DNA from: Candidatus Aenigmatarchaeota archaeon
GTDB lineage: Archaea > Aenigmatarchaeota > Aenigmatarchaeia > CG10238-14 > SCSR01
Length of the DNA stretch: 64,000 nucleotides
NCBI GenBank assembly: GCA_038998335.1
Contig: JAVZHQ010000001.1
Span: forward strand, 352,001 to 416,000
Direction of reading: 5' to 3'
Part shown: positions 1 to 64,000 of the stretch, piece after piece
Layout of the letters: each line of letters opens with the position of its first letter
How positions within the stretch are numbered: the stretch's first letter is position 1
Notes under the pieces: generated by a model
The model's database searches: none
Told to the model about the DNA's origin: nothing
Seen by the model: only the letters and a program-made list of their open reading frames with translations
Program-made: the position numbers and the translations under genes

Positions 1-699
1 ACCATAGCTGAACTGATAGATGAAGGGATTTTTAAGATAACAAAAGATGGGATAAGCCTAACTGCTGCTGACAGAGCTTTGGTAGCAGTAGTTGATTTTA
101 AAATTTCCTCAAAAGCTTTCGATGAATATGAAGTTGAAAAAGAGCAATCCATAGGAGTAAACATGGGTAATTTCTTGTCAGTACTAAAAAGAGCTGGAGG
201 TGGAGATAAAGCAACTTTTAGACTTCAAGATTCTAAACTTGAAGTAGTTATCGAAAATTCTTCAAGAAGAAGGTTTGTTGTTCCTTTAATAGACTTAAGT
301 CAAGAAGAAGTTCCTCCTATAGAGCAACTTGAGTTTACTTCAAAAGCTGAGCTTAAGCCTGAGATTTTAGAGGCTGGAGTTGAAGATGCTGAAGTTGTTT
401 CTGATTCCATTGTTTTTGAGGCTTCAAGAGAAAAGTTTTCAATGATAGCAGAAGGCGACATAAGTTCTGCTCAACTTGAACTTGAAAAAGGGAATGAAGC
501 CCTTCTTGAACTAAAGGCTGACGGAAACATTAAGGCAAGATACCCATTAGATTATTTGAAAAAGATGGTAAAGGCAGCTAAGATTGCTGATTCAGTAACT
601 CTAGAATGGGGTCAAGATTATCCTATGAAGTTAAGCTTTAAGCTTGAGGATAAGCTAAGCTTGAGTTTTGTGCTTGCTCCAAGAGTAATGGAAGAGTAA
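1..699 (+). CDS. pcn: Proliferating cell nuclear antigen (sliding clamp), 5'-truncated by window edge
   Basis: Frame open from base 1 (TIAELIDEGIFKITKDGISLTAADRA); C-terminal LAPRV; YPLDYL motif. Confidence 0.95.
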   Translation, partial: TIAELIDEGIFKITKDGISLTAADRALVAVVDFKISSKAFDEYEVEKEQSIGVNMGNFLSVLKRAGGGDKATFRLQDSKLEVVIENSSRRRFVVPLIDLSQEEVPPIEQLEFTSKAELKPEILEAGVEDAEVVSDSIVFEASREKFSMIAEGDISSAQLELEKGNEALLELKADGNIKARYPLDYLKKMVKAAKIADSVTLEWGQDYPMKLSFKLEDKLSLSFVLAPRVMEE

Positions 700-701
700 G
701 C

Positions 702-1310
702 TCATTTAATTATAGCAGTTAAATCTTTAAAAGAAGTTACCTTAATTTCATAAGTTCTTCCTTCCAAATCTTTTAAAGTAAAGTCATGAACCTTTTTATG
801 AGAAATTCCTCTTACATAGCTAGTTGCTCCACAACAATCTGAAACTATTATTACCTTATAATTTCTTTGGTAAGCTCCTTCTGCAGTAGCCCTAACACAA
901 TTATTCGTTAAAACTCCGCAGAGAATAACAGTACCTATATTTAAACCTTCTAAAATTTCTTCTAAATTCGTTTTAAAAAATGCGTCGAACCTATCTTTTC
1001 TTATTATTATGTCCTTATCCTTAGGTTTTATTTCCTCTATTATCTCCCAGCCTTTTGTACCTTCTATACAAGCTCTAACATTTTCTGGTTCTCCTATTTC
1101 TGCATTACTCTTATCAGGCTTAATAGTATGCTGAGTGTAAATGATGGGAATCTTTTTACTTCTGCAAAATTCTATCAGATTTTTTACTTTTTTTATTAGC
1201 TTTTCATCAAGCATTTCGCAAGAATATTCTGACTTTCCTTTTTTAAAATCATTTTGCATATCAATAACAAGCAAAGCTGGTTTCATTTTCCCAAAAAGAA
1301 ATTGATTCAA
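702..1310 (-). CDS. Isochorismatase/cysteine hydrolase family
   Basis: ALLVIDMQNDF, K-x-RFDAF, GVLTNNCV motifs. Confidence 0.9.
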   Translation of the reverse strand: MNQFLFGKMKPALLVIDMQNDFKKGKSEYSCEMLDEKLIKKVKNLIEFCRSKKIPIIYTQHTIKPDKSNAEIGEPENVRACIEGTKGWEIIEEIKPKDKDIIIRKDRFDAFFKTNLEEILEGLNIGTVILCGVLTNNCVRATAEGAYQRNYKVIIVSDCCGATSYVRGISHKKVHDFTLKDLEGRTYEIKVTSFKDLTAIIK

Positions 1311-1313
1311 ACG

Positions 1314-2081
1314 CTATAAATACCTTAACTCTTCCTCGCCTTTAATTCTTGCAACAACTTCTACTATATCCTCAAACCTTGCATGCTTTATTCTTTTAAG
1401 CATAGTCTCTTCTGTTTGGAAAATTCCTGCAGGATTCTCCATAGTTACTTCAATTCTTAAAGGCTTTTTCTCTCCTTCTAAAAACTTAACTTCTTCTATA
1501 GCCAAAGCAGAAAACTTGTGAATATCAGTTTTACCTACACTAAAAGGAATTCTAGCTCTCCACTTTGTTATATCTGTAGAGTCAGCAACTTCTACTAATC
1601 TTGCTTCAAAACTTGTTGCATCTTGGTAACCCATATGGCAAACTATTGATTCAAGAACAAAGCAGGCAATTCTATCCATTTTTTCTCTTTTATAAAACTT
1701 TTTTAGTATTCTTTGAATTATGGGATAAGCAATAACTGCTCCTATCAAATCATGCCCTTCTCTACAAACTGAACAACCAATATCATGCAAATAAGCTCCT
1801 AAAATTATGGCAATTTTTGCATCCTCTTCGTTTCCAATTTTTTCAGTTATTATATTTGGCTTAAACCCTTTTTTAAAAAGAATTTCAAAAATTTTTAAAG
1901 CGTTTAAAGCAGAAATTTCAGCATGTATTTTTCCATGATCGTTATACCCTAATCTTAAAACAGCAAGATTATTTGCTTGCTCAAGAAAAACATCAATTTC
2001 CTTATCTTTAAGTAAAAGGTTGATTAACTTTTTTAGTTTTGAGGTTTTTGCCATCTTTCTAAGTTCTTTTTCTACTTCCAT
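1314..2081 (-). CDS. HD-superfamily phosphohydrolase
   Basis: NDHG-x-x-H, YLHDIG, VADSTD motifs. Confidence 0.85.
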   Translation of the reverse strand: MEVEKELRKMAKTSKLKKLINLLLKDKEIDVFLEQANNLAVLRLGYNDHGKIHAEISALNALKIFEILFKKGFKPNIITEKIGNEEDAKIAIILGAYLHDIGCSVCREGHDLIGAVIAYPIIQRILKKFYKREKMDRIACFVLESIVCHMGYQDATSFEARLVEVADSTDITKWRARIPFSVGKTDIHKFSALAIEEVKFLEGEKKPLRIEVTMENPAGIFQTEETMLKRIKHARFEDIVEVVARIKGEEELRYL

Positions 2082-2114
2082 TTTAATTATTTTATATTTT
2101 TTAATAAAAATCTT

Positions 2115-2636
2115 TTATTCAAGAATTTTTCTCTCAATTTTAACAAATTCCTTATGTCTTTTCTCTATATCCTCTAAAGTTTTTTGTATTAGCTTATGCC
2201 TCTCTTCAAGCTCTTTTGGAATAGGCAAACCTTTAGCTTTATAGTAATTGTAGATTGCTTCATGCAAAGCATCTAAAGCAAGAATTGAACAATGCAGCTT
2301 TATAGGAGGAATCTTTTTCTTTCCACCAAGTTTTTTTATTAAATCCTCTTTATCAATTTTAAGCGCTTCTTCAAAACTTTTACCTTTTACCATAGTTGTA
2401 AGCATACTAGTATTTGCTACTGCAACGATACAGCCAAAAACTTCTCCTTTTACGTCAGAAATCCTTAACTTTCCTTTTGAATCTTTTTTAACCTTAATGT
2501 AAATTCTCATCACATCTCCACACATAGGATTTCCTGCCTCTCCTATTGCGTCAGAGTTTTTCATTCTTCCTAGATTTTTTGGATTTTTAAAATGCTTGAG
2601 TATTTCTTTTGAGTAAGGCAAAGCAATTTTTCTCAT
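2115..2636 (-). CDS. iscU: Fe-S cluster scaffold IscU/NifU
   Basis: HF-x-NP-x-N, GNPMCGD, FGC, KLHCS. Confidence 0.95.
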   Translation of the reverse strand: MRKIALPYSKEILKHFKNPKNLGRMKNSDAIGEAGNPMCGDVMRIYIKVKKDSKGKLRISDVKGEVFGCIVAVANTSMLTTMVKGKSFEEALKIDKEDLIKKLGGKKKIPPIKLHCSILALDALHEAIYNYYKAKGLPIPKELEERHKLIQKTLEDIEKRHKEFVKIERKILE

Positions 2637-3067
2637 TCTAAGTCCTCCTCTGTATAAACTTTTATTCCGTTTTTGCTTAGCAAAGCAGCAGTAACTCCAT
2701 TACCCTTTCTAACTTTTCCGTTAATCCAAGTCTTTCCAAAACCACAAGAAGGACTTCTTGCCTTAAGTATTGCTTCCTCTACTTTAAAAAGTTTTGCTAT
2801 TCTTAAAACTTCTTTCGCTCCTTTAATAAAATTTTTTGTTAAATCCTTTCCTGTTTTTGACAGAACTTTTCCTTTATTTTTAAGCACATATTCTCCACTT
2901 TTAGTTAAGTTCGCAGGCTCTCTAGGCGTAGGTAAACCTCCTAGCTCCTCAGGGCAAACAGGAATTGCTTCTCCTCTTTTCACCATTTCCAATACTTTTT
3001 TGTTTAAGTTATTTTTTCCGTCATACTTGCAATTTATTCCTGCCAAACAAGCACTAACTATCTTCAA
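2633..3067 (-). CDS. DUF523 / 2-thiouracil desulfurase-like protein
   Basis: VSACLAG, VCPE-x-x-GGLPTPR, SPSCG. Confidence 0.9.
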   Translation of the reverse strand: MKIVSACLAGINCKYDGKNNLNKKVLEMVKRGEAIPVCPEELGGLPTPREPANLTKSGEYVLKNKGKVLSKTGKDLTKNFIKGAKEVLRIAKLFKVEEAILKARSPSCGFGKTWINGKVRKGNGVTAALLSKNGIKVYTEEDLE

Positions 3068-3068
3068 A

Positions 3069-4226
3069 TTACCAACTTCCTTTATAAGGTGAAACCTTCC
3101 TTAAATTCTCTACAGCCTTAGGTAAAACTTCTAAAACATAATCTATTTCTTCTCTCTTTGTCCATCTTCCAAGGCTTAATCTCAAGCTTCCATGAGCTTG
3201 ATGATGCTTTAAACCTATTGCAAGTAGAACATGGCTTGGCTCTAAGCTTTCAGAAGAGCAGGCACTTCCTGTTGAAGCTGCTATTCCTTTTATATCCAAA
3301 GCCATTACTAGGCTTTCTCCTTCTATAAAATCAAACCAAAAGTTTGATATGTTTGGGAGCCTTTTTTCAGGATGTCCGTTCAGATGAGAGTTTTTTATTT
3401 TTAGAACTCCTTTTTCCATTTTTATTCTTAATTTTTCTATTCTCTTGCTTTCTCTTTTCATTTCTTTTTTTGCGATTTCTGCAGCAGCTCCAAAACCTAC
3501 TATTCCAGCAACATTTACTGTGCTTGAACGCAAGCCAAACTCGTGGCCACCACCATGAAGCAAAGGCTCTATCTTAACACCTTCCCTTATAAACAAAGCA
3601 CCTACTCCTTTTGGTCCATAAATCTTGTGAGCACTTACAGTTAACAAATCAACTTTCATTTTCTTTACATCAAGAGGAATTTTCCCGTAGCTTTGGGCTG
3701 CATCTGTATGAAAATAGACTCCATGCTCAGAACAAATCTTTCCTATTTCTTCTATTGGTTCTACAGTTCCTATTTCATTGTTTGCGTGCATTATCGAAAC
3801 TAAAATCGTATCTTTTCTAATAGCTTTTTCAACATCGTTAGGATTAACTAAACCATACTTATCAACAGGCAAATAAGTTACTTCAAAACCTTGTTTCTCT
3901 AACCATTTTGCTGTATCTAGAACTGCATGATGCTCAATGGAAGAGACTATTATATGCTTTCCCTTTTCTTTATTAGCAAATGCTACTCCTTTCAAAGCTA
4001 AGTTATCACTTTCTGTAGCACTTCCTGTAAATATTATTTCGCTAGCTTCTGCGTTCATTAGAGCAGCAACTTTTTCTCTTGCATCTTCTAAAGCACTTTT
4101 TGCTTCCCTTCCAAAAGAGTGTAAGCTCATAGTATTTCCAAATTTTTTTGTAAAATAAGGTTTCATAGCTTCAAAAACTCTAGGGTCAAGAGGAGTTGTT
4201 GCTGCATAATCAAGATAAACTCTCAT
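3069..4226 (-). CDS. iscS: Cysteine desulfurase IscS/NifS (probable start 4226)
   Basis: YLDYAATTP, SAHKIYGPKG, STGSACSS. Confidence 0.95.
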   Translation of the reverse strand: MRVYLDYAATTPLDPRVFEAMKPYFTKKFGNTMSLHSFGREAKSALEDAREKVAALMNAEASEIIFTGSATESDNLALKGVAFANKEKGKHIIVSSIEHHAVLDTAKWLEKQGFEVTYLPVDKYGLVNPNDVEKAIRKDTILVSIMHANNEIGTVEPIEEIGKICSEHGVYFHTDAAQSYGKIPLDVKKMKVDLLTVSAHKIYGPKGVGALFIREGVKIEPLLHGGGHEFGLRSSTVNVAGIVGFGAAAEIAKKEMKRESKRIEKLRIKMEKGVLKIKNSHLNGHPEKRLPNISNFWFDFIEGESLVMALDIKGIAASTGSACSSESLEPSHVLLAIGLKHHQAHGSLRLSLGRWTKREEIDYVLEVLPKAVENLRKVSPYKGSW

Positions 4227-4278
4227 GAAAAATATAACAGCGTTATAATATTTAAGCTTAACTGAGAAATAATAAAGT

Positions 4279-4656
4279 ATGAAGCCATTTTGTGAAATCA
4301 TAGTTTCCTCTGTTCTACCATCAATAAGGTCTTTGATAGCAAAAGAGCTTGTAATGAGCTATAATTTAACTCAGGAAGAGGCAGCTAAGCTCTTAGGATT
4401 AACTCAAGCAGCAATCTCACAGTATTACAGAGAATCAAGAGGAAGAAAAGTTAAACTGTTAGAAAACAACAGAAAAGTTATAAGAATGGTTAAGGAGCTT
4501 GGGAAGAAAATAGTGGAAGAAAGAATAGATGTCATAAAAATACAAAAAGAGTTTTGCAGGATTTGTAAGGAAGTAAGAAAAGAGAAAATAATTTGCAAGT
4601 TGCATAAGGATATTTACCCTTCCATAACTTCTTGTAAGGAATGTCCTATTTGCTAG
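4279..4656 (+). CDS. HTH transcriptional regulator with Cys-rich C-terminus
   Basis: PCE...LTQEEAAKLLGLTQAAISQY...RG HTH; CxxC/CxxH/CxxCxxC tail. Confidence 0.8.
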   Translation: MKPFCEIIVSSVLPSIRSLIAKELVMSYNLTQEEAAKLLGLTQAAISQYYRESRGRKVKLLENNRKVIRMVKELGKKIVEERIDVIKIQKEFCRICKEVRKEKIICKLHKDIYPSITSCKECPIC

Positions 4657-5657
4657 CCACAACTTCCGGAAGGAGTAGAGCTTGAAGTAGAAGTTATGTT
4701 TTGAGAACATTCTGAAGGTTGAGTAATAAACCCAGAGCAAATAGCTTTCTTAAAAGCTTCAGAGCTTCTGGTTCCTGTATATCTTGCTCCGTTTATTATT
4801 AAAGTTGGCGAGCCTGTTATTCCATATTGGTCTGTTAATTGCTCATCAGCTTTGAGCAATTCTACCCCTTCAGAACCATAAGCACATTTTTCTATTTTCT
4901 CAACATCTATTCCAAACTTTTGTGCAGTCTTTTTCCAGCATTCATCAAGCTTTTGATCATCTCTGTATAAAGAATAGCAATTGTTGTTAAATTCCATCAA
5001 ATAATCCCAATAAGTTTTTTGAGTGTAATACTTCATCATACAAGCCTGTCTTGCATCTTCTTTTGCTTCATTTGGTCCGTGTAAAGAATTAACAGAATCT
5101 ATTGTGTTTCCAGCTACGTTAACTATAAAGTGAATTTTTATGTCAGCTTTTGTTCCTAACAAATCAACAACAGGTTTCATCAAATTCTCTGCTTGCACCC
5201 CATAAGGACAAAAACTCATGACAAAAAGCTTTACTTCAGGTTTTTCTTTATCTGGAGCGTCAAATTCTTGGGTTGAGGGTTGAGTCTGAACTAATGGTTG
5301 AGAAGTATTAAAAGCTGAGAGAAATAGCATGGAACCATCTTTGGAAATATAGACAGGAATCTGACTTCCTTGATAAGAAGTCACAACTCTATAAACTGAA
5401 CCTATGTCTTCAACAGAAACCAAAGAAGCAGAAGTTCCTGCTTGAACAAGGTTTTGATTTATATAATCTATAGCTTTTTTGCCAGCTTCTTCTGCAGGTA
5501 AAACTTGAACCGCAAAGCCAGTTGGGCTACTAGGCTTAAAAAACCAAACCGCAATTACAGCAAAAGCTAAAATAACAGTAGAAACAGTCCAAGCATTAAT
5601 CTTTGGAATTTTAAGAGAAATTTTCACTTTTTGCTCTTGTTGTTGCTCTTCTGCCAT
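4653..5657 (-). CDS. Membrane-anchored DsbA/thioredoxin-fold protein
   Basis: N-terminal TM, FVMSFCPYG, GSPTLIING. Confidence 0.8.
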   Translation of the reverse strand: MAEEQQQEQKVKISLKIPKINAWTVSTVILAFAVIAVWFFKPSSPTGFAVQVLPAEEAGKKAIDYINQNLVQAGTSASLVSVEDIGSVYRVVTSYQGSQIPVYISKDGSMLFLSAFNTSQPLVQTQPSTQEFDAPDKEKPEVKLFVMSFCPYGVQAENLMKPVVDLLGTKADIKIHFIVNVAGNTIDSVNSLHGPNEAKEDARQACMMKYYTQKTYWDYLMEFNNNCYSLYRDDQKLDECWKKTAQKFGIDVEKIEKCAYGSEGVELLKADEQLTDQYGITGSPTLIINGARYTGTRSSEAFKKAICSGFITQPSECSQNITSTSSSTPSGSCG

Positions 5658-5698
5658 TCTATCTACTCTTTAAACTTAACTTTAAATGCTTTTAAGCT

Positions 5699-5956
5699 TT
5701 ACTCTAACTCTAAAGCTTTTTTAATTGCGTTAACGTCAAAGCCAACTATTATCTTGTCATCTATTTCTATTACCGGAACTCCCATCTGCCCAGATTTTTC
5801 TATCATCTCTATAGCAGCCTCTCTGTCAGAAGAAACATCTATTTCTTCATACTCGATATTGTTTTCTCTGAAAAAAGTTTTAGCCATCTCACAATAAGGG
5901 CATGTTGGTGTAGTATAAATTTTTACTTTTTTCATAGCTATTCTATCCTTTTTCAT
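5699..5956 (-). CDS. Glutaredoxin (NrdH/YruB-like)
   Basis: CPYC, GVPV, GFD. Confidence 0.9.
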   Translation of the reverse strand: MKKDRIAMKKVKIYTTPTCPYCEMAKTFFRENNIEYEEIDVSSDREAAIEMIEKSGQMGVPVIEIDDKIIVGFDVNAIKKALELE

Positions 5957-5994
5957 TTATTTAAAATTTATTCTTCACAGAAACCAAAATTATA

Positions 5995-6876
5995 TTGATG
6001 ATTAGAAAGTATGGAATAGCTGGTTTGCTTATAATAATCTTCGCTGAAATAACCATGTTCTTAAGAATTAAACCATTTGTCTACTGGTTTACTCCCTTAG
6101 TTTGGCTTGGCTATATTCTTTTTGTTGATAGTGTTGTTTTCATGCTTAAAGGAAGCTCTTTAATAACAAGAAAAAGGCTTAAGCTTGCGTTTATTTTTTT
6201 AATTTCCTTATTTTTTTGGTTGATCTTTGAGTTTTACAACATTTTCCTTGGAGGTTGGTATTACAAAAACTTGCCAGAATCTACAGTAGAAAAACTAGCT
6301 ATGGGTTACTTATCTTTTTCAACTATTGTGCCAGCAGTTTTTGAAACTAGCGAATTAATTCAAACTGCATTCTTCAAGGAAAATATTAAAATAAAAGCAA
6401 GAATCAAGTACAACAAGAATTTAACCAGAATCTTAATTCTCACAGGAATAGCTTTTATGATTTTGCCATTTTTCTTTTCTTCTCCTATAATGTGGGTTTT
6501 TGTTTGGTCGGGTTTTATTCTCATCATCGACCCTATTCTCTACATGCTTAAGAATAAGAAATCGATAATAGCTCAACTAGAAGAAAAAAGATATGGAAAA
6601 ATAATTTCCCTTTTTGTAGCAGGCTATATTTGCGGTTTTCTTTGGGAATTCTGGAATTACTGGGCTTACACGAAATGGTATTATACTGTACCTATTCTTG
6701 AAGAAATAAAAATATTTGAGATTCCTGCTGTTGGATTTTTAGCTTATGGCTTTTTTGCTTTAGAGCTTTATGTAATGTATAATTTTATAAGATTTTTCTT
6801 TTCTCCCAAGATTTTTGAGATTCTAGCTTCCTACCAAACAAAAGAATTAAAAATGCCAAATAAGCTTAGAAGCTAG
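5995..6876 (+). CDS. Polytopic membrane protein of unknown function
   Basis: About 8 hydrophobic segments, WEFWNY, FEIP motifs. Confidence 0.7.
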   Translation: MMIRKYGIAGLLIIIFAEITMFLRIKPFVYWFTPLVWLGYILFVDSVVFMLKGSSLITRKRLKLAFIFLISLFFWLIFEFYNIFLGGWYYKNLPESTVEKLAMGYLSFSTIVPAVFETSELIQTAFFKENIKIKARIKYNKNLTRILILTGIAFMILPFFFSSPIMWVFVWSGFILIIDPILYMLKNKKSIIAQLEEKRYGKIISLFVAGYICGFLWEFWNYWAYTKWYYTVPILEEIKIFEIPAVGFLAYGFFALELYVMYNFIRFFFSPKIFEILASYQTKELKMPNKLRS

Positions 6877-7587
6877 CATTAGCAAAATTCCTACGATAAA
6901 AATTAAAAATAAAAGAGAAGATTTTTTAACTCCTTCTGCTTTTTTAATCTCAGGTATCATGTCAGAAGAAGAAATATAAATGAAACTCCCTGCTGCAAAA
7001 GGTAAAAGAAAAGAAGTAAACTTTTCTGTATGAGTAGAAACGAAAAATCCTAAGATTCCACCAGCAAAAGCTGTTAAAGCAACGAGAAAGTTTAGCATTA
7101 AAGCTTTCCTTTTCTTAAACTTGCTGTAGAGCAAAACTCCAAAGTCTCCTATTTCCTGTGGAATCTCATGAAAAATAACTGCTAAAGTAGTAATAATTCC
7201 TAAGCTAAAACTTGAGAGGAAACTTGCAGCTATTATTAAACCATCAACAAAATTGTGAATAGCGTCTGAAATCAAATTAACGTAGCCTAAAGTATGCACA
7301 TGCTCAACTTTATGACAATGGTGCCAAAGCAAAAATTTTTCTAGGAAAAAGAAAGAAACATAGCCAAACAAAACCGAGGAAAAAATTTCAACCCCTGAGC
7401 TTTTCTCCATAGCTTCAGGCAAAAGATGTAAAAAAGCTGCTCCTATTAAAGAGCCTGCAGAAAAAGCTACTAGAACCAAAAGAATTTTGCCAAGTAACTT
7501 TTCTTTTATTAGTAAAACTGCTAATCCTACAAAAGAGATTGAGCTTACTATAAAAGTGCTTGCCAGTATTGGTAAAATGTCCATCAT
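6847..7587 (-). CDS. ZIP family metal transporter
   Basis: HLLPEA, HNFVDG, HEIPQEIGDF. Confidence 0.93.
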   Translation of the reverse strand: MMDILPILASTFIVSSISFVGLAVLLIKEKLLGKILLVLVAFSAGSLIGAAFLHLLPEAMEKSSGVEIFSSVLFGYVSFFFLEKFLLWHHCHKVEHVHTLGYVNLISDAIHNFVDGLIIAASFLSSFSLGIITTLAVIFHEIPQEIGDFGVLLYSKFKKRKALMLNFLVALTAFAGGILGFFVSTHTEKFTSFLLPFAAGSFIYISSSDMIPEIKKAEGVKKSSLLFLIFIVGILLMLASKLIWHF

Positions 7588-7614
7588 TTATTAATACTAA
7601 GCTTAAAATAAAAA

Positions 7615-9051
7615 TTGATGCATGAAGCAGACTTGGTAGCAAAAAGCGTTGAAAAATGGCTTGGAAACCCTGTTTCAAGATTTCTTTTAAAATGGATTGC
7701 TAAAAGAGAAAACGGAGAAAGTAGGTTAGACAAAATTTTGAGAAAGTATGCTGGTGAAGATGTTAAACTAAGCTTACAAGAACTTTTAGGTTATAGAATA
7801 GTTAAGTTTGCTATAGAAAAAGGGGCAAAATCTTTTGGGGTCGAAGAAAAAGGAAAGGAAAAATTTATAGAATCCTTAAAAATACCAGTAGTTAGAAGAG
7901 GTCTAACAAACATTTTAGAAGGAATAGCTTATTATGGAGTTAAGAGACCTCAAACAACCTATGCCCCTTTTCTAATAGTCTGGGATTATACAAAAGCTTG
8001 TAACTTAAGATGTAAACATTGCTATGAAAATGCTTCGCCAAAACCTGCTCCTGATGAACTAACTACTCAAGAAGCTTTTGAAGCAATAGATGAATTCGCT
8101 TCTGCTGGAGTAGTAGCAATAGCTTTTTCTGGTGGCGAGCCTTTGATGAGGAAAGATTTCTTTGAAGTAGCAAGTTATGCTGCAAAAAAAGATTTTTACG
8201 TTTCCTTAGCAACAAACGGAACTTTGATAACGAAAGAAGTTGCAAAAAGATTAAAAGATTCTGGCGTTCAATATGTGGAAATTTCTCTTGACGGTTTCGA
8301 AGAAACTCATGACAAATTTAGAGGAATTCCTGGTGCTTGGAAAAAAACTGTAGAAGGAATAAGAAATTGTGTAGAAATTGGAATAGATACTTGCGTTGCT
8401 ACTACTGCCACTCACTATAACTTGAAAGAAATTCCAAAACTTATGGAATTTGCGGAAAAAGAGCTTTTTGCAGATAGATTCATAGTTTTTAATTATGTTC
8501 CTACAGGAAGAGGAAAAGAAATAGTAGAAGAAGACTTAACTCCTGAAGAAAGGGAAGAGCTTTTGGACTTTCTCTACTCAAAACTTATTGATTCAAACTG
8601 TAGATTAGATGTTTTTTCAACAGCTCCACAATATGCTGTAGCTTCTTTAAAGTATGCTAACAGCCCTGCAGTCGCTACTCATTTCACCAATAAGGAAGCG
8701 ATGGAACTGCTTAAAGGAAGAACAAAAACTTTAACTGAGTTTATAGGTGGATGTGGAGCTGGAAGACTTTATTGCGGAATGGAACCTAACGGTGATATTC
8801 AGCCATGCGTTTTCATTCCAATAAAAATTGGAAATATAAAGGAACAAAGCTTGATAGAAATTTGGAAAAATTCTCCTGTTTTGAAAGAAATAAGAAACAG
8901 AGACAAATTTGAAGGCTGTGGTAAATGTGATTATAAGTATGTTTGTGGAGGTTGTAGAGCAAGAGCCTATGGCTACTTTAAAGATTTAAAAGCTGCAGAC
9001 CCAAGTTGTAGTTTTAATAAAGTTTATTGGAAAAGAATTAAAACGTCTTAA
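7615..9051 (+). CDS. Radical SAM/SPASM domain protein
   Basis: CNLRCKHC, GGEP, C-terminal CGAG..PC..CxxC..C-GGC SPASM. Confidence 0.92.
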   Translation: MMHEADLVAKSVEKWLGNPVSRFLLKWIAKRENGESRLDKILRKYAGEDVKLSLQELLGYRIVKFAIEKGAKSFGVEEKGKEKFIESLKIPVVRRGLTNILEGIAYYGVKRPQTTYAPFLIVWDYTKACNLRCKHCYENASPKPAPDELTTQEAFEAIDEFASAGVVAIAFSGGEPLMRKDFFEVASYAAKKDFYVSLATNGTLITKEVAKRLKDSGVQYVEISLDGFEETHDKFRGIPGAWKKTVEGIRNCVEIGIDTCVATTATHYNLKEIPKLMEFAEKELFADRFIVFNYVPTGRGKEIVEEDLTPEEREELLDFLYSKLIDSNCRLDVFSTAPQYAVASLKYANSPAVATHFTNKEAMELLKGRTKTLTEFIGGCGAGRLYCGMEPNGDIQPCVFIPIKIGNIKEQSLIEIWKNSPVLKEIRNRDKFEGCGKCDYKYVCGGCRARAYGYFKDLKAADPSCSFNKVYWKRIKTS

Positions 9052-9132
9052 GTAGGATTTAGAATTTAATCAGAGAAATAAACTTAAATATTTTTAAAAT
9101 ATTTTAATAAACATCTGTAAGGATGTGATGAT

Positions 9133-9564
9133 ATGTCTGAAAGAGTAGAAAAATGGGAAGAATTTTTAAAATCATCAGATACGAATAGGATCTTAAACCA
9201 GGAAATAAACGAAAAATACAAAATGAATATAGAGGGGAAGGATTTAGATGTTTATCTAAAAATAATTAACCCATATATTCAAGAAAACCAACTCTATTTT
9301 AGAGTTTTAGCTATCAGGCTTGAAATACCTCTGAAAAGAACACCATCTGAGGAAGAAATAGAAAAGACAATAAAGGAAATACACTTATTACACAAGAATC
9401 GTATGTTTATGGAATGCTATGTTAAGGGGGTAGCCTTACCAAAGTGGCTTATAATAGGAGTAAGTAATTATGATGTAGATTCAAGAACAATAATTTCTTG
9501 TTTAAAAGGTGTGGACGAAGTAGTAAAAAAATACTGGCTAAATAGCATTGAAGGTTGTGTTTAA
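9133..9564 (+). CDS. Hypothetical protein
   Basis: 143-aa ORF with SD-like GTGA upstream; no recognised motif. Confidence 0.6.
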   Translation: MSERVEKWEEFLKSSDTNRILNQEINEKYKMNIEGKDLDVYLKIINPYIQENQLYFRVLAIRLEIPLKRTPSEEEIEKTIKEIHLLHKNRMFMECYVKGVALPKWLIIGVSNYDVDSRTIISCLKGVDEVVKKYWLNSIEGCV

Positions 9565-9581
9565 TTATCAAGAAAAGGAGA

Positions 9582-10043
9582 TTATAGAAGAAGTTTGGAA
9601 AATTTTTCTGAAATTTTTACCGTGTTAGTTTTCCCGTAGGCCTCTTTTTCTATAATCCCCTTTTTCTTTAAACTTTCAAGAACTCTGAAAGCCTTAACTT
9701 TTCCCAATTCGGAAGAAAGCTTGCTTTGAGTAATTTTTCCCTTGCTTTCTATAATTTTTTGAAGTACAGCTTTTTCTTCTGGATCTAAAAAATCAAGAAA
9801 AATTTTATAATCTTCTTTTCCTTTACTTTCTTCTATTTTAGGAAAAAGCAAGTAATAAACTATTGAACCTACAAAAATTCCAAGCGAAGAAAAGGTTGGA
9901 ATTAAAAGAGGGATGGGTAAAGTGCAAGAGCAAGCAGTTCCTTCTATTATATGAGTTTGAGCATAAAGGGTGCTAAAAGATACAGAAAAAATGAAGCCTG
10001 CTAAAATAATCACTATTATTATTAGTTTCTGTATTGTTCTCAC
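9582..10043 (-). CDS. Membrane-anchored winged-HTH protein
   Basis: Two TM segments then ITQSKL...LKKKGII...GKTN wHTH. Confidence 0.75.
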   Translation of the reverse strand: MRTIQKLIIIVIILAGFIFSVSFSTLYAQTHIIEGTACSCTLPIPLLIPTFSSLGIFVGSIVYYLLFPKIEESKGKEDYKIFLDFLDPEEKAVLQKIIESKGKITQSKLSSELGKVKAFRVLESLKKKGIIEKEAYGKTNTVKISEKFSKLLL

Positions 10044-10136
10044 TTTTAAAAGTTAGCTAACACTAAATTTAAGCTTTTTCCAGGTTTCAAAAATTGAAAC
10101 CAAAGTATAAATAAGGTTTCATTTTAACTTAAAATT

Positions 10137-11408
10137 ATGGGTATAAGCAATTTATTAGCTTCAGAAAGAATAATAAAAGCAAAGGAATCAACAGAAAAAG
10201 CTTTTAGAAGCTACTTAATTTTCAGACAAAAATCCTTAGAAAGAGTTGATGTAGGAAAGCTAAAGAAAGAACTAAGAAGAATAAAGGAAGAATCAATTTC
10301 AAACCTAGAGGAACTTAAGAAAAAAGCTAGAGAAAACTTGGAAAGTCAAGGAGTAAAGGTTTTTGAAGCTAAGGATGCAAAAGAAGCTAGAGAAATTCTT
10401 TTAAAACTTATACCAAAAAATGAAAAAATAGTCAAATCAAAATCAAATGTTATAAATGAAATAGAATTAAAGAGATACCTTGAAAAAAGAAATGAAATAG
10501 TGGAAACCGATTGTGGTGATTTCTTAGTTGAAGTTTGTGAAGAAACTTCTACACATCCTGTAACTCCTGCTTTGCACATTCCAGCAGAAAAAATTGTTGG
10601 TAAAATAGAAAAAAAGTTTAAGGTTAAGCTTGAAAAATCTCCTGAGAAAATAATAACTTGGGTAAAAGAATATTTAAGAAAAGAAATTTTAAGCTCTAAA
10701 ATTGGTCTAACAGGAGCAAATGCTATTTCGTCAGATGGTGGAATTTTTATATTGGAAAACGAAGGAAACATTTCATTAGTTTCCAAACTTGTTGAGAAGC
10801 ATATAATAGTTGCTGGAATTGATAAAATAGTACCTTCTATTCAAGATGCTATAACAATTTGCCAAGCTTTAGCTATTTGGGGAACTGGAACCTCCTTGCC
10901 TTCTTACATAAATGTTATAAGTTCGCCCAGCAAGACTGCTGACATCCAGAAAGAAATTGTTTATGGTGTGCATGGTCCAAAAGAAGTTTTTTTGGTTTTA
11001 GTTGATAACGGAAGGAGCAAAGCAATTAAAAATGGTTTAGCTGAAATACTTTACTGCATAAACTGTGGTTCATGTCTTTATTTCTGTCCAGTTTATAGAC
11101 AAATACTTGATAATTATGGTCACAACTATTTTGGTGGAATTGGAGTGGCAAAAACAGCTTTTATTAATGATTTAAAGAAAGCTTTTGAGAGAGGGCTTTA
11201 TTATTGTACTACTTGCGAATCTTGCAAAATTAATTGTCCTTTAGAAATTGACATTGCTGAAATTATGAGAAAGTTAAGAGAAATTTCGGTAAACGAAAAA
11301 ATTGAAACAGAAGGAAATAAAAAGATGATTGAAAATATAAGGGAATATGGAAACCCTTTTGGAAAATTGGAAGAGGGAAAAGTTCCAAAGGAGTTGTATT
11401 GCTGTTAG
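10137..11408 (+). CDS. LUD-domain 4Fe-4S protein (LutB/LldF-like)
   Basis: KSKS, ETD-x-G, ENEGN, CINCGSC-x-x-x-CPVY, CTTCESC-x-x-x-CP. Confidence 0.88.
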   Translation: MGISNLLASERIIKAKESTEKAFRSYLIFRQKSLERVDVGKLKKELRRIKEESISNLEELKKKARENLESQGVKVFEAKDAKEAREILLKLIPKNEKIVKSKSNVINEIELKRYLEKRNEIVETDCGDFLVEVCEETSTHPVTPALHIPAEKIVGKIEKKFKVKLEKSPEKIITWVKEYLRKEILSSKIGLTGANAISSDGGIFILENEGNISLVSKLVEKHIIVAGIDKIVPSIQDAITICQALAIWGTGTSLPSYINVISSPSKTADIQKEIVYGVHGPKEVFLVLVDNGRSKAIKNGLAEILYCINCGSCLYFCPVYRQILDNYGHNYFGGIGVAKTAFINDLKKAFERGLYYCTTCESCKINCPLEIDIAEIMRKLREISVNEKIETEGNKKMIENIREYGNPFGKLEEGKVPKELYCC

Positions 11409-11995
11409 GTGAAAAAATGAAAGAAAAATTTATGATTGCGGGAATAATTATTGGCTTAGTTGTTTTTGTTGCAATTCTAATTAGCATAAGCAAGCCTTTG
11501 GTTCCGAGAAATTACACTCAAGAAATTGGCTATAGTGACAAGATAGAAGAAGCAATAATAAATTGTACTAACTGCAACATCTGCCCAGATGGAAAGATTA
11601 TATCACCAGGAAAAATATGCGTTTACTTCTTCTGGGGTCAAGGTTGCCCGCATTGTGCTGAAGAAAAACCTTTCCTAGAGGAATTGAAGAAAAAGTATCC
11701 TAACTTAGAAATCTATGATTTTGAAGTTTATTACCATCCTGAAAACGTAGAGCTTTGGGAGCAGGTTTGTGAAAAATGTAATACCCAGCCTTCTGGCGTA
11801 CCAATGACTTTTATCGGAGACAAGGTTTTCATAGGATTTGCAAACAGAGGTTTTTATAATTCTTCTTCAATTCCAACTTCTCACTCCATTCTTCCTTCTA
11901 CCACAGTTTTGGCTATAATTTTTGCTTGTGTGCTTAGTATAGTTATAATATTTCTCCTGCTTATGAGAAAGTTAAAAATAAAGGTGAAAACATGA
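11399..11995 (+). CDS. Membrane-anchored thioredoxin/glutaredoxin-like protein
   Basis: GCPHC, GVPM, N- and C-terminal TM. Confidence 0.8.
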   Translation: MLLGEKMKEKFMIAGIIIGLVVFVAILISISKPLVPRNYTQEIGYSDKIEEAIINCTNCNICPDGKIISPGKICVYFFWGQGCPHCAEEKPFLEELKKKYPNLEIYDFEVYYHPENVELWEQVCEKCNTQPSGVPMTFIGDKVFIGFANRGFYNSSSIPTSHSILPSTTVLAIIFACVLSIVIIFLLLMRKLKIKVKT

Positions 11996-12786
11996 AAAAA
12001 ATTCTTTTATTACTTCCTTTATTACTAATTCCAACAGTATACGCTCAAGAGTTTTATCATCCAATTTTAGGTGATATTAGTAAGCTTCCTGTAATCTTAA
12101 TAGGAATTCTTGCTGGCTTAATTGACGGAATTTTCAATCCTTGCGCTTTGTCTGTTCTTTTTTTCATGGCAGCTTACATGCTAGCCTTGGGCTCAAGAAG
12201 AAAGCTACTTATAATAGGAATTTCCTATTCATTAGTGATATTCCTGGTTTACTTTTCGTTTATGTATTTGCTTCTTAACGCAATTTCTTTAACAAATTAC
12301 TATGTAAGCTATACTCAAATAATAAGGTATATTTTAGGAGGAATAATTACTGTATTTGGAATAATAGAAGCTAAGGACTTTTTCTTCCTAGGAAAAGGTT
12401 TTTCTTTAGAAATTCCAAAATTTGCAAAACCAAAAATAGAGAAATTAATTAAATCTGCAACTTTGCCTTCTGCTATTCTTTTGGGCTTTTTAGTTAGTTT
12501 AGTTGAAATTCCATGCGCAGGAGCTTTTCCGTTGTTTTATGCTTCTTTTCTTAGCAGTTCTATATTTGCTGGAACTTTATCCTGGGCAGAAGCTATTTTT
12601 TACTTAGTTTGGTACAACATTTTCTTCGTTGTTCCCTTATTGCTTTTAACTTTGATATTCTATTTTGGTTTCCTGAAAGTAGAAGAGGCAGAAAAGAAAA
12701 GAATTGAATTAAGGAAATATATGAGGCTAACTGCAGGTATAATTTTAATTGCTTTTGGAATCGCTTTCTTTGTGGGGTGGATATGA
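11992..12786 (+). CDS. CcdA/DsbD-like transmembrane thiol-disulfide protein
   Basis: FNPCA and EIPCAG paired-Cys motifs in TM helices. Confidence 0.8.
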   Translation: MKKILLLLPLLLIPTVYAQEFYHPILGDISKLPVILIGILAGLIDGIFNPCALSVLFFMAAYMLALGSRRKLLIIGISYSLVIFLVYFSFMYLLLNAISLTNYYVSYTQIIRYILGGIITVFGIIEAKDFFFLGKGFSLEIPKFAKPKIEKLIKSATLPSAILLGFLVSLVEIPCAGAFPLFYASFLSSSIFAGTLSWAEAIFYLVWYNIFFVVPLLLLTLIFYFGFLKVEEAEKKRIELRKYMRLTAGIILIAFGIAFFVGWI

Positions 12787-13505
12787 TGAAATTTTTTGAA
12801 AAGTTAAAAGGAGGAAATATTTTATACTATCCTGGCTGCTTAACAAAATTTGTTGCTAAAGATTTGGGAGAAAATTACAGGAAAATTTTAAGAAAAATAG
12901 GAATAGATTTTATCGAGCTTAAAGATTTGGAAGTTTGCTGTGGTTCGCCTGCTTTAAACGCAGGTTATAGAAATGATGCAAAAAATCTTGCTCAAAAAAA
13001 TTTAAAAGTTTTTAAGGAGCACTCTGTAAGAAAAATAATAACTTCTTGTCCTGCTTGCTTTAAAGTTTTTTCTCAAGATTATCCAAAACTTTTGGATAAA
13101 TGGGATATAGAAGTTGAACATACTACTCAAACAATAGCTAAGGCTATAAAAGAAGGTAAACTTAAATTAAACAAAAAATTTAATAACATAATAACTTATC
13201 ACGACCCTTGTCACTTAGGAAGATATTCAAAAATTTATGAAGAGCCAAGAGAAATTCTTAAATTCTTAGGTTTTGAAATTGTTGAGATGGAATTTTCTAG
13301 AGAAAATTCTTTTTGTTGTGGAGGTGGAGGAGGAGTTGTTGGAAATTATCCTGAGTTAGCAGAAGAAATAGCAAAAGAAAGATTAAAACAAGCAACTAAA
13401 ACTAAAGCTAAGGTTCTTGTTACAGCTTGCCCTCTTTGTTATGTTCATTTGAAAAAATTTGCTAATGGGATGGAAGTAAAGGAAATCTCTGAACTTTTTA
13501 CCTAA
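12777..13505 (+). CDS. CCG-domain Fe-S protein (LutA/GlcF/HdrD-like)
   Basis: YPGC, VCCG, CPAC, YHDPCHLGR, CCGGGGG. Confidence 0.88.
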   Translation: MDMMKFFEKLKGGNILYYPGCLTKFVAKDLGENYRKILRKIGIDFIELKDLEVCCGSPALNAGYRNDAKNLAQKNLKVFKEHSVRKIITSCPACFKVFSQDYPKLLDKWDIEVEHTTQTIAKAIKEGKLKLNKKFNNIITYHDPCHLGRYSKIYEEPREILKFLGFEIVEMEFSRENSFCCGGGGGVVGNYPELAEEIAKERLKQATKTKAKVLVTACPLCYVHLKKFANGMEVKEISELFT

Positions 13506-14325
13506 CTTTAACAGTTTTAAGCATACTTCCTGTTCTATATCCTTCTAAGTCTAAAGTAATGTAATCGAAACCTAAAATTTTAAGATTTCTTACTAACTTT
13601 TCAACAACTTTAAGATTGAAAAACAACTTCCTTTCTTCTTTGCTTACTTCTATTCTTATCAAATTTCCATGCATTCTAGCTCTAACCTGTTTAGCTTTTG
13701 TTAACTTTCTTACGATATTTTCAGCTTTTTCTATTTTCTTTAATTTCTCTTTTGTGATTTTATCTCCAAAAGGGATTCGTGAAGACAAGCATGCCATAGA
13801 GGGTTTATTGTAGACAGGGAGTCTAAGTTTTTTTGCTAAAATTCTTATTTCATCTTTTTTGAACTTACACTCTACCCAAGGGCTGAAAACATTTTCCATT
13901 TCTTTGACAGCTTTAAATCCAGGCCTATGACCTTTAAGCTCGCTAAAGTTAGTTCCTTCAAAGATAACTTTAAAACCAATCTTCCTTGCAAACTTTTGTA
14001 ACAAAACTAGAGAAGCTCTTTTACAAAAATAGCATCTCTCTACTGAATTTCTAACAAATTTTTTGTCAGAAAAATGATTTATCCTTAAAACGTAATGCTT
14101 TATTCCAATTTTTCTTGCTAACCTCTTAGCTTCTTTTATTTCTTGGGAAGGATAAATCTCAGAATCTAAGGTAACTGCAATTGCTTTTTCTCCAAGTATT
14201 TCATAACATATTTCTGCTAAAGTTGTACTGTCTAAACCTCCAGAAAATGCTACTATTACACCATCTTTTCCTTTTTCAGCAATAAACTTTTTTAACTCTT
14301 CATATTTTCTTTCTAGTTCTTTCAT
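13498..14325 (-). CDS. larE: ATP-dependent sulfur transferase LarE
   Basis: AFSGGLDS, RCYFCK, HRPG, ACLSSRIP, GYRTGS. Confidence 0.93.
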   Translation of the reverse strand: MKELERKYEELKKFIAEKGKDGVIVAFSGGLDSTTLAEICYEILGEKAIAVTLDSEIYPSQEIKEAKRLARKIGIKHYVLRINHFSDKKFVRNSVERCYFCKRASLVLLQKFARKIGFKVIFEGTNFSELKGHRPGFKAVKEMENVFSPWVECKFKKDEIRILAKKLRLPVYNKPSMACLSSRIPFGDKITKEKLKKIEKAENIVRKLTKAKQVRARMHGNLIRIEVSKEERKLFFNLKVVEKLVRNLKILGFDYITLDLEGYRTGSMLKTVKVR

Positions 14326-15563
14326 GGAAATCCAAAGGACTCTCTAACTTTTGACTTTACTATTTCAGAAATTTCTCTTAAGCTTTTTTTAGTCTTTTTT
14401 GCAATTTTTTCCAAATCGTCATATTCTGGTTTAGCTTGAATTATTTGATTATTTAAATCTCTAGAAACCTTAACATTTACTTTTTCTTTTATTCCGTCAA
14501 TTTCTACTTCAAGAGGAAAGATTTCTCTCTTAACCTTAAGTCTTTCGCAAGGATGAATTCTTACTCCTAGGGTACCGGTCTCTCTCATAAGTACTCCTGC
14601 TATTTTTTGTAGGTTAGTTTCGTCGGTTATAACTTTTATTATTTGACCTGGCCTATTCTTTTTCATAATCGTCGGAATAACACTAACATCTTTTGCCCCT
14701 TCTTCAAAAAGTTTTTTAACGGTATATCCTAATATTTCCCCTGAAACATCATCTAAGTTTGTTTCAATTTCCAAAATTTTTTCACTTAAAAATTCTTTAG
14801 TAGAGTTTCCAACTATAACTCTTAATATGTTCGGTATTTCTTCAAAATCTTTAGTGCCGGCCCCATAGCCTATATTAATCAACTTGAGTAAGGGAAGGAA
14901 TTCCATAGTTTTTTTAGCAAGATTAACAAGAATAGATGCACCTGTAGGTGTAGTAAGTTCTGCCGAAATTGGCCCTCCTTTGACTGAAAAGTTCTTTGAT
15001 TTAAGTATTTCTAAGGCTGCTGGTGATGGAACAGAAACAATACCATGAGAAAAACTTAACATTCCTCCACCAAGTGCTACTGGTGAAGAATAAATTTCTG
15101 CATCAAATAAATTTAGATTAACCAAAGCAACAGCGCTTCCTATTATTTCTGCAACTGTATCTATAGAACCAGCTTCATGAAGATGAACTTCGTCGATACT
15201 TTTACCATGTATCCTTGCTTCTGTCTCTACTAAGGTTTTTGCGCATTTTATAGAAAAATCTTTAGCTTCTTTATTCAAACCCAAATCTTCTACACAATTT
15301 TCAACTGCTTCTACTATCTCTTTTCCCTTTCTTTCCTTTGGCTCTTCGGCTTTTATCTCGATTCTTTTGGCCAAAAAACCTTTCCTTTCAACTTTCTCGA
15401 TTTTTATCTCCAAATTTTTGCAATTGCTCAAATATTCTTGTAATTTTTTCATACTTTCTATTATTCTTTTTTCATCAGCTCCTAGGTCAAGCAAAGCAGC
15501 TAAGAACATATCCCCAGAAATTCCAGCAACTTGACAATCTATAAAAACAATTTTATTTTTCAT
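14322..15563 (-). CDS. larC: Nickel pincer cofactor nickel insertase LarC
   Basis: GISGDM, HLHE, TPTGA, MKKNRPG, PEYDD. Confidence 0.95.
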   Translation of the reverse strand: MKNKIVFIDCQVAGISGDMFLAALLDLGADEKRIIESMKKLQEYLSNCKNLEIKIEKVERKGFLAKRIEIKAEEPKERKGKEIVEAVENCVEDLGLNKEAKDFSIKCAKTLVETEARIHGKSIDEVHLHEAGSIDTVAEIIGSAVALVNLNLFDAEIYSSPVALGGGMLSFSHGIVSVPSPAALEILKSKNFSVKGGPISAELTTPTGASILVNLAKKTMEFLPLLKLINIGYGAGTKDFEEIPNILRVIVGNSTKEFLSEKILEIETNLDDVSGEILGYTVKKLFEEGAKDVSVIPTIMKKNRPGQIIKVITDETNLQKIAGVLMRETGTLGVRIHPCERLKVKREIFPLEVEIDGIKEKVNVKVSRDLNNQIIQAKPEYDDLEKIAKKTKKSLREISEIVKSKVRESFGFP

Positions 15564-15603
15564 ACTCTCTAATTTTTAAAAATATCATAATAAATAAAAA
15601 TAT

Positions 15604-16389
15604 ATGACGCTTAAGAAAATTTTGGAAAAAGTTTCTAAAAGAAAACTTTCAGTAGAAGAAGCAGAAAAGCTTCTAAAATTTTTTTCTTTTAGAGAAATAG
15701 AGAAAATAGCTAAGCTAGATGTTGGTAGAGAATTAAGAAAGGGAATAGCTGAAATAATTCTAGCAGAAGGAAAAGAAACTGAAGGTTTAATTAAAATAGT
15801 TTCCAATTTCTTGAAAGAAAGAGGAAGAGTTATAATTAGCAGAGCAAATAAAGCGCAACTTAAAGCTATAAGAAAAGCTTTCAAATCGAACAAAAAAATT
15901 TTAAAAATTAATGAAAAATCTGGAACCGTAGTGATTAAGAATAAAGGTTTTAAAGTCGAAAAAACTGGTGGTAAAGTAGGGATTTTGACAGCAGGAACTT
16001 CAGATATTCCGGTAGCTGAAGAAGCAAAAATTGTTGCTGAAGAAATGGGTTGTCAAGTTTTTGAGTTCTACGACGTCGGAGTTGCGGGAATTCATAGACT
16101 TTTTTCGTGTTTGAAAGAATTAATTAAGAAAGATGTTGATGTAATCATAGTTTTTGCTGGAAGGGAAGGGGCTTTACCTTCTGTTGTCGCTGGTTTAGTT
16201 GATGTACCAGTAATAGGAGTTCCTACTTCTTCTGGTTATGGAATTGGAGGAAAAGGAGTAAGCGCTTTTCTGGCTATGCTTCAGTCTTGTTCTTTAGGTA
16301 TAGGTGTGGTTAACATTGATAACGGTATAGGCGCAGGAACCTTAGCATCTTTAATCGCTAATAGAGCTGCAAAATTTAGGAGAGATTAG
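15604..16389 (+). CDS. larB: Nickel pincer cofactor carboxylase/hydrolase LarB
   Basis: AGTSDIPVAEEA, DVGVAGIHRL, VPTSSGYG, VVNIDNG. Confidence 0.95.
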   Translation: MTLKKILEKVSKRKLSVEEAEKLLKFFSFREIEKIAKLDVGRELRKGIAEIILAEGKETEGLIKIVSNFLKERGRVIISRANKAQLKAIRKAFKSNKKILKINEKSGTVVIKNKGFKVEKTGGKVGILTAGTSDIPVAEEAKIVAEEMGCQVFEFYDVGVAGIHRLFSCLKELIKKDVDVIIVFAGREGALPSVVAGLVDVPVIGVPTSSGYGIGGKGVSAFLAMLQSCSLGIGVVNIDNGIGAGTLASLIANRAAKFRRD

Positions 16390-16946
16390 TACTGAATCCC
16401 TTTTGTTGTTGGTATTTTCTTTGGAAACTTCACATCTTTTATGACGTTAACAAAATGTGCAATCTTGTAAAGCTCCTTAGGAGCAAATCTTCCGGTTAAA
16501 ACAACATCAGTTTTTTTTGGCAAAGATTTTAAAAATTTTATGACTTCTTTTTTATCGAGAAGCCTCCAATGTAGAGCTAGATTTACTTCGTCTAGAACAA
16601 GCAAGTGAGGTTTTTTCTCTTTAACAATTTTTTTAGCAAATTCTAACCCTTTTTTTGCAAAAAGCTTGTCTGCATCGTTTAAGTTTCTAACGACAAACTT
16701 TTTCTTTCCAAATCTATAGACTTTTGGCGAACCATCAAGCTTAAACCAACCAGGCCTTCCAAACTGATAAATCTCATAGTAAGGTTTAAGCTTATCTCTT
16801 ATTTTGTACTCTCCTGTATTTTTCCACCATTTCAAAAACTGGATTATAACAACTTTATGTTTATGTCCTATCGAACGCAAAGCTAATCCTAGAGCGTTAG
16901 TTGTTTTCCCTGCTCCTGTTCCGGTGTAAAGATAAATATAGCCCAT
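16386..16946 (-). CDS. Cob(I)alamin adenosyltransferase CobA/CobO/BtuR family
   Basis: YTGTGAGKTT, IQFLK, LDEVN, VLTGR, KGIQY. Confidence 0.88.
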   Translation of the reverse strand: MGYIYLYTGTGAGKTTNALGLALRSIGHKHKVVIIQFLKWWKNTGEYKIRDKLKPYYEIYQFGRPGWFKLDGSPKVYRFGKKKFVVRNLNDADKLFAKKGLEFAKKIVKEKKPHLLVLDEVNLALHWRLLDKKEVIKFLKSLPKKTDVVLTGRFAPKELYKIAHFVNVIKDVKFPKKIPTTKGIQY

Positions 16947-17254
16947 TATCTCACTTCTTTTCTTAGCCAAGTTTCATATTCTTTGTTTGTTTCAACTTCT
17001 ATCTTTGCTATTAGTGGTACTTTATACTCATGAACTTTTTTAACTTCTTCTTTAATTTTCTCAAGATTTTCTTTTATAGTTTTTGCTATCAAAATATATT
17101 CTTTCGATTTCTCTATTTTTCCTTGCCACCAGTAAAAGCTTTGAATTGGAAAAATGTTTGTGCAAGCGATTAATCTCTTTTTGAGTAAGTGCAAAGCTAA
17201 CTTTTCTGCATGTTTCTTGTTCGGGTTTGTTATGTAAATGAAGATAATGTTCAT
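16946..17254 (-). CDS. cutA: Divalent cation tolerance protein CutA
   Basis: LIAC-x-N, S-x-YWW-x-GKIE, H-x-Y-x-VP. Confidence 0.92.
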   Translation of the reverse strand: MNIIFIYITNPNKKHAEKLALHLLKKRLIACTNIFPIQSFYWWQGKIEKSKEYILIAKTIKENLEKIKEEVKKVHEYKVPLIAKIEVETNKEYETWLRKEVR

Positions 17255-17400
17255 AATTTTTCTCTATATTTTTAATTTTTTATTCTATATGCTTTTCCTC
17301 GTTATTGAATAAGGTTCCAAACCAAGTTTTTTACAATTTTTTGTTATTCCGAAATCTGCATCCATTGATGATAGTCAACAAATTACTAGTATTATCTTCT

Positions 17401-17808
17401 TCATTCAATACCATCATAAAATTCTGAGTGTTTAATACTTAGACAAGCTATCAAGTATAAAAGTGGATGTACTTTTTTACTTCTAAGTATTTTATCGAAA
17501 GTAAGCCAGAAAATTTTTTTAATTTCCCCTCTGGCTTCAATTTTTCCTCCGACAATCTCACAAAGATAGAAATAGAATAAGAAAGGCTTAAACTGTACTT
17601 TCATTACTAGTTTTTTTACCTTAACATATAGCCCTGTTTCTTCTTTTACTTCCCTTATTACAGCTTCCTCTGGACTTTCTCCTTTTTCTAGGTGACCTGC
17701 AGGAAGCCAAATAAAATCTTTATAAGTTCCTTTATCTTGTTTGATACAAAGAAGGCTGTTATTTTTTCTAAGAATTCCTGCAACTATTATTTCTAATTTA
17801 TTTTTCAT
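17401..17808 (-). CDS. NUDIX hydrolase
   Basis: PAGHLEKGESPEEAVIREVKEETG Nudix box. Confidence 0.92.
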   Translation of the reverse strand: MKNKLEIIVAGILRKNNSLLCIKQDKGTYKDFIWLPAGHLEKGESPEEAVIREVKEETGLYVKVKKLVMKVQFKPFLFYFYLCEIVGGKIEARGEIKKIFWLTFDKILRSKKVHPLLYLIACLSIKHSEFYDGIE

Positions 17809-18362
17809 ATCTTGATCTTATCCCATTTATCAAATATTTTCCAAAACTTAACAATAAAGCTATGAGGATACTTTGCCAGTTTTTTAGCAGTTTTTGTTTG
17901 AAGTGTCTCAAAACATTTTTGTTCAATTTTTCTTGCATATTTTAATGCTTCTCTAAATTTCATTTTTCTCGCTCCTATATTACAAGCTACTTCTCTAACG
18001 ATACCAAATGGTCCAATGACTTGAAGTTTGTCCGCATCGTATACCACTTTAGCCTCTATACTCTTAGCTTTATGAATGTTTTTCGTACTTGAACAATCAA
18101 CACAGTGCACAATTTCTTTAATCAAATTTTTATCAATCCTAATATTTTTGAGGAATTTTTCTACAACTTTTCCGTTATGAAATTGATGGAGCATTGCACC
18201 TAGCTTGACAATCTTAATGTTTGTTCCTTCTCTTTTACCTATATAGGTTGCTAACTTAATCGTTCTTCTTAAATGCTCAATCCCGTGAGTCTCATCCAAC
18301 TTTTTATAAAAATTTTTAGCAAAATTTTCTATTTGATTGATTTGTCTTTTAGTTATTCTCAT
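17805..18362 (-). CDS. HD-domain protein (HD replaced by HQ)
   Basis: HG-x-x-H, AMLHQ, VYDADKL-x-x-IG. Confidence 0.75.
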   Translation of the reverse strand: MRITKRQINQIENFAKNFYKKLDETHGIEHLRRTIKLATYIGKREGTNIKIVKLGAMLHQFHNGKVVEKFLKNIRIDKNLIKEIVHCVDCSSTKNIHKAKSIEAKVVYDADKLQVIGPFGIVREVACNIGARKMKFREALKYARKIEQKCFETLQTKTAKKLAKYPHSFIVKFWKIFDKWDKIKI

Positions 18363-18712
18363 TTAATAACCCTGAACTTAATTATCGTCACATAATCATC
18401 TTCCTTAACTTTTCTTCCGATTCTCTTTGAATAAATTTCATTTAATATGGAAACCAAAGAACTTTTTGGCCAAGCTTCAGGATCTCCTATAACCTCCTCT
18501 TTCCTTACTTCTTTAATCTTTTTTAAAACAAGCTCTGTAATTTCAGCCTCAGCAATTTTTTGCGCATTCTTTAAATCATCAGCAATTGTAATTTCAATCT
18601 TGTCTCCAACTTTGAATTTTTTAATGTAGTCGTTGCCTAACCTAACAGTTCTGAACTTCTTTCCTTCCAGAATCCAATTTTTATATTTGGGTAAGAAATT
18701 AAGTTTTTTCAT
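18359..18712 (-). CDS. ASCH domain protein
   Basis: ILEGKK-x-x-TVR, VGD, VTIIKF. Confidence 0.85.
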   Translation of the reverse strand: MKKLNFLPKYKNWILEGKKFRTVRLGNDYIKKFKVGDKIEITIADDLKNAQKIAEAEITELVLKKIKEVRKEEVIGDPEAWPKSSLVSILNEIYSKRIGRKVKEDDYVTIIKFRVIK

Positions 18713-18929
18713 TTACTTCACTTAACTCTTTATTAAAACTTTTTTAAGTTAAGATATAAATTAATTTGGCGCTAAAAGTGGGTGGTAGTCTTTGCTGCTA
18801 AAATCATCAAAGCTTCTTCTAACCAAAAATAGCAAATATACTTAATTTTGCCGTTGTTATAATCATCGGAAATAAACTCCCAAAAGCTATAAATAAAGCT
18901 ATTTACTAAGTAAGTTAAAAGCGATAAAA

Positions 18930-19550
18930 ATGAAGACAGAATCTTTAACTGTCGAGAAAGCTGAGCTAATAGGACTACTGTGCGCAGACGGTACACATTA
19001 TCACTATATTTCCATTTACAATCGATTTTATCCGAAACGAGGAAAATACTATACCACAATAAGTCCAAAAGAACAAATAGAATTTGGCAATTTAAACATA
19101 AAACTTTTGAAACATTTCCAAAAATTACTTAAGATTGCGTATAATTATCATCCTAAAATTACTGGTACTCCTAAAAGTTTAAAAATTCATATAAGTAAGA
19201 AAAATATAATTAAAGACCTATTGCAGTATACGGATTTTGGATCCGAAAAATGGAAGGTCCCAAAAGAAATTAAAGAAGGTCCTTTCGACGTTAAGGCGGC
19301 TTTTATTAGAGGAGTTTACGAAGGTGATGGGGTAAAGCTTCAAACATCAAAATATGGCAAACCATATTTATTTTTTGAAATGAAAAATAAACCTTCATTA
19401 GAAGATTTAAAGAAATTACTTCAAGATATTGGAATTAACGCAAGAATAAATAAGAATAGTAATGGGATGACTAGATTAATAGTGTATGGTTTTGAGAACA
19501 TTACGAAATTTAAAAAATTTATAAAACCAAAATATAAAAAGCTCGGGTGA
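18930..19550 (+). CDS. Free-standing two-motif LAGLIDADG homing endonuclease
   Basis: LIGLLCADG and FIRGVYEGDG; no intein splice motifs. Confidence 0.85.
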   Translation: MKTESLTVEKAELIGLLCADGTHYHYISIYNRFYPKRGKYYTTISPKEQIEFGNLNIKLLKHFQKLLKIAYNYHPKITGTPKSLKIHISKKNIIKDLLQYTDFGSEKWKVPKEIKEGPFDVKAAFIRGVYEGDGVKLQTSKYGKPYLFFEMKNKPSLEDLKKLLQDIGINARINKNSNGMTRLIVYGFENITKFKKFIKPKYKKLG

Positions 19551-19645
19551 CCGAACCAGGTCTAGGTAGTCGGCTGCAGTTGGTCTTTTGATAAAAGATG
19601 AAAAGTTGAGACCGACGCATGCGGGTTCAAATCCCGCCCCGAGCT
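19541..19645 (+). tRNA. tRNA-Cys(GCA) with 31-nt intron 19580-19610 (37/38)
   Basis: GCTCGGG/CCCGAGC acceptor, U73, GTCGG-CT-GCA-G|A-CCGAC, GGTTCAAATCC; relaxed splice motif. Confidence 0.92.
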
Positions 19646-19660
19646 TTTTAAAACTGGAAG

Positions 19661-21082
19661 TTGAAGAAAATGGTGCTCAAACTTTTTAACACTTTGACAA
19701 GAAAAAAGGAAGTTTTTAAGCCTATAAGAAAGAATGAAGTAAGAATGTATACTTGTGGCCCAACAGTTTATGATTTTGCTCATATAGGAAATTTTAGAAC
19801 TTATGTTTGGCAAGACATTCTGAAAAGATGGCTTCTTTTTAAAGGGTTTAAAGTAAAGCATGTGATGAACTTAACTGATATAGATGATAAAACTATTAAA
19901 GGAGCAAGAGAACAGGGAATCTCTTTAAGGGAATTTACGGAAAAATACATAAAAGCATTTTTTGAAGATTCAAAAACTTTGAACCTATTACCTGCAGATG
20001 TTTATCCAAGGGCAACTGAACATATAAGGGAAATAGTCGAGCTCATAAAAATTCTTATAGAAAAAGGCTACGCTTATAGAGGCGAGGACGGCTCAATCTA
20101 CTATGACATTTCTAAGTTTAAGGATTATGGTAAACTTTCTAAGCTTAAAATAAAAGAGCTAAAAGCTGGAGCAAGAGTTAAGTCAGACAGCTACACAAAA
20201 GAAGAAGCTTATGATTTTGCTTTATGGAAAGCCTGGGATCCTGAGGACGGAGAAGTGTTCTTTGAAACTGAAATAGGTAAAGGAAGGCCAGGATGGCATA
20301 TAGAGTGTTCAGCCATGTCAATGAAGTATTTAGGCGAGACTTTTGACATTCATACAGGCGGCGTAGACTTAATCTTTCCGCATCATGAGAATGAAATAGC
20401 TCAAAGCGAGGCAGCCACAGGAAAAAAATTTGTAAATTATTGGTTACATGCTGAGCATTTAATAGTCGAAGGAAGAAAAATGTCCAAATCGCTAGGAAAT
20501 TTTTACACTTTACGAGACTTACTTGCTAAAGGTTATGACCCAAGAGCAATAAGATATTTACTTCTTTCTACTCATTATAAACAACAGCTCAACTTCACTT
20601 TTGAAGGGCTAGAAGCAGCAAAAAATACTGTAGAAAAACTCATCAACTTTCTTTGGAAGCTAAAAGAAATAAAAGGAGGAAAAGAAAACAAGCAAGTAAA
20701 AAAAATGATAAAAGAAACTAGAGAAAAGTTTGAAGAAGCAATGGATGACAACTTAAGGATAAATGATGCGTTGGCTGTTATGTTTAAGTTTGTAAACCAG
20801 GTTAACAAGTTAATTTCACAAAACAAAATCGGAAAGAAGAACTCTAAAGAAATTATAGATTTAATTTTAAGCTTTGACAAAGTTCTTGGGCTAAACTTAG
20901 AAGAAGCAATAAAAGAAGAAAAGCTACCAGAAGAAATTCAAAAGCTTCTAAAGGAAAGAGAAGAGGCAAGAAAAAGAAAAGATTGGAAGCTTGCCGACGA
21001 GCTAAGAGAAAAAATAAAAGAGTTAGGCTATTCTGTTGAAGATACTCCTGAAGGACCTCTGTGCAAAAAAATTGGAAAATAA
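19661..21082 (+). CDS. cysS: Cysteine--tRNA ligase
   Basis: CGPTVY, HIGN, GRPGWHIEC, KMSKS. Confidence 0.97.
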   Translation: MKKMVLKLFNTLTRKKEVFKPIRKNEVRMYTCGPTVYDFAHIGNFRTYVWQDILKRWLLFKGFKVKHVMNLTDIDDKTIKGAREQGISLREFTEKYIKAFFEDSKTLNLLPADVYPRATEHIREIVELIKILIEKGYAYRGEDGSIYYDISKFKDYGKLSKLKIKELKAGARVKSDSYTKEEAYDFALWKAWDPEDGEVFFETEIGKGRPGWHIECSAMSMKYLGETFDIHTGGVDLIFPHHENEIAQSEAATGKKFVNYWLHAEHLIVEGRKMSKSLGNFYTLRDLLAKGYDPRAIRYLLLSTHYKQQLNFTFEGLEAAKNTVEKLINFLWKLKEIKGGKENKQVKKMIKETREKFEEAMDDNLRINDALAVMFKFVNQVNKLISQNKIGKKNSKEIIDLILSFDKVLGLNLEEAIKEEKLPEEIQKLLKEREEARKRKDWKLADELREKIKELGYSVEDTPEGPLCKKIGK

Positions 21083-21087
21083 AAAAT

Positions 21088-21279
21088 TTATTTTTTAACC
21101 AATTTTATCGCTCCTGCTGGGCAAGAGTCTGCTGCTGTTTTACAATCGCACTCATCACATCCCTTTGGGTTAATTACATGAGATTTTCCATCATCTCCCA
21201 ACTTAAAAACAGTCGGACAAATGCTTGCGCATAAGCCACAACCCAAACATTTATCTTCATCTACTACTGGAATTACCAT
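21088..21279 (-). CDS. Single-cluster ferredoxin
   Basis: CLGCGLC-x-x-x-CP ... CPAGAI. Confidence 0.92.
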   Translation of the reverse strand: MVIPVVDEDKCLGCGLCASICPTVFKLGDDGKSHVINPKGCDECDCKTAADSCPAGAIKLVKK

Positions 21280-21291
21280 TTTATCACCACC

Positions 21292-24200
21292 TCAAGAGTA
21301 TAAAGTGCAAGTTGGACAAACCGAAGAAGCTTCACTTAAAGGTTTTAAAACTTGAACTTCTCTGCTTGCATGCCTGTAAATTGTTATACCTTTGCATCCA
21401 AGCTTGTAAGCCAAGAGATAAGCTTTTTCCACATCATGAGGAGTTGCATGATGAGGAAAGTTTATTGTTTTGCTTACTGCATTATCAGTATATTTCTGGA
21501 AAGCTGCCTGCATTCTTACATGCCATTCTGGACTAATATCATGAGCTGTAACAAAAAGTTTTCTTATATGCTCAGGAATTTCTTCAACATCTTGAATTGA
21601 AGTTTTTCCAGAAATTTTCTTCATCAAATCTTCTGTATAAAATCCTTCTTTTATAGCTATAGTTTCAAACAAAGGATTGATTTCAACTAGGTTTGCTCCT
21701 AAGCTTTCTGAAACTTCTCTAACATAAGCAATAGCAAACAAGGGCTCTATACCAGAAGAGCAACCTGCTATTACTCCTATGGTTCCTGTTGGAGCAATGG
21801 TTGTTACAGTTGCATTTCTCATAGCTTTATAACCTTTCTTTTCCCAAACACTTCCCTTAAAGTTTGGAAAAGAGCCTTTTTCTTCCCCAAGCTCAACAGA
21901 CATCTTTCTTGCTTCTTCAGAAATGAATTTCATGACTTCTTCGGCAACTTTTAAAGCTTCTTCTGAATTGTAAGGTATGCCAAGCTGGATAAGCATGTCA
22001 GCAAAACCCATAACTCCCAAACCAATTTTTCTGTTTGCTTTTGTCATTTGTTCTATTTGAGGAATTGGATAATAGTTTGCATCTATAACATTGTCCAAAA
22101 AGCGAACTGCTAATCTAACAGTTTCTCTTAATCTTTTCCAATCGATTTTTCCGTCTTCAACAAATTTTGATAGGTTAATTGAACCTAAATTGCAAGACTC
22201 AAAAGGCAATAAAGGCTGTTCTCCACAACCACGTTGCACGTATCCGTCAGTAATCCAAGTATCGCTACCCTCGCAATACAAATCATAAACTGTATCATTC
22301 CCAACAAACTCTATAGAAACTACACGTGCCTTCCATGTGTTCCCAGTTGTGAGCCACTCTTTTTTTAATTCTCTAAGTTTTTTACCTTTTATTGGGTGTA
22401 TTTTTTCAATTTGAGACATACGAGCAAATCTTCCTGCACTCTCACCAGAAACTATTACTTGATACTTAGGATGTCTTCTTACAATTTTTCTTTTTCCTAT
22501 CATTCCTCCGTCATCGCTAAAACTCTCAAAAATTCTACCATGACATCCTAGCAGTAACAATAATCTACGAATGTTTTGAGCTAGTTGCTTGGATGATGTT
22601 ACAAAACGAATTTGTGGGTGATTGGAAGCTAATAAAATATCTCCATCAGTTGCCAACAAACCGTCAAGTATACCCAAAGCTTTTTCTCTACTTCTTACTT
22701 GAACTATATCAAAGCTTTTTTCATGAGAGTATGCAGGAGTTAAATTTAATTCTTGAAGAAGTTTTTTTCCGTTAGAAAAAATTAGGTTTACGGTTTTGGA
22801 GTCGGGAAAAGTATCTACGTTTCTGAAATTTTCTTCACTAAACAATTTTTTTAAATTCTCGTTAAATTCTACTTCTTCTTTATTTGATGCTATTTTAACT
22901 ATGTTTCGAGAAATTATACTTTTAGTATAACATCCATCCCCTAATAAAATTCCCATTTTTAAACCTTCCTCGTACTCCTCTGGATTGGAAGTTAAAATTG
23001 GAGTAGGTTCAACTCTCACATAATCTCCGATTCTAAGCTCATCTACCCTACAATCCACTAATTTTTTACTCTCACTTCCTTTTCTAATTACGTAGTATCT
23101 ATGAGAGGCTGTAACTATTTGTTCTCCTCCGTCCGAAAACTTTACTTTAAAAACAGGCATGTTAAAATGCTTTTCTATTGCTTTAACAGGCTCGAAACCA
23201 AAAACCGTACTTATATAATCTCCAACTTTTATATTTTCAACTGGAACATAACCAGAGGGAGTATTAACTAGTGTTCCTTTAGCTACACATGGGTTTGTTG
23301 ATTCTATTTCTCCTATATGAGGAGTGGGATTATGCCTATTAATTGTATCGATAAAAATAACTCCAGGTTCACCATTTTTCCATGCCATGGTAACTATTAA
23401 ATTCCATATAGCTCTTGCTTTAATTCTTTTAACAGGCTTTTTATTCCTTGGGTTAATTAGCTCAAAATCTTTATCTTTTTCAACAGCGTCCATAAACTTG
23501 TCAGTTATTGCAACAGAAATGTTAAAGTTTTTCAATATGCCTTCTCTTTCTTTACAAACTATGAAATCAAGGATGTCAGGATGATCAACTCTTAAAATTC
23601 CCATGTTTGCACCTCTTCTCTTTCCACCTTGTTTTATCACTTCAGTCGCTGCGTCAAACACTTGCATAAAACTTATCGGACCTGAAGCTACTCCGCTAGT
23701 TGACTGAACTATATCGCCTGCTGGCCTAAGCTTTGAAAAGCTAAAGCCTGTGCCTCCACCTGATTTTTGAACGATAGCCATTATCTTTACAGCCTCAAAG
23801 ATACTTTCTATAGAATCTTCTACAGGGATAACAAAGCATGCACTTAAATTAAGTTTTGTTCCTGTTCCTGCATTCATAAGAGTTGGAGAATTAGGTAAAA
23901 ACTCAAGCTTTGCCATCATCTCGAAAAATTGGCTTTCTAGCTCTTGAATTTCTTGCTCGCTTTTTCCGTAATTCTTTTCAACCTCAGCTATAGCATGCGC
24001 TACTCTTTGAAACATTTGCCTTGGTGTTTCTATAACTCTCCCACTTTCGTCTTTCCTTAAATATCTTTTCTCTAAAACTATTATTGCGTTTAAAGGAAGT
24101 TTTAAATCATCTTGTACGCCTAACAAAGCTTTCGCTCTTCTTATTTCTGCCCTTTTTTGCCTGTAAAGGATGAAAGCTTTTGCTGTTTTTGCATGTCCGT

Positions 24201-24459
24201 TTTCTATCAAGACTTTTTCAACCAAGTCTTGAACTTGCTCCACGCTTGGAATTTCTCCTGGCTTAAGTTGCTCTTTTAGAAGCTCAACCACTTGGTCAGC
24301 AAGTTTTTCAGATAATTCTCTATCTTTTCCTCCCACGCTTTTTGCAGCCTTCCATATAGCTTCTGTTATCTTGTTTTTATCAAAATCTACTATTCTTCCG
24401 TCTCTTTTTCTTATTTTAGAAATTTTTATTTCACTTTCATCCATTTTCTCTTCCTTCAA
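21292..24459 (-). CDS. nrdJ: Adenosylcobalamin-dependent (class II) ribonucleotide reductase with ATP cone and intein
   Basis: ATP cone [21 protein letters not shown]-[intein]-CGEQ, TIAPTGT, SKTIN. Confidence 0.93.
22228..23289 (-). mobile_element. Intein (354 aa) with LAGLIDADG endonuclease in RNR, just before the catalytic Cys
   Basis: CVAKGT block A, TASH block B, MGILLGDG and [13 protein letters not shown] block F; ends VQRG. Confidence 0.9.
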
Positions 24460-24539
24460 GCTTCAAAAAAACAAATGTTATTAGCTTTAAAATATTTATT
24501 TCTATGCTTAAATCTATATTACGCAGAATAAATATAAAA

Positions 24540-25313
24540 TTATCTTCTCCAGATTTTTTCTTTCAGACTTGCTACTATTTTTTTGAACAAAGAAGGATAG
24601 ATTTCAAATTCTTTACCCACAAGATGATGAGCAATTTGTATATATCTTAAAGCTGCTGGAGATTTTGCCTTAAATTTAAGCAAAGGAATGCCATAAGAAA
24701 CGCTATCAATAACGTTTTTATCGAAGGGAATTTCTCCTAGAATTGGTAAACCTAAAAGTTCTTCAACTTGCTCTCTTTTAAACTCATATCTTCCTAAGCC
24801 GACCATGTTTAAAACGAGCCAAAGTTTTTTCCCTCTTAAATCTATCATATCAATAGTTCTTTTAACATCCATCATGTTAGGAATTGTTGGAGTGGTAACG
24901 AATATTATTTCATCACAAGCTTCCATTCCACAAATTGCTTCTCTTCCTAAACCTGGGGCACAATCAACAAAAATAAAATCTATCATTGGTAAATCAAGTC
25001 TTTTTAAAGAATACTTTAAATCTTTCATATCAACTCCAATAATATCTGAAGGGTTAAGGGAAGCGGGAACAAACATTACTCCATTATAACTTGTAACAGC
25101 ATACCTTATATCTTCCCTTCCTCTTAAAATGTCGTTAATAGTTACAGAGTACTCTGGTAAACCTAAGTAATAGGAAAGATGCGGAGTAGTTAGGTTTGCG
25201 TCAACAACTATAACTCTATAGCCTATTTGATTTAAAGCTATAGCAAGGTTTGTAGCAAGTGTTGTTTTTCCCACGCCACCTTTTCCTGAAGCAATAGCTA
25301 TGGTTCTAACCAA
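24540..25313 (-). CDS. minD: MinD/ParA family ATPase
   Basis: SGKGGVGKTT, VDANL, DCAPG. Confidence 0.88.
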   Translation of the reverse strand: MVRTIAIASGKGGVGKTTLATNLAIALNQIGYRVIVVDANLTTPHLSYYLGLPEYSVTINDILRGREDIRYAVTSYNGVMFVPASLNPSDIIGVDMKDLKYSLKRLDLPMIDFIFVDCAPGLGREAICGMEACDEIIFVTTPTIPNMMDVKRTIDMIDLRGKKLWLVLNMVGLGRYEFKREQVEELLGLPILGEIPFDKNVIDSVSYGIPLLKFKAKSPAALRYIQIAHHLVGKEFEIYPSLFKKIVASLKEKIWRR

Positions 25314-25356
25314 CTTCTCACTCTATATTAATTTTTCCTTTTAAATAAAAATCTTT

Positions 25357-27066
25357 GTGCTTAGATATAAAGATTTAAAGCTTTCTTTCTATAGGTTAAT
25401 CATGAGAAATAAAACCTTGCTTATAGCTTTTGTAGCCTTGTTAATTTTACCTGAAATTGTTACAGCAGTTTGTGATTTAAGTTATCAAACTTATAGTTAC
25501 AAATCAGCTTTTTTCTACGTAAATAATGCGAAGAAAATAAGGATAACGGTTTATAACTCTATGAACGATTTGTACGCTAGATGCTTTACTGCTTGGATAA
25601 AAATTGATGGAAAATACATAAATTTAGATGGTTTACCTTATTCGCCGGAGAACTGGCAAGAAGCTTGGAAATCAACTGCTCCAAATTGTTATAATTGTGG
25701 CTACAGAATTGTTTCAGGTTATTCAGGTTATGCTGAGTATGATTTAGAGAAGTATGCTCCTTATGGTTATACAGGCGAAGTTGAGGTAAGGGTTAGTAGC
25801 TATTGCTATGAAATAGAAAGGGAAGACCCTTGTTTTTGCTGGGAAGCTAAAGTTGAGGTCATAGAGTATTATCAACCACAAACTTGCTACCTTGATATTT
25901 ACATTAAGGATACGAAAAAAAATCCTATTAACGCTTATGTTTATGTTGATGGAAAATACTTAGGTTATGGTTCTCATTTTTTAAAGGAAATTTCAACAGG
26001 AACGCATACAATTTCAGCAATCAAACCTGGTTATAGTTCTGTTAGCAAAACTGTAAGTTGTTCCTGTAGCGAGAGGAAAAAAGTAGAGATTTTGTTAGCT
26101 CCGGTTCAAGTTTGTGTTCCAGGAGAAATAAGAAATAGATATTGCGCATGCTCAACTCAAGTTGCTTATGAAAGATGTAAAAACGATGGAAGTGGGTTTG
26201 AAACAGTTATAGAGAATTGTGCTTCTGGATATACTTGTGAAGAAGGTTATTGTGTCAAAGCTTGTGAGGAAGGTTATACAACCGAATACAGATGCTTTGC
26301 AAACTGGGTTCAAAGAAAGTATGTTTTTTCTGATTGTTCAAGCAATTGGATTGATTGGGAATATTGTAGTTATGGTTGCTCGCAAGGAAGATGCTTAGCC
26401 AAACAACCTTGCAAAATAAGTGTAAGTGTGAGCAAACCTGAAAATGTTTTTGTTGGCGAAACCGTAAGAACTATTATCAGGTTGACAAATTCTGGGGATG
26501 AAGGATGCTATGTTAATTTAGACGCTTATGTTTGTAGTATAGATTATTGTTATTTGATGAGTTGTAACGATTATTCAACTGACCCTAGGGTTTATGTTCA
26601 GGGGAAAGGTGTTTATGTTTTAAACTGTAATGCAAACATAAGAGAAGAAGGAAGTTACAAGGTTAAGGTTTCTTATGCTTGGCTAAACCAAACTCAAACT
26701 GTTTATTCTGAGACATTTTTAGTCAAGAAAAGGGATGAACCAAAATGTACTGCTAGATTTTTGGAAGAATTCAAGTGTGAGGGAAATTGGAGAATGCAAC
26801 TTTATCAATATTCTGACTGCTCAGTAGGCTGGGGATATGTTAATTATTGTTCTTATGGGTGTAAAAATGGGGAATGCTTACCTGAGCCAAAAGAAAGCTT
26901 AGGTGAAGAAAAGGTTTCTTTTACTGGTTTAGCTTTTCTAGCTAATCAAAATCTTTTAATTTTGTTTGTTTTGATTTTGCTAGTGTTGATTGGCTTATTG
27001 GCTTGGATTTTGATGAAAAGAACGATGAGAAAAAGGAATAAACCAGAAGAATTTGGACAAAATTAA
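25357..27066 (+). CDS. Cys-rich surface protein with PEGA-like domain (start probably about 25402)
   Basis: Signal peptide, AYVYVDG...GTHTI...KPGY, repeated Cys modules, C-terminal TM. Confidence 0.75.
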   Translation: MLRYKDLKLSFYRLIMRNKTLLIAFVALLILPEIVTAVCDLSYQTYSYKSAFFYVNNAKKIRITVYNSMNDLYARCFTAWIKIDGKYINLDGLPYSPENWQEAWKSTAPNCYNCGYRIVSGYSGYAEYDLEKYAPYGYTGEVEVRVSSYCYEIEREDPCFCWEAKVEVIEYYQPQTCYLDIYIKDTKKNPINAYVYVDGKYLGYGSHFLKEISTGTHTISAIKPGYSSVSKTVSCSCSERKKVEILLAPVQVCVPGEIRNRYCACSTQVAYERCKNDGSGFETVIENCASGYTCEEGYCVKACEEGYTTEYRCFANWVQRKYVFSDCSSNWIDWEYCSYGCSQGRCLAKQPCKISVSVSKPENVFVGETVRTIIRLTNSGDEGCYVNLDAYVCSIDYCYLMSCNDYSTDPRVYVQGKGVYVLNCNANIREEGSYKVKVSYAWLNQTQTVYSETFLVKKRDEPKCTARFLEEFKCEGNWRMQLYQYSDCSVGWGYVNYCSYGCKNGECLPEPKESLGEEKVSFTGLAFLANQNLLILFVLILLVLIGLLAWILMKRTMRKRNKPEEFGQN

Positions 27067-27079
27067 AAAAATGAAAATT

Positions 27080-28318
27080 TTAGTTAAGTCTCAAGGCAGC
27101 CCTTATGTAAGCATGAGTTTGATGAATCTCTATTTTTCTATTTTTATAAGAGCCTGTGTTCAAAAGGTAAAATGTTACACCATAATCAAAAAGTTTTCTG
27201 AAAAATTTTTCTTGTCTTTCCAAATCCATTTCTAATTGATAAGGATCATAAAAGGGTTCGTTTCCGTATTGTCCCCATTTTTCTGGAGGTCCGCCACCAG
27301 GCATAATTTTGAACTTTCCTTCTTTCAAAATCTTAATCGCTTCTTCACACTCTATCTTTCTTATTATCGGGCTACTCTCGTCTCTTGTGAGAAGTAAAAC
27401 ATACTTAAGGTTCGTTTCATTAGCTACATTTTCTTTTCCTTTAAAAACCTCTTTTACATTTCCTTCATCATCAGCTATTAGCATAGTAAACCTTTCTCTT
27501 GGAAACATTACTCGCGAGTTTGCGTAAGACCAATAGCAACAATTAAAACCCTCATCAAAAACGCATTTCTTCCTTCCCTCCAAAACACTCCTATAACAAG
27601 AACCTATCTTGTTTATGTCATCGCTTTTTTGCCTGCAATTTTCCTTTTTTGTTACAACATTTTCTAACGGTAAACCTTCAAAAGATTTGATAAAAGTAGG
27701 ATGATTTTCTGCTATCTCTGTTCTCATGTAAAGCCAATTTTCTGGTTGCTCAGCTTTAACTCTATCCTTTTCGTCGAAAGAAACGAATAGATAATCGTCA
27801 CCGACAACTTTGCTGTTTCTAACATTATAAAGAAGCTCGTGAAATTGAGTAGTTTTCCCTGTGCCTGTTGGAGCGATAATTGCTACTCCAAATTCTTCGT
27901 TATTTCTTTTGATTGAAACGGAAGCAGCATGCATAGGATATTTTTCCTTTTCTTTCAGAATTTCTGTTGCTAGACCTAAAGCACTTTTTGATTTAGCAAG
28001 CCCGTAGTATTCTGTGTTAACTCCTAGGGCAATTTTTTTGTCAAGATTGTAGAATAAGCATGGCTCAAAACCTTCAACTCCTGTTATAATATAGACAAAA
28101 CCTTCAGCCTGATTAGAGTTTGAGACATACCAGTTTAACTGCCAAAAATCAAAAACGTGTTTTGAATTGGTGATTAACCTTATTTTTGCGTCGCATATGT
28201 TTGCTGTGTGGGAAAAAGGCAGATTTTTACCATATTTCCTGAGAATTTCGTCTATTTCTCCTTTATCCTTAAAAGCTTGTGGCCTTCTGTCCGGAAATGT
28301 AACGTAATTGTTGACCAT
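27080..28318 (-). CDS. PEP-carboxykinase/HPr-kinase-like P-loop protein
   Basis: YYG-x-x-K, MHAA, APTGTGKTT, VGDD, LLNTG. Confidence 0.7.
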   Translation of the reverse strand: MVNNYVTFPDRRPQAFKDKGEIDEILRKYGKNLPFSHTANICDAKIRLITNSKHVFDFWQLNWYVSNSNQAEGFVYIITGVEGFEPCLFYNLDKKIALGVNTEYYGLAKSKSALGLATEILKEKEKYPMHAASVSIKRNNEEFGVAIIAPTGTGKTTQFHELLYNVRNSKVVGDDYLFVSFDEKDRVKAEQPENWLYMRTEIAENHPTFIKSFEGLPLENVVTKKENCRQKSDDINKIGSCYRSVLEGRKKCVFDEGFNCCYWSYANSRVMFPRERFTMLIADDEGNVKEVFKGKENVANETNLKYVLLLTRDESSPIIRKIECEEAIKILKEGKFKIMPGGGPPEKWGQYGNEPFYDPYQLEMDLERQEKFFRKLFDYGVTFYLLNTGSYKNRKIEIHQTHAYIRAALRLN

Positions 28319-28451
28319 TTTACTATAATATGGAGTTTAAAATTTAAGAAGAATTGTAGGAAATTACTTAAACTTTTCTTAACAAGAAAATGTTTTATCC
28401 ATATTTTTGAAATAAATAATCTTTTATTTTTTACTTTTCTTAATTTAAACC

Positions 28452-29744
28452 ATGATATTGAGGGAAATAGAAGATATCATCAAAAAAGAAAAGAAAAAAG
28501 GAGAATTTGTTTATCCGTTTTACGAAAAATACTGTTTTTCGAACATTCCTTCAACGATTTTAGAGTTATATGGGATTAAGTCTAAAAGACCTGCTCTTCC
28601 TCTTCAAGTGTATAAAGATAAAGTTGAAACAAATGTAAATAAAATTGTATTTTTTCTGTTAGACGGTTTTGGGTATCACCAATGGACAAACTACTTTAAA
28701 GAACATAAATTTTTTGATAGAGTTACCAAAAGAGGTGTAGTTTTCCCTCTTACATCCATATTTCCTTCAACAACTGCTGCTGCTCTTACCACAATAAATA
28801 CAGGTTTAACATCTCAAGAGCATGCTTTGTTCGAATGGTTTCTTTATTTTAAAGAAATTGATATGATAATCAGTACGCTACAATTTACACCTTTAGGTAT
28901 CAAAAGTCAAGACAGGCTTTTAGAATTTGGAATAGATCCAAGAATTTTATTCAGAGGAAAGACTATTCATCAAACTCTCAAAAAAGCTGGCATTAAATCG
29001 TTTGCTTTTATTAATGAACAATATGCTTGGAGTGCATACTCTCAAGTAGTTCACAAAGGAAGCGTGAGAATACCTTTTATCAATTGTTCAGACCTTGTGG
29101 TTAGGTTAAGAAAACAGTTGGAAGCAGAAAGTGGTCCTGCGTATTTTTATGTGTATGTTGGAGATATAGATGCGTTAGAACATAAGTATGGCCCTCGTAC
29201 CGAAGAGTATCATGCAGAACTTTCGATGCTTTCCTTTTTACTTAAAAAAGAATTGCTTGAAAAAATAGATAGAAAAACCGCAAGGGAAACATTAATTTTA
29301 ATAACTTCTGATCATGGCCAATTGAACGTTTCACCAAAAGATACAGTTTATCTAAACAAATATCCTAAACTAGTAAATTCCTTTCAAAGAGGTAGGAAAA
29401 ACCAACCTATACTACCAACAGGCAGTCCACGCGATGTTTTTTTACATATTGAAGAAAGTAAGCTAGAAGAAACTTACAACTTTCTTTCAGAAAAGTTAAA
29501 AGAAAAAGCAAAAGTGATTAAGACAGAGGAAGCTATAAGAGAAGGTTTGTTCGGTATTGGCAAACCTAAGAAAGAATTTTATGAACGAGCAGGAAATTTG
29601 TTGATTCTTCCTTACAAGAATAACACATTTTGGTACGAATACCTTAAAGGATGGAAAATGGACCTTTTAGGTCATCATGGAGGATTAAGTGAAGACGAAA
29701 TGTTAATACCTTTTGCTATTTGTAGGCTGTATGATTTACTTTGA
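28452..29744 (+). CDS. Alkaline phosphatase superfamily (nucleotide pyrophosphatase-like)
   Basis: LLDGFG, FPSTT, D-x-x-x-H, TSDHG, GHHGG. Confidence 0.9.
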   Translation: MILREIEDIIKKEKKKGEFVYPFYEKYCFSNIPSTILELYGIKSKRPALPLQVYKDKVETNVNKIVFFLLDGFGYHQWTNYFKEHKFFDRVTKRGVVFPLTSIFPSTTAAALTTINTGLTSQEHALFEWFLYFKEIDMIISTLQFTPLGIKSQDRLLEFGIDPRILFRGKTIHQTLKKAGIKSFAFINEQYAWSAYSQVVHKGSVRIPFINCSDLVVRLRKQLEAESGPAYFYVYVGDIDALEHKYGPRTEEYHAELSMLSFLLKKELLEKIDRKTARETLILITSDHGQLNVSPKDTVYLNKYPKLVNSFQRGRKNQPILPTGSPRDVFLHIEESKLEETYNFLSEKLKEKAKVIKTEEAIREGLFGIGKPKKEFYERAGNLLILPYKNNTFWYEYLKGWKMDLLGHHGGLSEDEMLIPFAICRLYDLL

Positions 29745-29789
29745 ATAAATTAAAATATTGGAAGAATTTGGACTTATAACTTAAATTTT

Positions 29790-30188
29790 CTACGTACGTT
29801 TAAGAGTAAAAATGTACTTCATCGGCATAAAAGCTTCCAAATCGCTTTGATAAGCACATTTCTTACATCTGTAGCCAATAACTATTTCTTTGTTCAACAA
29901 GTTTTTTACCCTAACTTCCTCTATTTCAGACTCGCAAATTGGACATTTATCAATTTTCTGCATTTTTATAGTTTTTTTAGTTTTTGCCTTAACCTCAACT
30001 TCAGGAATAAGCAGAGCTATTCTTTTCACTCTTGTAGGAGAAAGTGTATAATTTTTTTCCTCTTTCCTAAGCAACCTTAAAACAAGCCTTGCTAATTCTT
30101 CTTGGGACTCTACTTTAAGTCTTGACTTTAAAACTTGTAGAATTACTTCTTTAACCTTATCCTCTGGAGGGATTTTTCTATCGTCCAT
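29790..30188 (-). CDS. Hypothetical Zn-ribbon protein
   Basis: CPIC ... CKKC. Confidence 0.7.
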   Translation of the reverse strand: MDDRKIPPEDKVKEVILQVLKSRLKVESQEELARLVLRLLRKEEKNYTLSPTRVKRIALLIPEVEVKAKTKKTIKMQKIDKCPICESEIEEVRVKNLLNKEIVIGYRCKKCAYQSDLEAFMPMKYIFTLKRT

Positions 30189-30269
30189 CAGTTAAAATAA
30201 GGAAAAACTTAATTTAAATGTTTTTTCTAAGCGAAAAATTTTTAATTTTAAGATGATAAAAGAAGAAAA

Positions 30270-30485
30270 ATGTCACATCTATGTAGAATGGTAAAAAAAG
30301 AAGAAATTCCGTTGTGGAAGAGGATTTTGATTCGCCTACTCGGAAAATATCCAGCCTTTAGAACAGACCCTTATGGTTATGGAATTATCGAATACTTTTA
30401 CAGCTATTGTTCAAAACATGGTTACTACATAGACTATCTTCACGGATATTATGAAGATTTAAGATGCCCTGCTTGTGAAAAGTAA
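30270..30485 (+). CDS. Small putative Zn-finger protein
   Basis: CSKH ... CPAC. Confidence 0.55.
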   Translation: MSHLCRMVKKEEIPLWKRILIRLLGKYPAFRTDPYGYGIIEYFYSYCSKHGYYIDYLHGYYEDLRCPACEK

Positions 30486-30488
30486 ATC

Positions 30489-31643
30489 TTAACCTATTTC
30501 TTCAACCTCAGTTTTTTTCAAAACATTTCTGATTTCTTTTTCAAGCTTCAATTTTTCCTCAACTTTTTTTATAATTTCGAGCTTTGCCTTTGTTGTTGGA
30601 TGTTTAGGAACGAATAAAGTGCAACAATCTTCTTGTGGCTTGATGGAAATTTCGTAAGTTTTAATTTTTTTAGCAAGCTCGATTATTTCATTTTTGTCCA
30701 TTCCTACCAAAGGTCTTAGAATTGGTAAGCTTGTTGCTTCCTCTATTGCTAGTATATTATCCAAAGTTTGAGAAGAAACTTGAGCAAGGCTTTCTCCTGT
30801 AACTAAAGCTTTTGCATTTTCTTTTTTTGCTATTTCTTCGGCTATTTTTACCATAGCTCTTCTGTAAAGCACTATTCTGTACTTTGCTTGAGCAAGAGTT
30901 TTAATTTTCATTTGAACTTCTGAAAAGGGAATAAAGTATACTCTGCTCTTTCCTTGATATTCGCTTAAGAGTTTTACCAGTTCTCTTGTTTTTTCTATAC
31001 TTGCCTTAGAAACTAGAGGAAAGGAGTGAAAATGAACAAAAACAACTTTACATCCTCGCTTCATAGCTAGCCAGCTTGAGACAGGAGAATCTATTCCTCC
31101 TGAGATTAAAGATAAAACTTTTCCTGAGCTAGAAACAGGCATTCCTCCCAAGCCTTTAATCTTTTTAGTGTAAACATAAGTATCTTGGTCTCTAACTTCG
31201 ATGAAAATTTTGACTTGAGGTTTTGATAAGTTAACTTTCCTTTTGATAATTTTTCCAGCTTCTCTAGCCAATTCTTGGCTTGAATAATCATGCTTCCCTA
31301 TTCTTTTCACTTCTAAAGCAAAAGTTTTACCTGGTTTGATAAGTTTTGAGTAGTTCTTCCTTAAAAACTCTATTATTTCTTCTTTCTTGCTTGTTTTTAA
31401 ATGGAAGCAAGGAGAAAAAGAGACTACGCCAAAAACTTTTTTTAGAGCATCGCAAGTTTTTTTGATTTTTTCAGTTTTTATAAAAATTCTTCCTCTTGTC
31501 CTATAAATTTCAAACTCTATTCCAGCTTTTCTTAAGCTAGCTTTAATGTTTTCTATAAGCTTTTTTTCATAAATCCTTCTAACAATTTCTGATTTGAGAA
31601 AAATTTCACCATATCTTACAAGAATTTCTTCCTCTACTTGCAT
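30489..31643 (-). CDS. thiI: tRNA 4-thiouridine synthase ThiI
   Basis: VRYGEI, THUMP domain, SGGIDSPV, TGESLAQVSSQT. Confidence 0.95.
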   Translation of the reverse strand: MQVEEEILVRYGEIFLKSEIVRRIYEKKLIENIKASLRKAGIEFEIYRTRGRIFIKTEKIKKTCDALKKVFGVVSFSPCFHLKTSKKEEIIEFLRKNYSKLIKPGKTFALEVKRIGKHDYSSQELAREAGKIIKRKVNLSKPQVKIFIEVRDQDTYVYTKKIKGLGGMPVSSSGKVLSLISGGIDSPVSSWLAMKRGCKVVFVHFHSFPLVSKASIEKTRELVKLLSEYQGKSRVYFIPFSEVQMKIKTLAQAKYRIVLYRRAMVKIAEEIAKKENAKALVTGESLAQVSSQTLDNILAIEEATSLPILRPLVGMDKNEIIELAKKIKTYEISIKPQEDCCTLFVPKHPTTKAKLEIIKKVEEKLKLEKEIRNVLKKTEVEEIG

Positions 31644-31697
31644 GTTATACTTTTAAAGGTAGAAAAATTTATTTCTAATTAGGAAATCGGAATTGAT

Positions 31698-31782
31698 GCC
31701 CAGGTCGCCTAATCTGGTAGGGCGCCAGCCTGGAGAGCTGGTGGGGCTTTGCCCCTTCTGGGTTCAAATCCCAGCCTGGGCG
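31698..31782 (+). tRNA. tRNA-Ser(GGA)
   Basis: GCCCAGG/CCTGGGC, CCAGC-CT-GGA-GA-GCTGG, long variable arm, G73. Confidence 0.95.
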
Positions 31783-31873
31783 TTTACTTTGTGAAGAAAT
31801 CCTAAAGGAAGAAAAAAAGTAGTTAATAGGTTGACCTGATAAAGATAAATATCAAAAACCTTAAAACTTTTAT

Positions 31874-32800
31874 GTGTTTTACCCTGGTATTGAAGATATA
31901 ATCGGGGAAAATGCCGAAAAAATGGAAAAAATAATTACAACATTTGTTAAGGTATCTCGAAAAAGAGGATTTAAACCATTTTATACTCCTGTTTTTGAAG
32001 ACCCAAAAATGCTTTTTGATAAAAATCTCCTTGGTTCGAATGTTTTTAAAGAGCTTTATTGTTTCCAAGATATAGAAGGGAAAAGAATATGTTTAAGGTT
32101 TGACCATACTATTTCCTTGTTAAGGATTGTTAGAACCAACAAAAATCTAAAATATCCTTTAAAGAGATACGCGATCGGCCCGGTTTGGAGATTCGAGAAA
32201 AAAATAGAAGCAAACCGCTGGAGAGAATTTTGGCAAGCAGATGTGGATATAGTTGGGGGCAAAGAAGTAGAAATGGATGCCACATGTTTAGATATCGTTA
32301 ATGAATGCTTAAGGGAAGTTGGCATAAAAGATTTTATATTTAGGTTTAATTCAAGAGAGGTTATTCACGAAATAATATCAAAAAAAGTTGGAAGGAAATA
32401 TATGGATAAGATAATGCTTTTTCTAGACAAGGAAAGAATAAATGAACTTAAAAAAGTGGTCACGAAAAAATCTCCTGAATTAATTGAACTGGTAGAAATG
32501 AAAGATTCTAACGAAAAAAAGTTACTTTTTTTAAAAGAAAATTTCCTGGGTATAAGCGGCGTCGAAAAATTGTTTAAATTTTACCGAAAATTAAGAGAAA
32601 CAATTCGAGATAAAAACTTAGAATTTAATATCAGAACAGTTAGGGGCTTGAGATATTACACTTCATTGGTTTATGAAGTTTACATTAAAAATGTAGGATG
32701 TTGTGGTGGCGGAAGTTATAAAGCTATTACTTATAGCAGAAAGGTATTGCCGGCAGCTGGCTTATCTTTGGGTTTGTTCAGGATCTTATATATGGAATAA
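31874..32800 (+). CDS. HisRS-like catalytic domain (no anticodon-binding domain)
   Basis: LRFDHT, YAIGPVWR-x-E, RWREFWQADVD, RGLRYYT, GGGSY, GLFR. Confidence 0.8.
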   Translation: MFYPGIEDIIGENAEKMEKIITTFVKVSRKRGFKPFYTPVFEDPKMLFDKNLLGSNVFKELYCFQDIEGKRICLRFDHTISLLRIVRTNKNLKYPLKRYAIGPVWRFEKKIEANRWREFWQADVDIVGGKEVEMDATCLDIVNECLREVGIKDFIFRFNSREVIHEIISKKVGRKYMDKIMLFLDKERINELKKVVTKKSPELIELVEMKDSNEKKLLFLKENFLGISGVEKLFKFYRKLRETIRDKNLEFNIRTVRGLRYYTSLVYEVYIKNVGCCGGGSYKAITYSRKVLPAAGLSLGLFRILYME

Positions 32801-32838
32801 AATTTTTTGAAAATTTGAGAATTTTTCCAGAGAGCTTT

Positions 32839-35800
32839 CTAAATAAGCAACCTTAAGCTTGGGTTGTACTTTACACCTTTTTGTATTGCACTTCTCATTA
32901 TTTCCTTAACTTCTGTAAAAAATTCTTTTATCACTTCTTGAGCTTTGGCTTCGCCTATTTCAACCTTATCCATCTTTTCTTCCAAAACTTTTGTCAATTC
33001 CTCGTTCAGATATTTTCCGTATTTTTCCCTCAAGAAAAAGTAAACCTTTGCACCAAGCAAAGTTGAAACAAGCCTTTTATTAATTTCTTTAACATATTCT
33101 CTTTTCTTCAAAATTTCCAAAATTTTAGCATAAGTTGAAGGTCTTCCTATACCTTTTTCTTTCATCATAGAAACTATTTCAGAATAAGTAAACGGATAGT
33201 AAGCTTGAACCACTTTTCTTCTAACAAAGGAAATCCATTGTTTTCCTTCTTTAACTTCTGGAATTTCTTTTGTATAAACAGGAGCAATTTTTGAAAAGCC
33301 CTCTTCTATTATTCTTGTTAAAAACTCGAAATCCATTTCTTTTCCTGCTATTAACACTTTCATATAAACCTTTTCTACCTTCGTAGCTTTCATTTGACTT
33401 GCTATAAATCTTTTGAAAATTATATCATAAGCCTTAAGCTCTTGCTCGCTCAAAGCAACTCTAATTGTTTTAAGAGCTATCATGCTTCTCAATCTTTCCA
33501 GATCTATAGCTTTTGTTGGCCTAATGCATTCATGAGCTCCTTCAGTTTGCCACTTCCTTTCCTTAACAAAGTTTTCTCCAAATTTTGAAGAAATATAGTC
33601 TTTTGCTATAGCTATTCCTGTGCTGCTTACAGTAGTACTGCTAGTTCTGTGATAAGTTATTAGACCACTTTCGAAAAGTTTTTGAGCTATTTTCATAGCT
33701 TCGTTTGCGTCAATTTTTAAGGAAGAAGTAAGGGCAGAAATTAAAGTATCAGTTGTAAAAGGAGGATATGGGTTAAGCTCCTCTACTTTTCTTTCTACCT
33801 TGAGAATTTCTGCAACTCTATTTTTCAAAATTTTCTTCCATGTTCCGAGCTCGCTCTTGAAAGAAAGTTTTAGACCATTCTTTAAAGTAATGTTTATTAG
33901 CTCTTGTTTTTCCTTCAACTTTTTAGTTCTTTCGTATATCCAACCTAGAACAGGGGTTTGAACCCTACCTGCTGATAATCTGTTATTGTTGAAAACTTTC
34001 CAGAGTACTGGGCTTATGCTGAAACCTATCCATCTATCTTGAATTCTTCTCACAACTTGCGCTTCCACAAGCTTAAGATCAAAATCCTCTAAATTTTTTA
34101 AACTGTTAATTATTCCTTTTTTTGTAACTTCATGAAACCTTGCTCTTTTGATGTTTTGATTGAATGGTTTAAGCAAAAGATACAAGTCAAAAGCTATCTT
34201 TTCTCCTTCGGCATCTGGATCTGTGCCTATTACTACTTTATCGACTAAGCTTGCAATTTTTCTCAAAACTTTAATTCTTGGCTCAGAGCTAACAAAATCT
34301 TTTCTATTGCAAATAGGGCAAACATCATTTTCAACTTCTTTTCCACAATATCTACATTTTTTAATTGTCCTATAAACAGGAATGAACTCATCGTTAACTT
34401 TAACTCCAAACAAACCTTCAACCAAATCTAAATCAGTAATGTGGCCTTTGCTTGCCGTTATTATAGCTAAAGAATTCTCGATAAAAACTTCAAAAGTTTT
34501 CAAGTCTTCTACAGTTTTTCTGAAAGGTCTTCCAAAGTACCTTGCTATAGTCCTTGCTTTGTTCGGCGATTCCACTATGAAAAGAATAGTAGAAAGAGAA
34601 ACTTTTTCCTCAACCTTAAGCTTACCTTCTTGTGCTAGCAAGACTTTTTCCCTATCTTTATCTATTTCCCTTATCAAAGAAGGCAAGTCAACATCTTCAA
34701 AATTTTTCCACTCTATTTCTTCAAGATAGCCAAGCTCTTTTTTAAGGTTATTAAATGCTTTTTCATCGTCTATAATCATAATGCTTAGCCCTTTTGTTAG
34801 GCCTGCTATGTAAAGTCTACTAGTTCTTCCGCTTGCTTGAATGTAAGCAACCTCGTCAACTACCAAAAAATAATATTCGTTTTTTTCAAACCCAAAGGAT
34901 ATGGTAGGAGATTCTTTTAAGGTTTTGAGTATATTTTGATCATTAAGTATTTTTTGAAAAAATTCCATTCCTTTTAAGGCAACTTTTCTCGTGTACTCAA
35001 GAAAACCTTCCAATTTCTTATTCTCTTTCAAAGCTTCTCTGACAATTTTCAATTGTTCTAAGGTTAGAGTTTTGATTTTAGCCAACTTTTGAACTAAAAC
35101 CTCAAATTCTTTCTTATAATCTTCTCCTATTGCATAGGAAATGTTGTTCAAAAGCATAAGCCATTTTGTAGGATGAAACTCTTGAAGGTTAATTCTTATA
35201 AAAAACTTTGGAACGCCTACAAAAACAGCGTACCTTATTCTATGCGGCAAATCTATTCCTCTAACTAATGGACTTCTTAGAGTTGCCATTCCTATTAAAC
35301 AATCTAGCTCGCCTTTATCAAACATTTCAAAGTATTTTTTGTTTGGCTTGAGAAAAGCCCTTGCTTTTACGTTTTTTTCTTGTAAGTGTTTCTCTAAACT
35401 TTCTGCAAACTCACTTCCTTTATCGGTAGGAACAAAAATTAAAGCTCCGCCTCCAACTTTTTTAATTATTTCTACAACCTCTTCTTCCAAAGGTCTTTTT
35501 GGCTTAAGGTAAGAATCTAAGATTTTTCTTCCAAATTCAACTTTACCTCCAAGCGTAAAACCAAAAATTCTGGCCAAAATAAGAATGCTTTTAGTTCTTT
35601 TTCCTCTTGGCGTGGCACCACTTACTATAACTTGACACTTAATTTCTTCTTCACTTTTCATTTTTTCTATTTTTTGCAAAGCATCTTTTAGTTCAATCTT
35701 CTTTTCATAAATTTTTAGAATTATGTTCTTAATTTTTCTTGGTAGTTTTAGCATTTTAAAAACGTACATAACGCTTTTACTTCTCTTAAGAAAACTGTCA

Positions 35801-36387
35801 ACGTCATCGACAAAAACTAAATCAACGTTTTGTGAGTTTATTTCTTCCTTTTTCATTATGCTTAAGTGGGTAGTAACTATTATGTGAGCTTTTGCCATTT
35901 TTTTAAGCTGTTCTTCTTTCTCTTTTTTTGTTAGCATGCTGTGATAAAATGCTATTTCTGTTTTTAGGTTAAGAGTTTCTTTAAAATTAATCAATTTCTG
36001 GCTGACTTGATGAACAAGGATGCTTGTTGGTAAAATTATTAAACATCTTTTGTTCATTTTTGAGGAAGCGTACAAGCTTAGTATAACTTGCATAGTAGTC
36101 TTTCCGCTTCCTGTGGGAGCGATCAAAGCAAAACTTTCTCCTTCCAAAAACCTTCTTGCCCAAAACCTTTGCAAAGCCCACATGTCAGTTTTCAAAATTT
36201 TCTGAAAAATTTTCTCGATTTCTTCCAGATTTTTATTTCTTAAAGCTAGCCTAGTAAGAAAACCTTCTCTCATTTCTTTCGAACGCTCTGGCAAGCAAAT
36301 TTCGCAGGGCAAGCCTCTTTCCAGTCTTTCAGAAGTTATAGTATTTCCGCAATTCGGGCAAAGTCCCTTATATTCAAATTCCATCAT
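32839..36387 (-). CDS. rgy: Reverse gyrase
   Basis: N-terminal Zn finger, APTGSGKT, DDVD, QASGRTSR, VESPNKA, SAGRVQ, ITYHRT, GIGRPSTY. Confidence 0.97.
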   Translation of the reverse strand: MMEFEYKGLCPNCGNTITSERLERGLPCEICLPERSKEMREGFLTRLALRNKNLEEIEKIFQKILKTDMWALQRFWARRFLEGESFALIAPTGSGKTTMQVILSLYASSKMNKRCLIILPTSILVHQVSQKLINFKETLNLKTEIAFYHSMLTKKEKEEQLKKMAKAHIIVTTHLSIMKKEEINSQNVDLVFVDDVDSFLKRSKSVMYVFKMLKLPRKIKNIILKIYEKKIELKDALQKIEKMKSEEEIKCQVIVSGATPRGKRTKSILILARIFGFTLGGKVEFGRKILDSYLKPKRPLEEEVVEIIKKVGGGALIFVPTDKGSEFAESLEKHLQEKNVKARAFLKPNKKYFEMFDKGELDCLIGMATLRSPLVRGIDLPHRIRYAVFVGVPKFFIRINLQEFHPTKWLMLLNNISYAIGEDYKKEFEVLVQKLAKIKTLTLEQLKIVREALKENKKLEGFLEYTRKVALKGMEFFQKILNDQNILKTLKESPTISFGFEKNEYYFLVVDEVAYIQASGRTSRLYIAGLTKGLSIMIIDDEKAFNNLKKELGYLEEIEWKNFEDVDLPSLIREIDKDREKVLLAQEGKLKVEEKVSLSTILFIVESPNKARTIARYFGRPFRKTVEDLKTFEVFIENSLAIITASKGHITDLDLVEGLFGVKVNDEFIPVYRTIKKCRYCGKEVENDVCPICNRKDFVSSEPRIKVLRKIASLVDKVVIGTDPDAEGEKIAFDLYLLLKPFNQNIKRARFHEVTKKGIINSLKNLEDFDLKLVEAQVVRRIQDRWIGFSISPVLWKVFNNNRLSAGRVQTPVLGWIYERTKKLKEKQELINITLKNGLKLSFKSELGTWKKILKNRVAEILKVERKVEELNPYPPFTTDTLISALTSSLKIDANEAMKIAQKLFESGLITYHRTSSTTVSSTGIAIAKDYISSKFGENFVKERKWQTEGAHECIRPTKAIDLERLRSMIALKTIRVALSEQELKAYDIIFKRFIASQMKATKVEKVYMKVLIAGKEMDFEFLTRIIEEGFSKIAPVYTKEIPEVKEGKQWISFVRRKVVQAYYPFTYSEIVSMMKEKGIGRPSTYAKILEILKKREYVKEINKRLVSTLLGAKVYFFLREKYGKYLNEELTKVLEEKMDKVEIGEAKAQEVIKEFFTEVKEIMRSAIQKGVKYNPSLRLLI

Positions 36388-36520
36388 ACTTAACCCTTAA
36401 TTTGAGATTATTTTTAAAGTTTATAGACGAAAAAAATTTATTTTTCCTTTATAATTATTTAGAAATAGGTGTTGCCTGCCGTGGGTAGTAAAATCTGTTT
36501 CCCAGGATTCGACGGTAAAG

Positions 36521-36865
36521 GTGGGTATGATGAGTATTCACCTTATCGTCGAGTTCATGGGGGTAAAGCCAGAAAAAATATCGAAAGTAAAGCCTGTTAA
36601 AAGAATTTTGGATAGTGTTATTTCTAAAGCTGGCTTAAAAGTTGTCTCCTCAAGTTTCCACCAGTTTAAACCTTTTGGCGTTTCTGCTGTTTATCTTTTA
36701 AGGGAATCTCATTTAAGCATTCACACCTGGCCTGAACTTGGTTATGTGGCTCTAGACATTTTTACTTGTGGGAATGAAAAAAGTGCTCTTAAAGCTTTTG
36801 AATTGCTAGTCAAAAAATTCGAACCAAAGAAGATAAAAAAGAAGATAATAAGGAGGTATGGATGA
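36521..36865 (+). CDS. speD: S-adenosylmethionine decarboxylase proenzyme
   Basis: F-x-P-x-GVS, ESH-x-SIHTWPE, DIFTCG. Confidence 0.93.
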   Translation: MGMMSIHLIVEFMGVKPEKISKVKPVKRILDSVISKAGLKVVSSSFHQFKPFGVSAVYLLRESHLSIHTWPELGYVALDIFTCGNEKSALKAFELLVKKFEPKKIKKKIIRRYG

Positions 36866-37881
36866 TGAAAAGAATAAAAGCAAAAATTTTGAATGAAATA
36901 GCAGAATCTCCCAAGAACTTATGGGAAATCCTTGAAAAGTCTGATTTCTTGCTTAGAGATTCTATCGATACCTTAAGAAAACTTTACAAAAATGGCTTAA
37001 TAGAAAGTAAAAAGAGAAAAATAGTTCTCACAAAAAGCGGGAAAAAACTGATTAACAAAAAAAGCTTAGCCCTTAAGCCTGAACTCTGCCATAAATGTCT
37101 GGGGAAAAGAATAGTTTTAAACAAAAAGCTCAAAGAACTCCTTAAAGGATACAAGAAAATCGTAAAGGAAAGGCCTTTGCCAACAGAAAAATTCTTTCAA
37201 GGCTATATGCAAGAGTTTGACGTAATAACAAGAGTTGCTTTCATGCATTATAACAACGACTTGGACAAGAAGAAAATCATTTTAATAGGCGATGATGATT
37301 TGCTTAGCATAGCCTTAGCTCTTACAAGTTTACCTTCAAGAATTCTTGTTTTGGATATTGATGAAAGAATAGGAAGTTTCGTGGAAAAGGTTAGCAAGAA
37401 GTATAAGCTCGATATAGAGTTTCAAGAATATAACGTTGAAGAACCTTTACCAAAAAAGTTTTTAGGAAAGTTTGATGTTTTCTCTTCAGAACCTTTAGAA
37501 ACGCTTACCGGACTTAAGGCTTTCATCTTGCGCGGAGTTTCTGCTTTAAAGAAGAATTCTTCAGGATATTTCGGTTTAACTCATGCTGAAGCTTCTCTCA
37601 AAAAATGGTTGGAAATTGAAAAATTCTTAACAAGGATGAACTGCGTGATAACAGATTTGATAGCTGGTTTTTCGGTTTATCCCACTATTTATGGAGATTT
37701 AAGTTATGAGAATTTTGTTAAAAAGCTTCCTTTCAAGGTTCCGGAAAATAAAGGAATTAACTGGTACAAATCAGCTTTATTCAGGTTTGAAGTTTTGGAA
37801 AAGCCGAAAGTTTCTGTTTTGAACAAGAAGATGAGAATAGAGTTCATAGATAAGGAAGAGGATATAACTTTTCCAGGTTAG
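36862..37881 (+). CDS. bpsA: Branched-chain polyamine synthase A (DUF43)
   Basis: CxxC, RP-x-P...FFQG, IGDDDLLSIAL, DIDER, GYFGLT. Confidence 0.88.
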   Translation: MMKRIKAKILNEIAESPKNLWEILEKSDFLLRDSIDTLRKLYKNGLIESKKRKIVLTKSGKKLINKKSLALKPELCHKCLGKRIVLNKKLKELLKGYKKIVKERPLPTEKFFQGYMQEFDVITRVAFMHYNNDLDKKKIILIGDDDLLSIALALTSLPSRILVLDIDERIGSFVEKVSKKYKLDIEFQEYNVEEPLPKKFLGKFDVFSSEPLETLTGLKAFILRGVSALKKNSSGYFGLTHAEASLKKWLEIEKFLTRMNCVITDLIAGFSVYPTIYGDLSYENFVKKLPFKVPENKGINWYKSALFRFEVLEKPKVSVLNKKMRIEFIDKEEDITFPG

Positions 37882-38294
37882 GAAATTTTTCCCAAAAGTT
37901 TGGTTAGCTTGAAAAAAGCTTCTTCCGGAGTTTTACATTTTTCGACAGCTTTTTCAAAAGGACAAGTTTCTGTTTTATTTTTATTGAGAATCCTTTCCGC
38001 TAAGGTCTCATACTCGTAGGGAATTCCATTTTCCTTTAAAACTTCTAAACCATGCTTACTTAAAACCTTGGCAAAAACATTTTTCACTTGAGAAAAAGCA
38101 AGAAGAAAAGCTGCAGCTTTTCCAACTATTTTATCAGCAACACTTGAAGCTTTAACATCAAATTCTGTAACAGCTTTTAACAAATCTTTTATTCCACTTG
38201 AACTACTTTCAAAAATAATTTTACTATCTTTAACAAAGACTAAAGCTAAATTTTTTTCTTTCATCGTTTGCTTAGCTATTTCTAAATCTTCCAC
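37878..38294 (-). CDS. DUF1893 protein
   Basis: ADKIVGKAAA, I-x-N...CPFE. Confidence 0.85.
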   Translation of the reverse strand: MEDLEIAKQTMKEKNLALVFVKDSKIIFESSSSGIKDLLKAVTEFDVKASSVADKIVGKAAAFLLAFSQVKNVFAKVLSKHGLEVLKENGIPYEYETLAERILNKNKTETCPFEKAVEKCKTPEEAFFKLTKLLGKIS

Positions 38295-38320
38295 TTTTAA
38301 TTTAATGAGCTTGAAAAATT

Positions 38321-38566
38321 TTAAATTCTTTCAACTTTTTCTTCTTCTATTAACCATAGTCCATAGAAATTTTGGCCTCTGTGATGTCTTGTAAAACCTA
38401 TACCAAAACTTAAGTTTTCATCTACTTTGTAAACTTCCAGAGTTGCATCTTCAGGGAAAAAATAATGAACTATCTTTGGTTTAATTTGTTTAACTTCTTC
38501 TAGGGAAAGACCTAGCAAATTACAAGCAGCAAGCAAAGCTTTTTCCTCACTTTCGTATTCTTCCAT
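38321..38566 (-). CDS. Hypothetical protein
   Basis: 81-aa ATG ORF filling intergenic space. Confidence 0.5.
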   Translation of the reverse strand: MEEYESEEKALLAACNLLGLSLEEVKQIKPKIVHYFFPEDATLEVYKVDENLSFGIGFTRHHRGQNFYGLWLIEEEKVERI

Positions 38567-38642
38567 AATTAAGAAATAAAAGAAAAAATTTAATCTTTTA
38601 GTTTGTCGGATTTTTTATCTTTTTAATGCTTAATTAAAATTT

Positions 38643-39065
38643 ATGGAAACTTTTAATGAAGTAGTTAAAGGTTATCTTTATTTTAGAAGAGTTTACCTTT
38701 TGGACAAATTTGAATACGGAAAAAGCTTGGTTGCGCCTAAAAATTTTTTTGATAAGCTAGGGATAAAAATTACTCAAATTTCAATCAAATTCAAACCAAT
38801 ATCAGGAGAAGAAATGAAAAATAAAGTGAGAAAATATTCGGGCAAAAGTTCTGTAAGAAATGCTTCTAAAAGATTGGAAGAAGAATGGTTGGAATGTCAT
38901 TTGCTAAAATCAAAATTTAGCTATCATTACAGCATCTTTTATAATCCAATAACCCAAATCCAAATAGAAGAAATTTTCTATGCAACAAGCCAATGGTTTG
39001 ACAGTTATGAGCTTTTGCCTGGTGTAAAAATTGTGGTAAAGATTCCAGGAGAGTATTTAGTTTAA
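38643..39065 (+). CDS. Hypothetical protein
   Basis: 140-aa ATG ORF. Confidence 0.55.
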   Translation: METFNEVVKGYLYFRRVYLLDKFEYGKSLVAPKNFFDKLGIKITQISIKFKPISGEEMKNKVRKYSGKSSVRNASKRLEEEWLECHLLKSKFSYHYSIFYNPITQIQIEEIFYATSQWFDSYELLPGVKIVVKIPGEYLV

Positions 39066-39117
39066 TAATGAATTTACTTTTATATTTAATTAAGTCAAGG
39101 ATAATTTTTAATAGAAA

Positions 39118-39214
39118 GCGCCAGTAATCTAACCTGGTAGGATTAACTATACTAATACCAGCTTCCCAAATCTGGAATAAGCTGGGTGTCCGGGTTCAAA
39201 TCCCGGCTGGCGCA
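39118..39214 (+). tRNA. tRNA-Gly(CCC) with two introns (39144-39156 at 25/26; 39169-39179 at 37/38)
   Basis: GCGCCAG/CTGGCGC; cloverleaf restored by removing both inserts; TTCC/GGAA helix at 37/38. Confidence 0.88.
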
Positions 39215-39254
39215 TAAGTTAAGCATAAATCCTTTTTCTTTCTTTTTTAACTTG

Positions 39255-40760
39255 ATGACTTCGATAACTTTTTACGGTGGAGTAGGAGAAGTTGGAGGAA
39301 ACAAAATTTTAATAGAAGATAAAAATACAAAAGTTTTCCTAGATTTTGGAACTTCCTTCGGAAAAATAAAAAGATTTTATAAAGATCCTTTTTCTTCGCC
39401 AAGAAGCTTGTTAGATAGATTTGTTATGGGAATTCTTCCAAGTTTGGAAGGAGTATACAATCCTGCTATGCTCAAGAAGATAGGTAAAAAGCCTCATGAA
39501 GAGCCTTTAATAAACGCTTGCATTTTATCTCACTCTCATCTTGACCATTTTGGTGATATTGGTTTTCTTGACCCCAACATACCTGTATACTGCTCAAGAG
39601 AAACTTATTGCACAATAAGAGCTTATGAAGATGTTACAAAAGGCTTGGAAGAAAAGCAATGGACTTACTACCAAGAATCAAGAAAATTTGACGACTGGAT
39701 ACCTATAGGGTATTATATAATAGACGAACTTGGAAAAGCACATAAAGCACCAAAAGAAAAAGCTACACATGAAAGGGTAATAATTCAGTTCGAAATTCCT
39801 CCTGAGGAAATAAAAAGAAATTTTATTCAAAGATTAAAATCCAAAATTGATGATTTAGAAGTTGAACTTTATCCTGTAGACCATAGCTCTTTTGACGCTC
39901 AAGCTTGTATACTCTACACTTCTGACGCAAAAATAGCTTACACAGGAGATATAAGGTTTCACGGCTTCAAAACACAAGAAAGCATAAAATTTGTAGAAGA
40001 GGCAAGGAATGCAGATATTCTTATAACAGAAGGGACTAAAATTAACGAGGAAGTAAATTTCACGGAGTATGATGTAGAAGAAAAAACAAAGGAAATTGTA
40101 AGAAATACAAAAGGTTTGGTTTTGATTGACTTCTCTTCAAGAAATTTGGAGGAATTTTTGATTTACAAGAGAATAGCAGAAGAAACAGGAAGGAAGTTTG
40201 TAACTTCTCCTAAGAATGCCTTGTTTCTTTTGTATAAGGATATGAGAAACTTGATAAAGGAAAGGTTTTCCAATTTTTTATCAAAAATTCTTGTTTTTGA
40301 AAAAAATGCTTCTTCAACAAGGTCTAAAAGAAGTATTTCTCGGTATAAAGAAGTTGAAGTAGTTAAAGATGAGGAAATAAAAAATAATCCTCAAAATTAT
40401 ATAGTAAACCTAAGCTTTTATGATTTTGACAAGCTTGTTGACTTTTCTCCACCAGAAGGAAGTGTTTTGATAGTTAACAACCCGGAACCTTTTGACGAAG
40501 AATCTACTCTTGATGAGGAAAAAATACAAAACTGGTGCAACTACTTTAAACTCAAATATCATAGAATTCATGCTTCAGGTCATTTGGGAAATTCAGATTT
40601 GTTGTGGATGGTAAAAGAAATTAAACCAAAGCATATATTGCCAATTCATTCAAGCCTAGACAATGCTTTACTGATTAGAGAAAGGTTTGGCTCAAACGTT
40701 AAGATTATGAAAGAAGGTGAAGCTTTCAACTTTAGACCTGGTCTTTTAAATTTCATTTAA
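39255..40760 (+). CDS. Metallo-beta-lactamase/beta-CASP (RNase J-like) protein
   Basis: GGVGEVGGN, SHSHLDH, VDHS, YTGD, HASGH, PIHS; start moved past the tRNA. Confidence 0.88.
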   Translation: MTSITFYGGVGEVGGNKILIEDKNTKVFLDFGTSFGKIKRFYKDPFSSPRSLLDRFVMGILPSLEGVYNPAMLKKIGKKPHEEPLINACILSHSHLDHFGDIGFLDPNIPVYCSRETYCTIRAYEDVTKGLEEKQWTYYQESRKFDDWIPIGYYIIDELGKAHKAPKEKATHERVIIQFEIPPEEIKRNFIQRLKSKIDDLEVELYPVDHSSFDAQACILYTSDAKIAYTGDIRFHGFKTQESIKFVEEARNADILITEGTKINEEVNFTEYDVEEKTKEIVRNTKGLVLIDFSSRNLEEFLIYKRIAEETGRKFVTSPKNALFLLYKDMRNLIKERFSNFLSKILVFEKNASSTRSKRSISRYKEVEVVKDEEIKNNPQNYIVNLSFYDFDKLVDFSPPEGSVLIVNNPEPFDEESTLDEEKIQNWCNYFKLKYHRIHASGHLGNSDLLWMVKEIKPKHILPIHSSLDNALLIRERFGSNVKIMKEGEAFNFRPGLLNFI

Positions 40761-40818
40761 AAATTTAAATTCTTTTATATAAAAAACTAAAAATACAATA
40801 TTTTTAAAAAGTGAGAAA

Positions 40819-41181
40819 ATGAGACCAACAGGACCAACAAACCCCTACTTAAAAAAGCTTATAGAAGAGCTTAAGAAAAAAAGCAAGGAATTAAAAGCAC
40901 CTATTTGGCTTAGCGTAGCTGAAAAGTTAGAAAAGCCAAGGAGAAAAAAAGTTGAAGTTAACGTTGTTGATATAGAAAGACATGCAAAGGAAAATGAAAG
41001 TGTGGTTGTCCCTGGTGTAGTTTTGGGTTATGGTGAACTAACAAAACCAGTAAAGGTTGCTGCTTGGCGCTTTAGCTTAAAAGCAAGAGAAAAGATTGAA
41101 AAAGCTGGAGGAAAGTGCATAAGCATAGAAGAATTGCTTAATGAAAACCCAAAAGGTAGTGGAGTAAGAATACTTACGTGA
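40819..41181 (+). CDS. rpl18e: 50S ribosomal protein L18e
   Basis: TNP..., VPG-x-VLG-x-G, NPKGS. Confidence 0.95.
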   Translation: MRPTGPTNPYLKKLIEELKKKSKELKAPIWLSVAEKLEKPRRKKVEVNVVDIERHAKENESVVVPGVVLGYGELTKPVKVAAWRFSLKAREKIEKAGGKCISIEELLNENPKGSGVRILT

Positions 41182-41185
41182 TTTT

Positions 41186-41605
41186 ATGATAATAGACGCT
41201 GAAAACCAAATCCTTGGAAGGCTTGCTTCAAGAATTGCAAAAAAACTTTTAGAAGGAGAAAAAATAATTGTTGTTAACTGCGAAAAGGCAATAATTTCTG
41301 GGAATCCAAAGTATACGATTAAAAAATACTTAGAAAAAATTCATCGAGGAGATCCTAAGCATGGTCCTTTTTTCCCAAGAACTCCTGACGGAATTTTTAG
41401 AAGAACTGTAAGAGGGATGCTTCCTTGGGATAGGGCAAAAGGTAGAAAAGCTTTTAAAAACTTAAAGGTTTTTATTGGCATCCCAGAAGAGTTAAAAGAT
41501 AGAAAATTTGAGAAGTTTAAGGAAGCTGATGCAAGTAAGCTTAAATGTGAATTTATAAGTTTGGAAGAGCTTTCGATAGCTTTGGGGGCTAAGAAAAGAT
41601 GGTGA
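41186..41605 (+). CDS. rpl13: 50S ribosomal protein L13
   Basis: ILGRLAS, RTVRGMLP. Confidence 0.96.
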   Translation: MIIDAENQILGRLASRIAKKLLEGEKIIVVNCEKAIISGNPKYTIKKYLEKIHRGDPKHGPFFPRTPDGIFRRTVRGMLPWDRAKGRKAFKNLKVFIGIPEELKDRKFEKFKEADASKLKCEFISLEELSIALGAKKRW

Positions 41606-42021
41606 AGAAAGAAAAACCAAAAATTGTGATAACCTTGGGAAAAAGAAAAAGTTCTGTAGCAAGAGCTGTAGCCAAAGCAGGAAGCGGAAAAGTAACTATA
41701 AACTCTATACCTTTAGAAATTTGGGGAACTGAGCTTGCTAGAATGAAAATAATGGAACCTTTAGTTCTTGCAGGAGACGCTTCAAAAAAAGTTGATATTG
41801 AAGTTAATGTTAGTGGAGGTGGAACAACAGGGCAAGCAGATGCTGTAAGAATGGCCATTGCTAACGCTTTAGTTGAGTTTTACAAGGATGAAAATCTTAA
41901 AAGAAAATTTCTCGATTATGATAGAAATTTGTTAGTTGCAGATGCTAGAAGGCCTGAACCAAGAAAACCTTCAAGAAGTAAGAAAGGCGCAAGAAGACAT
42001 AAACAGCGCAGCAAAAGATAG
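41599..42021 (+). CDS. rps9: 30S ribosomal protein S9
   Basis: GKRKSSVARA, GGG-x-x-GQA, GAR...Q-x-S-x-R. Confidence 0.96.
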   Translation: MVKKEKPKIVITLGKRKSSVARAVAKAGSGKVTINSIPLEIWGTELARMKIMEPLVLAGDASKKVDIEVNVSGGGTTGQADAVRMAIANALVEFYKDENLKRKFLDYDRNLLVADARRPEPRKPSRSKKGARRHKQRSKR

Positions 42022-42072
42022 ATTGTGCGCATTCTCAATTAAATATTTAAAAATGATTTTGAAATTAAGAAT

Positions 42073-42663
42073 ATGGAAGCAAAAAATAATTCACCAATAG
42101 AGTACATAAAAAATGAAAAAATCAACGAACTTATAAAGCTATACTATGAAATTAATCACTTAAAACAACTTTATAGAAAAGGATGGTTAAGATATGTACC
42201 AAATGAAAAATGTGAAAGTGTGGCTGACCATAGTTTTGCAGTAGCTGTTCTTGCTTATTTTCTAGCAGAGAAGTATTTTCCTCAACTGGACAAAACCAAA
42301 ATTCTTAAGATGGCCTTAATCCATGATTTTTGTGAAGTTTATGCAGGAGATATAACTCCTTCTGATAAAATTGACCAGGAAAAAAAAGCAAGTATAGAAG
42401 AAAAAGCAATAGTCAAAATTTTTTCTAAACTAGAAAAAGGTCAAGATTACATAAACTTGTGGAAAGAATTTCAAGAGGAAAGCTCGGAAGAGGCAAAGTT
42501 TGTAAAGCAGGTTGATTGTTTAGAAATGGTATTGCAGGCTAGTATTTATGAAAAGCAAGGTTATAAAAATCTACAGGAATTTTTTGACATGGGAAATAAA
42601 AAAATAAAAAATCGAGTATTAAGAAAATTTCTTGAAGATATAATTAAAATAAGGGGAAGATAA
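42073..42663 (+). CDS. HD-domain 5'-deoxynucleotidase-like (YfbR/HDDC2)
   Basis: LK-x-x-x-R-x-GW, ESVADHS, IHDF-x-E-x-x-x-GDI. Confidence 0.88.
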   Translation: MEAKNNSPIEYIKNEKINELIKLYYEINHLKQLYRKGWLRYVPNEKCESVADHSFAVAVLAYFLAEKYFPQLDKTKILKMALIHDFCEVYAGDITPSDKIDQEKKASIEEKAIVKIFSKLEKGQDYINLWKEFQEESSEEAKFVKQVDCLEMVLQASIYEKQGYKNLQEFFDMGNKKIKNRVLRKFLEDIIKIRGR

Positions 42664-43094
42664 TGGAAGTTCAGGTTGGAACTGCAGCCGTTGTTGTAAA
42701 AAATGGAAGTTTTTTAGTTATAAGAAGAGCTATGAAAGACGAAATAGGAAAAGAAAGTAGCTGGACTTTGCCTGGTGGGAGAGTAGAAAATTATGAAGAC
42801 CCGAATAAATCAGTTTTAAGAGAGGTAAAGGAAGAAACAGGCCTAAATGTAAGTTTAATTAAACCAATTTTTGTTTGGACAGGAAGAAAAGGTAGCTTGT
42901 GGAGAATAGTAATCCATTATCTTTGTAAGTATAAAAGTGGGAAAGTTAAACTAAGCAAAGAGCATAGTGAATTTAAATGGATTGATTTTAAAGATTTAGA
43001 AAAAGTAAAGCTTGAAAAATGGGTAAAAGAGCGTGCAAAAACTGCAATGGAAGAACTGAAATTAAACCGAAAGTCTTTTAAATTATCAAAATAA
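42663..43094 (+). CDS. NUDIX hydrolase
   Basis: PGG...REVKEETG, LSKEH. Confidence 0.9.
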   Translation: MEVQVGTAAVVVKNGSFLVIRRAMKDEIGKESSWTLPGGRVENYEDPNKSVLREVKEETGLNVSLIKPIFVWTGRKGSLWRIVIHYLCKYKSGKVKLSKEHSEFKWIDFKDLEKVKLEKWVKERAKTAMEELKLNRKSFKLSK

Positions 43095-43122
43095 TCTAAT
43101 AAAATTATTAAGGTGATATTTT

Positions 43123-43317
43123 TTGATCATTCCAGTGAGATGCTTTACATGCGGAAAAGTTGTTGGCCACTTGTACGAAGAATATAAAAAGAGAGTAGAA
43201 GCTGGAGAAGAAAGGGAAAAAGTTTTAAATGAGTTAGGTCTTAAGAGGTATTGTTGCAGACAGCTTTTCTTAGGGCATGTAGACTTGCTAAAAGAAATAA
43301 AGCACTTCAAACCATAA
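43123..43317 (+). CDS. rpoN: RNA polymerase subunit N (Rpo10)
   Basis: [14 protein letters not shown]. Confidence 0.96.
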
Positions 43318-43402
43318 ATTTTAAAGTTTAAAAATCCATAAAACTTAAATATTTAAAATATGGGAGCTGAAATGAATACAAAACTTTTTTTGTGGTGAGA
43401 TT

Positions 43403-43663
43403 TTGATATGGCCTATAGACAGACTAACGAGATTTGAAGCTGCCCGTTTACTCGGAGCGAGAGCTTTGCAAATCTCTCTTGGGGCCCCGATTTTAGTTAA
43501 AGCGGAAAAGGAAACCAATCCTATAGAAATAGCAAAGCTTGAATTTAAAAATAAAATTATACCCATAACTGTTAAAAGGAGATTACCTTCAGGGGAAGAA
43601 ATGGTAATAGACATAAAAAAAGCAATAGAAAATTGGCTAGCTAATCATGGGGGAGAAATTTAA
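43403..43663 (+). CDS. rpoK: RNA polymerase subunit K (Rpo6)
   Basis: TRFE-x-AR-x-x-GARALQISLGAP. Confidence 0.95.
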   Translation: MIWPIDRLTRFEAARLLGARALQISLGAPILVKAEKETNPIEIAKLEFKNKIIPITVKRRLPSGEEMVIDIKKAIENWLANHGGEI

Positions 43664-45267
43664 ACCAATTTTCTTAGATGATTTAAAAGCTCGGAATAAG
43701 CTTCGTACCTTTTTCTTCTATCATACTCTAGGACTATTTCACTTCCTCTGTTTTCTTTGATAAAGTCTTTTAAAACTTTAAAGTTTTCTCTTCTAACTTT
43801 ATCGCTTACTTTTGGTTCTTCCATTTTTTCAAGATTTTCGTGAACATAATGCATAGAGGTAAAGTATAAGTAATCCCAAGAAGTTTCAAAAGGTTTTTCT
43901 ACGTAGCAGCATACCCCATGCCTTATTTTTGAATTCAAGCTTCCAGGAACTTTCCAACCTTTGTTAAAGCATATCGAAGTAGTGTCTACTATTGCATCGC
44001 TCTCTATCTTTTCAGAAAAATTTCTAGGGTCAAAACCAACTTTAAGTTTGGATTTTAAGGTAGAGATTAAAGAATAAGTTAAAATCGTTTCTCTTAAAGA
44101 ATCAAGAAGTATTTCACCAGGACTTTTTCTTCTCTCGTAAGTTTCGAGCTTAAGTTGAGAAGAAGGCGAGATTAAATTTTCCTCGTAGATCAGAGGAATA
44201 AAAAGGTGGTAGCCTCCTACTGAACTTCCCGAAGCCCTTACTATAATGTCTTTTAAACCTATACTCTTATCAAACTCAAGAATTTTATTAACTATTTTAA
44301 GGGTATCTTGGTATTCAAGAGATAAAGGATCTATGTCTCTAATAGCATCTATCGGAGTTTGATGAACAGAAGCTTCAGAAAGAAGTTCAAAGCCTAAGGG
44401 ATGGGAATTTCTTATTATCTCGAAAGCGAGTAAGCGTTGATTCAACTCTTTTATTTCTTCTTTTTTTTCTATTTTTATAGGTTTTTTTCCATAAAAGCTG
44501 GGCCAGTTCCTTAAAGTAACAGACTCTTCTAGTTCAAGCTCTTCATCAAGCTTTTGCCATTCTTCATCTTTAATCAAAGAAGTTGAAATTTTTTTCAAAA
44601 AAGGAAACCAGTTTTTTGGTCTTAAACATTTAACCGAAACTCCATAATTTTTACAATAATTTGCAATAATATCACCAATCAACTTGTAATGTTCAATTAT
44701 TTTTGGCATATCTTTTAAAGAATAAGCCTCTTTGTAAGGCTGTTTGAGCTTGAATTCACCTTTTAAAGATAAGGGAAAATCTTTTGAAATATAAGAAACA
44801 CAGAAGATTTTTTTGCTATCTGAAAAAAGTTGGTAAGTGAAACGATGGCAAAAATTTATGCTTTCATAATCTAACAAAAGCCTGTTGAAATCGCTCACTT
44901 CTTTTACCAAATCTTTGAAGTCTTCTGCTTCAATTCTCCCTATGGCTTCTACCTTTTTTGAATCAATAGAAGGAAGAAAGTGTGCTTTCAAGTTGATGTT
45001 TTTAATTCCTGCAATCTTGTTTATCGTGCTAACAAAATTTTCTGCATGATTCTTTCCTTCCTTAAGTAAAACCTTTCCTGTAAAAGGGTTTTTTATGAAA
45101 AACTCAAGCTCAACCCTAAAAGTTAAAGTCTTTGCCTCGGTAAGAAAAGGCCTAACTCTATTCTTTGCTTCCTCGTTAATCTCGCTAACAGGCAAAACAT
45201 CGACTAATTTATCCTTAAAATAAAGCTTCACGTTTCTTCTTTTTTTATACTCTTCTTTCCAAGACAT
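43660..45267 (-). CDS. Putative archaeo-eukaryotic primase (AEP) superfamily protein
   Basis: RDIDP, SGSSVGGYHLFIP, IVD, KVPGSLN in C-terminal half. Confidence 0.6.
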   Translation of the reverse strand: MSWKEEYKKRRNVKLYFKDKLVDVLPVSEINEEAKNRVRPFLTEAKTLTFRVELEFFIKNPFTGKVLLKEGKNHAENFVSTINKIAGIKNINLKAHFLPSIDSKKVEAIGRIEAEDFKDLVKEVSDFNRLLLDYESINFCHRFTYQLFSDSKKIFCVSYISKDFPLSLKGEFKLKQPYKEAYSLKDMPKIIEHYKLIGDIIANYCKNYGVSVKCLRPKNWFPFLKKISTSLIKDEEWQKLDEELELEESVTLRNWPSFYGKKPIKIEKKEEIKELNQRLLAFEIIRNSHPLGFELLSEASVHQTPIDAIRDIDPLSLEYQDTLKIVNKILEFDKSIGLKDIIVRASGSSVGGYHLFIPLIYEENLISPSSQLKLETYERRKSPGEILLDSLRETILTYSLISTLKSKLKVGFDPRNFSEKIESDAIVDTTSICFNKGWKVPGSLNSKIRHGVCCYVEKPFETSWDYLYFTSMHYVHENLEKMEEPKVSDKVRRENFKVLKDFIKENRGSEIVLEYDRRKRYEAYSELLNHLRKLV

Positions 45268-45305
45268 TCAAATAAGATTTATAAGCTACTTATAAATCTT
45301 TAATT

Positions 45306-46226
45306 TTATTCCAAAAATTCTACATCATCTATTCTTCCGTCAGAATCTCTGTCTATTCCTAAAACAACCTTTGCTATAGTATTAGGAGAAAATTTATTGC
45401 CTCTTTCTATTTCTTCAAGATAGTTGATTAGCCCAATTATCGCTGCTCTTGTTCCCTTAAACCTTTTTCCACTTAAAACAAGAATTTCTTTTTCCGGGTT
45501 GAAAGGATTCTTAATTTTTTCTATTATTCCAACCTCATCTTCAACATAAACTTGTTTAGAAAAAGGAGAAACTATGTTCCATTCTCGGTGAAAATCAAAG
45601 TAAATTGGCAAACTTTTGTTTATTCTTTCAACAATCATATTCGCCTTTGGACCACCAACCAAAATCAAGTTTTCTTTTAGTTCCTCTTCTTTTACTTCAG
45701 TGTCAAGCTTATAGTTTGCATAAACTTCTTTTAGCAAACTTCCTAGAAATAAAGCTAAGTCTATTGCACAGCAACCATCAGAAGCTTGTGCTGCATACTT
45801 TCCGTGAGGATCTGGCGAACCCACTATTATTTTTGCCTCTAACTTGCCATCTTTTATAAAAGGCTTGAAAAACTTTATTTCTCTAACTTTTATCTTGCTG
45901 TTTATTATTTCCTTTCCTTCAAAAAGTTTGAAAGAAACTACCGGATAACTAACAGAATAAATTTTTGCCGTAGCTCCAACTCTTTCCTCTGTTTTTTCAA
46001 GTTTGATTAGGCCTATTTCTTCCAAGTTTCTTAAGTGATAATAAACCTTTTGTTCATGTTCCTTCAACTTTCTTGCTATATCCATAGCACAAGAAGGTTT
46101 TTTTGAGAGAAGAGAAATGATTTTTAAGGCTAGCTCGTTACCCAAGCAAGAAAAAAGTTTTGGGTTTGTTATGAGCAAAGATTCGTAAGCTCTTTGCTTT
46201 TTGCCTTCTTCTACTAGAAATGCCAT
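45306..46226 (-). CDS. ArsR-type HTH regulator with C-terminal LILVGGP domain
   Basis: AMDIARKL...VYYHL...GLI; NLILVGGP-x-x-N. Confidence 0.75.
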   Translation of the reverse strand: MAFLVEEGKKQRAYESLLITNPKLFSCLGNELALKIISLLSKKPSCAMDIARKLKEHEQKVYYHLRNLEEIGLIKLEKTEERVGATAKIYSVSYPVVSFKLFEGKEIINSKIKVREIKFFKPFIKDGKLEAKIIVGSPDPHGKYAAQASDGCCAIDLALFLGSLLKEVYANYKLDTEVKEEELKENLILVGGPKANMIVERINKSLPIYFDFHREWNIVSPFSKQVYVEDEVGIIEKIKNPFNPEKEILVLSGKRFKGTRAAIIGLINYLEEIERGNKFSPNTIAKVVLGIDRDSDGRIDDVEFLE

Positions 46227-46523
46227 AATGTTATAATTAAAATTATAACCTTATAAATTTGTTTGTAATGGTTAAGCTTTTTTTGACTTTATTTTTAAGC
46301 TTACAGCTAAGCCTTAAAATTTTATTTTTAGGTTTTCTTTTTATTCAAAACTTTATTTTCTTAATTTTGTGAAGAAAAAACAAGCTTTGTGGAGCGAAAT
46401 TTTATGCTCAAGATTTGGCTCAAATTTTGTTGTAATTTCTAGTGTTAATTATCCAAATTCTTTTGAGTGCAAAAAATGTGGAAACCTTTTTTTAAGAATA
46501 CCAAAAGCTTTGGTTGATGAATA

Positions 46524-48290
46524 ATGTGTGGAATTTTTGGTTATTTTGGTGAAAATAATGCTTTTTCAACTATCTTGAAAGGGTTAAAAATGCTTGAGTA
46601 TAGAGGATACGATTCTGCTGGAATCGCGATACTAGGCCAAAAACTAGAGATAGTTAAAGATATTGGAAAAATAGACGAAGTTTTTTCAAAAGTTAATCCT
46701 GAAAGCTTAGCCGGAAATCTTGGAATTGGTCATACAAGATGGGCAACTCATGGGAAAGTTACAAAGGAAAACGCTCATCCACATGTTTCAAACAACAAAA
46801 AGATTGCAGTTGTTCATAACGGGATAATAGAGAATTACCAAGAACTTAAGAGTTTTCTTGAAAGTAACGGCTTTGTTTTTTACAGCGAGACTGACACTGA
46901 AGTTATTCCTAACCTTATCGAGTATGAGATGAGAAAGGGGGAAAGTTTTGAAGAAGCATGCAAAAGCGCTTTTAAAATGCTTGAAGGAAATTATGCAATT
47001 CTTGTCGTTCATGAAGATGAGAAAAAAATTATAGCAACGAGAAATGGCTCTCCTTTGGTTATAGGCGTTGGTGAAAAAGAATACTTTGCAGCTAGCGATA
47101 TTCCTGCTTTTCTTGAGTTTACTCCAAGAGTTATTTACTTGCACGATAAGGATTTTGTTGTTATTGATAAAGAAATGAAATTCTTCAACCTTGCTGAAGA
47201 AAGAGAAGTGAAAAGAGAAGTGAAAAGTGTTGAGTGGAGTTTGGAGCAGGTTAAAAAGGGGAATTTTGAACATTATATGTTAAAAGAAATTTCTGAGCAA
47301 GTTGAAACTATTCAAAGAGCTATAAATCAAGACGAAAAAATATTGATGGAAGTTGCAAAAAAGATTAAAGAAGCAAAAGGAGTTTTTTTGATCGGATGCG
47401 GAACTTCTTACCATGCATGCTTAACAGCAAGCTACTTGTTCTCAAGAATAGCTAAAATGCATGTTAATGCAGTTTTGGCTTCAGAATTTTCAAACTATGA
47501 AGATTTTCTAATGGAAAAAACTCTTGTTATAGCAGTATCGCAAAGCGGAGAAACTGCAGATGTTTTAGAAGCTGTAAAGACTGCAAAGAAAAAAGGAAGT
47601 AAAGTAATTTCAATAGTTAATGTAGCAGGCTCTTCTTTACACAGAAATTCTGACCAAGCTTTACTCATGAATGCTGGACCAGAAATTTGTGTGCTTTCAA
47701 CAAAAACCTACACTTCTCAACTTGCTATTTTAACGCTTTTAGCTTATGCCTTAGCTGGAAAGTACGAAGAAGGAAGGAAAAAATTAGGATATCTTTGGAA
47801 CTTGATTTATAACCTAACTTCAGAGAGTACTAGAGAGCATATAAAAAAGCTTGCCGAAAAACTGAAAGATAAAGAGCATATATTTTTGATAGGAAGGGGC
47901 TTGCAATATCCCACTGCTCTAGAAGCTGCTTTGAAAATAAAAGAAGTTTCTTACATCCATGCAGAAGCTTTTGCTGGTGGCGAGCTTAAACATGGGACAA
48001 TAGCCTTAATAGAAAATGATACCCCTTGCATAGTTTTTGTTTCAGAAGAAAATGAGAAAGAAATTATTTCTAACGCTTACGAAGTTAAAGCGAGAGGAGG
48101 TTATATAATCGGAATTTCTCCAAAAAGAAATGAAATTTTTGACTTTTGGATAAAAGTCCCTGAAGTTGGAGAAACAAACCCTATATGCCAAATCATTCCG
48201 ATTCAAATTTTAGCTTATCAGCTGGCAGTTTTAAGGGGTTATGACCCTGATAAACCTAGAAATTTAGCTAAAAGCGTGACTGTAAAATGA
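46524..48290 (+). CDS. glmS: Glutamine--fructose-6-phosphate aminotransferase
   Basis: MCGI, EYRGYDSAG, HTRWATHG, SQSGET, PRNLAKSVT. Confidence 0.97.
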   Translation: MCGIFGYFGENNAFSTILKGLKMLEYRGYDSAGIAILGQKLEIVKDIGKIDEVFSKVNPESLAGNLGIGHTRWATHGKVTKENAHPHVSNNKKIAVVHNGIIENYQELKSFLESNGFVFYSETDTEVIPNLIEYEMRKGESFEEACKSAFKMLEGNYAILVVHEDEKKIIATRNGSPLVIGVGEKEYFAASDIPAFLEFTPRVIYLHDKDFVVIDKEMKFFNLAEEREVKREVKSVEWSLEQVKKGNFEHYMLKEISEQVETIQRAINQDEKILMEVAKKIKEAKGVFLIGCGTSYHACLTASYLFSRIAKMHVNAVLASEFSNYEDFLMEKTLVIAVSQSGETADVLEAVKTAKKKGSKVISIVNVAGSSLHRNSDQALLMNAGPEICVLSTKTYTSQLAILTLLAYALAGKYEEGRKKLGYLWNLIYNLTSESTREHIKKLAEKLKDKEHIFLIGRGLQYPTALEAALKIKEVSYIHAEAFAGGELKHGTIALIENDTPCIVFVSEENEKEIISNAYEVKARGGYIIGISPKRNEIFDFWIKVPEVGETNPICQIIPIQILAYQLAVLRGYDPDKPRNLAKSVTVK

Positions 48291-49411
48291 AGGCTGTAAT
48301 TTTAGCAGCAGGAAAAGGGACAAGAGCTTTTCCCTTAACAGAAAATAGACCAAAATCTATGCTTAACGTTCTGAACAAACCTTTGCTTTACTATATAATT
48401 GAAAAATTAAAAGGTTTGGGAATTGAAGAAATAGGAATTGTTGTTGGCTATAAAGAAGAGAAAATAAAGGAATATTTTGGAAAGGACTTTAAGTATTTTA
48501 AGCAAAAAAAGTTGGTAGGAACTGCTAATGCTTTATATCAAGCAAGGAATTTTATTGATGGTAATTTCATCGCCTTGAACGGTGACATTTACTTTGAAGA
48601 CAATTTAAAAAATTTTTTGAAGTTCAAGAAAAATGCGATAGGCACAACTTTTTCAAACAATGCTAGTTTATACGGAAGAATTTTGAAGAAAGGAAATAAG
48701 TTAATAAGAATAGAGGAAAAAGGCGTAGAGAAAAAAGGGTTGATAAACACTGGAATTTATCTTTTTGATGAAAAAATTTTTGATTTTATAGAAAAAACTA
48801 GAGAAAACGATTTGAGAAAAGAATATGAGTTAACAGATTCTATAAACCTTATGGCTAAAAAGTTTGAATTCAAAATTTATGAGCTTGAAGGTTATTGGCA
48901 AGATATTACTTTCCCTTGGGATTTGCTTAAAGCAAATCTTTTTGCACTTAACAAACTTAATGATGTAGTTATTGGTGAAAACACAGAAGTTTGGAAAAGT
49001 GCTATAATAAGAAAACCTGCAGTTATTGGAAATAATTGTACGATAAAAAATTGTGTGATAGAATCTTCTGTTATTGGAAATAATTGTACTGTAGGAGAAT
49101 TTTCTATCGTTAAAAGAAGTATAGTAGGTGATTTTTCAAAAGTTCCGCACTTGAACTATGTTGGAGATAGTATAATCGGCGAAAACTGCAACTTGGGAGC
49201 AGGAACTAAAACAGCAAACCTTAGGTTTGATGAAAAAGAAATTTTTGCAATAGTGAAAAATGAAAAAGTTTGCACTGGCTTAAAAAAATTCGGAGCAGTA
49301 ATTGGCGATGGAACAAAAACTGGAATAAATGTTTCCATTTATCCTGGAAGAATTATTGGCTGTAATAAATGGATTAAGCCTCATTCAGAAGTAGTAGAAA
49401 ATATAATTTAA
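48287..49411 (+). CDS. glmU: Bifunctional sugar-1-phosphate nucleotidyltransferase/acetyltransferase (GlmU-like)
   Basis: ILAAG-x-GTR...PK, hexapeptide repeats, HLNYVGDS. Confidence 0.88.
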   Translation: MKAVILAAGKGTRAFPLTENRPKSMLNVLNKPLLYYIIEKLKGLGIEEIGIVVGYKEEKIKEYFGKDFKYFKQKKLVGTANALYQARNFIDGNFIALNGDIYFEDNLKNFLKFKKNAIGTTFSNNASLYGRILKKGNKLIRIEEKGVEKKGLINTGIYLFDEKIFDFIEKTRENDLRKEYELTDSINLMAKKFEFKIYELEGYWQDITFPWDLLKANLFALNKLNDVVIGENTEVWKSAIIRKPAVIGNNCTIKNCVIESSVIGNNCTVGEFSIVKRSIVGDFSKVPHLNYVGDSIIGENCNLGAGTKTANLRFDEKEIFAIVKNEKVCTGLKKFGAVIGDGTKTGINVSIYPGRIIGCNKWIKPHSEVVENII

Positions 49412-49429
49412 AAGAAACAAATTAAACTT

Positions 49430-49636
49430 ATGATCATAAAAAACTTTTCGCTAACTGAGAAAAAAGGGATGTTTAACCTAACTTTGCTATGCCTCTCGCC
49501 TCGTGGAAAAGAAAAAGTAGTAAAACTTTACCTTTCTTTTCCAACTCTAGAACATCTAGCAATTTCCCTACAAAAAGCTGTTGAAGAGCAAAAGAAAAAA
49601 ATTCCTACTGGTAAAGATACAAGATACATAGCTTAG
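49430..49636 (+). CDS. Small hypothetical protein
   Basis: 68-aa ATG ORF. Confidence 0.5.
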   Translation: MIIKNFSLTEKKGMFNLTLLCLSPRGKEKVVKLYLSFPTLEHLAISLQKAVEEQKKKIPTGKDTRYIA

Positions 49637-51322
49637 CTACATTTTTTCAGGAATTTGTATCCCGATTATCTTCAAACAATTCTTTAAGATTTTTCTCGTA
49701 CAATCAACTAAAGTAAGTCTAAATTCTCTTAACCTTTTTTCTGCTTTCAAAACCGGACAATACTCATAAAATTTGTCAAAAGCTGTGGCCAAATCAAAAG
49801 CATAATTACAAATATAATTCGGCCTTAGATTTTCTGCTGCATCTTTAACAACTTTTGGAAATTTCAAAAGCAATTTAATCAAGTCTTTTTCTTCCTGAGT
49901 AAGTTTTTTTGTTTTATAACTTGGCTTCCACTTTCCTGCTTTTTTTAAAATTCCATTACATCTTGTACAAGCGTACTGCAAGTAAGGGCCAGTATCTCCC
50001 TGCAAACTTAGCATTCTGTTCCAATCAAAAATTATAGCATTGCTTGGGTCTATCTTAACTATAGCATACTTTAAAGCTCCTATTCCGATAATTTCCGCTA
50101 TTCTAACTTTTTCCTTTTCTTTCATTCCTGGGTTTCTTTTCTCAACTTCTTTTAAAGCAAGTTCTGTTAGTTTTTTAATAACTTCATCAAGCATGACAGC
50201 TTTTCCTTCTCTTGAAGACATTTTTCCTTCAGGCAGTCTTACGAGCTCGAAAGAAAAATGATAGCAATTTTTAACCCAGGAAAAACCCAAAAGTTCCAAA
50301 ATCTTAAAAAGTTGTTTAAAGTAAAGGTTTTGCTCAGAAGAAACAACCCAAAATGCTTTTTCAAGCTTATACTTTTCAAACTTTTGTTTCGTTAATCCTA
50401 AATCGCTAGTTACGTACAAACCTGTACCGTCTGACCTTAAAATAACAATGTTTGGCAAACCATACTTTTCCAAATCTGCGACTATCGCTCCTTCGGGAGA
50501 CCTGAAAGCTATTCCTTTTCTTAAAGCATCTTCAACTAATTTCTTTCCCAAATCTCTTGAATCACTTTCATAAAAATAAACATTGAATTTTATCCCAAGT
50601 TTTTTGTAAGTTTCTTCAAAACCTTTTACACACCAACCAACAACTTTATTCCAAATTTTTATTACTTCCTTGTCTCTTTCTATTTCATACTTTCTCAAAA
50701 TTTCTCTTGCTTTTTCCTCTAGCTTAGGATTTTTGTTTGCTTCTTCATGAAACTTAACGTAAAATTCCCAAAGCCATAAGTCTGGTTTTTCTTCTGGTTC
50801 TTTTTTATTACCCCAAAGCAAGTAAGCAGTAACTAGCTTAGCAACTTGTAAACCAACGTTATTCATGTAGTTTGCTCTTATAACTTTATAATCAAGAAAT
50901 TCAAGCATATTTGCTAGCGCATCACCAAGAAAAGTTGACCTTGCATGGCCTATATGCATAGGATGTACAGGATTTGGTTGAGAGTATTCAACCATTATTC
51001 TTTTTCTTTTTCCTTCGTTAAGCTCTATCCCTTTTTGAATTTCCTTCAAAACCTTTTCAGAAATTTTTTCCCAATCAAAGAAGAAGTTTATGTAACCAGA
51101 TTTTGCTTCAACTTTTTTTATCAAGCTTTTTCTAGGAATTTTTATTTTTTTAACAATTTCTTCAGCAATTTCTTCCGGTTTTTTTCTTTCTTTTTTTGCT
51201 AGCTGAAAACAAACGGTAGAAGCTAAATCTCCAAGTTCTGAGCAAGGCGGAACTTCTAGAGTTTCCTCTATTTTCTCTATGCCCAAAAACCCTAAAGTTT
51301 TTATAACTTCCTCTTCTAACAT
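49637..51322 (-). CDS. argS: Arginine--tRNA ligase
   Basis: VEYSQPN, HIGH, KMSSR, YLQYA, F-x-x-FY-x-x-CPVL. Confidence 0.96.
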   Translation of the reverse strand: MLEEEVIKTLGFLGIEKIEETLEVPPCSELGDLASTVCFQLAKKERKKPEEIAEEIVKKIKIPRKSLIKKVEAKSGYINFFFDWEKISEKVLKEIQKGIELNEGKRKRIMVEYSQPNPVHPMHIGHARSTFLGDALANMLEFLDYKVIRANYMNNVGLQVAKLVTAYLLWGNKKEPEEKPDLWLWEFYVKFHEEANKNPKLEEKAREILRKYEIERDKEVIKIWNKVVGWCVKGFEETYKKLGIKFNVYFYESDSRDLGKKLVEDALRKGIAFRSPEGAIVADLEKYGLPNIVILRSDGTGLYVTSDLGLTKQKFEKYKLEKAFWVVSSEQNLYFKQLFKILELLGFSWVKNCYHFSFELVRLPEGKMSSREGKAVMLDEVIKKLTELALKEVEKRNPGMKEKEKVRIAEIIGIGALKYAIVKIDPSNAIIFDWNRMLSLQGDTGPYLQYACTRCNGILKKAGKWKPSYKTKKLTQEEKDLIKLLLKFPKVVKDAAENLRPNYICNYAFDLATAFDKFYEYCPVLKAEKRLREFRLTLVDCTRKILKNCLKIIGIQIPEKM

Positions 51323-51368
51323 ATATGAGATATTTTATTTTAACTTAAAAAATAAATTGTTGGTGAGT

Positions 51369-52304
51369 ATGGAAGTAAAAGAATTTGAACCAAAAAAGCA
51401 AAGTGTGAATGAGCTAACCAAACAAATGAGAAGAACAGCCTTTAACGCAAGAAGGCTTGGGGAAGCAGTAGAAATTATAGAAGAAATGATAAGAGATAAA
51501 AATTGTGTTAAATTTTTAGGTTTGGCTGGAGCCCTAATTCCTGCTGGAATGAGTAAGTGTATAGTAGAAATGATAAAAAATAAATGGGTTGATATAATTG
51601 TTTCTACAGGAGCTAACATTACTCATGAGCTTGCAAATTGTTTTGGAGAGAAATATTATCAATGCGAACCGGAAAAAGTTAACGATTTAGAACTGAGAGA
51701 AAAAGGTTTGGATAGAATTTACGATGTTTATGCAAGCTCAACCACAATGGCAATAATGGAAAAAAATTTTCAAGAAATTTTGAGCAAAATCAAAGAAGGG
51801 GAATACGCTACTTTTGAACTTCTCGAGGAAATAGGAAAAAGGATTGAAAAGAAAGAATCGATCTTAAGAGTAGCGTTTGAAAATGAGGTTAAAATTATTG
51901 TTCCAGGAATTGTTGATTCAATCCTAGGAATTCAAGTTTGGATGTTTTCTCAAGACCATAAATTAAAGATAAATGAAATGAAAGATTTGGACTTTTTGAT
52001 AAACTTAAACTTTGACTTAAAAAAGGAAGGAAAAAATACTGGTGTAATAATTTTAGGTGGAGGTGTACCGAAAAACTTTATTTTACAATCAGTTTTGTTA
52101 GCTGACAAACCTCACAAGTATGTTGTTCAAATAACAACTGAAGTTCCAGAGTATGGTGGTTTATCGGGAGCAACTTTAGAAGAAGCTTTAAGCTGGGGTA
52201 AAGTTGACAAAAGCTCAAAAACCTGCACAGTTTATTGCGATTCGACCATAGCTTTACCCATAATAGTTTCTTCTTTAAAAGAGAGACTAACTTTCAAAAC
52301 CTAA
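51369..52304 (+). CDS. dys: Deoxyhypusine synthase
   Basis: STGAN, GGGVPKNF, GGLSGA-x-x-x-EA-x-SWGK, DST-x-ALP. Confidence 0.93.
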   Translation: MEVKEFEPKKQSVNELTKQMRRTAFNARRLGEAVEIIEEMIRDKNCVKFLGLAGALIPAGMSKCIVEMIKNKWVDIIVSTGANITHELANCFGEKYYQCEPEKVNDLELREKGLDRIYDVYASSTTMAIMEKNFQEILSKIKEGEYATFELLEEIGKRIEKKESILRVAFENEVKIIVPGIVDSILGIQVWMFSQDHKLKINEMKDLDFLINLNFDLKKEGKNTGVIILGGGVPKNFILQSVLLADKPHKYVVQITTEVPEYGGLSGATLEEALSWGKVDKSSKTCTVYCDSTIALPIIVSSLKERLTFKT

Positions 52305-52940
52305 CTCTTTCAGTTTCTTTAAAATTCTATCAACAACAACTTCAGGGGGGATATCAACTTTGCTACACCTTACATTTCCAAAAGGTTTTTTCTTTTTATA
52401 ATATTTTATCAAAGGTTTTGACTGTTTTTGATAAACTCTAAACCTTTCTTTAATAACTTCTGGTTTATCGTCTTCTCTTTGAATTAGCTTGCTTCCGCAC
52501 TTATCGCATATTTCATCGTTTTTTGGCTTAAGAAAAATTTTATGGTAAATCGCGTTGCAATTTGGACAGATTAACCTTCCAGAAAGTCTTGCAATTATAA
52601 CACTTTGAGGGACAACCAAATTTATAATTACGTCAGGAGAAGAGATTTTTTCCAAAGCTTCTGCTTGCGGAATTGTTCTCGGATACCCATCTAAGATATA
52701 ACCTTTTGAGCAATCTGGTTTTGAAAGTCTTTCTTTAACTATTTCTATAACAATATCGTCAGGAACTAGCTCGCCTTTACCTTGATATTCAGCTATTTTT
52801 TTAGCTAGTTCGCTTCCTGACTTAGCAATTTCTCTTAGAATATCACCAGTGTTAATTTTTGGTATTCCTAACTTGCTTTCAATAATTGAAGCATAAGTTC
52901 CTTTTCCTGAGCCTGGGGGACCAAAAATTATTAGCTTCAT
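52287..52940 (-). CDS. adk: Adenylate kinase (Zn-lid type)
   Basis: GPPGSGKGT, LDGYPRT, CxxC lid, QREDD. Confidence 0.95.
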   Translation of the reverse strand: MKLIIFGPPGSGKGTYASIIESKLGIPKINTGDILREIAKSGSELAKKIAEYQGKGELVPDDIVIEIVKERLSKPDCSKGYILDGYPRTIPQAEALEKISSPDVIINLVVPQSVIIARLSGRLICPNCNAIYHKIFLKPKNDEICDKCGSKLIQREDDKPEVIKERFRVYQKQSKPLIKYYKKKKPFGNVRCSKVDIPPEVVVDRILKKLKELGFES

Positions 52941-53023
52941 TTTCTTGCCTCAATTTTATTAAATTAGGGAAAACAAAGCTATAAAGTTTATTAAAAAAAT
53001 ATAAGAGAAATAATTAATTAGAA

Positions 53024-53132
53024 GCTGGGATAGTTCAGCGGTTAGAACGCGGCGCTCATAAGCTTTATGAGCTTTGAAAAAATGATGAAAGATGAAACGC
53101 CGAAGTCCCGGGTTCAAATCCCGGTCCCAGCA
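53024..53132 (+). tRNA. Elongator tRNA-Met(CAT) with 36-nt intron 53062-53097 (best BHB at 38/39)
   Basis: GCTGGGA/TCCCAGC, CGGCG-CT-CAT-AA|CGCCG; BHB helix TCAT/ATGA. Confidence 0.9.
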
Positions 53133-53161
53133 TTTTCTTAAAGAATTTATCCTTTCACTTT

Positions 53162-53422
53162 TTGTTTAATATTATGATTGTACCAACAAAAATTTTGAAG
53201 AAAGAAGATGATTATGAAATAGCCTTGATGGTTTTCCCTGTTTTTGAAAAAGAAAAAACTTTCTACGAGTTTCATCTTGTCAAATCATCTAGCTCCAAAA
53301 CGGAAACACTTAAAGTAAATGAATACAAACCACCACTTAAACTAGAAGAAATAGCAAATGATTTTAACGTTAAACCAGAAGACGTAAAAGAACTTTTAGA
53401 AAAGCTGGGTTACAAGGCTTAA
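53162..53422 (+). CDS. Hypothetical protein
   Basis: ORF track. Confidence 0.5.
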   Translation: MFNIMIVPTKILKKEDDYEIALMVFPVFEKEKTFYEFHLVKSSSSKTETLKVNEYKPPLKLEEIANDFNVKPEDVKELLEKLGYKA

Positions 53423-53476
53423 CTTTAGAAAAGTATTAAATTTATTTTTGCTTAAATATTATCAAAAGGTGAAAAA

Positions 53477-53704
53477 ATGGTTGAATTGACAGAAGAGGAA
53501 AAAAAAGTTGTAGAAGCGATGAAAATGCTAAAAGCAACTTCCGAATCTCAGCTTAAAACAGTAGACCATATAGCAAAAGCTGCATCAATGCCAAAAAGTA
53601 AAGTTGCTTCAATAATCCAAATGCTAATGAACAAAAAAGTTGTAAAAAGAATTGCAAGGGAAAAAGCAGCAGGATATTATCTTGATCCTTCAGCCCAAGT
53701 TTGA
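53477..53704 (+). CDS. Small winged-HTH protein
   Basis: SD GGTGA; IAKAA-x-M-x-KSKV...L...VKR wHTH pattern. Confidence 0.65.
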   Translation: MVELTEEEKKVVEAMKMLKATSESQLKTVDHIAKAASMPKSKVASIIQMLMNKKVVKRIAREKAAGYYLDPSAQV

Positions 53705-53779
53705 CATAACCTTACCTTTGAATTAATGGGATAAAAAGAGGATTTATTTATTCCTAATTCTAATTTTTATTTAAACCAT

Positions 53780-53854
53780 GGCCCGATTAGCGTAGCCTGG
53801 TTAGCGCGCAGGCCTGTGGAGCCTGAAGGCCGGGTTCAAATCCCGGGTCGGGCC
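53780..53854 (+). tRNA. tRNA-His(GTG) with encoded G-1
   Basis: G-GCCCGAT/GTCGGGC-C, CAGGC-CT-GTG-GA-GCCTG. Confidence 0.95.
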
Positions 53855-53998
53855 CAAATTTCTCATCCTTCAAACCCACAGAAGAATTTTTGGATATTTT
53901 GGTAAACTTAAGTAGTTTCAGGATTAAACTTCATCTTTCACAAGAAATTTTAAAAATTTAAAAATTTGATTTAAATTAACAGTTAAAAGTGGAAAAAT

Positions 53999-54736
53999 AT
54001 GAATGAAATGGAGATTTTTGTACTTGGTTCTGGTAATGCTTATTCAGAAAAACGTAACCCAACAAGCTTTGTAATTAATTCTTCTGGAAAATATACACTA
54101 GTTGAATGTCCTAGTATGCTGAGAAAAATTTTAAGAGAATTTAGAGAAAGGTCTGGCAAAAAATTAGGAATCGAGGAAATAAACGATGTTATAGTAACCC
54201 ATTTACATGGCGATCATTCTAACGGTTTAGAAGCTTTTGGATTTTGGAAACATTTTGTAGAAAAGAAAAAGCCAAACATTTATTCTATAAAAGAAGTTTT
54301 TGAAGATTTATGGGAGAATAAACTTAAAGCCAGTATGCAAAGAATTTATACAGAAAATTTTTCTTTAGAAAAAGTTTCTTTAGATTTTTACTTCCAAACA
54401 AAAATTTTAGAATTTGGAAAGATAAATGAAGTAAACAATTTAAAAGTGGAGATTAAAAGAACAAAACATGTTGTACCCTGTTTTGCGATTAAAGTTAATG
54501 GTATACTAGGCTACAGCTCAGATACTTCTTTTGACCCTGAATTAATAGAATTTTTGTCGCCATGTAGAATGATTATTCATGAAGTTGGACCTGGAATTCA
54601 TACAGACTATAAAGAACTAATTCGATTGCCAAAGCATATAAAAGAGAAAATTTATCTTGCTCATTTGGACGATGACTTTAATACCATAAGATCTGAGTTA
54701 AAAATTTTGGAAGAAGGCTTGGTTTACAGAGTATAA
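53999..54736 (+). CDS. MBL-fold hydrolase (RNase Z-like)
   Basis: LGSGNA, THLHGDH, YSSDT, IIHE, HT. Confidence 0.85.
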   Translation: MNEMEIFVLGSGNAYSEKRNPTSFVINSSGKYTLVECPSMLRKILREFRERSGKKLGIEEINDVIVTHLHGDHSNGLEAFGFWKHFVEKKKPNIYSIKEVFEDLWENKLKASMQRIYTENFSLEKVSLDFYFQTKILEFGKINEVNNLKVEIKRTKHVVPCFAIKVNGILGYSSDTSFDPELIEFLSPCRMIIHEVGPGIHTDYKELIRLPKHIKEKIYLAHLDDDFNTIRSELKILEEGLVYRV

Positions 54737-54772
54737 AATCTTTTTTCTTATATCTATACAGAAAAAAATAAA

Positions 54773-55441
54773 GTGTTAAATACTCAAATTAATTATGAGA
54801 AGATGGGAGTAAGAGAAAAATTAACATCCTTCTGGAAAAGCTTAGAAGGCGCCTCTCTTCTTAGAAAATATGTTAACGGAGAAATAGGAATTAAGGAAGT
54901 AGTAACAGTAGAAAAAGGTGGAATAAAATTCTTTGGTGTTATACCAGTTTTTCCTATGGAAGCAAAGGACTGGGGAAGACTTATAGAAGAACTTATAAAA
55001 ATTCATGGTCCTGGTGTAGTTGCAACGATGAGAATGAGTTATAAAAAGAATGGTTACGAAGAAACAAAAGAACTTAAAAAAATTTTACCAAAAGAAAAAA
55101 TAATTAAACTTCTTGAATTTTGGATAGACTTAGGGCATATAGAAAAAATTCTCGAGATTAAAATGGGAAAAAATAACGAGCTGCGAGAAGTTTCTTTTGA
55201 GAATATTTTAAATGAAATAAAGGAAGATGATAATAAAGTTGTAGTAAAGGTAAAAGGTTCTCTTTCTTGCAAAGCAGTAAAAGAAGTTATGAAAAAAACT
55301 CGGTATCCAGTTTGTATCCATGAACCAGGTTATATAGCTGGCTTTCTAGAAGCTTTAGTAGAAGGAAAATGGGAAGTTGAAGAAACTAAATGTGAAGGAA
55401 TGGGAGATAAGTTTTGTGAGTGGGTTTTCTTTAAAAAATAA
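54773..55441 (+). CDS. V4R-domain protein
   Basis: PVC...GYIAG...ETKC-x-x-x-GD-x-x-CE. Confidence 0.8.
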   Translation: MLNTQINYEKMGVREKLTSFWKSLEGASLLRKYVNGEIGIKEVVTVEKGGIKFFGVIPVFPMEAKDWGRLIEELIKIHGPGVVATMRMSYKKNGYEETKELKKILPKEKIIKLLEFWIDLGHIEKILEIKMGKNNELREVSFENILNEIKEDDNKVVVKVKGSLSCKAVKEVMKKTRYPVCIHEPGYIAGFLEALVEGKWEVEETKCEGMGDKFCEWVFFKK

Positions 55442-55462
55442 TTTTTATCTCTTTAAGTAAAA

Positions 55463-55478
55463 CGAAAAACTTATAAAT
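55463..55478 (+). promoter_or_regulatory. BRE/TATA promoter of the 16S transcript
   Basis: CGAAAAAC-TTATAAAT about 30 nt upstream of the structured leader. Confidence 0.7.
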
Positions 55479-55506
55479 ACTTTGAAAACAATTCTTTTAA
55501 ATAAGC

Positions 55507-55583
55507 CTCATGGGCATGGCGTTGGACTTTGACTCTACCGACTTAACGGCAGGATGAAAAGTTCTATTCCTGCTCATGAGATA
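55507..55583 (+). ncRNA. H/ACA guide RNA (K-turn) in 16S leader targeting U966-equivalent
   Basis: Stem 55507-16/55571-80, pockets TGGCGTT and TATTCC pair around 56629, TTGA/ATGA K-turn, ATA box 16 nt from pocket top. Confidence 0.75.
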
Positions 55584-55646
55584 AACTTGATCCTGAAGTA
55601 GTGCTTCAGGTAGGTTGATTGGTGAAACCTAGAGGTATTCCCGCCA

Positions 55647-57193
<1,547 letters not shown>

Positions 57194-57309
57194 TAAGTCT
57201 TTGTGTGCGGTAATACCTCTAGGCACCAAAAATCGCTACCTTTTTTCTTTCTCGGTCAAAAAAAATAGAGGCTTTAATTAAAAATAAATGTTAGACGTCT
57301 AACAAAAAT

Positions 57310-57765
57310 TTAAATTCGATCTTGATCTTTAAGGAACTCTAAGGTTTGGAGAAGTAATTCTTCAAAACGATAAAGAGCTTTTTTGTTTCCAAAAATTTCT
57401 ATAATACCAAAATTTGTAGGAAAGTCTCTTAACTTCCACATCTCATAAGGATAAGGGAATAATCTGTCAACGAGATTTTTTTCTTGTAGATAAAAAGCTA
57501 AATCCCTAACAATGCCTTTATCACAGAACTCTAGTTCAAAAATCGTTGGCGAATAATCATCACAACTGTGCACACCTAAACAAACCTTCGAGAATTTTGA
57601 CAGAACTTTTATTTTACTTTCCTTTCTCGCAAAACATTCCAAGTCAACAAAAATAAAATTCCCATTATTATCGTACTTCTTCATCAGTTTTAAGCAATAG
57701 TTTCTCGCATCTCTATCCTTATCTAACCCGAAAAGAATTCCAACATAGTTTTTTACTTCTGTCAT
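57310..57765 (-). CDS. Hypothetical protein
   Basis: 151-aa ATG ORF. Confidence 0.55.
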   Translation of the reverse strand: MTEVKNYVGILFGLDKDRDARNYCLKLMKKYDNNGNFIFVDLECFARKESKIKVLSKFSKVCLGVHSCDDYSPTIFELEFCDKGIVRDLAFYLQEKNLVDRLFPYPYEMWKLRDFPTNFGIIEIFGNKKALYRFEELLLQTLEFLKDQDRI

Positions 57766-57792
57766 CTTGAAAATAAAAATACTTTAAAAGAT

Positions 57793-58599
57793 TTAACTCT
57801 TAACTATTTGACCCAGGAAATAACTAGCTATTTCAAATTTACCAGTTCTTAGGAAACCAGTCGTATGATCTCTCAGCAAATATATAGTTTCCCTAAGCAT
57901 GAGAGTATGCGAAGGAGTAATGTAAGGAATTATGTAATTGTTGTTAAAACCTTGTAAAGAAGCTTTTTCTAAGCATTTCCTTATATCTTCTTTAAAGAAA
58001 TTAAAAGCTAAATCAAAACTTTTGAACCTTGAGTCTAAGCCAGAAATCAAGGCCAAGTTGTTTTTTCTAGCATAATTTATAGCTTCTTTGTTTGCTTTTT
58101 TAAGACCCTTTTTTAATGAAGGAATAGATTCCAAGTAATAGCTTACTTCTATGAAAGGTTTGTGACAAATTTCACCTTTTTCGTAAAGTTTAATTATCTC
58201 GTCTGCTCTTTTACCCAACCCGCAAGGTCCAAACTGGTGCGGAACGACAATAAATCCTTCATCCCTTTCTATGCTCTTGCAAACATCTTCTAAATTTTTT
58301 GGTGAGATCTTGTTTTCCCATCTTTCTGGAGTTAAGCATAAACCCAAAATATGATAATTGTCGAAAGTCAAAAATTCTAAACCAAAAAGCAAGTTTTCTT
58401 TTTTTGCTTTAAGGTAAGATTTGATCTCTTTGAAAGCTTTTATCGGCAAATCGATTTTTTCACACGCAAAAGCTTTATCAGTAAGAATAAGATAATCTAC
58501 TTTGCTTTTTTCAAAATCTTCTGCTAATTTTTTTGAAGTTTTTCCTAGGTTAAGTTTTTCTCCTTCTTTTGTATGGTAATGGATTGTTACTAAAGGCAT
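57793..58599 (-). CDS. Divergent PHP-domain-like protein
   Basis: HYHT, LILTD, GLE, HILG, VPH, GLDS. Confidence 0.6.
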   Translation of the reverse strand: MPLVTIHYHTKEGEKLNLGKTSKKLAEDFEKSKVDYLILTDKAFACEKIDLPIKAFKEIKSYLKAKKENLLFGLEFLTFDNYHILGLCLTPERWENKISPKNLEDVCKSIERDEGFIVVPHQFGPCGLGKRADEIIKLYEKGEICHKPFIEVSYYLESIPSLKKGLKKANKEAINYARKNNLALISGLDSRFKSFDLAFNFFKEDIRKCLEKASLQGFNNNYIIPYITPSHTLMLRETIYLLRDHTTGFLRTGKFEIASYFLGQIVKS

Positions 58600-58654
58600 A
58601 CTTATTTAAATAGCTCTAATCTTCAAATCTATTGCTCAAAAGTAAAGTTTTATT

Positions 58655-59389
58655 CTATGTAATATAAGGTTTGTAATTTTCTCCAAAAGCTCCCATAATC
58701 ATTTTTTTTAATTCTTTCTCGAAGAAGCTCCTACAAGTTTTATAAAATGGATAAAATATTTTATATATACTTTCACTTTTCTTTTCATAATCCACAAACT
58801 TCGCTTTCAGTTTTTCTCTTGTGTACTCGTACAATTCTTTGGTACTGATTGTTTGAATTTCATTACAACCATAAAACTTTCTAAAAGTACATAATTGAGG
58901 GTTGGCAATCCCTTTATCATATTCTTGGATTTTAATTTTTTTACCCCATTCCTTAGAGGAATTTATCAACCCGATTTTATAAGGATTTTCCCGATCCGAC
59001 AACCTACAGATTAAAATGCTTTCGCTTAGTTCTTTTCCTGGTACAGGCATAATAGAAGCGATAAGAAAATAATCACAAAAATATTGAATTCCTTTTATCT
59101 TTTCTTCGTCCAGGAAAGTTGAAGAATTGTGAAGGATTTTTCTTACCGGTGCCCCTGGACCCTCGACTATAGAATGATTCAAGAGAGACGGCCTTGAATA
59201 TAATAAAGTGAGAAAACTTAAACCGATTAAATGACCTGTAAGGGGTTCTTGTACTTCTTTATCTCTTCTGAAAAGTTCAAACATAAAAATGTCCAAAACC
59301 TGTACTCCATTTAAACCAGTTTTTTCTTTGGCTTCCTCAAGAGTTGATTGAAATTCTGCCCACATTGCTTCCTCTTCTTGGATATCCAT
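58655..59389 (-). CDS. Hypothetical protein
   Basis: 244-aa ATG ORF. Confidence 0.55.
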   Translation of the reverse strand: MDIQEEEAMWAEFQSTLEEAKEKTGLNGVQVLDIFMFELFRRDKEVQEPLTGHLIGLSFLTLLYSRPSLLNHSIVEGPGAPVRKILHNSSTFLDEEKIKGIQYFCDYFLIASIMPVPGKELSESILICRLSDRENPYKIGLINSSKEWGKKIKIQEYDKGIANPQLCTFRKFYGCNEIQTISTKELYEYTREKLKAKFVDYEKKSESIYKIFYPFYKTCRSFFEKELKKMIMGAFGENYKPYIT

Positions 59390-59566
59390 TATAAGAAATA
59401 GAAAGTAGAAGAATTTAAACCTTTTGACAAAAAGAGTCGTTAGGTTTCTAACACTTTAGAATTTTTAAACTATAAAGCCTTATCTCATAAGAACAAAGCT
59501 CCTTGAACTTAAAAACTTAAGGATAAAATTTTATCTTCATCTTAACTAAATTAGAAATAATTAATT

Positions 59567-59638
59567 GGGCCGGTAGATCAACGGTAGATCGCCTCGCTTG
59601 CAACGAGGAGGTTCGGGGTTCGAATCCCCGCCGGTCCA
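59567..59638 (+). tRNA. tRNA-Ala(TGC)
   Basis: GGGCCGG/CCGGTCC with G3:U70, CCTCG-CT-TGC-AA-CGAGG. Confidence 0.96.
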
Positions 59639-59712
59639 TACTCTTAATAAAAGTTATCGAGAAAATCCAAATGAGTTTAAAAATTTTTATTTTTAGTTGT
59701 AAATTAAATCAA

Positions 59713-60273
59713 ATGGAAGTCCCATCTTGGTATGTAATAACGGGAGAACCTTCTTCTGGTAAGACAACAATTTTAAAAAAATTGGAAGAATTAGGATACT
59801 TTGTTGTTCCAGAGACTGCAAGAATTTTGATAGATAAATATATCAAAAAAAGGTATACCAGCACAAAAATTAAGAAAAAACGAAAGTCGATTTCAAAAAC
59901 AAGTTTTAAAGTTGAAATTAAAAATTGAAGAAACTGTTCCTAAGGATAGAATTGTATTTTTTGACAGAGGTATTCCAGACAGTATAGCCTATTTCAAAAT
60001 TTGTGGGCTAGATACCAAGGAATTAGAAAAATATCAAGAAATAGATATAAAAAAATATTCTTTTTAGAGCAGCTACAATTCCAGCGAGATTATGTAAGAA
60101 TAGAAAATGAAGAAACTGTTAAAAAGTTAAATCAATTACTTCTGGAGACTTACAAAAATTTAGGCTACAACATTGTTCATATCCCAGTTTCTTCGGTTGA
60201 AAAAAGAGTAAGACTTATTTTTATTCAATTTATGATTTATTGGCACGGTATTGAAAAAATGTACAACTACTAA
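59713..60273 (+). pseudogene. AAA_28/NadR-like P-loop ATPase with two frameshifts
   Basis: ITGEPSSGKTT, VPETAR; middle segment FFDRGIPDS in shifted frame; C-terminal SVEKRV. Confidence 0.75.
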
Positions 60274-60409
60274 CTTTTTTAAAAAAAGGTTTCTTAACAA
60301 AAGTAAAACAAAAGCTTTAAATAGGATAAAGCTTTTAAATTATAAAAACTAATAAATTAGTTGCCGGTGTCGTTATGTCTGCTTAGCTTGAACATCGGCC
60401 TTTTTGTTT

Positions 60410-60467
60410 AGCTATGAGTTTGCCCTTCTAACTGATAAAAGATGAAGAAATGGGCACCTAACGAGCT
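60410..60467 (+). ncRNA. Box C/D sRNA A in 23S leader
   Basis: C ATGAGTT, D' CTGA, C' ATGAAGA, D ACGA; D guide antisense to A-loop 63499-63507. Confidence 0.8.
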
Positions 60468-60514
60468 TCCTTTGATGCGAATCCTTATTTTGATAATAAG
60501 GGTTTAAGAGTTGA

Positions 60515-60576
60515 GGTTGATGACTTGACTGACAGCGTCTGATAAAAGATGAAGAACGAACTGTCTTTATGAAACC
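60515..60576 (+). ncRNA. Box C/D sRNA B in 23S leader
   Basis: GGTT/AACC stem, C TGATGA, D' CTGA, C' ATGAAGA, D ATGA; both guides antisense to the peptidyl transferase centre (PTC). Confidence 0.85.
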
Positions 60577-62618
60577 AGAAGATGAAACTACCATAGGATA
60601 AGCTGGTCAAGAGGTCCTGGCAACAGTAGCCCACTTGGTGGATGGCTCGGCTTGGTTAGCCGAAGAAGGCCGTGCCAAGCTGCGATAAGCCTGGGTTATC
60701 CGCATGGAGGAGCTGACCCCAGGATTGCCGAATGGGATTCCTAGCCCGTTAAGGGCTATTTCGGAAGAAAAGGGAACGCGCCGAAGTGAAGCATCTTAGT
60801 AGGCGCAGGAAAAGAAATCAAACGAGATTCGGTGAGTAGGGGCGACCGAAAGCCGAACAGGACAAACCGAACTTTCTTTCGAAGAGGAAGAAAGGATGTG
60901 GAGTTACAGGACTTGGGCCTTTCCTAGCTTGCTAACCTGAAGTGAGCTGGAAAGCTCCACCATAGAGGGTGATAGTCCCGTAGGGGAAGGCAAGAAGGAA
61001 AATGCCAAGTCTCCTGAGTACCATTCCTTGGATATGGAGTGGGAATTTGGGTGGCATTAACATCCAATCCTAAATACTAACCAAGTCCGATAGCGGACTA
61101 GTATCGTGAGAGAAAGCTGAAAAGTACCGCGAAAGCGGGGTGAAAAGAGCCTGAAACCAAGTTGGGCATAGTCAGCTAGGGCATGAAAGGTGCTACTCCG
61201 AAGGAAATTCTCGCAAGAGAAGAGTACGAGGAGTAGCTTACAGTGTCCTAGCATCCGTTCTGAAAAACGGGGCAGGGAGTTTGCTCGAGTAGTGAGGTTA
61301 AGGGGTTTAAACCTCGAAGCCAAAGCGAAAGCGACAAGCCCGTAGTCTCGCAAGAGACGTGGGGCGGGGTGTGAAAGCGCCTGAAATTACTCGAGCAAGA
61401 CCCGAAGCCGGTCGATCTAATCCTGGGCAGGATGAAGTTCCTCGAAAGAGGAATGGAGGTCCGAACCGGTGCTGAGACCCAATCGCTCGGTTGACCCAGG
61501 ATTAGGGGTGAAAAGCCAATCGAGACCGGTGATAGCTGGTTCCTCCCGAAATGAGCGTCAGCTCAGCCTGGTTGGAGGTAAGCAGTAGGGTAAAGAGACT
61601 GATTGGACGGTCAAGGTGCGAAAGCATCAGCCGTCCTGTCAAACTCTGAATCTACTGCTGCCTGAGAAGACCGGAGTGAGGGTACTGGGTTAAGCTCGGT
61701 ACCCAAAAGGGGAACAACCCAACCTGGGGTTAAGATCCCTAAATGCCGGCTAAACGAAGAAGGGAGTCCAAATCCTTAGACAGCGGGGCTGTAGGCTTAG
61801 AAGCAGCCATCAGTTAAAAAGTGCGTAACAGCTTACCCGCCGAGGGTTTGGGCCCTGAAAATGGAAGGGACTAAGCCGGCTGTCGATACCCCAGACCTGC
61901 GAAAGCAGGGGGTAGGGAGGCGTTCTGCATGGGTAGAAGCTTGTTCGTGAGAACAAGTGGACCGTGCAGAATTGAAGATCCTGCCATGAGTAGCAGCATA
62001 GCTGGGTGAAAATCCCAGCCGCCTGAACCCTCAGGGTTTGCCAGCAATGTTCGTCAGCTGGCAGTTAGTCGATCCTAAGGGCGCTCTTAACCGAAGCGCT
62101 CAAAAGGGAAATCGGTTAATATTCCGATACCATGGAGGTACGTGCGGCAACGCAAGCTAGCTTTCCGACGTTTCGGGATAGGCCGACGCAAGTTAACTGC
62201 CGAAGCCTGCAGAGTCTCGTAACGAGGAGAAGCAGGTGAAAGCAGGAATAGCTCCGCGTATGCGGAGTTCGGCCGATTCCTGGAACCCGTGAAAAGGGAA
62301 GCTAGAAGGATCCTCCATGATCGTACCAAGAACCGACACAGGTAGGGTCGCTGAGAAGGCGAAGGCGTGTTGGGAGAACCCAATCCAGGGAAATCGGCAA
62401 ATTGGCCCCGTATCTTCGGTAGAAGGGGTGCCTGTTCTCTCGAAAGGGAGAACAGGTCGCAGTGACAAGGGGGAAGCGACTGTTTAACAAAAACACAGGA
62501 GACTGCTAGTCCGAAAGGATTTGTACAGTCTCTGAGGTCTGCCCAGTGCCGGTGTGTGAAACCCGGTTCCAACCGGGAGAAGCCCCGGCAAACGGCGGCG
62601 GTAACTCTGACCGTCGTA

Positions 62619-62664
62619 ACTCAGGGCGGTCATCTGATTTGATGATACGCCGCCTGGGCGACAT
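62619..62664 (+). other. 23S BHB intron (46 nt) at about 1927 with D'/C' K-loop
   Basis: GTCG-TA|A ... CGAC-AT|A. Confidence 0.9.
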
Positions 62665-62792
62665 AAGTAGCGTAATCCCTTGCCGTTTAATTGACGGCCC
62701 GTTCAACGGCTTAACGACTTCCCCACTGTCCTGGGTTGGGACCCAGCGAAAATGCTGTTCTGGTGAATAGGCCAGAGACCTCCGGTGGGAAA

Positions 62793-62823
<31 letters not shown>

Positions 62824-62976
62824 GCGTTGCTGTAAGGTTGAAATTGCATAGAGTAGCTGGGACTCGCTATTAGGCGCAGGCTTCGGCCGAGGCTGAGAGG
62901 AAAGTGTAACACCAGCCCTTTTCAACCTTACGGCTTACCCGTAAGGGGACAGCGTCAGATGGGCAGTTCGGCTGGG

Positions 62977-63060
62977 AGTTTAGGAGCTAGAATGAAGAGT
63001 CCCTTAAGTTATGAAAAAATGATTAAGGGCATACGGTCTGAACAGCTCCTAAACCAGCAA
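62977..63060 (+). other. 23S BHB intron (84 nt) in P-loop (2252/2253) encoding a full box C/D sRNA
   Basis: GCTG-GG|A ... CAGC-AA|G; removal restores GGCTGGGGCGG. Confidence 0.93.
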
Positions 63061-63115
63061 GCGGTACGCCCTTGGTAAGAGATCAAGGGCGCCCAAAGCT
63101 CAGCTCATCCGGGTC

Positions 63116-63212
63116 ATGTCAGAAGTTGAAGCTATGATTACACTGCTCCAGAATGATTTAAAGATGAGTATGGAGGTAGCTTATGAGCTTTCATCAACTT
63201 CTGACACCCGAA
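63116..63212 (+). other. 23S BHB intron (97 nt) at about 2306 encoding a full box C/D sRNA
   Basis: CGGG-TC|A ... CCCG-AA|A; removal restores CCGGGTCAGAAATCCGG. Confidence 0.92.
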
Positions 63213-63384
63213 AGAAATCCGGAGTAGAGTGTAAGCGCAAAAGCTGGGTTGATTGGATCCCGCAAAGCGAGGGATCCAAGGGCGAAAGCCTGGGCTAGCG
63301 ATACATCGGTTCGCCTTAATGGCGGCCGGTGGTATCAGAAAAGCTACCTCGGGGATAATGGGCCCGTGGCCGGTGAAAGCCCAC

Positions 63385-63427
63385 AGCTCAGGGGTTTTCA
63401 TCCCACTCGATAGCGACGAGCGGGTAA
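63385..63427 (+). other. 23S BHB intron (43 nt) at about 2477
   Basis: GCCC-AC|A ... GGGT-AA|A; removal restores AGCCCACATTGAC. Confidence 0.88.
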
Positions 63428-63526
63428 ATTGACCCGGCGCGTTGGTGCGTCGCTGTCGGCTCCCCCCCTCCTGGCCGTGCAGTAGCGGCCAAGGGTACAG
63501 GTGCCCACTGGTTAAAGGGGGACGTT

Positions 63527-63560
<34 letters not shown>

Positions 63561-64000
63561 GCTATCTACCGGAGGTGCTGGCTGTCTGACCGGAAGGATG
63601 GGTGAGTACGAAAGGAACACCCATCCGTGGCCTCTGGTCTACCGGTTGTTCATCGCACAGCCGGGCAGCTAAGCCATAGCGGATAAGTCCTGAAGGCATC
63701 TAAGGACGAAACCGCCCGGGAAAATAGGCAGCCAATTGCTCTGCTATTCCGCAAGGAACGGTAGAGCAACGAGGGCTCTCCTAGACGAGGAGGTTGATAG
63801 GAAGGGGGTGTACGCGCCAAGCTTTCGAGCGAGGCGTTCAGCCCGCCTTTCCTAATCGCCCGAGGTTGCCAGGACTTGATAAGCAGCTTATCCTATGGTA
63901 GTTTCAAAAGTTTTTTTCTAAAATAAAAAAGTTAAACTTTTTTTTCTTAATTTAATTTGTGAAGATTGAAGTGTACATAAGAAATAGAGAAGTTGAAATT

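What the first reader, a model, noticed from the sequence alone, without database searches (positions are those of the whole stretch)
19579..19616. tRNA-Cys 31-nt intron: minimal K-loop guide for C39
GTTGGTCT-T-TTGA-TAAAAG-ATGAAAA pairs 8 bp (one G-U) with AGACCGAC. This target exists both across the 3' splice junction and in the mature tRNA, and N+5 = 19612 = C39. Position 39 is one of the two sites guided by the tRNA-Trp intron (established). The canonical splice helix is poor (CTGC/GTTG), suggesting the guide fold competes with the splicing fold.
Basis: partly seen in the sequence, partly recalled or inferred. Interest (0 to 1): 0.8.

Follow-up and report, generated by a model that had tools for sequence, protein, structure and literature searches.

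The report
Self-guiding mini-intron in cysteine tRNA
The 31-base intron of this archaeal cysteine tRNA gene carries a conserved protein-binding kink motif and an antisense stretch that most likely direct a sugar methylation of the tRNA's own position 39 before splicing, a trick described in print so far mainly for tryptophan tRNA.

Summary
Window 19541-19645 (+) is a tRNA-Cys(GCA) gene with a 31-nt intron at 37/38 (19580-19610). Bases 19579-19586 pair over 8 bp (one G-U) with 19609-19616. They are followed by one free base, a D'-like box (19588-19591), a 6-nt spacer and a C'-like box (19598-19604). The fifth base upstream of the D' box pairs with C39 (19612).

One sequence alone is weak evidence: 1.3% of shuffles give boxes plus an 8-bp guide. 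The comparative evidence is strong. Of 29 intron-bearing tRNA-Cys genes from five families of the same order, 28 keep both boxes with invariant GA and UGA. All 28 keep the register on C39. Compensatory changes occur in the guide helix and in the box stem.

Fibrillarin, Nop5 and L7Ae are encoded. Four sister introns in this genome (Trp, Met, Leu-CAA, Leu-UAA) use the same design aimed at position 34. These are the four tRNAs whose position 34 is guided by box C/D RNAs in Pyrococcus.

There is no second box pair, so this is a natural half-mer. Methylation itself is untested.

This scan met the half-mer design before on other DNA, aimed at position 34, but not in tRNA-Cys or aimed at C39. I rate it a new variant of a known kind.

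The parts
19541..19645 (+). tRNA-Cys(GCA) gene: 5' exon 19541-19579, intron 19580-19610, 3' exon 19611-19645. The discriminator T at 19645 is included.
   Evidence: ARAGORN with introns allowed; Rfam RF00005 at 42.2 bits; sequence
19576..19578 (+). Anticodon GCA (positions 34-36)
19580..19610 (+). 31-nt intron at the canonical 37/38 site
19579..19586 (+). Antisense (guide) element: G37 plus the first seven intron bases, N+9 to N+2. N+5 is G19583.
   Evidence: covariation (alignment columns 12-20)
19587..19587 (+). N+1, the spacer base between the guide and the D' box
19588..19591 (+). D'-like box (TTGA). The GA is invariant in 28 of 28 relatives. Other lineages have CTGA, GTGA, GCGA or TCGA.
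19592..19597 (+). K-loop spacer. It varies in sequence and in length (3-8 nt) among relatives.
19598..19604 (+). C'-like box (ATGAAAA). The TGA is invariant in 28 of 28. Positions 5-7 can pair with D' positions 2-1 and with N+1.
   Evidence: columns 21-23 with 38-40
19605..19608 (+). Linker. It is the 3' strand of the central splice helix, pairing weakly with positions 32-35 (19574-19577).
   Evidence: 74% of cells paired across the family
19609..19616 (+). Target strand: the last two intron bases, A38 and positions 39-43. The predicted methylated base is C39 = 19612.
19569..19573 (+). 5' strand of the anticodon stem (27-31). It competes with the guide for the 39-43 strand.
   Evidence: 100% paired, 3 of 5 pairs with compensatory changes
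19661..21082 (+). Cysteinyl-tRNA synthetase gene directly downstream (context, not part of the element)
   Evidence: PF01406, 400.8 bits

Best explanation
The intron is a natural half-mer box C/D methylation guide built into the pre-tRNA.

Proposed mechanism:
1. Its D'-like and C'-like boxes fold into a K-loop. This is a kink motif closed by a short loop: tandem sheared G-A pairs followed by two or three ordinary pairs.
2. The K-loop is bound by L7Ae, then by Nop5 and fibrillarin.
3. The eight bases just upstream (G37 plus the first seven intron bases) displace the 5' strand of the anticodon stem. They pair with the 3' splice junction and positions 38-43.
4. This places C39 opposite the fifth base upstream of the D' box, where fibrillarin methylates its 2'-OH to give Cm39.
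5. When the RNP lets go, the anticodon stem and the bulge-helix-bulge fold re-form, and the splicing endonuclease removes the intron.

Shown here: the gene, the intron, the conserved boxes, the covarying guide helix and box stem, the constant register on C39, the mutually exclusive splicing fold, and the presence of the three protein genes.

Inferred: protein binding, methyl transfer, the order methylation-then-splicing, and action in cis.
For: 1. Unbiased sampling. The pattern CTGCAG-N30-60-GGTTCRAATCC contains no box or guide information. It hit 31 of 118 genomes of the order.
- 27 hits are tRNA-Cys genes with a 37/38 intron.
- With two more genes, 28 of 29 intron-bearing genes carry both boxes. 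They come from families f1, f4, f5, f6 and f7.

2. Conservation. In alignment A1 (28 rows, 26 distinct) the D' GA and the C' TGA are invariant, while the spacer varies from 3 to 8 nt.

3. Covariation.
- The guide helix is 99.4% paired.
- N+3 with the last intron base: CG 13, UA 6, AU 4, GC 3.
- N+8 with position 42: UA 11, CG 8.
- D' position 1 with C' position 6: UA 18, GC 6, CG 2, none unpaired.
- The whole structure is 92.5% paired, against 37-58% when the 3' partners are slid by 1-3 columns. None of 500 shuffles reached the covariation score.

4. Register. N+5 is a G paired to C39 in 28 of 28 genes.

5. Near-consensus boxes in other lineages: CTGA with ATGATGC (G042), CTGA with ATGACGT (G074), TTGA with TGATGA (G031).

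6. Machinery. Fibrillarin scores 281.9 bits, Nop5 230.3 bits and L7Ae 109.3 bits in the same genome.

7. Sister introns in this genome have the same layout. Their best duplex puts N+5 on position 34 of Met(CAU), Leu(CAA), Trp(CCA) and Leu(UAA). These are the four tRNAs whose position 34 is targeted by box C/D sRNAs in Pyrococcus (review PMC7994747, passages).

8. The boxes are not needed for splicing as such. G078 has an 18-nt intron at the same site without them.

9. Feasibility. [quoted passage not shown]

10. Selection acts on the unspliced form. The duplex with the pre-tRNA is longer than with the mature tRNA in 8 of 28 genes, equal in 20 and shorter in none.

11. An 8-mer cannot be specific in trans. 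There are 1583 G-U-tolerant complementary sites in the genome, and no Watson-Crick-only rRNA match of 8 bp or more. This favours action in cis.
Against: - No experiment or RNA data exist. No RNA run is listed for this DNA.
- There is no second box pair, so this is not a canonical bipartite C/D RNA. One in vitro study found a single-site hemi-complex active but not site-specific (PMC1635284, abstract only).
- The window's own boxes are degenerate. They match 3 of 4 and 5 of 7 positions of the recalled consensus CUGA and RUGAUGA.
- The duplex is short. The review gives 10-12 nt for archaeal guides. Here it is 8 bp, 5-6 bp in the 7 genes of genus g31, and 4 bp followed by a mismatch next to the target in G041.
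- The naked RNA prefers the tRNA-like fold: -15.3 kcal/mol against -9.2 to -11.3 for guide folds at 37 C. The guide fold would need protein.
- RNAalifold predicts only the anticodon stem.
- Most aligned rows are close relatives, so the independent compensatory events are few, roughly three to five.
- Six tRNA-Cys genes from this order lack this intron (three have no intron, three carry one of another kind or site), so any modification is dispensable or supplied otherwise.
Confidence: 0.6

Rival explanations
1. Same guide, but acting in trans. The excised (possibly circularised) 31-nt intron, assembled with L7Ae, Nop5 and fibrillarin, methylates C39 of other pre-tRNA-Cys or mature tRNA-Cys molecules. 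This was reported for the Haloferax tRNA-Trp intron.
For: In 20 of 28 genes, including the window's, the target duplex is as long in the mature tRNA as in the precursor. Reviews state that the tRNA-Trp intron guide works in trans (PMC11408192 section 3.3; PMC4090602). Archaeal tRNA introns are known to circularise (PMC7994747 passages).
Against: An 8-bp guide has 1583 G-U-tolerant complementary sites in this 1.0-Mb genome. The pair between N+3 and the last intron base covaries through four pair types, so selection sees the unspliced junction. In 8 of 28 genes the duplex with the mature tRNA is 2 bp shorter. Trans action on another precursor is not excluded.
Confidence: 0.12
2. The conserved K-loop and the alternative helix are real but do not direct methylation. 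For example, an L7Ae-bound kink could act as a folding or timing device that holds the 3' strand of the anticodon stem until the precursor is otherwise processed. It could also stabilise the short intron or help the endonuclease find a poor splice motif.
For: The central splice helix is weak here and only 74% paired across the family. With the K-loop stem formed, its 3' strand runs straight into the splice helix (sequence; fold evaluated). L7Ae binds kink motifs in several non-methylation contexts (abstracts listed: PMC5539422, PMC6298567). Short duplexes in genus g31 and a mismatch in G041 fit a structural role as well as a guide role.
Against: A purely structural role does not predict the fixed spacing that puts position 39 at N+5 in 28 of 28 genes. 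It also does not predict that sister introns put N+5 on position 34 of exactly the four tRNAs known to be guided there in Pyrococcus. G078 presumably splices at the same site without boxes.
Confidence: 0.18
3. Chance. An A/T- and GA-rich short intron happens to contain box-like tetramers and some self-complementarity.
For: 41% of dinucleotide shuffles of the intron contain a box-like pair, and 1.3% contain boxes plus a guide of 8 bp or more.
Against: Invariant boxes, a constant register and compensatory changes across five families. Slid and shuffled controls score far lower.
Confidence: 0.03

Closest known systems
Box C/D guide in the 37/38 intron of euryarchaeal pre-tRNA-Trp (Haloferax volcanii; Pyrococcus sR50), directing Cm34 and Um39 (or Cm39)
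   Same: It sits in the canonical anticodon-loop intron. The guide duplex spans an exon-intron junction. The target is position 39 of the host tRNA. The guide fold excludes the splicing fold. The L7Ae-Nop5-fibrillarin machinery is used. (Reviews read as passages.)
   Different: The host is tRNA-Cys, not tRNA-Trp. The intron is 31 nt, against roughly 100 nt in Haloferax (a figure taken from an earlier scan note, not from a paper I read). It has one box pair (K-loop) and one guide, not two of each. It has no position-34 guide. The original paper (PMC92551) was not held, so I compare with reviews only.
Engineered monopartite (half-mer) C/D guides with a single K-turn or K-loop (MMG4/MMG5; Wang, Yang and Ye 2022, PMC9670817)
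   Same: One kink motif with a guide 5' of it. The target lies at guide position 5. Duplexes of 8-11 bp suffice when L7Ae is present (section 7).
   Different: Those are synthetic, act in trans and were tested with Saccharolobus proteins at 70 C. Here the guide is natural, is tethered to its substrate and is untested.
C/D-like RNA in the 66-nt intron of Nanoarchaeum equitans elongator tRNA-Met (Randau 2012, PMC3491384)
   Same: A guide-like RNA in a tRNA intron other than Trp, in a DPANN archaeon (passages).
   Different: It is twice as long, is drawn as a C/D sRNA with box C and box D, and its target is not established. It is not tRNA-Cys.
Mini K-loop guide introns noted earlier in this scan on other genomes (e1-4451404 tRNA-Leu(CAA); e1-1885941 tRNA-Gln; e1-3767430 tRNA-Trp)
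   Same: A stripped-down box set plus an antisense to the host tRNA. The design recurs in DPANN and Asgard genomes. In this genome I confirmed the Leu(CAA) version.
   Different: e1-4451404 and e1-1885941 aim at position 34 in the 5' exon, and e1-3767430 (tRNA-Trp) aims at both 34 and 39. This one is in tRNA-Cys and aims only at C39 in the 3' exon, with the target joined to the C' side of the K-loop. Those notes are unchecked AI notes.

Membership tests
Canonical archaeal box C/D sRNA (bipartite) | A terminal box C / box D pair forming a K-turn closed by a terminal stem | tested here: not met
   Only one C-like box exists in the 31-nt intron. A TTGA at 19606-19609 lies 1 nt after the C' box, so it cannot pair with it. 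It is also not conserved outside family f1.
Canonical archaeal box C/D sRNA (bipartite) | An internal D'/C' pair forming a K-loop: GA in D', UGA in C', and pairs between D' positions 1-2 and C' positions 5-6 | tested here: met
   GA and TGA are invariant in 28 of 28 genes. Column 22:39 is Watson-Crick in all 26 distinct rows, with 3 pair types. Column 23:38 is a standard pair in 14 of 26 rows; the 12 'other' rows include the U-U opposition that I recall as typical of C/D boxes.
Canonical archaeal box C/D sRNA (bipartite) | A guide of about 10-12 nt upstream of D/D', with the target paired to N+5 | tested here: inconclusive
   The register is met in 28 of 28 genes. Duplex length is 8 bp in the window and 4-9 bp in the family, shorter than the 10-12 nt given in PMC7994747.
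Canonical archaeal box C/D sRNA (bipartite) | L7Ae, Nop5 and fibrillarin encoded | tested here: met
   all above the Pfam cut-offs. The Nop5 and fibrillarin genes are adjacent (C1:769150-770470).
Canonical archaeal box C/D sRNA (bipartite) | 2'-O-methyl present at the predicted site; L7Ae binding | not testable with these tools
   No RNA run is listed. No modification data exist.
Intron-borne pre-tRNA methylation guide (tRNA-Trp type) | Lies in the 37/38 intron, and the guide duplex spans an exon-intron junction of its own precursor | tested here: met
   The junction-spanning pair (N+3 with the last intron base) covaries.
Intron-borne pre-tRNA methylation guide (tRNA-Trp type) | Targets position 34 and/or 39 | tested here: met
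   The predicted target is C39 in 28 of 28 genes. This is a prediction only.
Intron-borne pre-tRNA methylation guide (tRNA-Trp type) | Guide fold and splicing (bulge-helix-bulge) fold are mutually exclusive | tested here: met
   Both folds use columns 48-52 (positions 39-43), and each shows covariation.
Intron-borne pre-tRNA methylation guide (tRNA-Trp type) | Host is tRNA-Trp, with a complete C/D plus C'/D' set | tested here: not met
   The host is tRNA-Cys(GCA), with one box pair only.
Endonuclease-spliced archaeal tRNA intron (bulge-helix-bulge) | Two 3-nt bulges flanking a 4-bp helix at the splice sites | tested here: inconclusive
   The 3' bulge and the outer helix are present. The central helix has 2 Watson-Crick pairs, 1 G-U and 1 mismatch here, and is 74% paired in the family. 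There is no conserved inner helix, so the motif is relaxed.
Endonuclease-spliced archaeal tRNA intron (bulge-helix-bulge) | Splicing endonuclease encoded | tested here: met
   One PF01974 match at 95.1 bits in a 193-aa open frame.

The most novel reading that the evidence does not exclude
In this order of small hot-spring archaea, ribose methylation of the tRNA anticodon arm is run by a family of natural one-K-loop half-mer guides. Each is embedded in an intron of 35 nt or less and works strictly in cis. The same 39-43 strand (or the anticodon loop, in the position-34 versions) must first be handed to the guide and only then to the tRNA fold. Methylation is therefore a built-in checkpoint before splicing. 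tRNA-Cys shows that the design can be re-aimed to the 3' exon. It may represent the ancestral, minimal form of box C/D guides.
Probability: 0.35. Interest if true: 0.85.

Novelty: new variant of a known kind. Interest (0 to 1): 0.7.

Why it matters
- Two reviews describe the tRNA-Trp intron as the unique case in which a tRNA intron encodes the guide for modifying its own tRNA (2014; 2024). Randau 2012 adds one tRNA-Met intron.
- A conserved, covarying guide in tRNA-Cys aimed at C39, alongside four position-34 versions in the same genome, suggests that self-guiding introns are a general strategy in some reduced archaea. It would also give short tRNA introns a function.
- This would be a natural example of the half-mer, single-K-loop guide. 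Structural biochemists have so far shown that design to work only as an engineered construct. Those authors ask whether simpler guides exist in archaea.
- The 49-nt anticodon arm plus intron is a compact, testable system for how a guide RNP and the splicing endonuclease compete for one RNA strand.
- Outside the possible source sample, the DNA is held at 0.21-0.43 of the sampled words by runs of two studies labelled hot-spring metagenomes. Ribose methylation plausibly stabilises the anticodon stem in such a setting.

Tried and rejected
- **tRNA finders.** Default ARAGORN and Rfam at gathering threshold miss the gene. Intron mode or a small search space is needed. No Rfam C/D family matches 19480-19700 at E up to 10.
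- **Intron hairpin.** The MFE fold contains a hairpin, 19583-19589 with 19593-19599. RNAalifold finds no conserved intron helix. I do not treat the hairpin as functional.
- **Second D box.** I considered the TTGA at 19606-19609. I rejected it because it leaves no room for a guide and is not conserved.
- **rRNA target in trans.** There is no Watson-Crick-only match of 8 bp or more in 16S or 23S. G-U-tolerant matches of 8-10 bp are what chance gives.
- **RNA evidence.** No RNA holder is listed.
- **Wider distribution.** The same pattern run over 371 genomes of the phylum gave matches in 21 genomes outside the order. By eye none shows the arrangement. I did not analyse them further, and the pattern needs exact CTGCAG and GGTTCRAATCC.
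- **Rows dropped from the 31 pattern hits**:
  - G023 is not a tRNA.
  - G032 is tRNA-Leu.
  - G088 is tRNA-Glu.
  - G062 is called tRNA-Cys(gca) by ARAGORN, but with a 21-nt intron placed elsewhere, discriminator A and no box pair. If it is a real tRNA-Cys, it is a second boxless case.
- **G078.** This boxless 18-nt intron was left out of alignment A1 but is counted as 1 of 29.
- **Script filter.** My first automated scan of sister introns missed Met and mis-ranked Leu(CAA) because of a self-overlap filter. redid it.
- **Papers.** PMC92551 (the original tRNA-Trp intron paper) and PMC1289080 (the K-loop paper) are not held. What I say about them rests on reviews or recall. Supplements were not consulted.
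- **Literature searches.** Searches found no paper describing a guide in a tRNA-Cys intron or a natural half-mer guide in tRNA introns. This covers only the open-access library searched.

Full report
**1. What is there**

Window 19541-19645 (+) is a tRNA-Cys(GCA) gene interrupted after position 37 by a 31-nt intron (19580-19610).
- ARAGORN run with introns allowed on the whole genome called 45 tRNA genes. Among them is tRNA-Cys at C1:371540-371646, which is window 19540-19646, with a 31-nt intron.
- Rfam's tRNA model gives 42.2 bits (gathering 29) over 19541-19645 when only 221 bases are searched.
- Default ARAGORN and Rfam at gathering threshold on the full window miss the gene.
- The gene lies 15 nt upstream of a cysteinyl-tRNA synthetase ORF at 19661-21082 (PF01406, 400.8 bits).
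- The genome is 1.0 Mb in 9 contigs with 33% G+C. Its rRNAs match the archaeal models.
I did not test that label.

**2. The observation**

- 19579-19586 pairs with 19609-19616 over 8 bp, one of them G-U.
- One unpaired base follows (19587), then TTGA (19588-19591), a 6-nt spacer and ATGAAAA (19598-19604).
- Counting from the D'-like box, N+5 is G19583, opposite C19612, which is C39.
- The last two intron bases repeat A36-G37, so the same 8-bp target exists in the mature tRNA.
- The central splice helix (32-35 with 19605-19608) has only two Watson-Crick pairs, one G-U and one mismatch.

Taken alone this is not compelling. Among 20000 dinucleotide shuffles of the intron, 41% contain a box-like pair and 1.3% contain boxes plus a guide of 8 bp or more to somewhere in the precursor.

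**3. Relatives**

A DNA search in 61 related genomes found full-length matches, intron included, in seven genomes and 5'-partial matches in two.

To avoid selecting on the feature, I then searched all 118 genomes of the order with a pattern that specifies only the anticodon loop up to G37 and the T-loop, separated by 30-60 nt.
- It hit 31 genomes.
- Four hits were dropped: a non-tRNA, a tRNA-Leu, a tRNA-Glu, and a gene in G062. ARAGORN calls the G062 gene tRNA-Cys, but it has a different intron placement, discriminator A and no boxes.
- The other 27 are tRNA-Cys genes with a 37/38 intron of 18-33 nt.
- Adding G004 and G031, whose extra T-loop intron defeats the pattern, gives 29 genes from families f1, f4, f5, f6 and f7.
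- 28 of the 29 have a D'-like box (N-T/C-G-A) followed after 3-8 nt by a C'-like box (N-T-G-A...). G078 has an 18-nt intron without boxes.
- Several lineages are close to the consensus I recall for these boxes: CTGA with ATGATGC in G042, CTGA with ATGACGT in G074, and TTGA with TGATGA in G031.
- The same pattern over 371 genomes of the phylum gave matches in 21 genomes outside the order. None shows the arrangement by eye (not analysed further).

**4. Structure supported by covariation**

In the MAFFT alignment of the 28 box-bearing arms (A1; 26 distinct rows), the GA of D' and the TGA of C' are invariant, while the spacer varies in length and sequence.

The named guide fold was counted.
- The guide helix is 99.4% paired.
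- The pair between N+3 and the last intron base lies entirely inside the intron and is unpaired in the splicing fold. It occurs as CG (13), UA (6), AU (4) and GC (3). Both AU and GC occur within one genus (g36).
- N+8 with position 42 is UA (11) or CG (8).
- In the box stem, D' position 1 pairs with C' position 6 as UA (18), GC (6) or CG (2), with no unpaired row. I recall this as the pair that joins the C of box D to the G of box C.
- The next position inward is a standard pair in 14 rows. Its 12 'other' rows include U opposite U.
- The whole structure is 92.5% paired, against 37-58% with the 3' partners slid by 1-3 columns. None of 500 column shuffles reached its covariation score.

The tool warns that related sequences can beat shuffles without any structure. 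The slid controls and the multiple pair types are therefore the stronger argument. The number of independent compensatory events is small, roughly three to five.

N+5 is G paired to C39 in 28 of 28 genes.

**5. The competing fold**

The anticodon stem (27-31 with 39-43) is 100% paired, with compensatory changes at three of five pairs. The central splice helix is 74% paired. Both folds need the 39-43 strand, so they cannot coexist.
- For the window's RNA at 37 C, the tRNA-like fold is the MFE at -15.3 kcal/mol.
- Guide folds evaluate to between -9.2 and -11.3 kcal/mol.
- The guide fold would therefore need protein to be populated.
- RNAalifold returns only the anticodon stem, and the intron hairpin seen in the MFE is not conserved.

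**6. Why methylation is the best reading**

(a) The genome encodes fibrillarin, Nop5 and L7Ae and one splicing endonuclease.

(b) The constant one-base gap between helix and D' box puts position 39 at N+5 in every lineage, although the helix sequence changes. Position 39 is one of the two sites guided by the tRNA-Trp intron. Hori's 2018 table lists 'Cm34 and Um39 (or Cm39)' made by L7Ae, Nop5, fibrillarin and the intron guide.

(c) Four other introns in this genome have the same layout. These are Met(CAU) at window 53024-53132, and Leu(CAA), Trp(CCA) and Leu(UAA) elsewhere on contig C1. In each, the best duplex places N+5 on position 34. According to the review PMC7994747 (passages), those are the four tRNAs whose position 34 is targeted by box C/D sRNAs in Pyrococcus.

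(d) The boxes are not required merely to be spliced, as the boxless G078 intron suggests.

(f) An 8-mer is not specific in trans. There are 1583 G-U-tolerant sites in the genome and no Watson-Crick rRNA match of 8 bp or more. The junction pair also covaries. Tethering in cis is therefore the simplest source of specificity. Action on another precursor molecule is not excluded.

**7. What argues against**
- Nothing has been measured, and no RNA run is listed.
- There is no second box pair. An earlier in vitro study found a fully single-site complex active but non-specific (PMC1635284, abstract only).
- The window's boxes are degenerate.
- Duplexes are shorter than the 10-12 nt typical of archaeal guides: 8 bp in 12 genes, 9 bp in 8, 6 bp in 6, 5 bp in 1, and 4 bp in 1, with a mismatch next to the target in G041.
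- Three relatives have intron-less tRNA-Cys genes, and three have an intron of another kind or site.

**8. Comparison and novelty**

It works like the pre-tRNA-Trp intron guide. It is not a member of the canonical bipartite C/D family, because the terminal C/D pair was tested and not met.
- Reviews from 2014 and 2024 describe the tRNA-Trp case as unique. Randau 2012 adds a 66-nt tRNA-Met intron in Nanoarchaeum.
- My five literature searches found no description of a tRNA-Cys intron guide or of natural half-mer guides in tRNA introns. This holds within the open-access library only, and without the two original papers or any supplements.
- This scan has met the half-mer design before on other genomes, aimed at position 34 or, in one tRNA-Trp intron, at both 34 and 39 (unchecked notes).
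- New here are the host tRNA, the sole target at C39 in the 3' exon, and the topology with the target joined to the C' side of the K-loop.

**9. Verdict**

It is a new variant of a known kind. My confidence is about 0.9 that the K-loop plus antisense helix is a selected structure, and 0.6 that it directs Cm39 in cis before splicing.

Noticed in passing
window 53024-53132 (+): An elongator-type tRNA(CAU) gene that ARAGORN mislabels Ser(cga). Its intron carries TTGA, a 5-nt spacer and a consensus-like ATGATGA. An 8-bp perfect antisense to the anticodon loop puts N+5 on C34.
   Followed up: partly
G000 C1:569471-569588, C1:663523-663634, C1:785187-785307 (outside the window): tRNA-Leu(CAA), tRNA-Trp(CCA) and tRNA-Leu(UAA) have 32-35-nt introns of the same one-K-loop design. 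N+5 falls on position 34. The tRNA-Trp intron here has no position-39 guide.
   Followed up: partly
G000 C1:281225-281370 and C1:504696-504833 (outside the window): Two tRNA-Ser genes have 59-nt and 53-nt introns that look like complete box C/D sRNAs, with C, D', C' and D-like boxes. Their targets were not worked out.
   Followed up: no
G000 C1:556995-557113 (outside the window): An initiator-like tRNA gene with a complex interruption. It contains CTGA, a 6-nt spacer and ATGAGGA next to an 8-bp internal helix. The exon structure is unresolved.
   Followed up: no
window 19541-21082: The tRNA-Cys gene sits directly upstream of cysS on the same strand. In the flanks printed, seven of the tRNA-Cys loci with the 37/38 intron show a start codon followed by a similar coding sequence just downstream.
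   Followed up: partly
window 18930-19550 (+): A 206-aa ORF with a LAGLIDADG-like domain (PF14528, 54.5 bits). It ends inside the first 10 bases of the tRNA-Cys gene, so the tRNA promoter must lie within its 3' end.
   Followed up: no
L012 (G004) and L013 (G031): Their tRNA-Cys genes carry the same 37/38 guide intron and also a second intron of about 17 nt in the T-loop.
   Followed up: no
L040 (G078): tRNA-Cys with an 18-nt intron at 37/38 that has lost both boxes and the antisense. This looks like a natural loss within family f1.
   Followed up: partly
L015, L016, L018, L023, L034, L035 versus alignment A1: All 28 guide-bearing tRNA-Cys genes have G31:C39. The six tRNA-Cys genes without this intron seen have C31:G39. 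This may simply reflect phylogeny.
   Followed up: no
window 39118-39214 (+): A tRNA (Rfam 38.7 bits) that ARAGORN mis-calls Ile(aat) with a 2-nt intron. By eye it may be a tRNA-Gly(CCC) with two short insertions.
   Followed up: no
L046 (G088): A tRNA-Glu(UUC) with a 40-nt intron containing TTGA and CTGAGATGA box-like motifs.
   Followed up: no

Follow-up and report, generated by a model that had tools for sequence, protein, structure and literature searches.

The tRNA-Met(CAU) gene and its intron

The window, i.e. the whole 64,000-nt stretch of DNA analysed, belongs to a Candidatus Aenigmatarchaeota genome of 1.0 Mb (9 contigs, 33% G+C, about 90% complete). At positions 53024-53132 (+) it carries an elongator-type tRNA-Met(CAU) gene with an intron, which was identified by a match to the Rfam tRNA model (59.9 bits), by its sequence and by homologues in relatives. 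Reading by hand gave the acceptor stem GCUGGGA/UCCCAGC with discriminator A, the anticodon stem CGGCG (53050-54) and CGCCG (53098-102), the loop CUCAUA(A) and the anticodon CAU, with C34 at 53057. The tRNA is not initiator-like, since it has G1:C72 and its anticodon stem lacks a run of three G-C pairs at the foot; because of this, and because a separate tRNA-Ile(UAU) is encoded in the genome, it was read as elongator tRNA-Met. The tRNA-Ile(UAU) gene, which has an intron, lies outside the window (G000:C2:71223-71316). Neither an Ile2-type CAU tRNA nor an initiator tRNA was recognised among the 45 tRNA matches of this about 90% complete genome. ARAGORN missed the tRNA-Met gene when run without introns, and with introns it recovered the span under a wrong label, Ser(cga).

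Between A37 and C39 there are 37 bases, one of which is nt 38, and the intron is therefore 36 nt long; hand parsing of 53024-53132 thus bore out the length given in the initial annotation. Sequence, hand parsing and a BHB-like fold evaluated by energy place the intron at 53062-53097 (38/39 border), followed by the 3' exon, which starts at C39 and runs over 53098-53132 (sequence and Rfam match). An alternative intron at 53061-53096 (37/38) would leave an identical mature tRNA, and because of the flanking A's the borders 36/37, 37/38 and 38/39 all yield the same mature sequence.

Elsewhere in the window, the 16S rRNA gene (55647-57193), a tRNA-Ala gene (59567-59638) and the 23S rRNA gene (60614-63875) were located, with three opposite-strand ORFs of 151, 268 and 244 aa between 16S and tRNA-Ala/23S. 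The 23S match spans 3,262 nt versus a 2,987-position model, which suggests insertions. A further tRNA gene of 97 nt (39118-39214; Rfam, 38.7 bits) contains inserted sequence and no K-loop, and its ARAGORN assignment as Ile(aat) is doubtful.

One candidate guide and one predicted K-loop in the tRNA-Met intron

A guide-like module is laid out across the exon-intron junction. Its target strand, nt 31-38 (GCUCAUAA), occupies 53054-53061 and is followed by a 3-nt linker GCU (53062-53064), which would form a hairpin loop if target and guide paired in cis; the target-guide hairpin was present in both the minimum-energy and the centroid fold. The guide UUAUGAGC (53065-53072) is complementary to nt 38-31 at 8/8 positions. 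It is separated by a spacer U (53073, position 1 upstream of D'), a potential stem II partner of the final A in the C' box, from a D'-type box UUGA (53074-53077). The A-rich loop AAAA of the K-loop (53078-53081) and a C'-type box AUGAUGA (53082-53088, core GAUGA 53084-88) follow, giving a D'/C' pair joined by a short loop, UUGA-AAAA-AUGAUGA, at 53074-53088. The antisense element lies directly upstream of D', with N+5 at C34. In an alignment of 33 modules (A1), the UGA of D' was near-invariant, the GAU-A of C' invariant and the second G of C' present in ≥90%.

The initial annotation had given the layout as guide-T-TTGA-AAAA-ATGATGA, and these letters were confirmed at 53065-53088. Its 8/8 match of the guide to the anticodon loop held for the pairing, since TTATGAGC (53065-53072) pairs with GCTCATAA (53054-53061) at all eight positions, but not for the location, since G31 belongs to the anticodon stem and not to the loop. 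The claim that N+5 falls on C34 was reproduced by a script, which independently paired the fifth base upstream of TTGA with tRNA position 34, where a C stands.

No terminal box C/D was found in the intron and adjacent exons, neither as RUGAUGA upstream of the guide nor as CUGA downstream of C'; the second guide and the full box set of the tRNA-Trp type were absent from the intron. Because it has a single K-loop (C'/D') and no terminal C/D pair, we regard the module as a natural "half-mer" and not as a canonical box C/D sRNA. A degenerate second C box, AAGAUGA (53089-95), was considered and rejected, being unconserved (UAAGAAA, GGUGAAC and others in relatives) and serving as splicing helix. Circularisation of the intron, which would give the order C-guide-D, was also rejected: the distance from C' to D' round the circle is 21 nt by hand count, not the about 12 nt that is the norm.

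Conservation and covariation among relatives

A BLAST search with the precursor against 40 relatives yielded tRNA-Met homologues from 24 genomes, and no tRNA-Met locus was returned in the other 16. All 24 homologues have GAGC, 1 nt and NUGA, then a short loop and a GAUGA-like word; one of them (L022) has only 4 guide pairs. Other loci were matched through the K-loop/tail/T-arm part of the query, and 16 of them were fetched from relatives blind to the guide; all proved to be introns of other tRNAs. In-register guides to their own nt 31-37 were present in 16/16 of these introns (Trp 6, Glu(UUC) 5, Lys(UUU) 3, Gln(UUG) 1, Arg(UCU) 1). The distance from guide to NUGA was fixed, with nt 34 at N+5, in 24/24 tRNA-Met homologues and in 16/16 of the other introns.

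Covariation of guide and anticodon loop extends over eight tRNA species, namely Met, Trp, Leu(CAA), Leu(UAA), Gln(UUG), Lys(UUU), Glu(UUC) and Arg(UCU). Within the 33 modules of A1, the 8-bp guide helix was 91.3% paired versus 29-44% with slid partners; the paired percentage is inflated because rows were pre-filtered at ≥6/7 pairs, and the cross-tRNA covariation is not inflated. Changes on both sides were seen in 6/8 pairs of the helix, and the covariation score was 0.63 versus 0.06-0.19, a value reached by 0/500 shuffles.

A loose K-loop regular expression applied to 3-kb flanks gave many false parses, and a model-based alignment (A2) was used instead. In A2, whose 99 modules were fitted to the model structure, include the training rows and comprise kin that are not independent, the nt-34 pair was C-G in 63 modules, U-A in 36 and unpaired in 0. 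The D' box read UUGA in 83, AUGA in 7, UCGA in 4, CUGA in 4 and UAGA in 1, and the C' box GAUGA in 84/99. The spacer was U in 82/99 and formed U-A with C'6 in 78/95 scored modules, and D'1:C'5 was U.G in 81, U-A in 6, C-G in 3, A-U in 1 and other in 4. The loop of the K-loop measured 2-7 nt, mostly 5-6 when the base before GAUGA is counted, and contiguous guide pairs numbered 6-8. When the pairing box bases are assigned after K-turn structures, the result is the pattern that a K-loop whose stem II has two pairs would show. The letters that a K-turn/K-loop requires for its tandem sheared G.A pairs and for the adjoining U.U and Watson-Crick pairs are present, and stem II covaries; the fold itself and binding of L7Ae are predicted from them.

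A covariance model (R1) matched 111/118 genomes of the same order at E≤1e-4, including 34/34 high-quality ones, with 1-9 matches per genome. A class-wide sample gave matches in 81/151 genomes at E≤1e-5, near-universal in the source genome's own order and patchy elsewhere (10/11 in one family, 0/7 in another). The hosts of 60 fetched R1 matches were Met (14), Leu(CAA) (14), Leu(UAA) (10), Trp (7), Glu(UUC) (5), Gln(UUG) (5), Lys(UUU) (3) and Arg(UCU) (2), a tally that leans to Met, Trp, Leu, Lys, Glu and Gln because R1 was trained on them, Arg being outside the training set. All 60/60 are C34 or U34 tRNAs for the purine-ending codons of two-codon boxes, and they include the four tRNAs whose nt 34 is described as a C/D sRNA target in Pyrococcus (PMC7994747).

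A pattern scan over one genome per prokaryote species placed at least 26 of the 80 loci listed in tRNA-Met genes with this intron design. Among the matches listed, these were mostly from Candidatus Aenigmatarchaeota, with a few from Woesearchaeota, Micrarchaeota or other archaea, and the remaining loci listed were mostly chance matches in bacteria. At one locus among the matches listed, L087, the intron is 72 nt long and a full set of boxes is present.

Related modules and C/D core proteins in the source genome

All 45 Rfam tRNA matches of the source genome were inspected for the module. It was found in the introns of tRNA-Trp(CCA) (CUGGAGC-U-AUGA-AAAAA-GAUGA), tRNA-Leu(CAA) (CUUGAGU-U-UUGA-UUCAA-GAUGA) and tRNA-Leu(UAA) (CUUAAGU-U-UAGA-UUUCAA-GAUGA), and a fifth module, in tRNA-Gln(UUG), was found by R1. 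In 5/5 (Met, Trp, Leu(CAA), Leu(UAA), Gln(UUG)) the guide matches its own anticodon loop and N+5 is nt 34; the R1 scores of the five are 62.8, 59.4, 49.0, 43.4 and 35.5 bits. In 2.02 Mb of strand-bases there are 255 copies of the word NUGA-N2-8-GAUGA, and it fell in 5 tRNA genes (3,836 nt) versus about 0.5 expected.

The tRNA-Gln(UUG) gene (G000:C1:556995-557113, minus strand, outside the window) was missed by the Rfam tRNA search and wrongly labelled Leu by ARAGORN. Of its two introns, one is short and interrupts the anticodon stem at about 29/30, and the other carries the K-loop guide.

Genes for the C/D core proteins are present. The gene for Nop5 (230 bits), a 357-aa protein in which the archaeal N-terminal domain is combined with a complete Nop domain, is directly followed by that for fibrillarin (282 bits); the L7Ae gene (109 bits) lies away from this pair. 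One EndA catalytic-domain gene was also detected. A strict four-box scan of the genome for canonical C/D RNAs gave a single match, in the tRNA-Ser(CGA) intron, which suggests, as far as a strict scan can tell, that canonical sRNAs are few. None of the Rfam C/D families matched the mini-modules, even at E≤1.

The tRNA-Ser(CGA) intron (53 nt; match at G000:C1:504746-504792, minus strand, outside the window) looks like a complete C/D RNA, with AUGAGGA, 12 nt, CUGA, AUA, AUGAUGA, 10 nt and CUGA in succession. The Rfam families sR12 and snoPyro_CD matched it at full length, but weakly and below thresholds. Aligned by hand, its D guide places at N+5 either its own C34 (with G.U pairs) or C34 of tRNA-Leu(CAA) (one mismatch).

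Two other K-loop sequences were noted. The tRNA-Cys(GCA) intron (gene at window positions 19541-19645) contains the K-loop UUGA-UAAAA-GAUGA, with UUGA at 19588-19591, GAUGA at 19597-19601 and a guide at about 19579-19586. The bases GUUGGUCU upstream of the K-loop pair with AGACCGAC, which comprises the intron end and nt 39-43. This pairing would put C39 at N+5, like Um39 of tRNA-Trp elsewhere; R1 gave only 17 bits, and the intron may hold a separate 39-directed module. The second sequence is intergenic-looking (G000:C1:705934-705958, plus strand, outside the window), reads ACUGGAGC-G-CUGA-AAA-GAUGA and has C34 of tRNA-Trp at N+5; both a stand-alone half-mer and a match by chance are conceivable.

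Competing folds of the precursor

The intron tail (53088-53097) supplies, by hand parsing and fold energy, the 3' strand of the putative splicing motif, with AAAG (h'), AUGA (H, with U33-U36) and AA (3' bulge). In the 38/39 arrangement, H pairs U33-U36 with AUGA 53092-95, the 5' bulge is A37 A38 G53062 and h' pairs CUUU 53063-66 with AAAG 53088-91. The initial annotation had put the best BHB at 38/39, and this was indeed the only clean bulge-helix arrangement found by hand. Compared with the hBHBh' standard of a 4-bp helix between two 3-nt bulges, its 5' bulge, H and h' are regular and its 3' side is relaxed (AA opposite C32). The tails of relatives (UAAGAAA, AGGAAA, GGUGAAC and others) pair with nt 32-35 at 37/38, with C32:G in 93/99, U33:A/G in 74/86, nt 34 in 40/88 (often C.A) and nt 35 in 48/68.

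The guide duplex, 53065-72 with 53054-61, excludes the splicing motif, which uses the tail 53088-97. Because the intron tail and not the guide makes the splicing helix, the precursor has two alternative, mutually exclusive folds. They are near-isoenergetic, at -35.4 kcal/mol for the guide fold and -33.3 kcal/mol for the splicing fold at 38/39, the tRNA body only giving -30.3 kcal/mol. Pairing in cis is sterically possible in most modules, as the hairpin loop left by full pairing measured ≥3 nt in 93/99 and most often 3-7 nt.

Interpretation of the module

We consider it likely, from the comparative patterns, that the module in the tRNA-Met intron is a minimal C'/D'-type guide for 2'-O-methylation of the tRNA's own C34 before splicing. 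The initial annotation had proposed an intron-borne guide aimed at C34, and its C/D-type character gains support from the covariation of guide and anticodon, the fixed distance to NUGA, the conserved letters of the K-loop and the presence of genes for fibrillarin, Nop5 and L7Ae. The guide reading is preferred because it is the only one that explains the covariation, the invariant register and the conserved K-loop letters together. Several features count against it: terminal C/D boxes, a defining trait of archaeal C/D sRNAs, are missing, the contiguous pairs number only 6-8, D' is mostly UUGA and not CUGA, and L022 has only 4 pairs. Antisense elements of archaeal sRNAs are given as 8-12 nt in PMC2584109, which puts the module at the low end.

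The best-surviving alternative, which we judge unlikely, is an L7Ae-bound structural device that acts without methylation and masks the anticodon loop, stabilises the precursor when hot, or times or gates splicing. The mutually exclusive folds, close in energy, speak for such a device, and in several relatives h' of the splicing fold would, by hand parsing, use C'-box bases. One K-loop also falls short of a complete C/D RNA, and L7Ae is described as binding many K-turns outside C/D RNAs (PMC5539422). A structural device, however, has no need for a pairing whose start lies, in all the tRNA species, precisely two bases upstream of NUGA, nor would it be limited to the C34/U34 tRNAs of two-codon boxes; fibrillarin and Nop5 are, moreover, kept in a 1-Mb genome with one canonical C/D RNA by the strict scan.

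It is far less probable that the intron, once excised, works in linear or circular form as a small RNA in trans with its real targets elsewhere, e.g. in rRNA, and that the match to its own tRNA is secondary. The RNP of the tRNA-Trp intron does work in trans in vitro as described in PMC7994747 and PMC11408192, but here each guide follows its host anticodon and not a common rRNA site. When the genome was searched for stand-alone half-mers through 8-mers complementary to rRNA and tRNA, the result stayed at noise, with 48 matches versus 52 with reversed targets. If an intron acted in trans on further copies of its own pre-tRNA, this would count as a sub-case of the guide explanation.

A chance product, i.e. 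ordinary BHB pairing of anticodon and intron plus accidental box words in an AT-rich, AUGA-rich intron, is scarcely credible, and the comparative data already speak against it: pairing of the anticodon loop with the intron is indeed usual in archaea, AUGA complements UCAU and occurs four times in the tRNA-Met intron, but the splicing helix is formed by the intron tail and not by the guide, the boxes are conserved where the anticodon has no AUGA complement (Lys, Glu, Trp), and a K-loop word with an in-register guide of ≥6/7 pairs arose in only 17/300,000 intron shuffles and 4/300,000 random genomic 37-mers.

Under the guide reading, we infer the following course of events. L7Ae would bind the K-loop, and Nop5-fibrillarin would dock on the L7Ae-bound K-loop. 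The antisense element would pair with nt 31-38 either of the same precursor, in a hairpin of 7-8 bp capped by a 3-nt loop, or of a second precursor, and fibrillarin would 2'-O-methylate C34, the partner of the fifth guide position. The precursor would then switch fold, with the intron tail and nt 33-36 forming the bulge-helix motif, and the splicing endonuclease would remove the intron, which would place methylation before splicing. Action in cis and action in trans appear about equally probable, because the Trp system acts in trans in vitro though cis pairing is sterically possible. Site specificity might be obtained if two modules shared a Nop5 dimer, or if the tethered tRNA body served as the second anchor.

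A wider proposal, which we hold tentatively and with somewhat less confidence than even odds would carry, is that of a natural, tethered and cis-acting half-mer of ~25 nt with a single K-loop, present in up to nine introns per genome and only in C34/U34 tRNAs of two-codon boxes. Competition between the folds would act as a methylate-first checkpoint, and in these archaea, with their reduced genomes, the C/D machinery may serve mainly to methylate tRNA wobble bases and less so rRNA.

Relation to known guide systems

The introns with this module are about 30-60 nt long and occur in up to eight tRNA species, unlike the tRNA-Trp guide, whose known introns are about 60-105 nt long. The tRNA-Trp intron guides of Pyrococcus (sR50) and Haloferax volcanii are similar in lying in a 37/38 intron of their own target and in being aimed at C34, as described in PMC7994747, PMC4033218 and PMC11408192. 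According to the same accounts they also pair across the exon-intron junction in competition with the splicing fold and employ fibrillarin, Nop5 and L7Ae, but each is described as a complete C/D RNA whose two guides address C34 and U39, whereas the module described here lacks a terminal C/D and combines a single guide with a single K-loop. A 2024 review of intron-dependent modification cites Trp as the sole archaeal intron-guide case (PMC11408192).

The same host tRNA in another small-genome archaeon carries a second precedent, the 66-nt intron of the Nanoarchaeum equitans elongator tRNA-Met (Randau 2012, PMC3491384), described there as a stable RNA with box C/D elements. By that description its box C carries one mutation, its box D fits the consensus and a GC hairpin is present, while the target is left open in the text available; the intron described here is 36 nt long, has a D'/C' K-loop only, and its target is indicated by register and covariation.

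Stand-alone Cm34 sRNAs, sR-tMet of Haloferax and sR49 of Pyrococcus, share the target nucleotide and the N+5 logic (PMC2584109, PMC4033218), and the statement in the initial annotation that Cm34 of Haloferax tRNA-Met is guided by a separate sRNA agrees with both descriptions. These sRNAs are separate genes with a full box set, whereas the guide here lies within its target's own intron. As reported in PMC7994747, PMC4033218 and PMC2584109, nt 34 of tRNA-Met and of both tRNA-Leu is served by separate sRNAs in Pyrococcus and Haloferax.

Engineered half-mer or single-site RNPs are alike in having one K-turn and one guide, and they assemble with the core proteins in crystals (PMC6239191). The engineered constructs use a terminal C/D K-turn, and by the account in PMC1635284 the fully single-site RNP was active in vitro but lost site specificity; the module here has a natural, conserved K-loop and is attached to its substrate.

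A literature search over abstracts and main texts returned no account of guide introns with a single K-loop, whether in Aenigmatarchaeota or spread over many tRNAs. Compared with the precedents, what appears new is the spread of putative single-K-loop guide introns over many tRNAs, which is well supported by comparative sequence evidence. If the guide reading holds, the module would be the smallest natural RNA guide for fibrillarin, and one K-loop with 7-8 guide bases would suffice in vivo, a point of interest for the long-debated question of why archaeal C/D RNPs have a bipartite build. The tRNA introns across an archaeal order would have a definite function as carriers of wobble methylation guides, and the guided tRNAs would be those that distinguish purine- from pyrimidine-ending codons. 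The module also offers a compact, testable system for cis versus trans guidance, for the coupling of modification and splicing and for guide shrinkage in reduced genomes. Annotation pipelines for tRNAs and sRNAs overlook such genes and guides, as illustrated by ARAGORN, which missed or mislabelled the gene, and by Rfam, which has no matching family.

Ribose-methylated C34 and U34 are documented in tRNAs of thermophilic archaea (PMC7668247). The DNA runs that held at least half of the sampled words of window positions 52400-54000 were labelled hot springs metagenome and came from 2 studies beyond the possible source. These labels are consistent with a thermophilic habitat, where Nm34 is common.

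What the first reader, a model, noticed from the sequence alone, without database searches (positions are those of the whole stretch)
55507..55583. 16S leader H/ACA guide for U966 with an extra perfect 15-nt antisense loop to h37
The pockets pair with GGAU and AACGCCG flanking 56629 (U966), the snR35/Nep1 hypermodified site in eukaryotes (established). Separately, the apical loop above the K-turn, ACCGACTTAACGGCA (55537-51), is the exact reverse complement of 16S 56741-56755. No D box follows it, so it is not a standard methylation guide. Inference: a folding chaperone or tether for the small-subunit head domain.
Basis: partly seen in the sequence, partly recalled or inferred. Interest (0 to 1): 0.8.

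Follow-up and report, generated by a model that had tools for sequence, protein, structure and literature searches.

The report
rRNA-leader pseudouridine guide with antisense cap
The first 80 bases of this hot-spring archaeon's ribosomal RNA precursor form a guide RNA for a conserved pseudouridine in 16S rRNA, and in this lineage its tip also carries a 15-base sequence that can pair with a second 16S hairpin, possibly to dock the guide or steer folding.

Summary
Bases 55507-55583 fold into a canonical archaeal box H/ACA hairpin: lower stem, pocket, upper stem, G.A/A.G kink-turn and an ATA box. It lies about 64 nt upstream of the 16S gene of an Aenigmatarchaeota-like (DPANN) genome. The pocket pairs best with GGAU/AACGCCG around U56629, the equivalent of M. 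jannaschii U914 and yeast Psi1191.

The hairpin, pocket and leader position recur in 43 of 118 genomes of the order, with compensatory changes in all 16 stem pairs. They also recur in a second order. This part is solid, and an H/ACA guide for this site is already known in other archaea.

The 15-nt cap sequence 55537-55551 is an exact reverse complement of h37 (56741-56755). It is not family-wide:
- 46 of 61 distinct guides have under 7 complementary bases, and two have only a minimal K-loop.
- 14-18 nt are kept in two genera, and 9-11 nt in six other guides, in different hairpin contexts.
- 10 of 61 caps reach 9 or more Watson-Crick bases on h37, against 0 of 7,930 comparisons with other 16S windows.

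I read it as a lineage-specific accessory pairing element (confidence about 0.5). No RNA or modification data exist. Novelty: a new variant of a known kind.

The parts
55461..55479 (+). Probable archaeal promoter (BRE-like AACGAAAAA followed by TATA-like CTTATAAATA). It would put the transcription start at about 55501-55505, so the H/ACA hairpin opens the primary rRNA transcript.
   Evidence: Read. Relatives have a TTTAAATA-type box at a similar distance upstream of their hairpins. The consensus is recalled, no promoter tool for archaea was available, and this is inference.
55507..55583 (+). Box H/ACA guide hairpin with its 3' ATA (ANA) box.
   Evidence: Fold -30.6 kcal/mol, z -4.35. Covariance model R1 gives a single hit in the whole genome, here, at 74.2 bits. 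All 16 of 16 stem pairs show changes on both sides across 47 distinct relatives, with 0 of 500 shuffles as high.
55508..55516 (+). Lower stem, 5' strand. It pairs with 55572-55580.
   Evidence: helix 1, 90.9% of cells paired.
55517..55523 (+). 5' guide of the pocket (UGGCGUU). It pairs with 16S AACGCCG at 56631-56637.
   Evidence: TGGCGTT or TGGTGTT is kept in nearly all relatives.
55524..55530 (+). Upper stem, 5' strand. It pairs with 55558-55564. The bottom pair 55524-55564 is unpaired in 27 of 47 relatives.
   Evidence: helix 2.
55531..55532 (+). Kink-turn GA of the 5' strand. It forms sheared pairs with G55556-A55557 (3' strand, preceded by the bulge 55553-55555).
   Evidence: Read. GA...(A/G)UGA is kept in nearly all rows of A3 and A4 (a few rows differ or are shifted in the alignment). 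An L7Ae gene is present.
55533..55555 (+). Cap above the kink-turn: a 3-bp C-stem (55534-36/55551-53), then the CCG/CGG hairpin with hexaloop ACUUAA.
   Evidence: The hairpin alone is -4.3 kcal/mol at 37 C.
55537..55551 (+). 15-nt antisense element ACCGACUUAACGGCA.
   Evidence: Exact reverse complement of 56741-56755. Duplex -26.0 kcal/mol at 37 C and -17.4 at 60 C. Conservation.
55565..55571 (+). 3' guide of the pocket (U AUUC CU). AUUC pairs with 16S GGAU at 56625-56628.
   Evidence: By my reading of the rows, relatives carry ATTC, GTTC, GTCC or ATCT, all compatible with GGAU.
55581..55583 (+). ANA box (ATA here; ACA in the sister genome and in strain contigs). It lies 16 nt after the upper stem.
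   Evidence: and (55582 T>C in four runs).
56629..56630 (+). Target U (16S position 983; equivalent to E. coli 966, M. jannaschii 914 and yeast 1191) and the unpaired C that follows it.
   Evidence: The E. coli number is recalled.
56741..56755 (+). 16S h37 hairpin UGCCG-UUAAGU-CGGU, the complement of the cap element.
   Evidence: The sequence GTGCCGTTAAGTCGGTT is invariant in most relatives. The helix number is recalled.
55592..55610 (+). Conserved leader hairpin CCUGAAG-N5-CUUCAGG between the guide and the processing stem.
   Evidence: Read. Present with compensatory changes in relatives.
55612..55630 (+). K-loop-like element AGGUU-GA-UUGGU-GA-AACCU in the leader, a possible second L7Ae site.
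   Evidence: Read. Nearly invariant in family f1. It served as the search pattern that found 24 metagenome loci.
55628..55644 (+). Leader strand of the 16S processing stem. It is complementary in 16 of 17 positions to the trailer at 57207-57223.
   Evidence: Read. Not tested further.

Best explanation

Guide function. The hairpin would be bound by Cbf5-Nop10 (lower stem and ANA box) and by L7Ae (kink-turn). Its pocket opens the 3' strand of helix 31 and presents U56629 for conversion to pseudouridine. The guide may act while still attached to the nascent 16S or after release from the leader.

Cap function. In this genus and a neighbouring one, the hairpin that caps the kink-turn has become a perfect antisense copy of helix 37, about 110 nt downstream of the target. 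I propose that this cap pairs with the h37 region of the precursor. The pairing could start as a six-base loop-loop contact (ACUUAA with UUAAGU) and could extend to up to 15 bp. It would give the RNP a second anchor on the head domain, compensating for a weak 4-bp 3' guide duplex and/or delaying or checking local folding.

Shown: the hairpin, its conservation, the pocket fit, the complementarity and its recurrence. Inferred: transcription start, RNP assembly, pseudouridylation, and any pairing with h37.
For: H/ACA identity:
- Stable fold.
- 16 of 16 stem pairs covary, with 84.7% of cells paired against 69.7% in shuffles.
- One R1 hit per genome, always just upstream of 16S where the contig allows.
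- Found in 38 of 70 genomes of the family, 43 of 118 of the order, and 6 further genomes in a 151-genome sample of the phylum. In three of those six, from another family, the 16S start lies 92-97 nt downstream.
- Guide strands stay compatible with GGAU/AACGCC through G.U-type changes, by my reading of the rows.
- Genes with Cbf5, Nop10 and L7Ae domains are present.
- The same site is H/ACA-guided in S. islandicus (sR435, PMC11077068). P. abyssi Pab160/Pf9 guides 16S position 922, which I take to be the same site; the passages read do not state the equivalence (PMC2377435).

Cap antisense:
- Exact 15-mer.
- 18, 15, 15 and 14 Watson-Crick bases in G064, G000, G001 and G062, two genera. For G064 the standard h37 is assumed. 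The linkers on both sides differ.
- A metagenome lineage has the same element with one base deleted.
- A g11-like contig in another hot-spring run matches at 55538-55551, although its 5' half is too unlike to be laid.
- ACUUAACGG(CA) is kept in G023 and G022 inside different hairpins. ACGGCACG(C) is kept in G019, G029 and G079.
- 10 of 61 distinct caps have 9 or more contiguous Watson-Crick bases on the h37 window, against 0 of 7,930 cap-window comparisons elsewhere in 16S.
- On each genome's own 16S, the h37 helix is the best of all in 9 of 27 distinct cases and in the top three in 13.
- The duplex (-26.0 kcal/mol) outweighs the two hairpins it must open (-4.3 and -6.5).
Against: - The antisense is absent from most guides of the family: 46 of 61 have under 7 Watson-Crick bases. 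Two relatives have only a minimal K-loop, so the guide works structurally without it.
- One roughly 10% divergent contig has four changes in its 3' half (run X4). L079/L080 carry a 1-nt deletion that their own h37 does not compensate.
- Lineages whose h37 stem differs (GCGC/GUGCGU) show no matching cap. h37 is invariant wherever the antisense exists, so no guide-target covariation can be shown.
- Among the four full-length lineages the whole guide is 88% identical per column, so conservation of the core is not clearly stronger than that of the rest.
- Kin are not independent. The enrichment could partly be inheritance from one ancestral sequence.
- A loop closed by a kink-turn cannot easily wind 15 bp around a long RNA (my reasoning).
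- No RNA-seq run held the leader, and no pseudouridine map exists.
- Gar1 was not found.
- cbf5 carries an in-frame TGA inside the catalytic Asp codon and needs splicing to be active.
Confidence: 0.5

Rival explanations
1. The H/ACA guide is real, but the cap is only the structural C-stem hairpin of the kink-turn. Its match to h37 is an inherited accident, or the relic of an old event, with no pairing function.
For: Most relatives have caps with no complementarity, some only a K-loop. In genus g6 the equivalent hairpin keeps its stem by covariation while its loop varies freely, as expected of a purely structural cap. There are losses or partial losses in close relatives. No compensatory change accompanies h37 variants. 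15-mers antisense to rRNA occur about a dozen times in the genome.
Against: The enrichment is specific to h37: 10 of 61 caps against 0 of 7,930 for 9 or more Watson-Crick bases. The same bases are kept in four different cis-pairing contexts and in guides so divergent that R1 scores fall to 22-25 bits. The complementarity reaches 18 nt in G064. The loop ACUUAA is invariant in four genomes of two genera, while the flanking linkers differ in every lineage.
Confidence: 0.35
2. The pairing is functional, but its role lies in precursor processing rather than modification. The leader stays tied to the head domain through cap-h37 pairing until a late step, timing BHB cleavage or acting as quality control. 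This would resemble the transient leader-16S contacts of bacteria.
For: The guide lies in cis, 64 nt from the 16S start and next to the processing stem and a K-loop. The duplex is strong. In eukaryotes, snR10 and snR30 couple H/ACA RNAs to processing (PMC2879522 abstract; PMC7991803 passages).
Against: Nothing here separates it from the tether reading. Relatives with the same leader architecture lack the antisense. The review sees archaeal processing as mechanistically unlike the snR30 case (PMC7991803).
Confidence: 0.1
3. The cap is a 2'-O-methylation (C/D-type) guide, or it relates to the rRNA intron that relatives carry directly 3' of h37.
For: The kink-turn strands resemble D' (UUGA) and C' (GGAUGA) boxes, and fibrillarin is encoded. 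An intron sits right after GGUUAA in five loci: G052, G034, L079, L080 and L099.
Against: The antisense lies on the C-stem side of the kink-turn, not upstream of a D or D' box (read). Intron presence does not follow the antisense: G000, G001 and G062 are contiguous there, while G052 and G034 have the intron but no antisense.
Confidence: 0.03

Closest known systems
Archaeal single-hairpin H/ACA guides for rRNA: S. islandicus sR435 (16S-U930, the same site); P. abyssi Pab160 / P. furiosus Pf9 (16S position 922/910, probably the same site)
   Same: Same architecture: lower stem, pocket, roughly 6-bp upper stem, kink-turn and ANA box 14-16 nt from the target. sR435 targets the equivalent of yeast Psi1191 (PMC11077068 passages). 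Pab160 guides 16S position 922 (PMC2377435 passages).
   Different: In the passages I read, those are described as separate sRNAs (I saw no statement of their genomic location) and no extra rRNA complementarity in the cap is mentioned. sR435 serves eight targets. That P. abyssi 922 is the same site is my inference from neighbouring numbering. No sequence homology was tested.
Yeast snR35 (guide for Psi1191, later m1acp3Psi)
   Same: It guides the homologous uridine in the loop of helix 31 (PMC2853112 passages).
   Different: It is a eukaryotic two-hairpin snoRNA followed by Nep1 and Tsr3 steps. Nep1 and Tsr3 families were not found in this genome.
Dual-function eukaryotic H/ACA snoRNAs: snR10, snR30/U17, snR37
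   Same: These are H/ACA RNPs that contact pre-rRNA outside the catalytic pocket to aid processing or scaffolding. snR10 uses a 7-nt element in its other hairpin (PMC2879522 abstract). snR30 pairs with 18S at the bottom of its pocket (PMC7991803 passages). snR37 combines modification and scaffolding (bioRxiv 10.64898/2026.03.20.713187 abstract).
   Different: None uses the cap above a kink-turn, and snR37 acts through extra proteins. The review states that no snR30 homologue is known in archaea and that a chaperone role of archaeal H/ACA RNPs is speculation.
Extra base-pairing of box C/D snoRNAs (van Nues et al. 2011, PMC3116282)
   Same: An accessory complementarity beside the catalytic guide that helps modification (title and start of abstract seen in the listing).
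   Different: A different RNP class. There the extra pairing lies next to the guide; here it is about 110 nt away on the target.
Transient leader-16S pairings in bacterial pre-rRNA
   Same: A leader sequence in cis pairs with mature 16S sequence during folding.
   Different: Recalled from memory, not checked in a call. Those cases involve no guide RNP.

Membership tests
Archaeal box H/ACA guide sRNA | Hairpin with lower stem, internal pocket and upper stem, followed at once by an ANA box | tested here: met
   16 of 16 pairs covary. ATA at 55581-55583, ACA in the sister genome.
Archaeal box H/ACA guide sRNA | Kink-turn or K-loop with tandem sheared G.A pairs above an upper stem of about 6 bp | tested here: met
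   GA at 55531-32 and UGA at 55555-57, above a 6-7 bp stem. The motif is kept in nearly all rows of A3 and A4. Three-dimensional geometry was not testable.
Archaeal box H/ACA guide sRNA | Target U and the next base unpaired between two guide duplexes; ANA box 14-16 nt from the pocket top | tested here: met
   7 + 4 pairs around U56629-C56630. There are 16 nt from 55565 to 55580. One extra unpaired guide base (U55565) departs from the ideal.
Archaeal box H/ACA guide sRNA | Cbf5, Nop10, L7Ae and Gar1 encoded | tested here: inconclusive
   Cbf5 DKCLD and TruB_N, Nop10 and L7Ae were found. Gar1 Pfam was not found in a 90% complete genome, and one archaeal control genome was also missed. cbf5 has an in-frame TGA in a 12-nt insert and presumably needs splicing.
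Archaeal box H/ACA guide sRNA | Expressed as RNA and the target is pseudouridylated | not testable with these tools
   No RNA run holds the leader.
Any curated Rfam family | Match at or near a family's gathering score | tested here: not met
   Nothing at 55507-55583 at gathering score. Only chance-level overlaps at E up to 10.
Box C/D methylation guide (for the cap antisense) | Antisense of 10-12 nt directly upstream of a D or D' box (CUGA), on the non-canonical-stem side of the kink-turn | tested here: not met
   The antisense is followed by GGAUGA (C'-like) and lies on the C-stem side (read).
Dual-function H/ACA RNA (snR10/snR30-like) | A second pre-rRNA pairing element whose loss impairs processing or assembly | not testable with these tools
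   Complementarity and partial conservation are shown. Function was not assayed.

The most novel reading that the evidence does not exclude
The guide is a cis-acting assembly factor written into the rRNA precursor. As the first RNA made, it loads Cbf5-Nop10-L7Ae. It waits for helix 31, then captures helix 37 by a kissing or antisense contact through its kink-turn cap. In this way it holds two parts of the nascent head domain together until pseudouridylation is done. This would be the first archaeal H/ACA RNP with a built-in chaperone or scaffold element, a minimal counterpart of snR10, snR30 and snR37.
Probability: 0.3. Interest if true: 0.8.

Novelty: new variant of a known kind. Interest (0 to 1): 0.6.

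Why it matters
H/ACA guides for this uridine are known. Two things here are not described in what I could search.

First, the guide is the 5'-terminal element of the rRNA primary transcript, conserved across at least two orders of Aenigmatarchaeota-like archaea. They cover only open-access full text, and supplements were closed.

Second, there is a long second complementarity to 16S in the cap above the kink-turn. Reviews call a chaperone role of archaeal H/ACA RNPs a long-standing speculation and state that no snR30-like RNA is known in archaea (PMC7991803). This small, natural, lineage-variable element has sister lineages with full, partial, or no antisense. That gives a direct way to test whether extra pairing helps modification or folding. 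The test could use a heterologous archaeal reconstitution system and short 16S fragments.

Tried and rejected
- Rfam gave no family for the hairpin.
- Expression could not be assessed. Only DNA contigs were laid, so nothing can be said about expression, ends or processing.
- Guide-target covariation could not be tested. h37 is invariant where the antisense exists. The h37-variant lineages (G024, G014, G090, G092, L083, L091) show no matching cap; the best is a 7-nt TAACGCA in L083, ranked second.
- A 16S tree of 45 rows was meant to decide whether the antisense-bearing genera form one clade. Many forks are open, several rows are long, and genomes of family f5 fall inside f1. I do not rely on it.
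- A link to the intron directly 3' of h37 was rejected.
- The C/D-guide reading was rejected on box placement.
- Cofolding the guide with 16S 964-1124 gave -81.7 against -80.8 kcal/mol for the two parts folded apart, which is uninformative.
- A first fuzzy-regex script timed out. Two automatic hairpin finders mis-delineated several relatives and were replaced by the covariance model.
- A phylum sample found guides with the same pocket in other families, with plain caps only.
- Paper searches for H/ACA together with DPANN or Aenigmatarchaeota found nothing relevant. Searches used 'h aca' as a term, which probably cannot match 'H/ACA'.
- No structure or complex prediction was run.

Full report
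**Setting**

The window is G000:C1:352001-416000 of a 1.0 Mb, 9-contig archaeal genome estimated 90% complete. The closest named relatives of its Cbf5 are 'Candidatus Aenigmatarchaeota archaeon' MAGs. The DNA recurs in hot-spring metagenome runs. Rfam places 16S at 55647-57193 and 23S at 60614-63875. The finding lies 64-140 nt upstream of 16S.

**The observation**

- Bases 55500-55590 fold into one hairpin at -30.6 kcal/mol, z = -4.35, and 0 of 200 shuffles fold as well.
- Read against the archaeal H/ACA plan, the parts are:
  - a 9-bp lower stem (55508-16/55572-80);
  - a pocket (55517-23 and 55565-71);
  - a 6-7 bp upper stem (55524-30/55558-64);
  - tandem G.A pairs (55531-32 with 55556-57, after a 3-nt bulge);
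  - a capped hairpin;
  - ATA at 55581-83, 16 nt after the upper stem.
- The 15-mer at 55537-55551 is the exact reverse complement of 56741-56755, with no other copy in the window.
- A scan of both rRNAs gives 16S position 983 (window 56629) as the best Watson-Crick target: 7 pairs with AACGCCG and 4 with GGAU. The one site with a higher pair count is almost all G.U.
- The local 16S sequence equals the M. jannaschii 910-921 oligonucleotide in which the second U is Psi914, equivalent to yeast 1191 (PMC2853112, Table 1 and Results passages).

**Is the guide real?**

Upstream regions of 16S in relatives show the same hairpin with TGGCGTT or TGGTGTT in the 5' pocket. By my reading of the rows, the 3' pocket carries ATTC, GTTC, GTCC or ATCT. 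I built a covariance model from 15 of these hairpins.

- The model hits once in G000, at this place.
- It hits 38 of 70 genomes of the family and 43 of 118 of the order (f1 36/69, f5 6/19, f4 0/23). Many misses are fragmented MAGs without an assembled rRNA operon: 18 of the 61 genomes examined had no match to the 16S 5' end.
- In a 151-genome sample of the phylum, six further genomes outside the order match. In three of them, all of one family, the 16S start motif lies 92-97 nt downstream.
- On 49 aligned hairpins (47 distinct), all 16 stem pairs show changes on both sides. 84.7% of cells are paired against 69.7% in shuffles, and 0 of 500 shuffles reach the observed values. Slid controls give 35-47%. 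The alignment was fitted to the model, which favours it somewhat.
- Genes with Cbf5 (DKCLD, TruB_N), Nop10, L7Ae and fibrillarin domains are present.
- Gar1, Nep1 and Tsr3 Pfam families were not found. The genome is incomplete, and Gar1 was also missed in one archaeal control genome.
- A BRE/TATA-like element at 55461-79 would start transcription at about 55501-05. The guide would then be the very 5' end of the rRNA precursor. This is inferred from reading.

An H/ACA guide for this uridine is known. S. islandicus sR435 modifies 16S-U930, stated there to be the equivalent of yeast 1191 (PMC11077068 passages). P. abyssi Pab160/Pf9 modifies 16S-922, which I take to be the same site (PMC2377435 passages).

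**Is the cap antisense more than chance?**

Genome-wide it is not special. Twelve exact antisense matches of 15 nt or more to rRNA exist in 1.0 Mb. Its place is special, and so is its recurrence.

Where it recurs:
- The sister genome G001 has the same 15-mer.
- Genus g11 has AACCGACTTAACGGCA in G064. With flanking TT this makes 18 Watson-Crick bases if its h37 is standard; its own h37 is not on the held contig.
- G062, also g11, has CCGACTTAACGGCA, 14 Watson-Crick bases and 16 with a G.U.
- The linkers on both sides differ in every lineage: CTCT, CTTT, TTTA, TTTAAG and CTAA on one side, GG, AAG, GAAAA and AAGG on the other.
- An unbiased metagenome scan with the downstream leader pattern gave 24 loci, all with the guide. 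Two of them (L079/L080) carry the antisense with one base deleted, while their own h37 is standard.
- Contigs of four hot-spring runs were laid on the window. Three strain-like contigs have no change in 55537-51. A g11-like contig matches from 55538 on, with no change in 55538-51, although its 5' half is too different to lay. A roughly 10% divergent contig has four changes at 55545-49.

Shorter versions occur in other genera and in different cis-pairing contexts:
- ACTTAACGGCA in G023, where it pairs in cis with a downstream TTAAGTT.
- ACTTAACGGTGC in G022, as loop plus 3' strand of another hairpin.
- ACTTA-CGGCA in G028.
- (A)ACGGCACG(C) in G019, G029 and G079, as the 5' strand of a GGCA/TGCC hairpin.

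Counts:
- Over 61 distinct guides, the longest Watson-Crick helix between cap and the h37 window is 14 or more in 4, 9-13 in 6, 7-8 in 5, and under 7 in 46.
- The same caps against 130 other 33-nt windows of the G000 16S (7,930 comparisons) never reach 9, and reach 7-8 in 1.6%.
- On each genome's own 16S, where its h37 is held (27 distinct cases), the h37 helix is the best in the whole gene in 9 and within the top three in 13. Against the G000 16S the figure is 12 of 49. One of these, G014, does not hold on its own variant h37.

These genomes are kin, so the counts overstate independence. Still, retention of the same register in guides that score only 22-25 bits against the model argues for selection on the sequence. 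Complementarity to h37 is the only property I can attach to it.

**Evidence against a general or essential role**

- Three quarters of the guides have no such complementarity.
- In genus g6 the cap is a plain hairpin whose stem covaries and whose loop varies.
- Two metagenome relatives have only a 4-8 nt K-loop.
- Lineages with a different h37 stem have no matching cap.
- Within the four full-length lineages the whole guide is 88% identical per column, so the core is not demonstrably more conserved than other functional parts.
- The 16S tree I built is too weak to say whether g1 and g11 are sisters.

**How it may work**

- The 15-bp duplex is worth -26.0 kcal/mol at 37 C and -17.4 at 60 C. The cap hairpin and h37 are worth -4.3 and -6.5.
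- Both are hairpins with CCG/CGG stems and fully complementary hexaloops (ACUUAA and UUAAGU). A six-base loop-loop contact is therefore possible without opening either stem and without threading. A full 15-bp helix inside a kink-turn-closed loop is topologically awkward. This is my reasoning.
- The 3' guide duplex is only 4 bp with one G.U. For P. abyssi, a 4-bp 3' duplex with two G.U pairs was blamed for a failed target (PMC2377435 passage). For S. islandicus, the interactions at the U930 site are called markedly weak (PMC11077068 passage). A second anchor about 110 nt downstream could raise occupancy.
- Alternatively it could hold h37 open or mark its folding state, or keep the leader attached until a late step. 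None of this is tested.
- The cap is not a methylation guide. It lies on the C-stem side of the kink-turn and no D box follows.
- It is not linked to the intron that five loci carry directly after h37.

**Comparison and novelty**

As a guide it is a member of the archaeal H/ACA class. All structural criteria are met. Expression and modification are untestable here, and it matches no Rfam family. What differs from described guides is the position as the opening element of the rRNA transcript, and the long accessory complementarity in the cap.

The nearest functional analogues are eukaryotic:
- snR10's 7-nt processing element (abstract);
- snR30's non-catalytic pairing (review passages);
- snR37's scaffolding (abstract);
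- the extra base-pairing of C/D snoRNAs (listing).

The review states that no snR30 homologue is known in archaea and that a chaperone role is speculation. My paper searches found no report of a leader-borne H/ACA guide or of a cap antisense. They cover open full text only, and supplements were closed.

**Verdict**

The H/ACA guide for the U966-equivalent in the 16S leader is very likely, about 0.9. The cap antisense as a functional accessory pairing element is about even odds. Its precise role is open.

Noticed in passing
L033 about 1430-1460, minus strand (G000:C1 about 284,120-284,150; outside the window): The cbf5 gene is in one frame but carries a 12-nt insert with an in-frame TGA. The insert splits the catalytic Asp codon of the GHAGTL-D-P motif (G|AGCTTTGAGGAA|AT). 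All 6 genomes of genus g1 show '1 TGA' in TruB_N. The 20 genomes of other genera searched show no TGA; one (G041) has a TAA. The local fold is a helix with a 3-nt bulge. The site, between the first and second letter of the Asp codon, is the one reported for the cbf5 intron of Desulfurococcales and Sulfolobales (PMC2738675 passages). It is a probable spliced mini-intron outside Crenarchaeota.
   Followed up: partly
window 55612-55630: A K-loop-like element AGGUU-GA-UUGGU-GA-AACCU sits in the 16S leader just before the processing stem. It is nearly invariant in the family and may be a second L7Ae site in the precursor.
   Followed up: partly
window about 56384-56462: An AT-rich insert of about 79 nt in 16S lies between GGUA and GUCCUAGCC (790-loop region) and is bounded by the inverted repeat CACGAG...CUCGUG. 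It contains CUGAUAAAAGAUGAAG, which looks like a D'/C' K-loop. It may be a mini-intron or an expansion.
   Followed up: no
window 60432-60448 and 60538-60555 (also 59529-59543): 17-18 nt copies of part of the 16S insert (the K-loop-like TCTGATAAAAGATGAAGA) recur just upstream of 23S. Further AT-rich matches occur elsewhere in the genome. This is a repeated K-loop motif or small repeat family, unexplained.
   Followed up: no
L079, L080, L099, L042 (G052), L053 (G034): Relatives carry an insertion or intron directly 3' of h37, after GUCGGUUAA and before CGAGCGAGA. Where the 16S resumption is held it is 38 nt (G034), 578 nt (L099) and 866 nt (L079, L080); for G052 the resumption is not in the held sequence. 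It is unrelated to the presence of the cap antisense.
   Followed up: partly
whole genome G000: Nep1/EMG1 and Tsr3 (PF04034) families were not found in this 90% complete genome. The helix-31 uridine probably stops at pseudouridine. Gar1 Pfam was also not found.
   Followed up: partly
window 57194-60613 and 60614-63875: The 16S-23S spacer is unusually long, 3.4 kb, with a tRNA at 59567-59638. The 23S match spans 3,262 nt against a 2,987-position model, so it probably also holds inserts.
   Followed up: no
L046 and L051 (G040, G045; family f5, genus g31): The 16S leader holds an H/ACA-like hairpin with a different 5' pocket (TCCGTC) but ATCC in the 3' pocket. R1 does not detect it. The target is unassigned.
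   Followed up: no

Follow-up and report, generated by a model that had tools for sequence, protein, structure and literature searches.

The 23S rRNA locus and its leader

The window, i.e. the whole stretch of DNA that was analysed, comprises 64 000 nucleotides (G000:C1:352001-416000) of an archaeal genome of ~1.0 Mb with a G+C content of 33% and a completeness of 90%; near-identical DNA is contained in hot-spring metagenomes. Positions are given in window numbering unless a contig is named. The 16S rRNA (55647-57193), tRNA-Ala (59566-59639) and 23S rRNA (60614-63875) genes were located using Rfam. Three minus-strand open reading frames (ORFs) and several short plus-strand ORFs lie between the 16S and 23S genes, and the 23S gene therefore has an upstream region of its own. 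Three overlapping short plus-strand ORFs of 85, 51 and 90 amino acids between tRNA-Ala and the 23S promoter (59671-60273) look like the remnant of a frameshifted gene, the first carrying a P-loop-like motif, GEPSSGKT.

The putative promoter on the plus strand (60328-60344) was read from the sequence as a purine-rich BRE-like element, AAAGC, followed by the TATA box TTTTAAATTATA. The first leader hairpin lies ~19-30 nt downstream of this motif, and (A)AAG-TTTATAAAT occurs at the same distance in G012, G019, G024, G021, G020, G038, G029, G102, G093, G060 and G016. The 5′ leader hairpin (plus strand, 60363-60399; GCCGGUGU...ACAUCGGC, then a U-rich run) has a minimum free energy of -13.0 kcal/mol (z -2.35) and is conserved in the alignment. 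It is followed on the same strand by two tandem box C/D sRNA elements, E1 (60410-60467) and E2 (60515-60576), with a hairpin between them (plus strand, 60483-60501; CCUUAUU/AAUAAGG) whose stem persists in G029, G038 and G020 although its sequence differs there. Only 7 nt separate E2 from the pre-23S processing stem, the 5′ strand of which (plus strand, 60584-60621) is complementary to the 3′ strand (plus strand, 63868-63905) and carries a bulge–helix–bulge motif, with an outer helix at 60584-60605, the central helix UCAA at 60607-10, the bulge GAG at 60611-13 and an inner helix at 60614-21. E1 ends 147 nt upstream of the Rfam start of the 23S gene (60614) and also precedes the processing stem, so that its placement in the 23S leader, as claimed in an earlier note, is correct.

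Architecture of E1 and its match to the A-loop

E1 (AGCUAUGAGUUUGCCCUUCUAACUGAUAAAAGAUGAAGAAAUGGGCACCUAACGAGCU; delineated by alignment, 77 bits with covariance model R1) is closed by a 3 bp end stem (AGC 60410-12 with GCU 60465-67) and a UAU bulge (60413-15), in which A60414 and U60415 double as the first two bases of the C box AUGAGUU (60414-20). An 11 nt D′ spacer between C and D′ (60421-31) leads to the D′ box CUGA (60432-35), which is joined by a 6 nt linker to the C′ box AUGAAGA (60442-48); the 12 nt D spacer between C′ and D (60449-60, with its pairing part at 60451-59) leads to the D box ACGA (60461-64). All of these parts are on the plus strand. The layout is that of a k-turn (AGC-[UAU]-GA-GU/AC-GA-GCU), with tandem G·A pairs between the C and D boxes and the GA dinucleotides of both boxes kept. 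The boxes are off consensus (RUGAUGA for C and CUGA for D) but are mutually compensatory. The C-G and U-A pairs of the D′/C′ K-loop are present in six of the seven scored distinct rows, one row of eight being gapped. An alternative C′ box, AAGAUGA, with a 15 nt spacer was ruled out by relatives that lack GAUGA (G029, AAUGAAGA); in these C′ must be AUGAAGA, giving the canonical 12 nt spacer.

Searches with standard models left the element unassigned. A scan of the window at Rfam gathering thresholds returned only rRNAs and the tRNA, with no C/D family for E1 or E2, and an E-value scan of 60300-60620 gave SNORD5 (14.3 bits, E 8.5) and sR30 (9.5 bits, E 6) as the best C/D-box matches. A strict consensus regular expression for C/D sRNAs (NTGATGA...CTGA) had zero matches in the genome. 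Since the boxes are non-consensus, a structure-aware scan of the whole genome was used instead, and it found only three units, namely E1, E2 and one in a tRNA intron; five shuffled genomes gave 0-1 each.

The D guide of E1, UGGGCACCU (60451-60459), is the exact reverse complement of AGGUGCCCA (plus strand, 63499-63507) in the A-loop (helix 92) of the 23S rRNA. The nine pairs run from N+2 to N+10, and N+5 is A60456, opposite T63502. This position corresponds to Escherichia coli U2552 both in a MAFFT alignment with rrlH of MG1655 (invariant T72 in the row starting at 2481) and in the Rfam LSU_rRNA_archaea alignment, where it is the U of the consensus A-loop cUGUUC. The earlier reading of a complete 9/9 pairing that directs N+5 from ACGA to U2552 thus stands. 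On its own, however, the match is weak evidence, because 83 of 2000 shuffled guides reach a 9 nt match somewhere in the 16S and 23S rRNAs.

The target of the D′ guide had been called ambiguous, and we agree: its best rRNA match is 8 nt, a length equalled by 601 of 2000 shuffles, so that no target in 16S or 23S rRNA is better than chance. In single-sequence and consensus folds the partner of the D′ spacer is the 5′ half of the D guide, with which it covaries in part (column pair 18-55: CG 3, UG 2, UA 2, CA 2). Because the D guide is partly sequestered in this way, it may need opening. As the D′ spacer lacks a target and pairs with the D guide, E1 would work as a single-guide sRNA.

Conservation in relatives and covariation with the A-loop

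A BLAST search of 40 relatives found the leader in nine other genomes, and covariance model R1 detected E1 in 50 of 118 genomes from the order to which G000 belongs. Up to ~9.5 kb downstream of E1 was taken from 39 of the 49 matching genomes besides G000, giving 40 stretches. The E1 alignment has 48 rows; the A-loop was available for 43, four of these A-loops being on another contig owing to assembly breaks inside the 23S gene. Unlike the match alone, this comparison is decisive for E1.

The near-universal A-loop sequence is UGUUC. The order departs from it: most of its genomes have UGCCC or UGUCC, and UGUUC is found only in genus g13. The guide follows all three variants and matches the A-loop in 40 of the 43 testable rows. 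UGCCC is accompanied by the guide GGGCACC (nine rows) or, with a G·U wobble, GGGUACC (two rows), UGUCC by GGACACC (26 rows) or GGAUACC (one row), and UGUUC by GAACACC (two rows). The three unmatched rows (G024, G093 and G097) all belong to genus g20 and combine GGACACC with UGCCC, leaving a single A·C mismatch at N+7. Families f1 and f5 each contain the C as well as the U state, so at least three separate guide/target co-changes have taken place, a count that rests on family and genus labels and not on a tree. The guide end ACC(U/A) and the D box are a single nucleotide apart in each of the 48 rows, so that N+5 always falls on the equivalent of U2552. In G025 the A-loop reads GGGGUCC, with G at the U2552 position.

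The k-turn covaries as well. Positions 5-6 of the C box, which pair with positions 1-2 of the D box, vary together with these as GU/AC, AU/AU, GC/GU, GC/GC, UU/AU and UC/GU. Column pair 12-62 is CG in five and UA in three distinct sequences and unpaired in none; its covariation score of 0.221 was reached by none of 500 shuffles and is above all slid controls. The C/D architecture that had been assigned to 60410-60467 is thus borne out by its covarying k-turn positions. The D box ends in UA rather than GA in six of the 48 rows (G038, G112, G114, G117, G103 and G014), which should weaken the k-turn.

It could be argued that E1 is one of many hairpins of an AT-rich leader in which box-like words and a 9-mer complementary to rRNA have come together by chance, given how often shuffled guides reach 9 nt and how far the boxes are from consensus. 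Against such an accident stand the conservation of E1 in 50 of 118 genomes, the covariation both within the k-turn and between guide and target, and the three structured matches in the genome versus 0-1 in shuffles. Conservation and covariation have in practice refuted it already. The idea that E1 is a plain K-loop hairpin with mutually pairing spacers, like the 16S insertion described below, was overruled by the covariation with the A-loop. As a functional guide, E1 would bind the 23S rRNA, nascent or still in precursor form, through pairing of its D guide with nucleotides 2549-2557.

The distribution has gaps and outliers. E1 was found in none of the 11 genomes of genus g6, some of which have only 3-5 contigs; FtsJ is also absent there, and E1 is therefore dispensable or replaced in this genus. 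Matches to a degenerate pattern in bacterial genomes, one Methanosaeta record and one Poseidoniales record had no R1 score and were taken as chance. A 3 kb contig labelled Hadarchaeum scores 74.6 bits with R1 and may be mis-binned.

E2 and the fused and split guides

E2 (plus strand, 60515-60576; delineated by alignment, 88 bits with covariance model R2) follows the design of E1 (GGUU-[GAU]-GA ... AUGA-AACC). Within the element and on the same strand, the end stem GGUU/AACC with its GAU bulge encloses the C box AUGACUU (60520-26), D′ box CUGA (60539-42), C′ box AUGAAGA (60549-55), D guide CGAACUGUC (60557-65) and D box AUGA (60569-72), with spacers of 12 and 13 nt. The end stem covaries (GGUU/AACC, GGUC/GACC and GGCC/GGCC), and the C-G and U-A pairs of the D′/C′ region are kept in 10 of 10 rows. 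As in E1, the D′ spacer is without a target and pairs with the D guide. In homologues of E2 in some genera (L098, L103, L104, L108, L112 and L120) the D′-C′ linker is enlarged by a hairpin insertion of 30-70 nt.

The D guide of E2 is nearly invariant (two rows have CGAGCUGUC and one has CGAACUGUA). It matches 10 nt of helix 93 (plus strand, 63548-63557; AGACAGUUCG, E. coli 2598-2607), a match equalled by 22 of 2000 shuffles. With the usual 13 nt spacer N+5 is 63550, equivalent to A2600; with the 12 nt spacer of three rows (G010, G020 and G029) it is C2601. E2 would thus act on helix 93 (A2600) as E1 would on the A-loop.

The same two guides recur in another arrangement. In all nine rows of family f4 (L102, L106, L113, L117, L119, L124, L125, L127 and L128) the two are united in one sRNA, in which CGAACUGUCUCU, directed at helix 93, is the D′ guide (N+5 = A2600) and the D guide is the one for the A-loop; the BRE/TATA motif of f4 lies immediately 5′ of this sRNA. 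Family f1 has a separate single-guide sRNA for each, arranged in tandem. That the same guides occur fused in one family and split in another is hard to explain unless both are functional.

Transcription and processing of the leader

A 170 nt metatranscriptome contig of run X10 (depth 3.66) covers 60439-60608, starting inside E1; it carries two alleles of the sister genome G001, i.e. it derives from a relative. Run X10 has no cover of 60000-60438, although gaps in contig cover prove nothing. A second X10 contig, of high depth, matches from 60612 onwards, and its overhanging 5′ portion corresponds to the 3′-terminal 23S sequence as far as 63882. This permuted junction fits a circular pre-23S intermediate formed by bulge–helix–bulge cleavage and ligation. 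The contigs show the bulge–helix–bulge in use in a close relative, DNA carry-over being possible in the library; with the same reservation they put the leader in an RNA library, and they give neither RNA ends nor continuity between leader and 23S. A scan for bacterial-type signals was uninformative, giving one promoter-like site on the minus strand and no terminators; between E1 and the 23S gene it placed neither a promoter-like nor a terminator-like site.

The arrangement suggests that E1 and its target come from one transcript. E1 could then act in cis, before bulge–helix–bulge cleavage frees the leader, or in trans, after trimming to an RNP of ~57 nt.

RNP proteins and the missing RlmE

The genome encodes the proteins of a C/D RNP: Nop5 (C1:769150-769791; PF01798, 230 bits) and, adjacent to it, fibrillarin (C1:769832-770470; PF01269, 282 bits), as well as L7Ae (PF01248, 109 bits). 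The genome was also searched for rlmE/ftsJ, the check that the earlier note had proposed, and neither G000 nor the 118 genomes of the order yielded a true FtsJ/RlmE. In G000 there is no full-length FtsJ domain (PF01728), the best match being 27.4 bits over model positions 14-64; the proteins concerned were rejected as FtsJ since they score 76-90 bits to Methyltransf_25/11 or 172 bits to RsmB/F. Across the order the best match (41 bits) is a Methyltransf_31 protein, and the recurrent matches of ~310 amino acids are RsmB/F at 184 bits. As G000 is only 90% complete, the absence of RlmE/FtsJ from it is likely and not proven.

Covariation proves pairing and not catalysis, and one may ask whether E1 and E2 serve as antisense folding chaperones whose pairing with nascent 23S rRNA, at the A-loop and helix 93, holds the peptidyl-transferase centre open, or times its folding, with no methyl transfer. 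Both lie within the precursor of their target and are aimed at neighbouring helices of domain V. The E2 guide-to-D-box distance varies (13 nt, or 12 nt in the three rows noted above), which shifts N+5 from A2600 to C2601, and PMC3608112 discusses archaeal C/D sRNPs as possible chaperones. An antisense role alone, however, would constrain neither the guide-to-D-box register of E1, which is invariant in 48 of 48 rows, nor the C′-D spacing, which at 12 nt is the catalytic requirement. Fibrillarin and Nop5 have been retained in a genome of only ~1 Mb, and U2552 is a near-universal methylation site whose usual enzyme is missing here. We therefore regard pairing with no methyl transfer as unlikely.

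The reading of E1 as a guide for methylation is preferred. That E1 is a true box C/D guide RNA of archaeal type, carried by the 5′ leader of the 23S primary transcript, has in our view a probability of roughly 80%, which applies to the whole reading including the methylation of U2552. Fibrillarin would 2′-O-methylate this nucleotide, replacing the stand-alone RlmE/FtsJ that is absent from the lineage. The pairing of E1 with the A-loop appears better supported than the methylation, because covariation shows the pairing directly; the methylation of U2552, the co-transcription of guide and target as one molecule and the action in cis are what we infer from it and from the setting.

Relation to known systems

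In other domains the conserved A-loop uridine is 2′-O-methylated by snR52 or Spb1 in yeast (Um2921) and by RlmE (FtsJ) in bacteria (Um2552); eukaryotes use a guide RNP for it, and bacteria a stand-alone enzyme. In this lineage the search for FtsJ-family enzymes was negative, and a guide RNP would be the sole means of modifying the uridine. For an uncultured, genome-reduced lineage without RlmE, E1 offers a concrete way of obtaining the ribose methylation that is most conserved in ribosomes.

Archaeal guides for the same nucleotide have been described. According to the section of the paper that deals with the A-loop, C/D sRNA guides to its first nucleotide (E. coli U2552) are predicted in five of the archaeal species studied (Dennis et al., 2015; PMC4644070). 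E1 shares with these the RNA class, the RNP proteins, the target nucleotide and the N+5 rule. The sRNAs of that section are from cultured thermophiles and are not described there as parts of pre-rRNA, whereas E1 lies in the 23S leader, guides through its D guide only, has non-consensus boxes (AUGAGUU/ACGA) and faces a divergent A-loop, UGCCC in place of UGUUC.

Leader-borne and precursor-borne elements are known as well. In Thermococcus kodakarensis the 16S-tRNA-23S operon is remarked to have a snoRNA-like RNA, Tko-19, in its leader (Jaeger et al., 2014; PMC4247193). Compared with this brief description, E1 is likewise a C/D-type sRNA gene in the leader of an rRNA transcription unit; Tko-19, for which no target is named there, precedes the 16S gene of a linked operon, whereas the 23S gene that E1 and E2 precede is unlinked and encodes the rRNA at which both are aimed. 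The intron of archaeal pre-tRNA-Trp contains a C/D guide for methylation of the very precursor to which it belongs (Clouet d'Orval et al., 2001, as cited in PMC7994747). Like this guide, E1 is embedded in the precursor of its target and would be released by bulge–helix–bulge processing; from the account given in that citation, the pre-tRNA-Trp guide has a tRNA target and an intronic site, whereas E1 has an rRNA target, a leader site and a cis action that is only putative. The genomic contexts of sRNAs enumerated in the review PMC7994747 (section 9) are own promoters, ORF overlaps, clusters, tRNA-sRNA dicistrons and tRNA introns, and an rRNA leader is absent from that enumeration. Our literature search, of imperfect coverage, returned no leader-borne archaeal A-loop guide besides the remark on Tko-19. 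The U2552 guide and the leader-borne sRNA each have precedents; because U2552 guides are known, Tko-19 is the sole, thin precedent for the leader and Rfam gives no match, E1 is best described as a new family within a known class.

The locus is of interest mainly because guide and target have co-evolved cleanly at a divergent A-loop, because RlmE has apparently been lost and because the guides are embedded in precursors in fused or split form. Comparative proof of the use of a predicted archaeal guide is seldom as clean as in this co-evolution of guide and target, where the A-loop has left UGUUC. With two, perhaps three, guides embedded in the precursor that they target, and with sister families in which guides are fused or split, the locus makes a natural test system, which could address co-transcriptional, cis-acting rRNA methylation in archaea and the evolution of dual-guide sRNAs.

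E3, K-loops and intron-borne units

The possible third guide, E3 (plus strand, 63128-63191), is a C/D-like unit inside an insertion of ~101 nt (about 63117-63217) at the tip of a hairpin in 23S domain V. The insertion is closed by a 12 bp stem, GUCAGAAGUUGA/UCAACUUCUGAC. The D guide of E3, UGGAGGUAGCUU, matches 10 nt at 63341-63350, with N+5 at 63345 (E. coli U2438), a match reached by 11 of 2000 shuffles. E3 is conserved in five genomes, and its R1 score has an E-value of 0.008.

An identical D′/C′ loop of 17-18 nt, CUGAUAAAAGAUGAAGA, occurs at three sites of the rRNA region, 60432 in E1, 60539 in E2 and 56403. The last of these caps the hairpin of a 79 nt insertion in the 16S gene (56383-56461, in the E. 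coli ~795 region, between ...CCCCGGUA and GUCCUAGCC...), in which there is no recognisable C/D pair or guide. This insertion is probably an intron or expansion that binds L7Ae.

Recurrence of one loop, a copy of it with no recognisable C/D pair or guide and D′ spacers that are targetless and paired with the D spacers would all be expected if E1 and E2 were L7Ae-binding k-turn/K-loop modules for leader processing or pre-rRNA stability, with the complementarity to rRNA as a by-product. This would leave unexplained the three-state covariation of guide and target, which counts strongly against it, the reuse of both guide sequences in the other arrangement of f4 and the significant D-guide matches of E2 and E3 (22 and 11 of 2000 shuffles, respectively). 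We consider such a protein-binding role, with no guide function, very improbable, well behind the guide reading.

A wider form of the guide reading extends it to this order of DPANN archaea, with precursors that carry their own guides: E1 for U2552, E2 for A2600, E3 for U2438 and C/D units in tRNA introns. Modification of the catalytic centre would then be hard-wired in cis, before bulge–helix–bulge cleavage; the target-like D′ spacers would be intramolecular lids on the D guides until the RNP or the target sequence is made; and the fused forms of f4 and split forms of f1 would record the birth or the division of dual-guide sRNAs. We offer this extension tentatively and consider it rather doubtful as a whole.

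Introns in three tRNA genes of G000 hold C/D units or a K-loop: tRNA-Ser(UGA) (G000:C1:281225-281370, 59 nt intron), tRNA-Ser(CGA) (G000:C1:504696-504833, 53 nt intron) and tRNA-Leu(UAA) (G000:C1:556995-557113, 46 nt intron), with C/D units present in the tRNA-Ser introns. Within the 23S gene, a K-loop, CUGA-UUU-GAUGA (62634-62645), caps a GGCGG/CCGCC stem and may be a native L7Ae site or another insertion, and the tip of helix 89 has ~45 extra nucleotides (63384-63428). In many relatives the 23S matches are split at the window equivalents of 63534/63535 and 63548, which suggests frequent rRNA introns beside the peptidyl-transferase centre in this order. Just upstream of the tRNA-Ser(UGA) gene stands GACUCAAGG, which is complementary to the anticodon arm of that tRNA and is followed by a CUGA-AUAAA-GAUGA loop.
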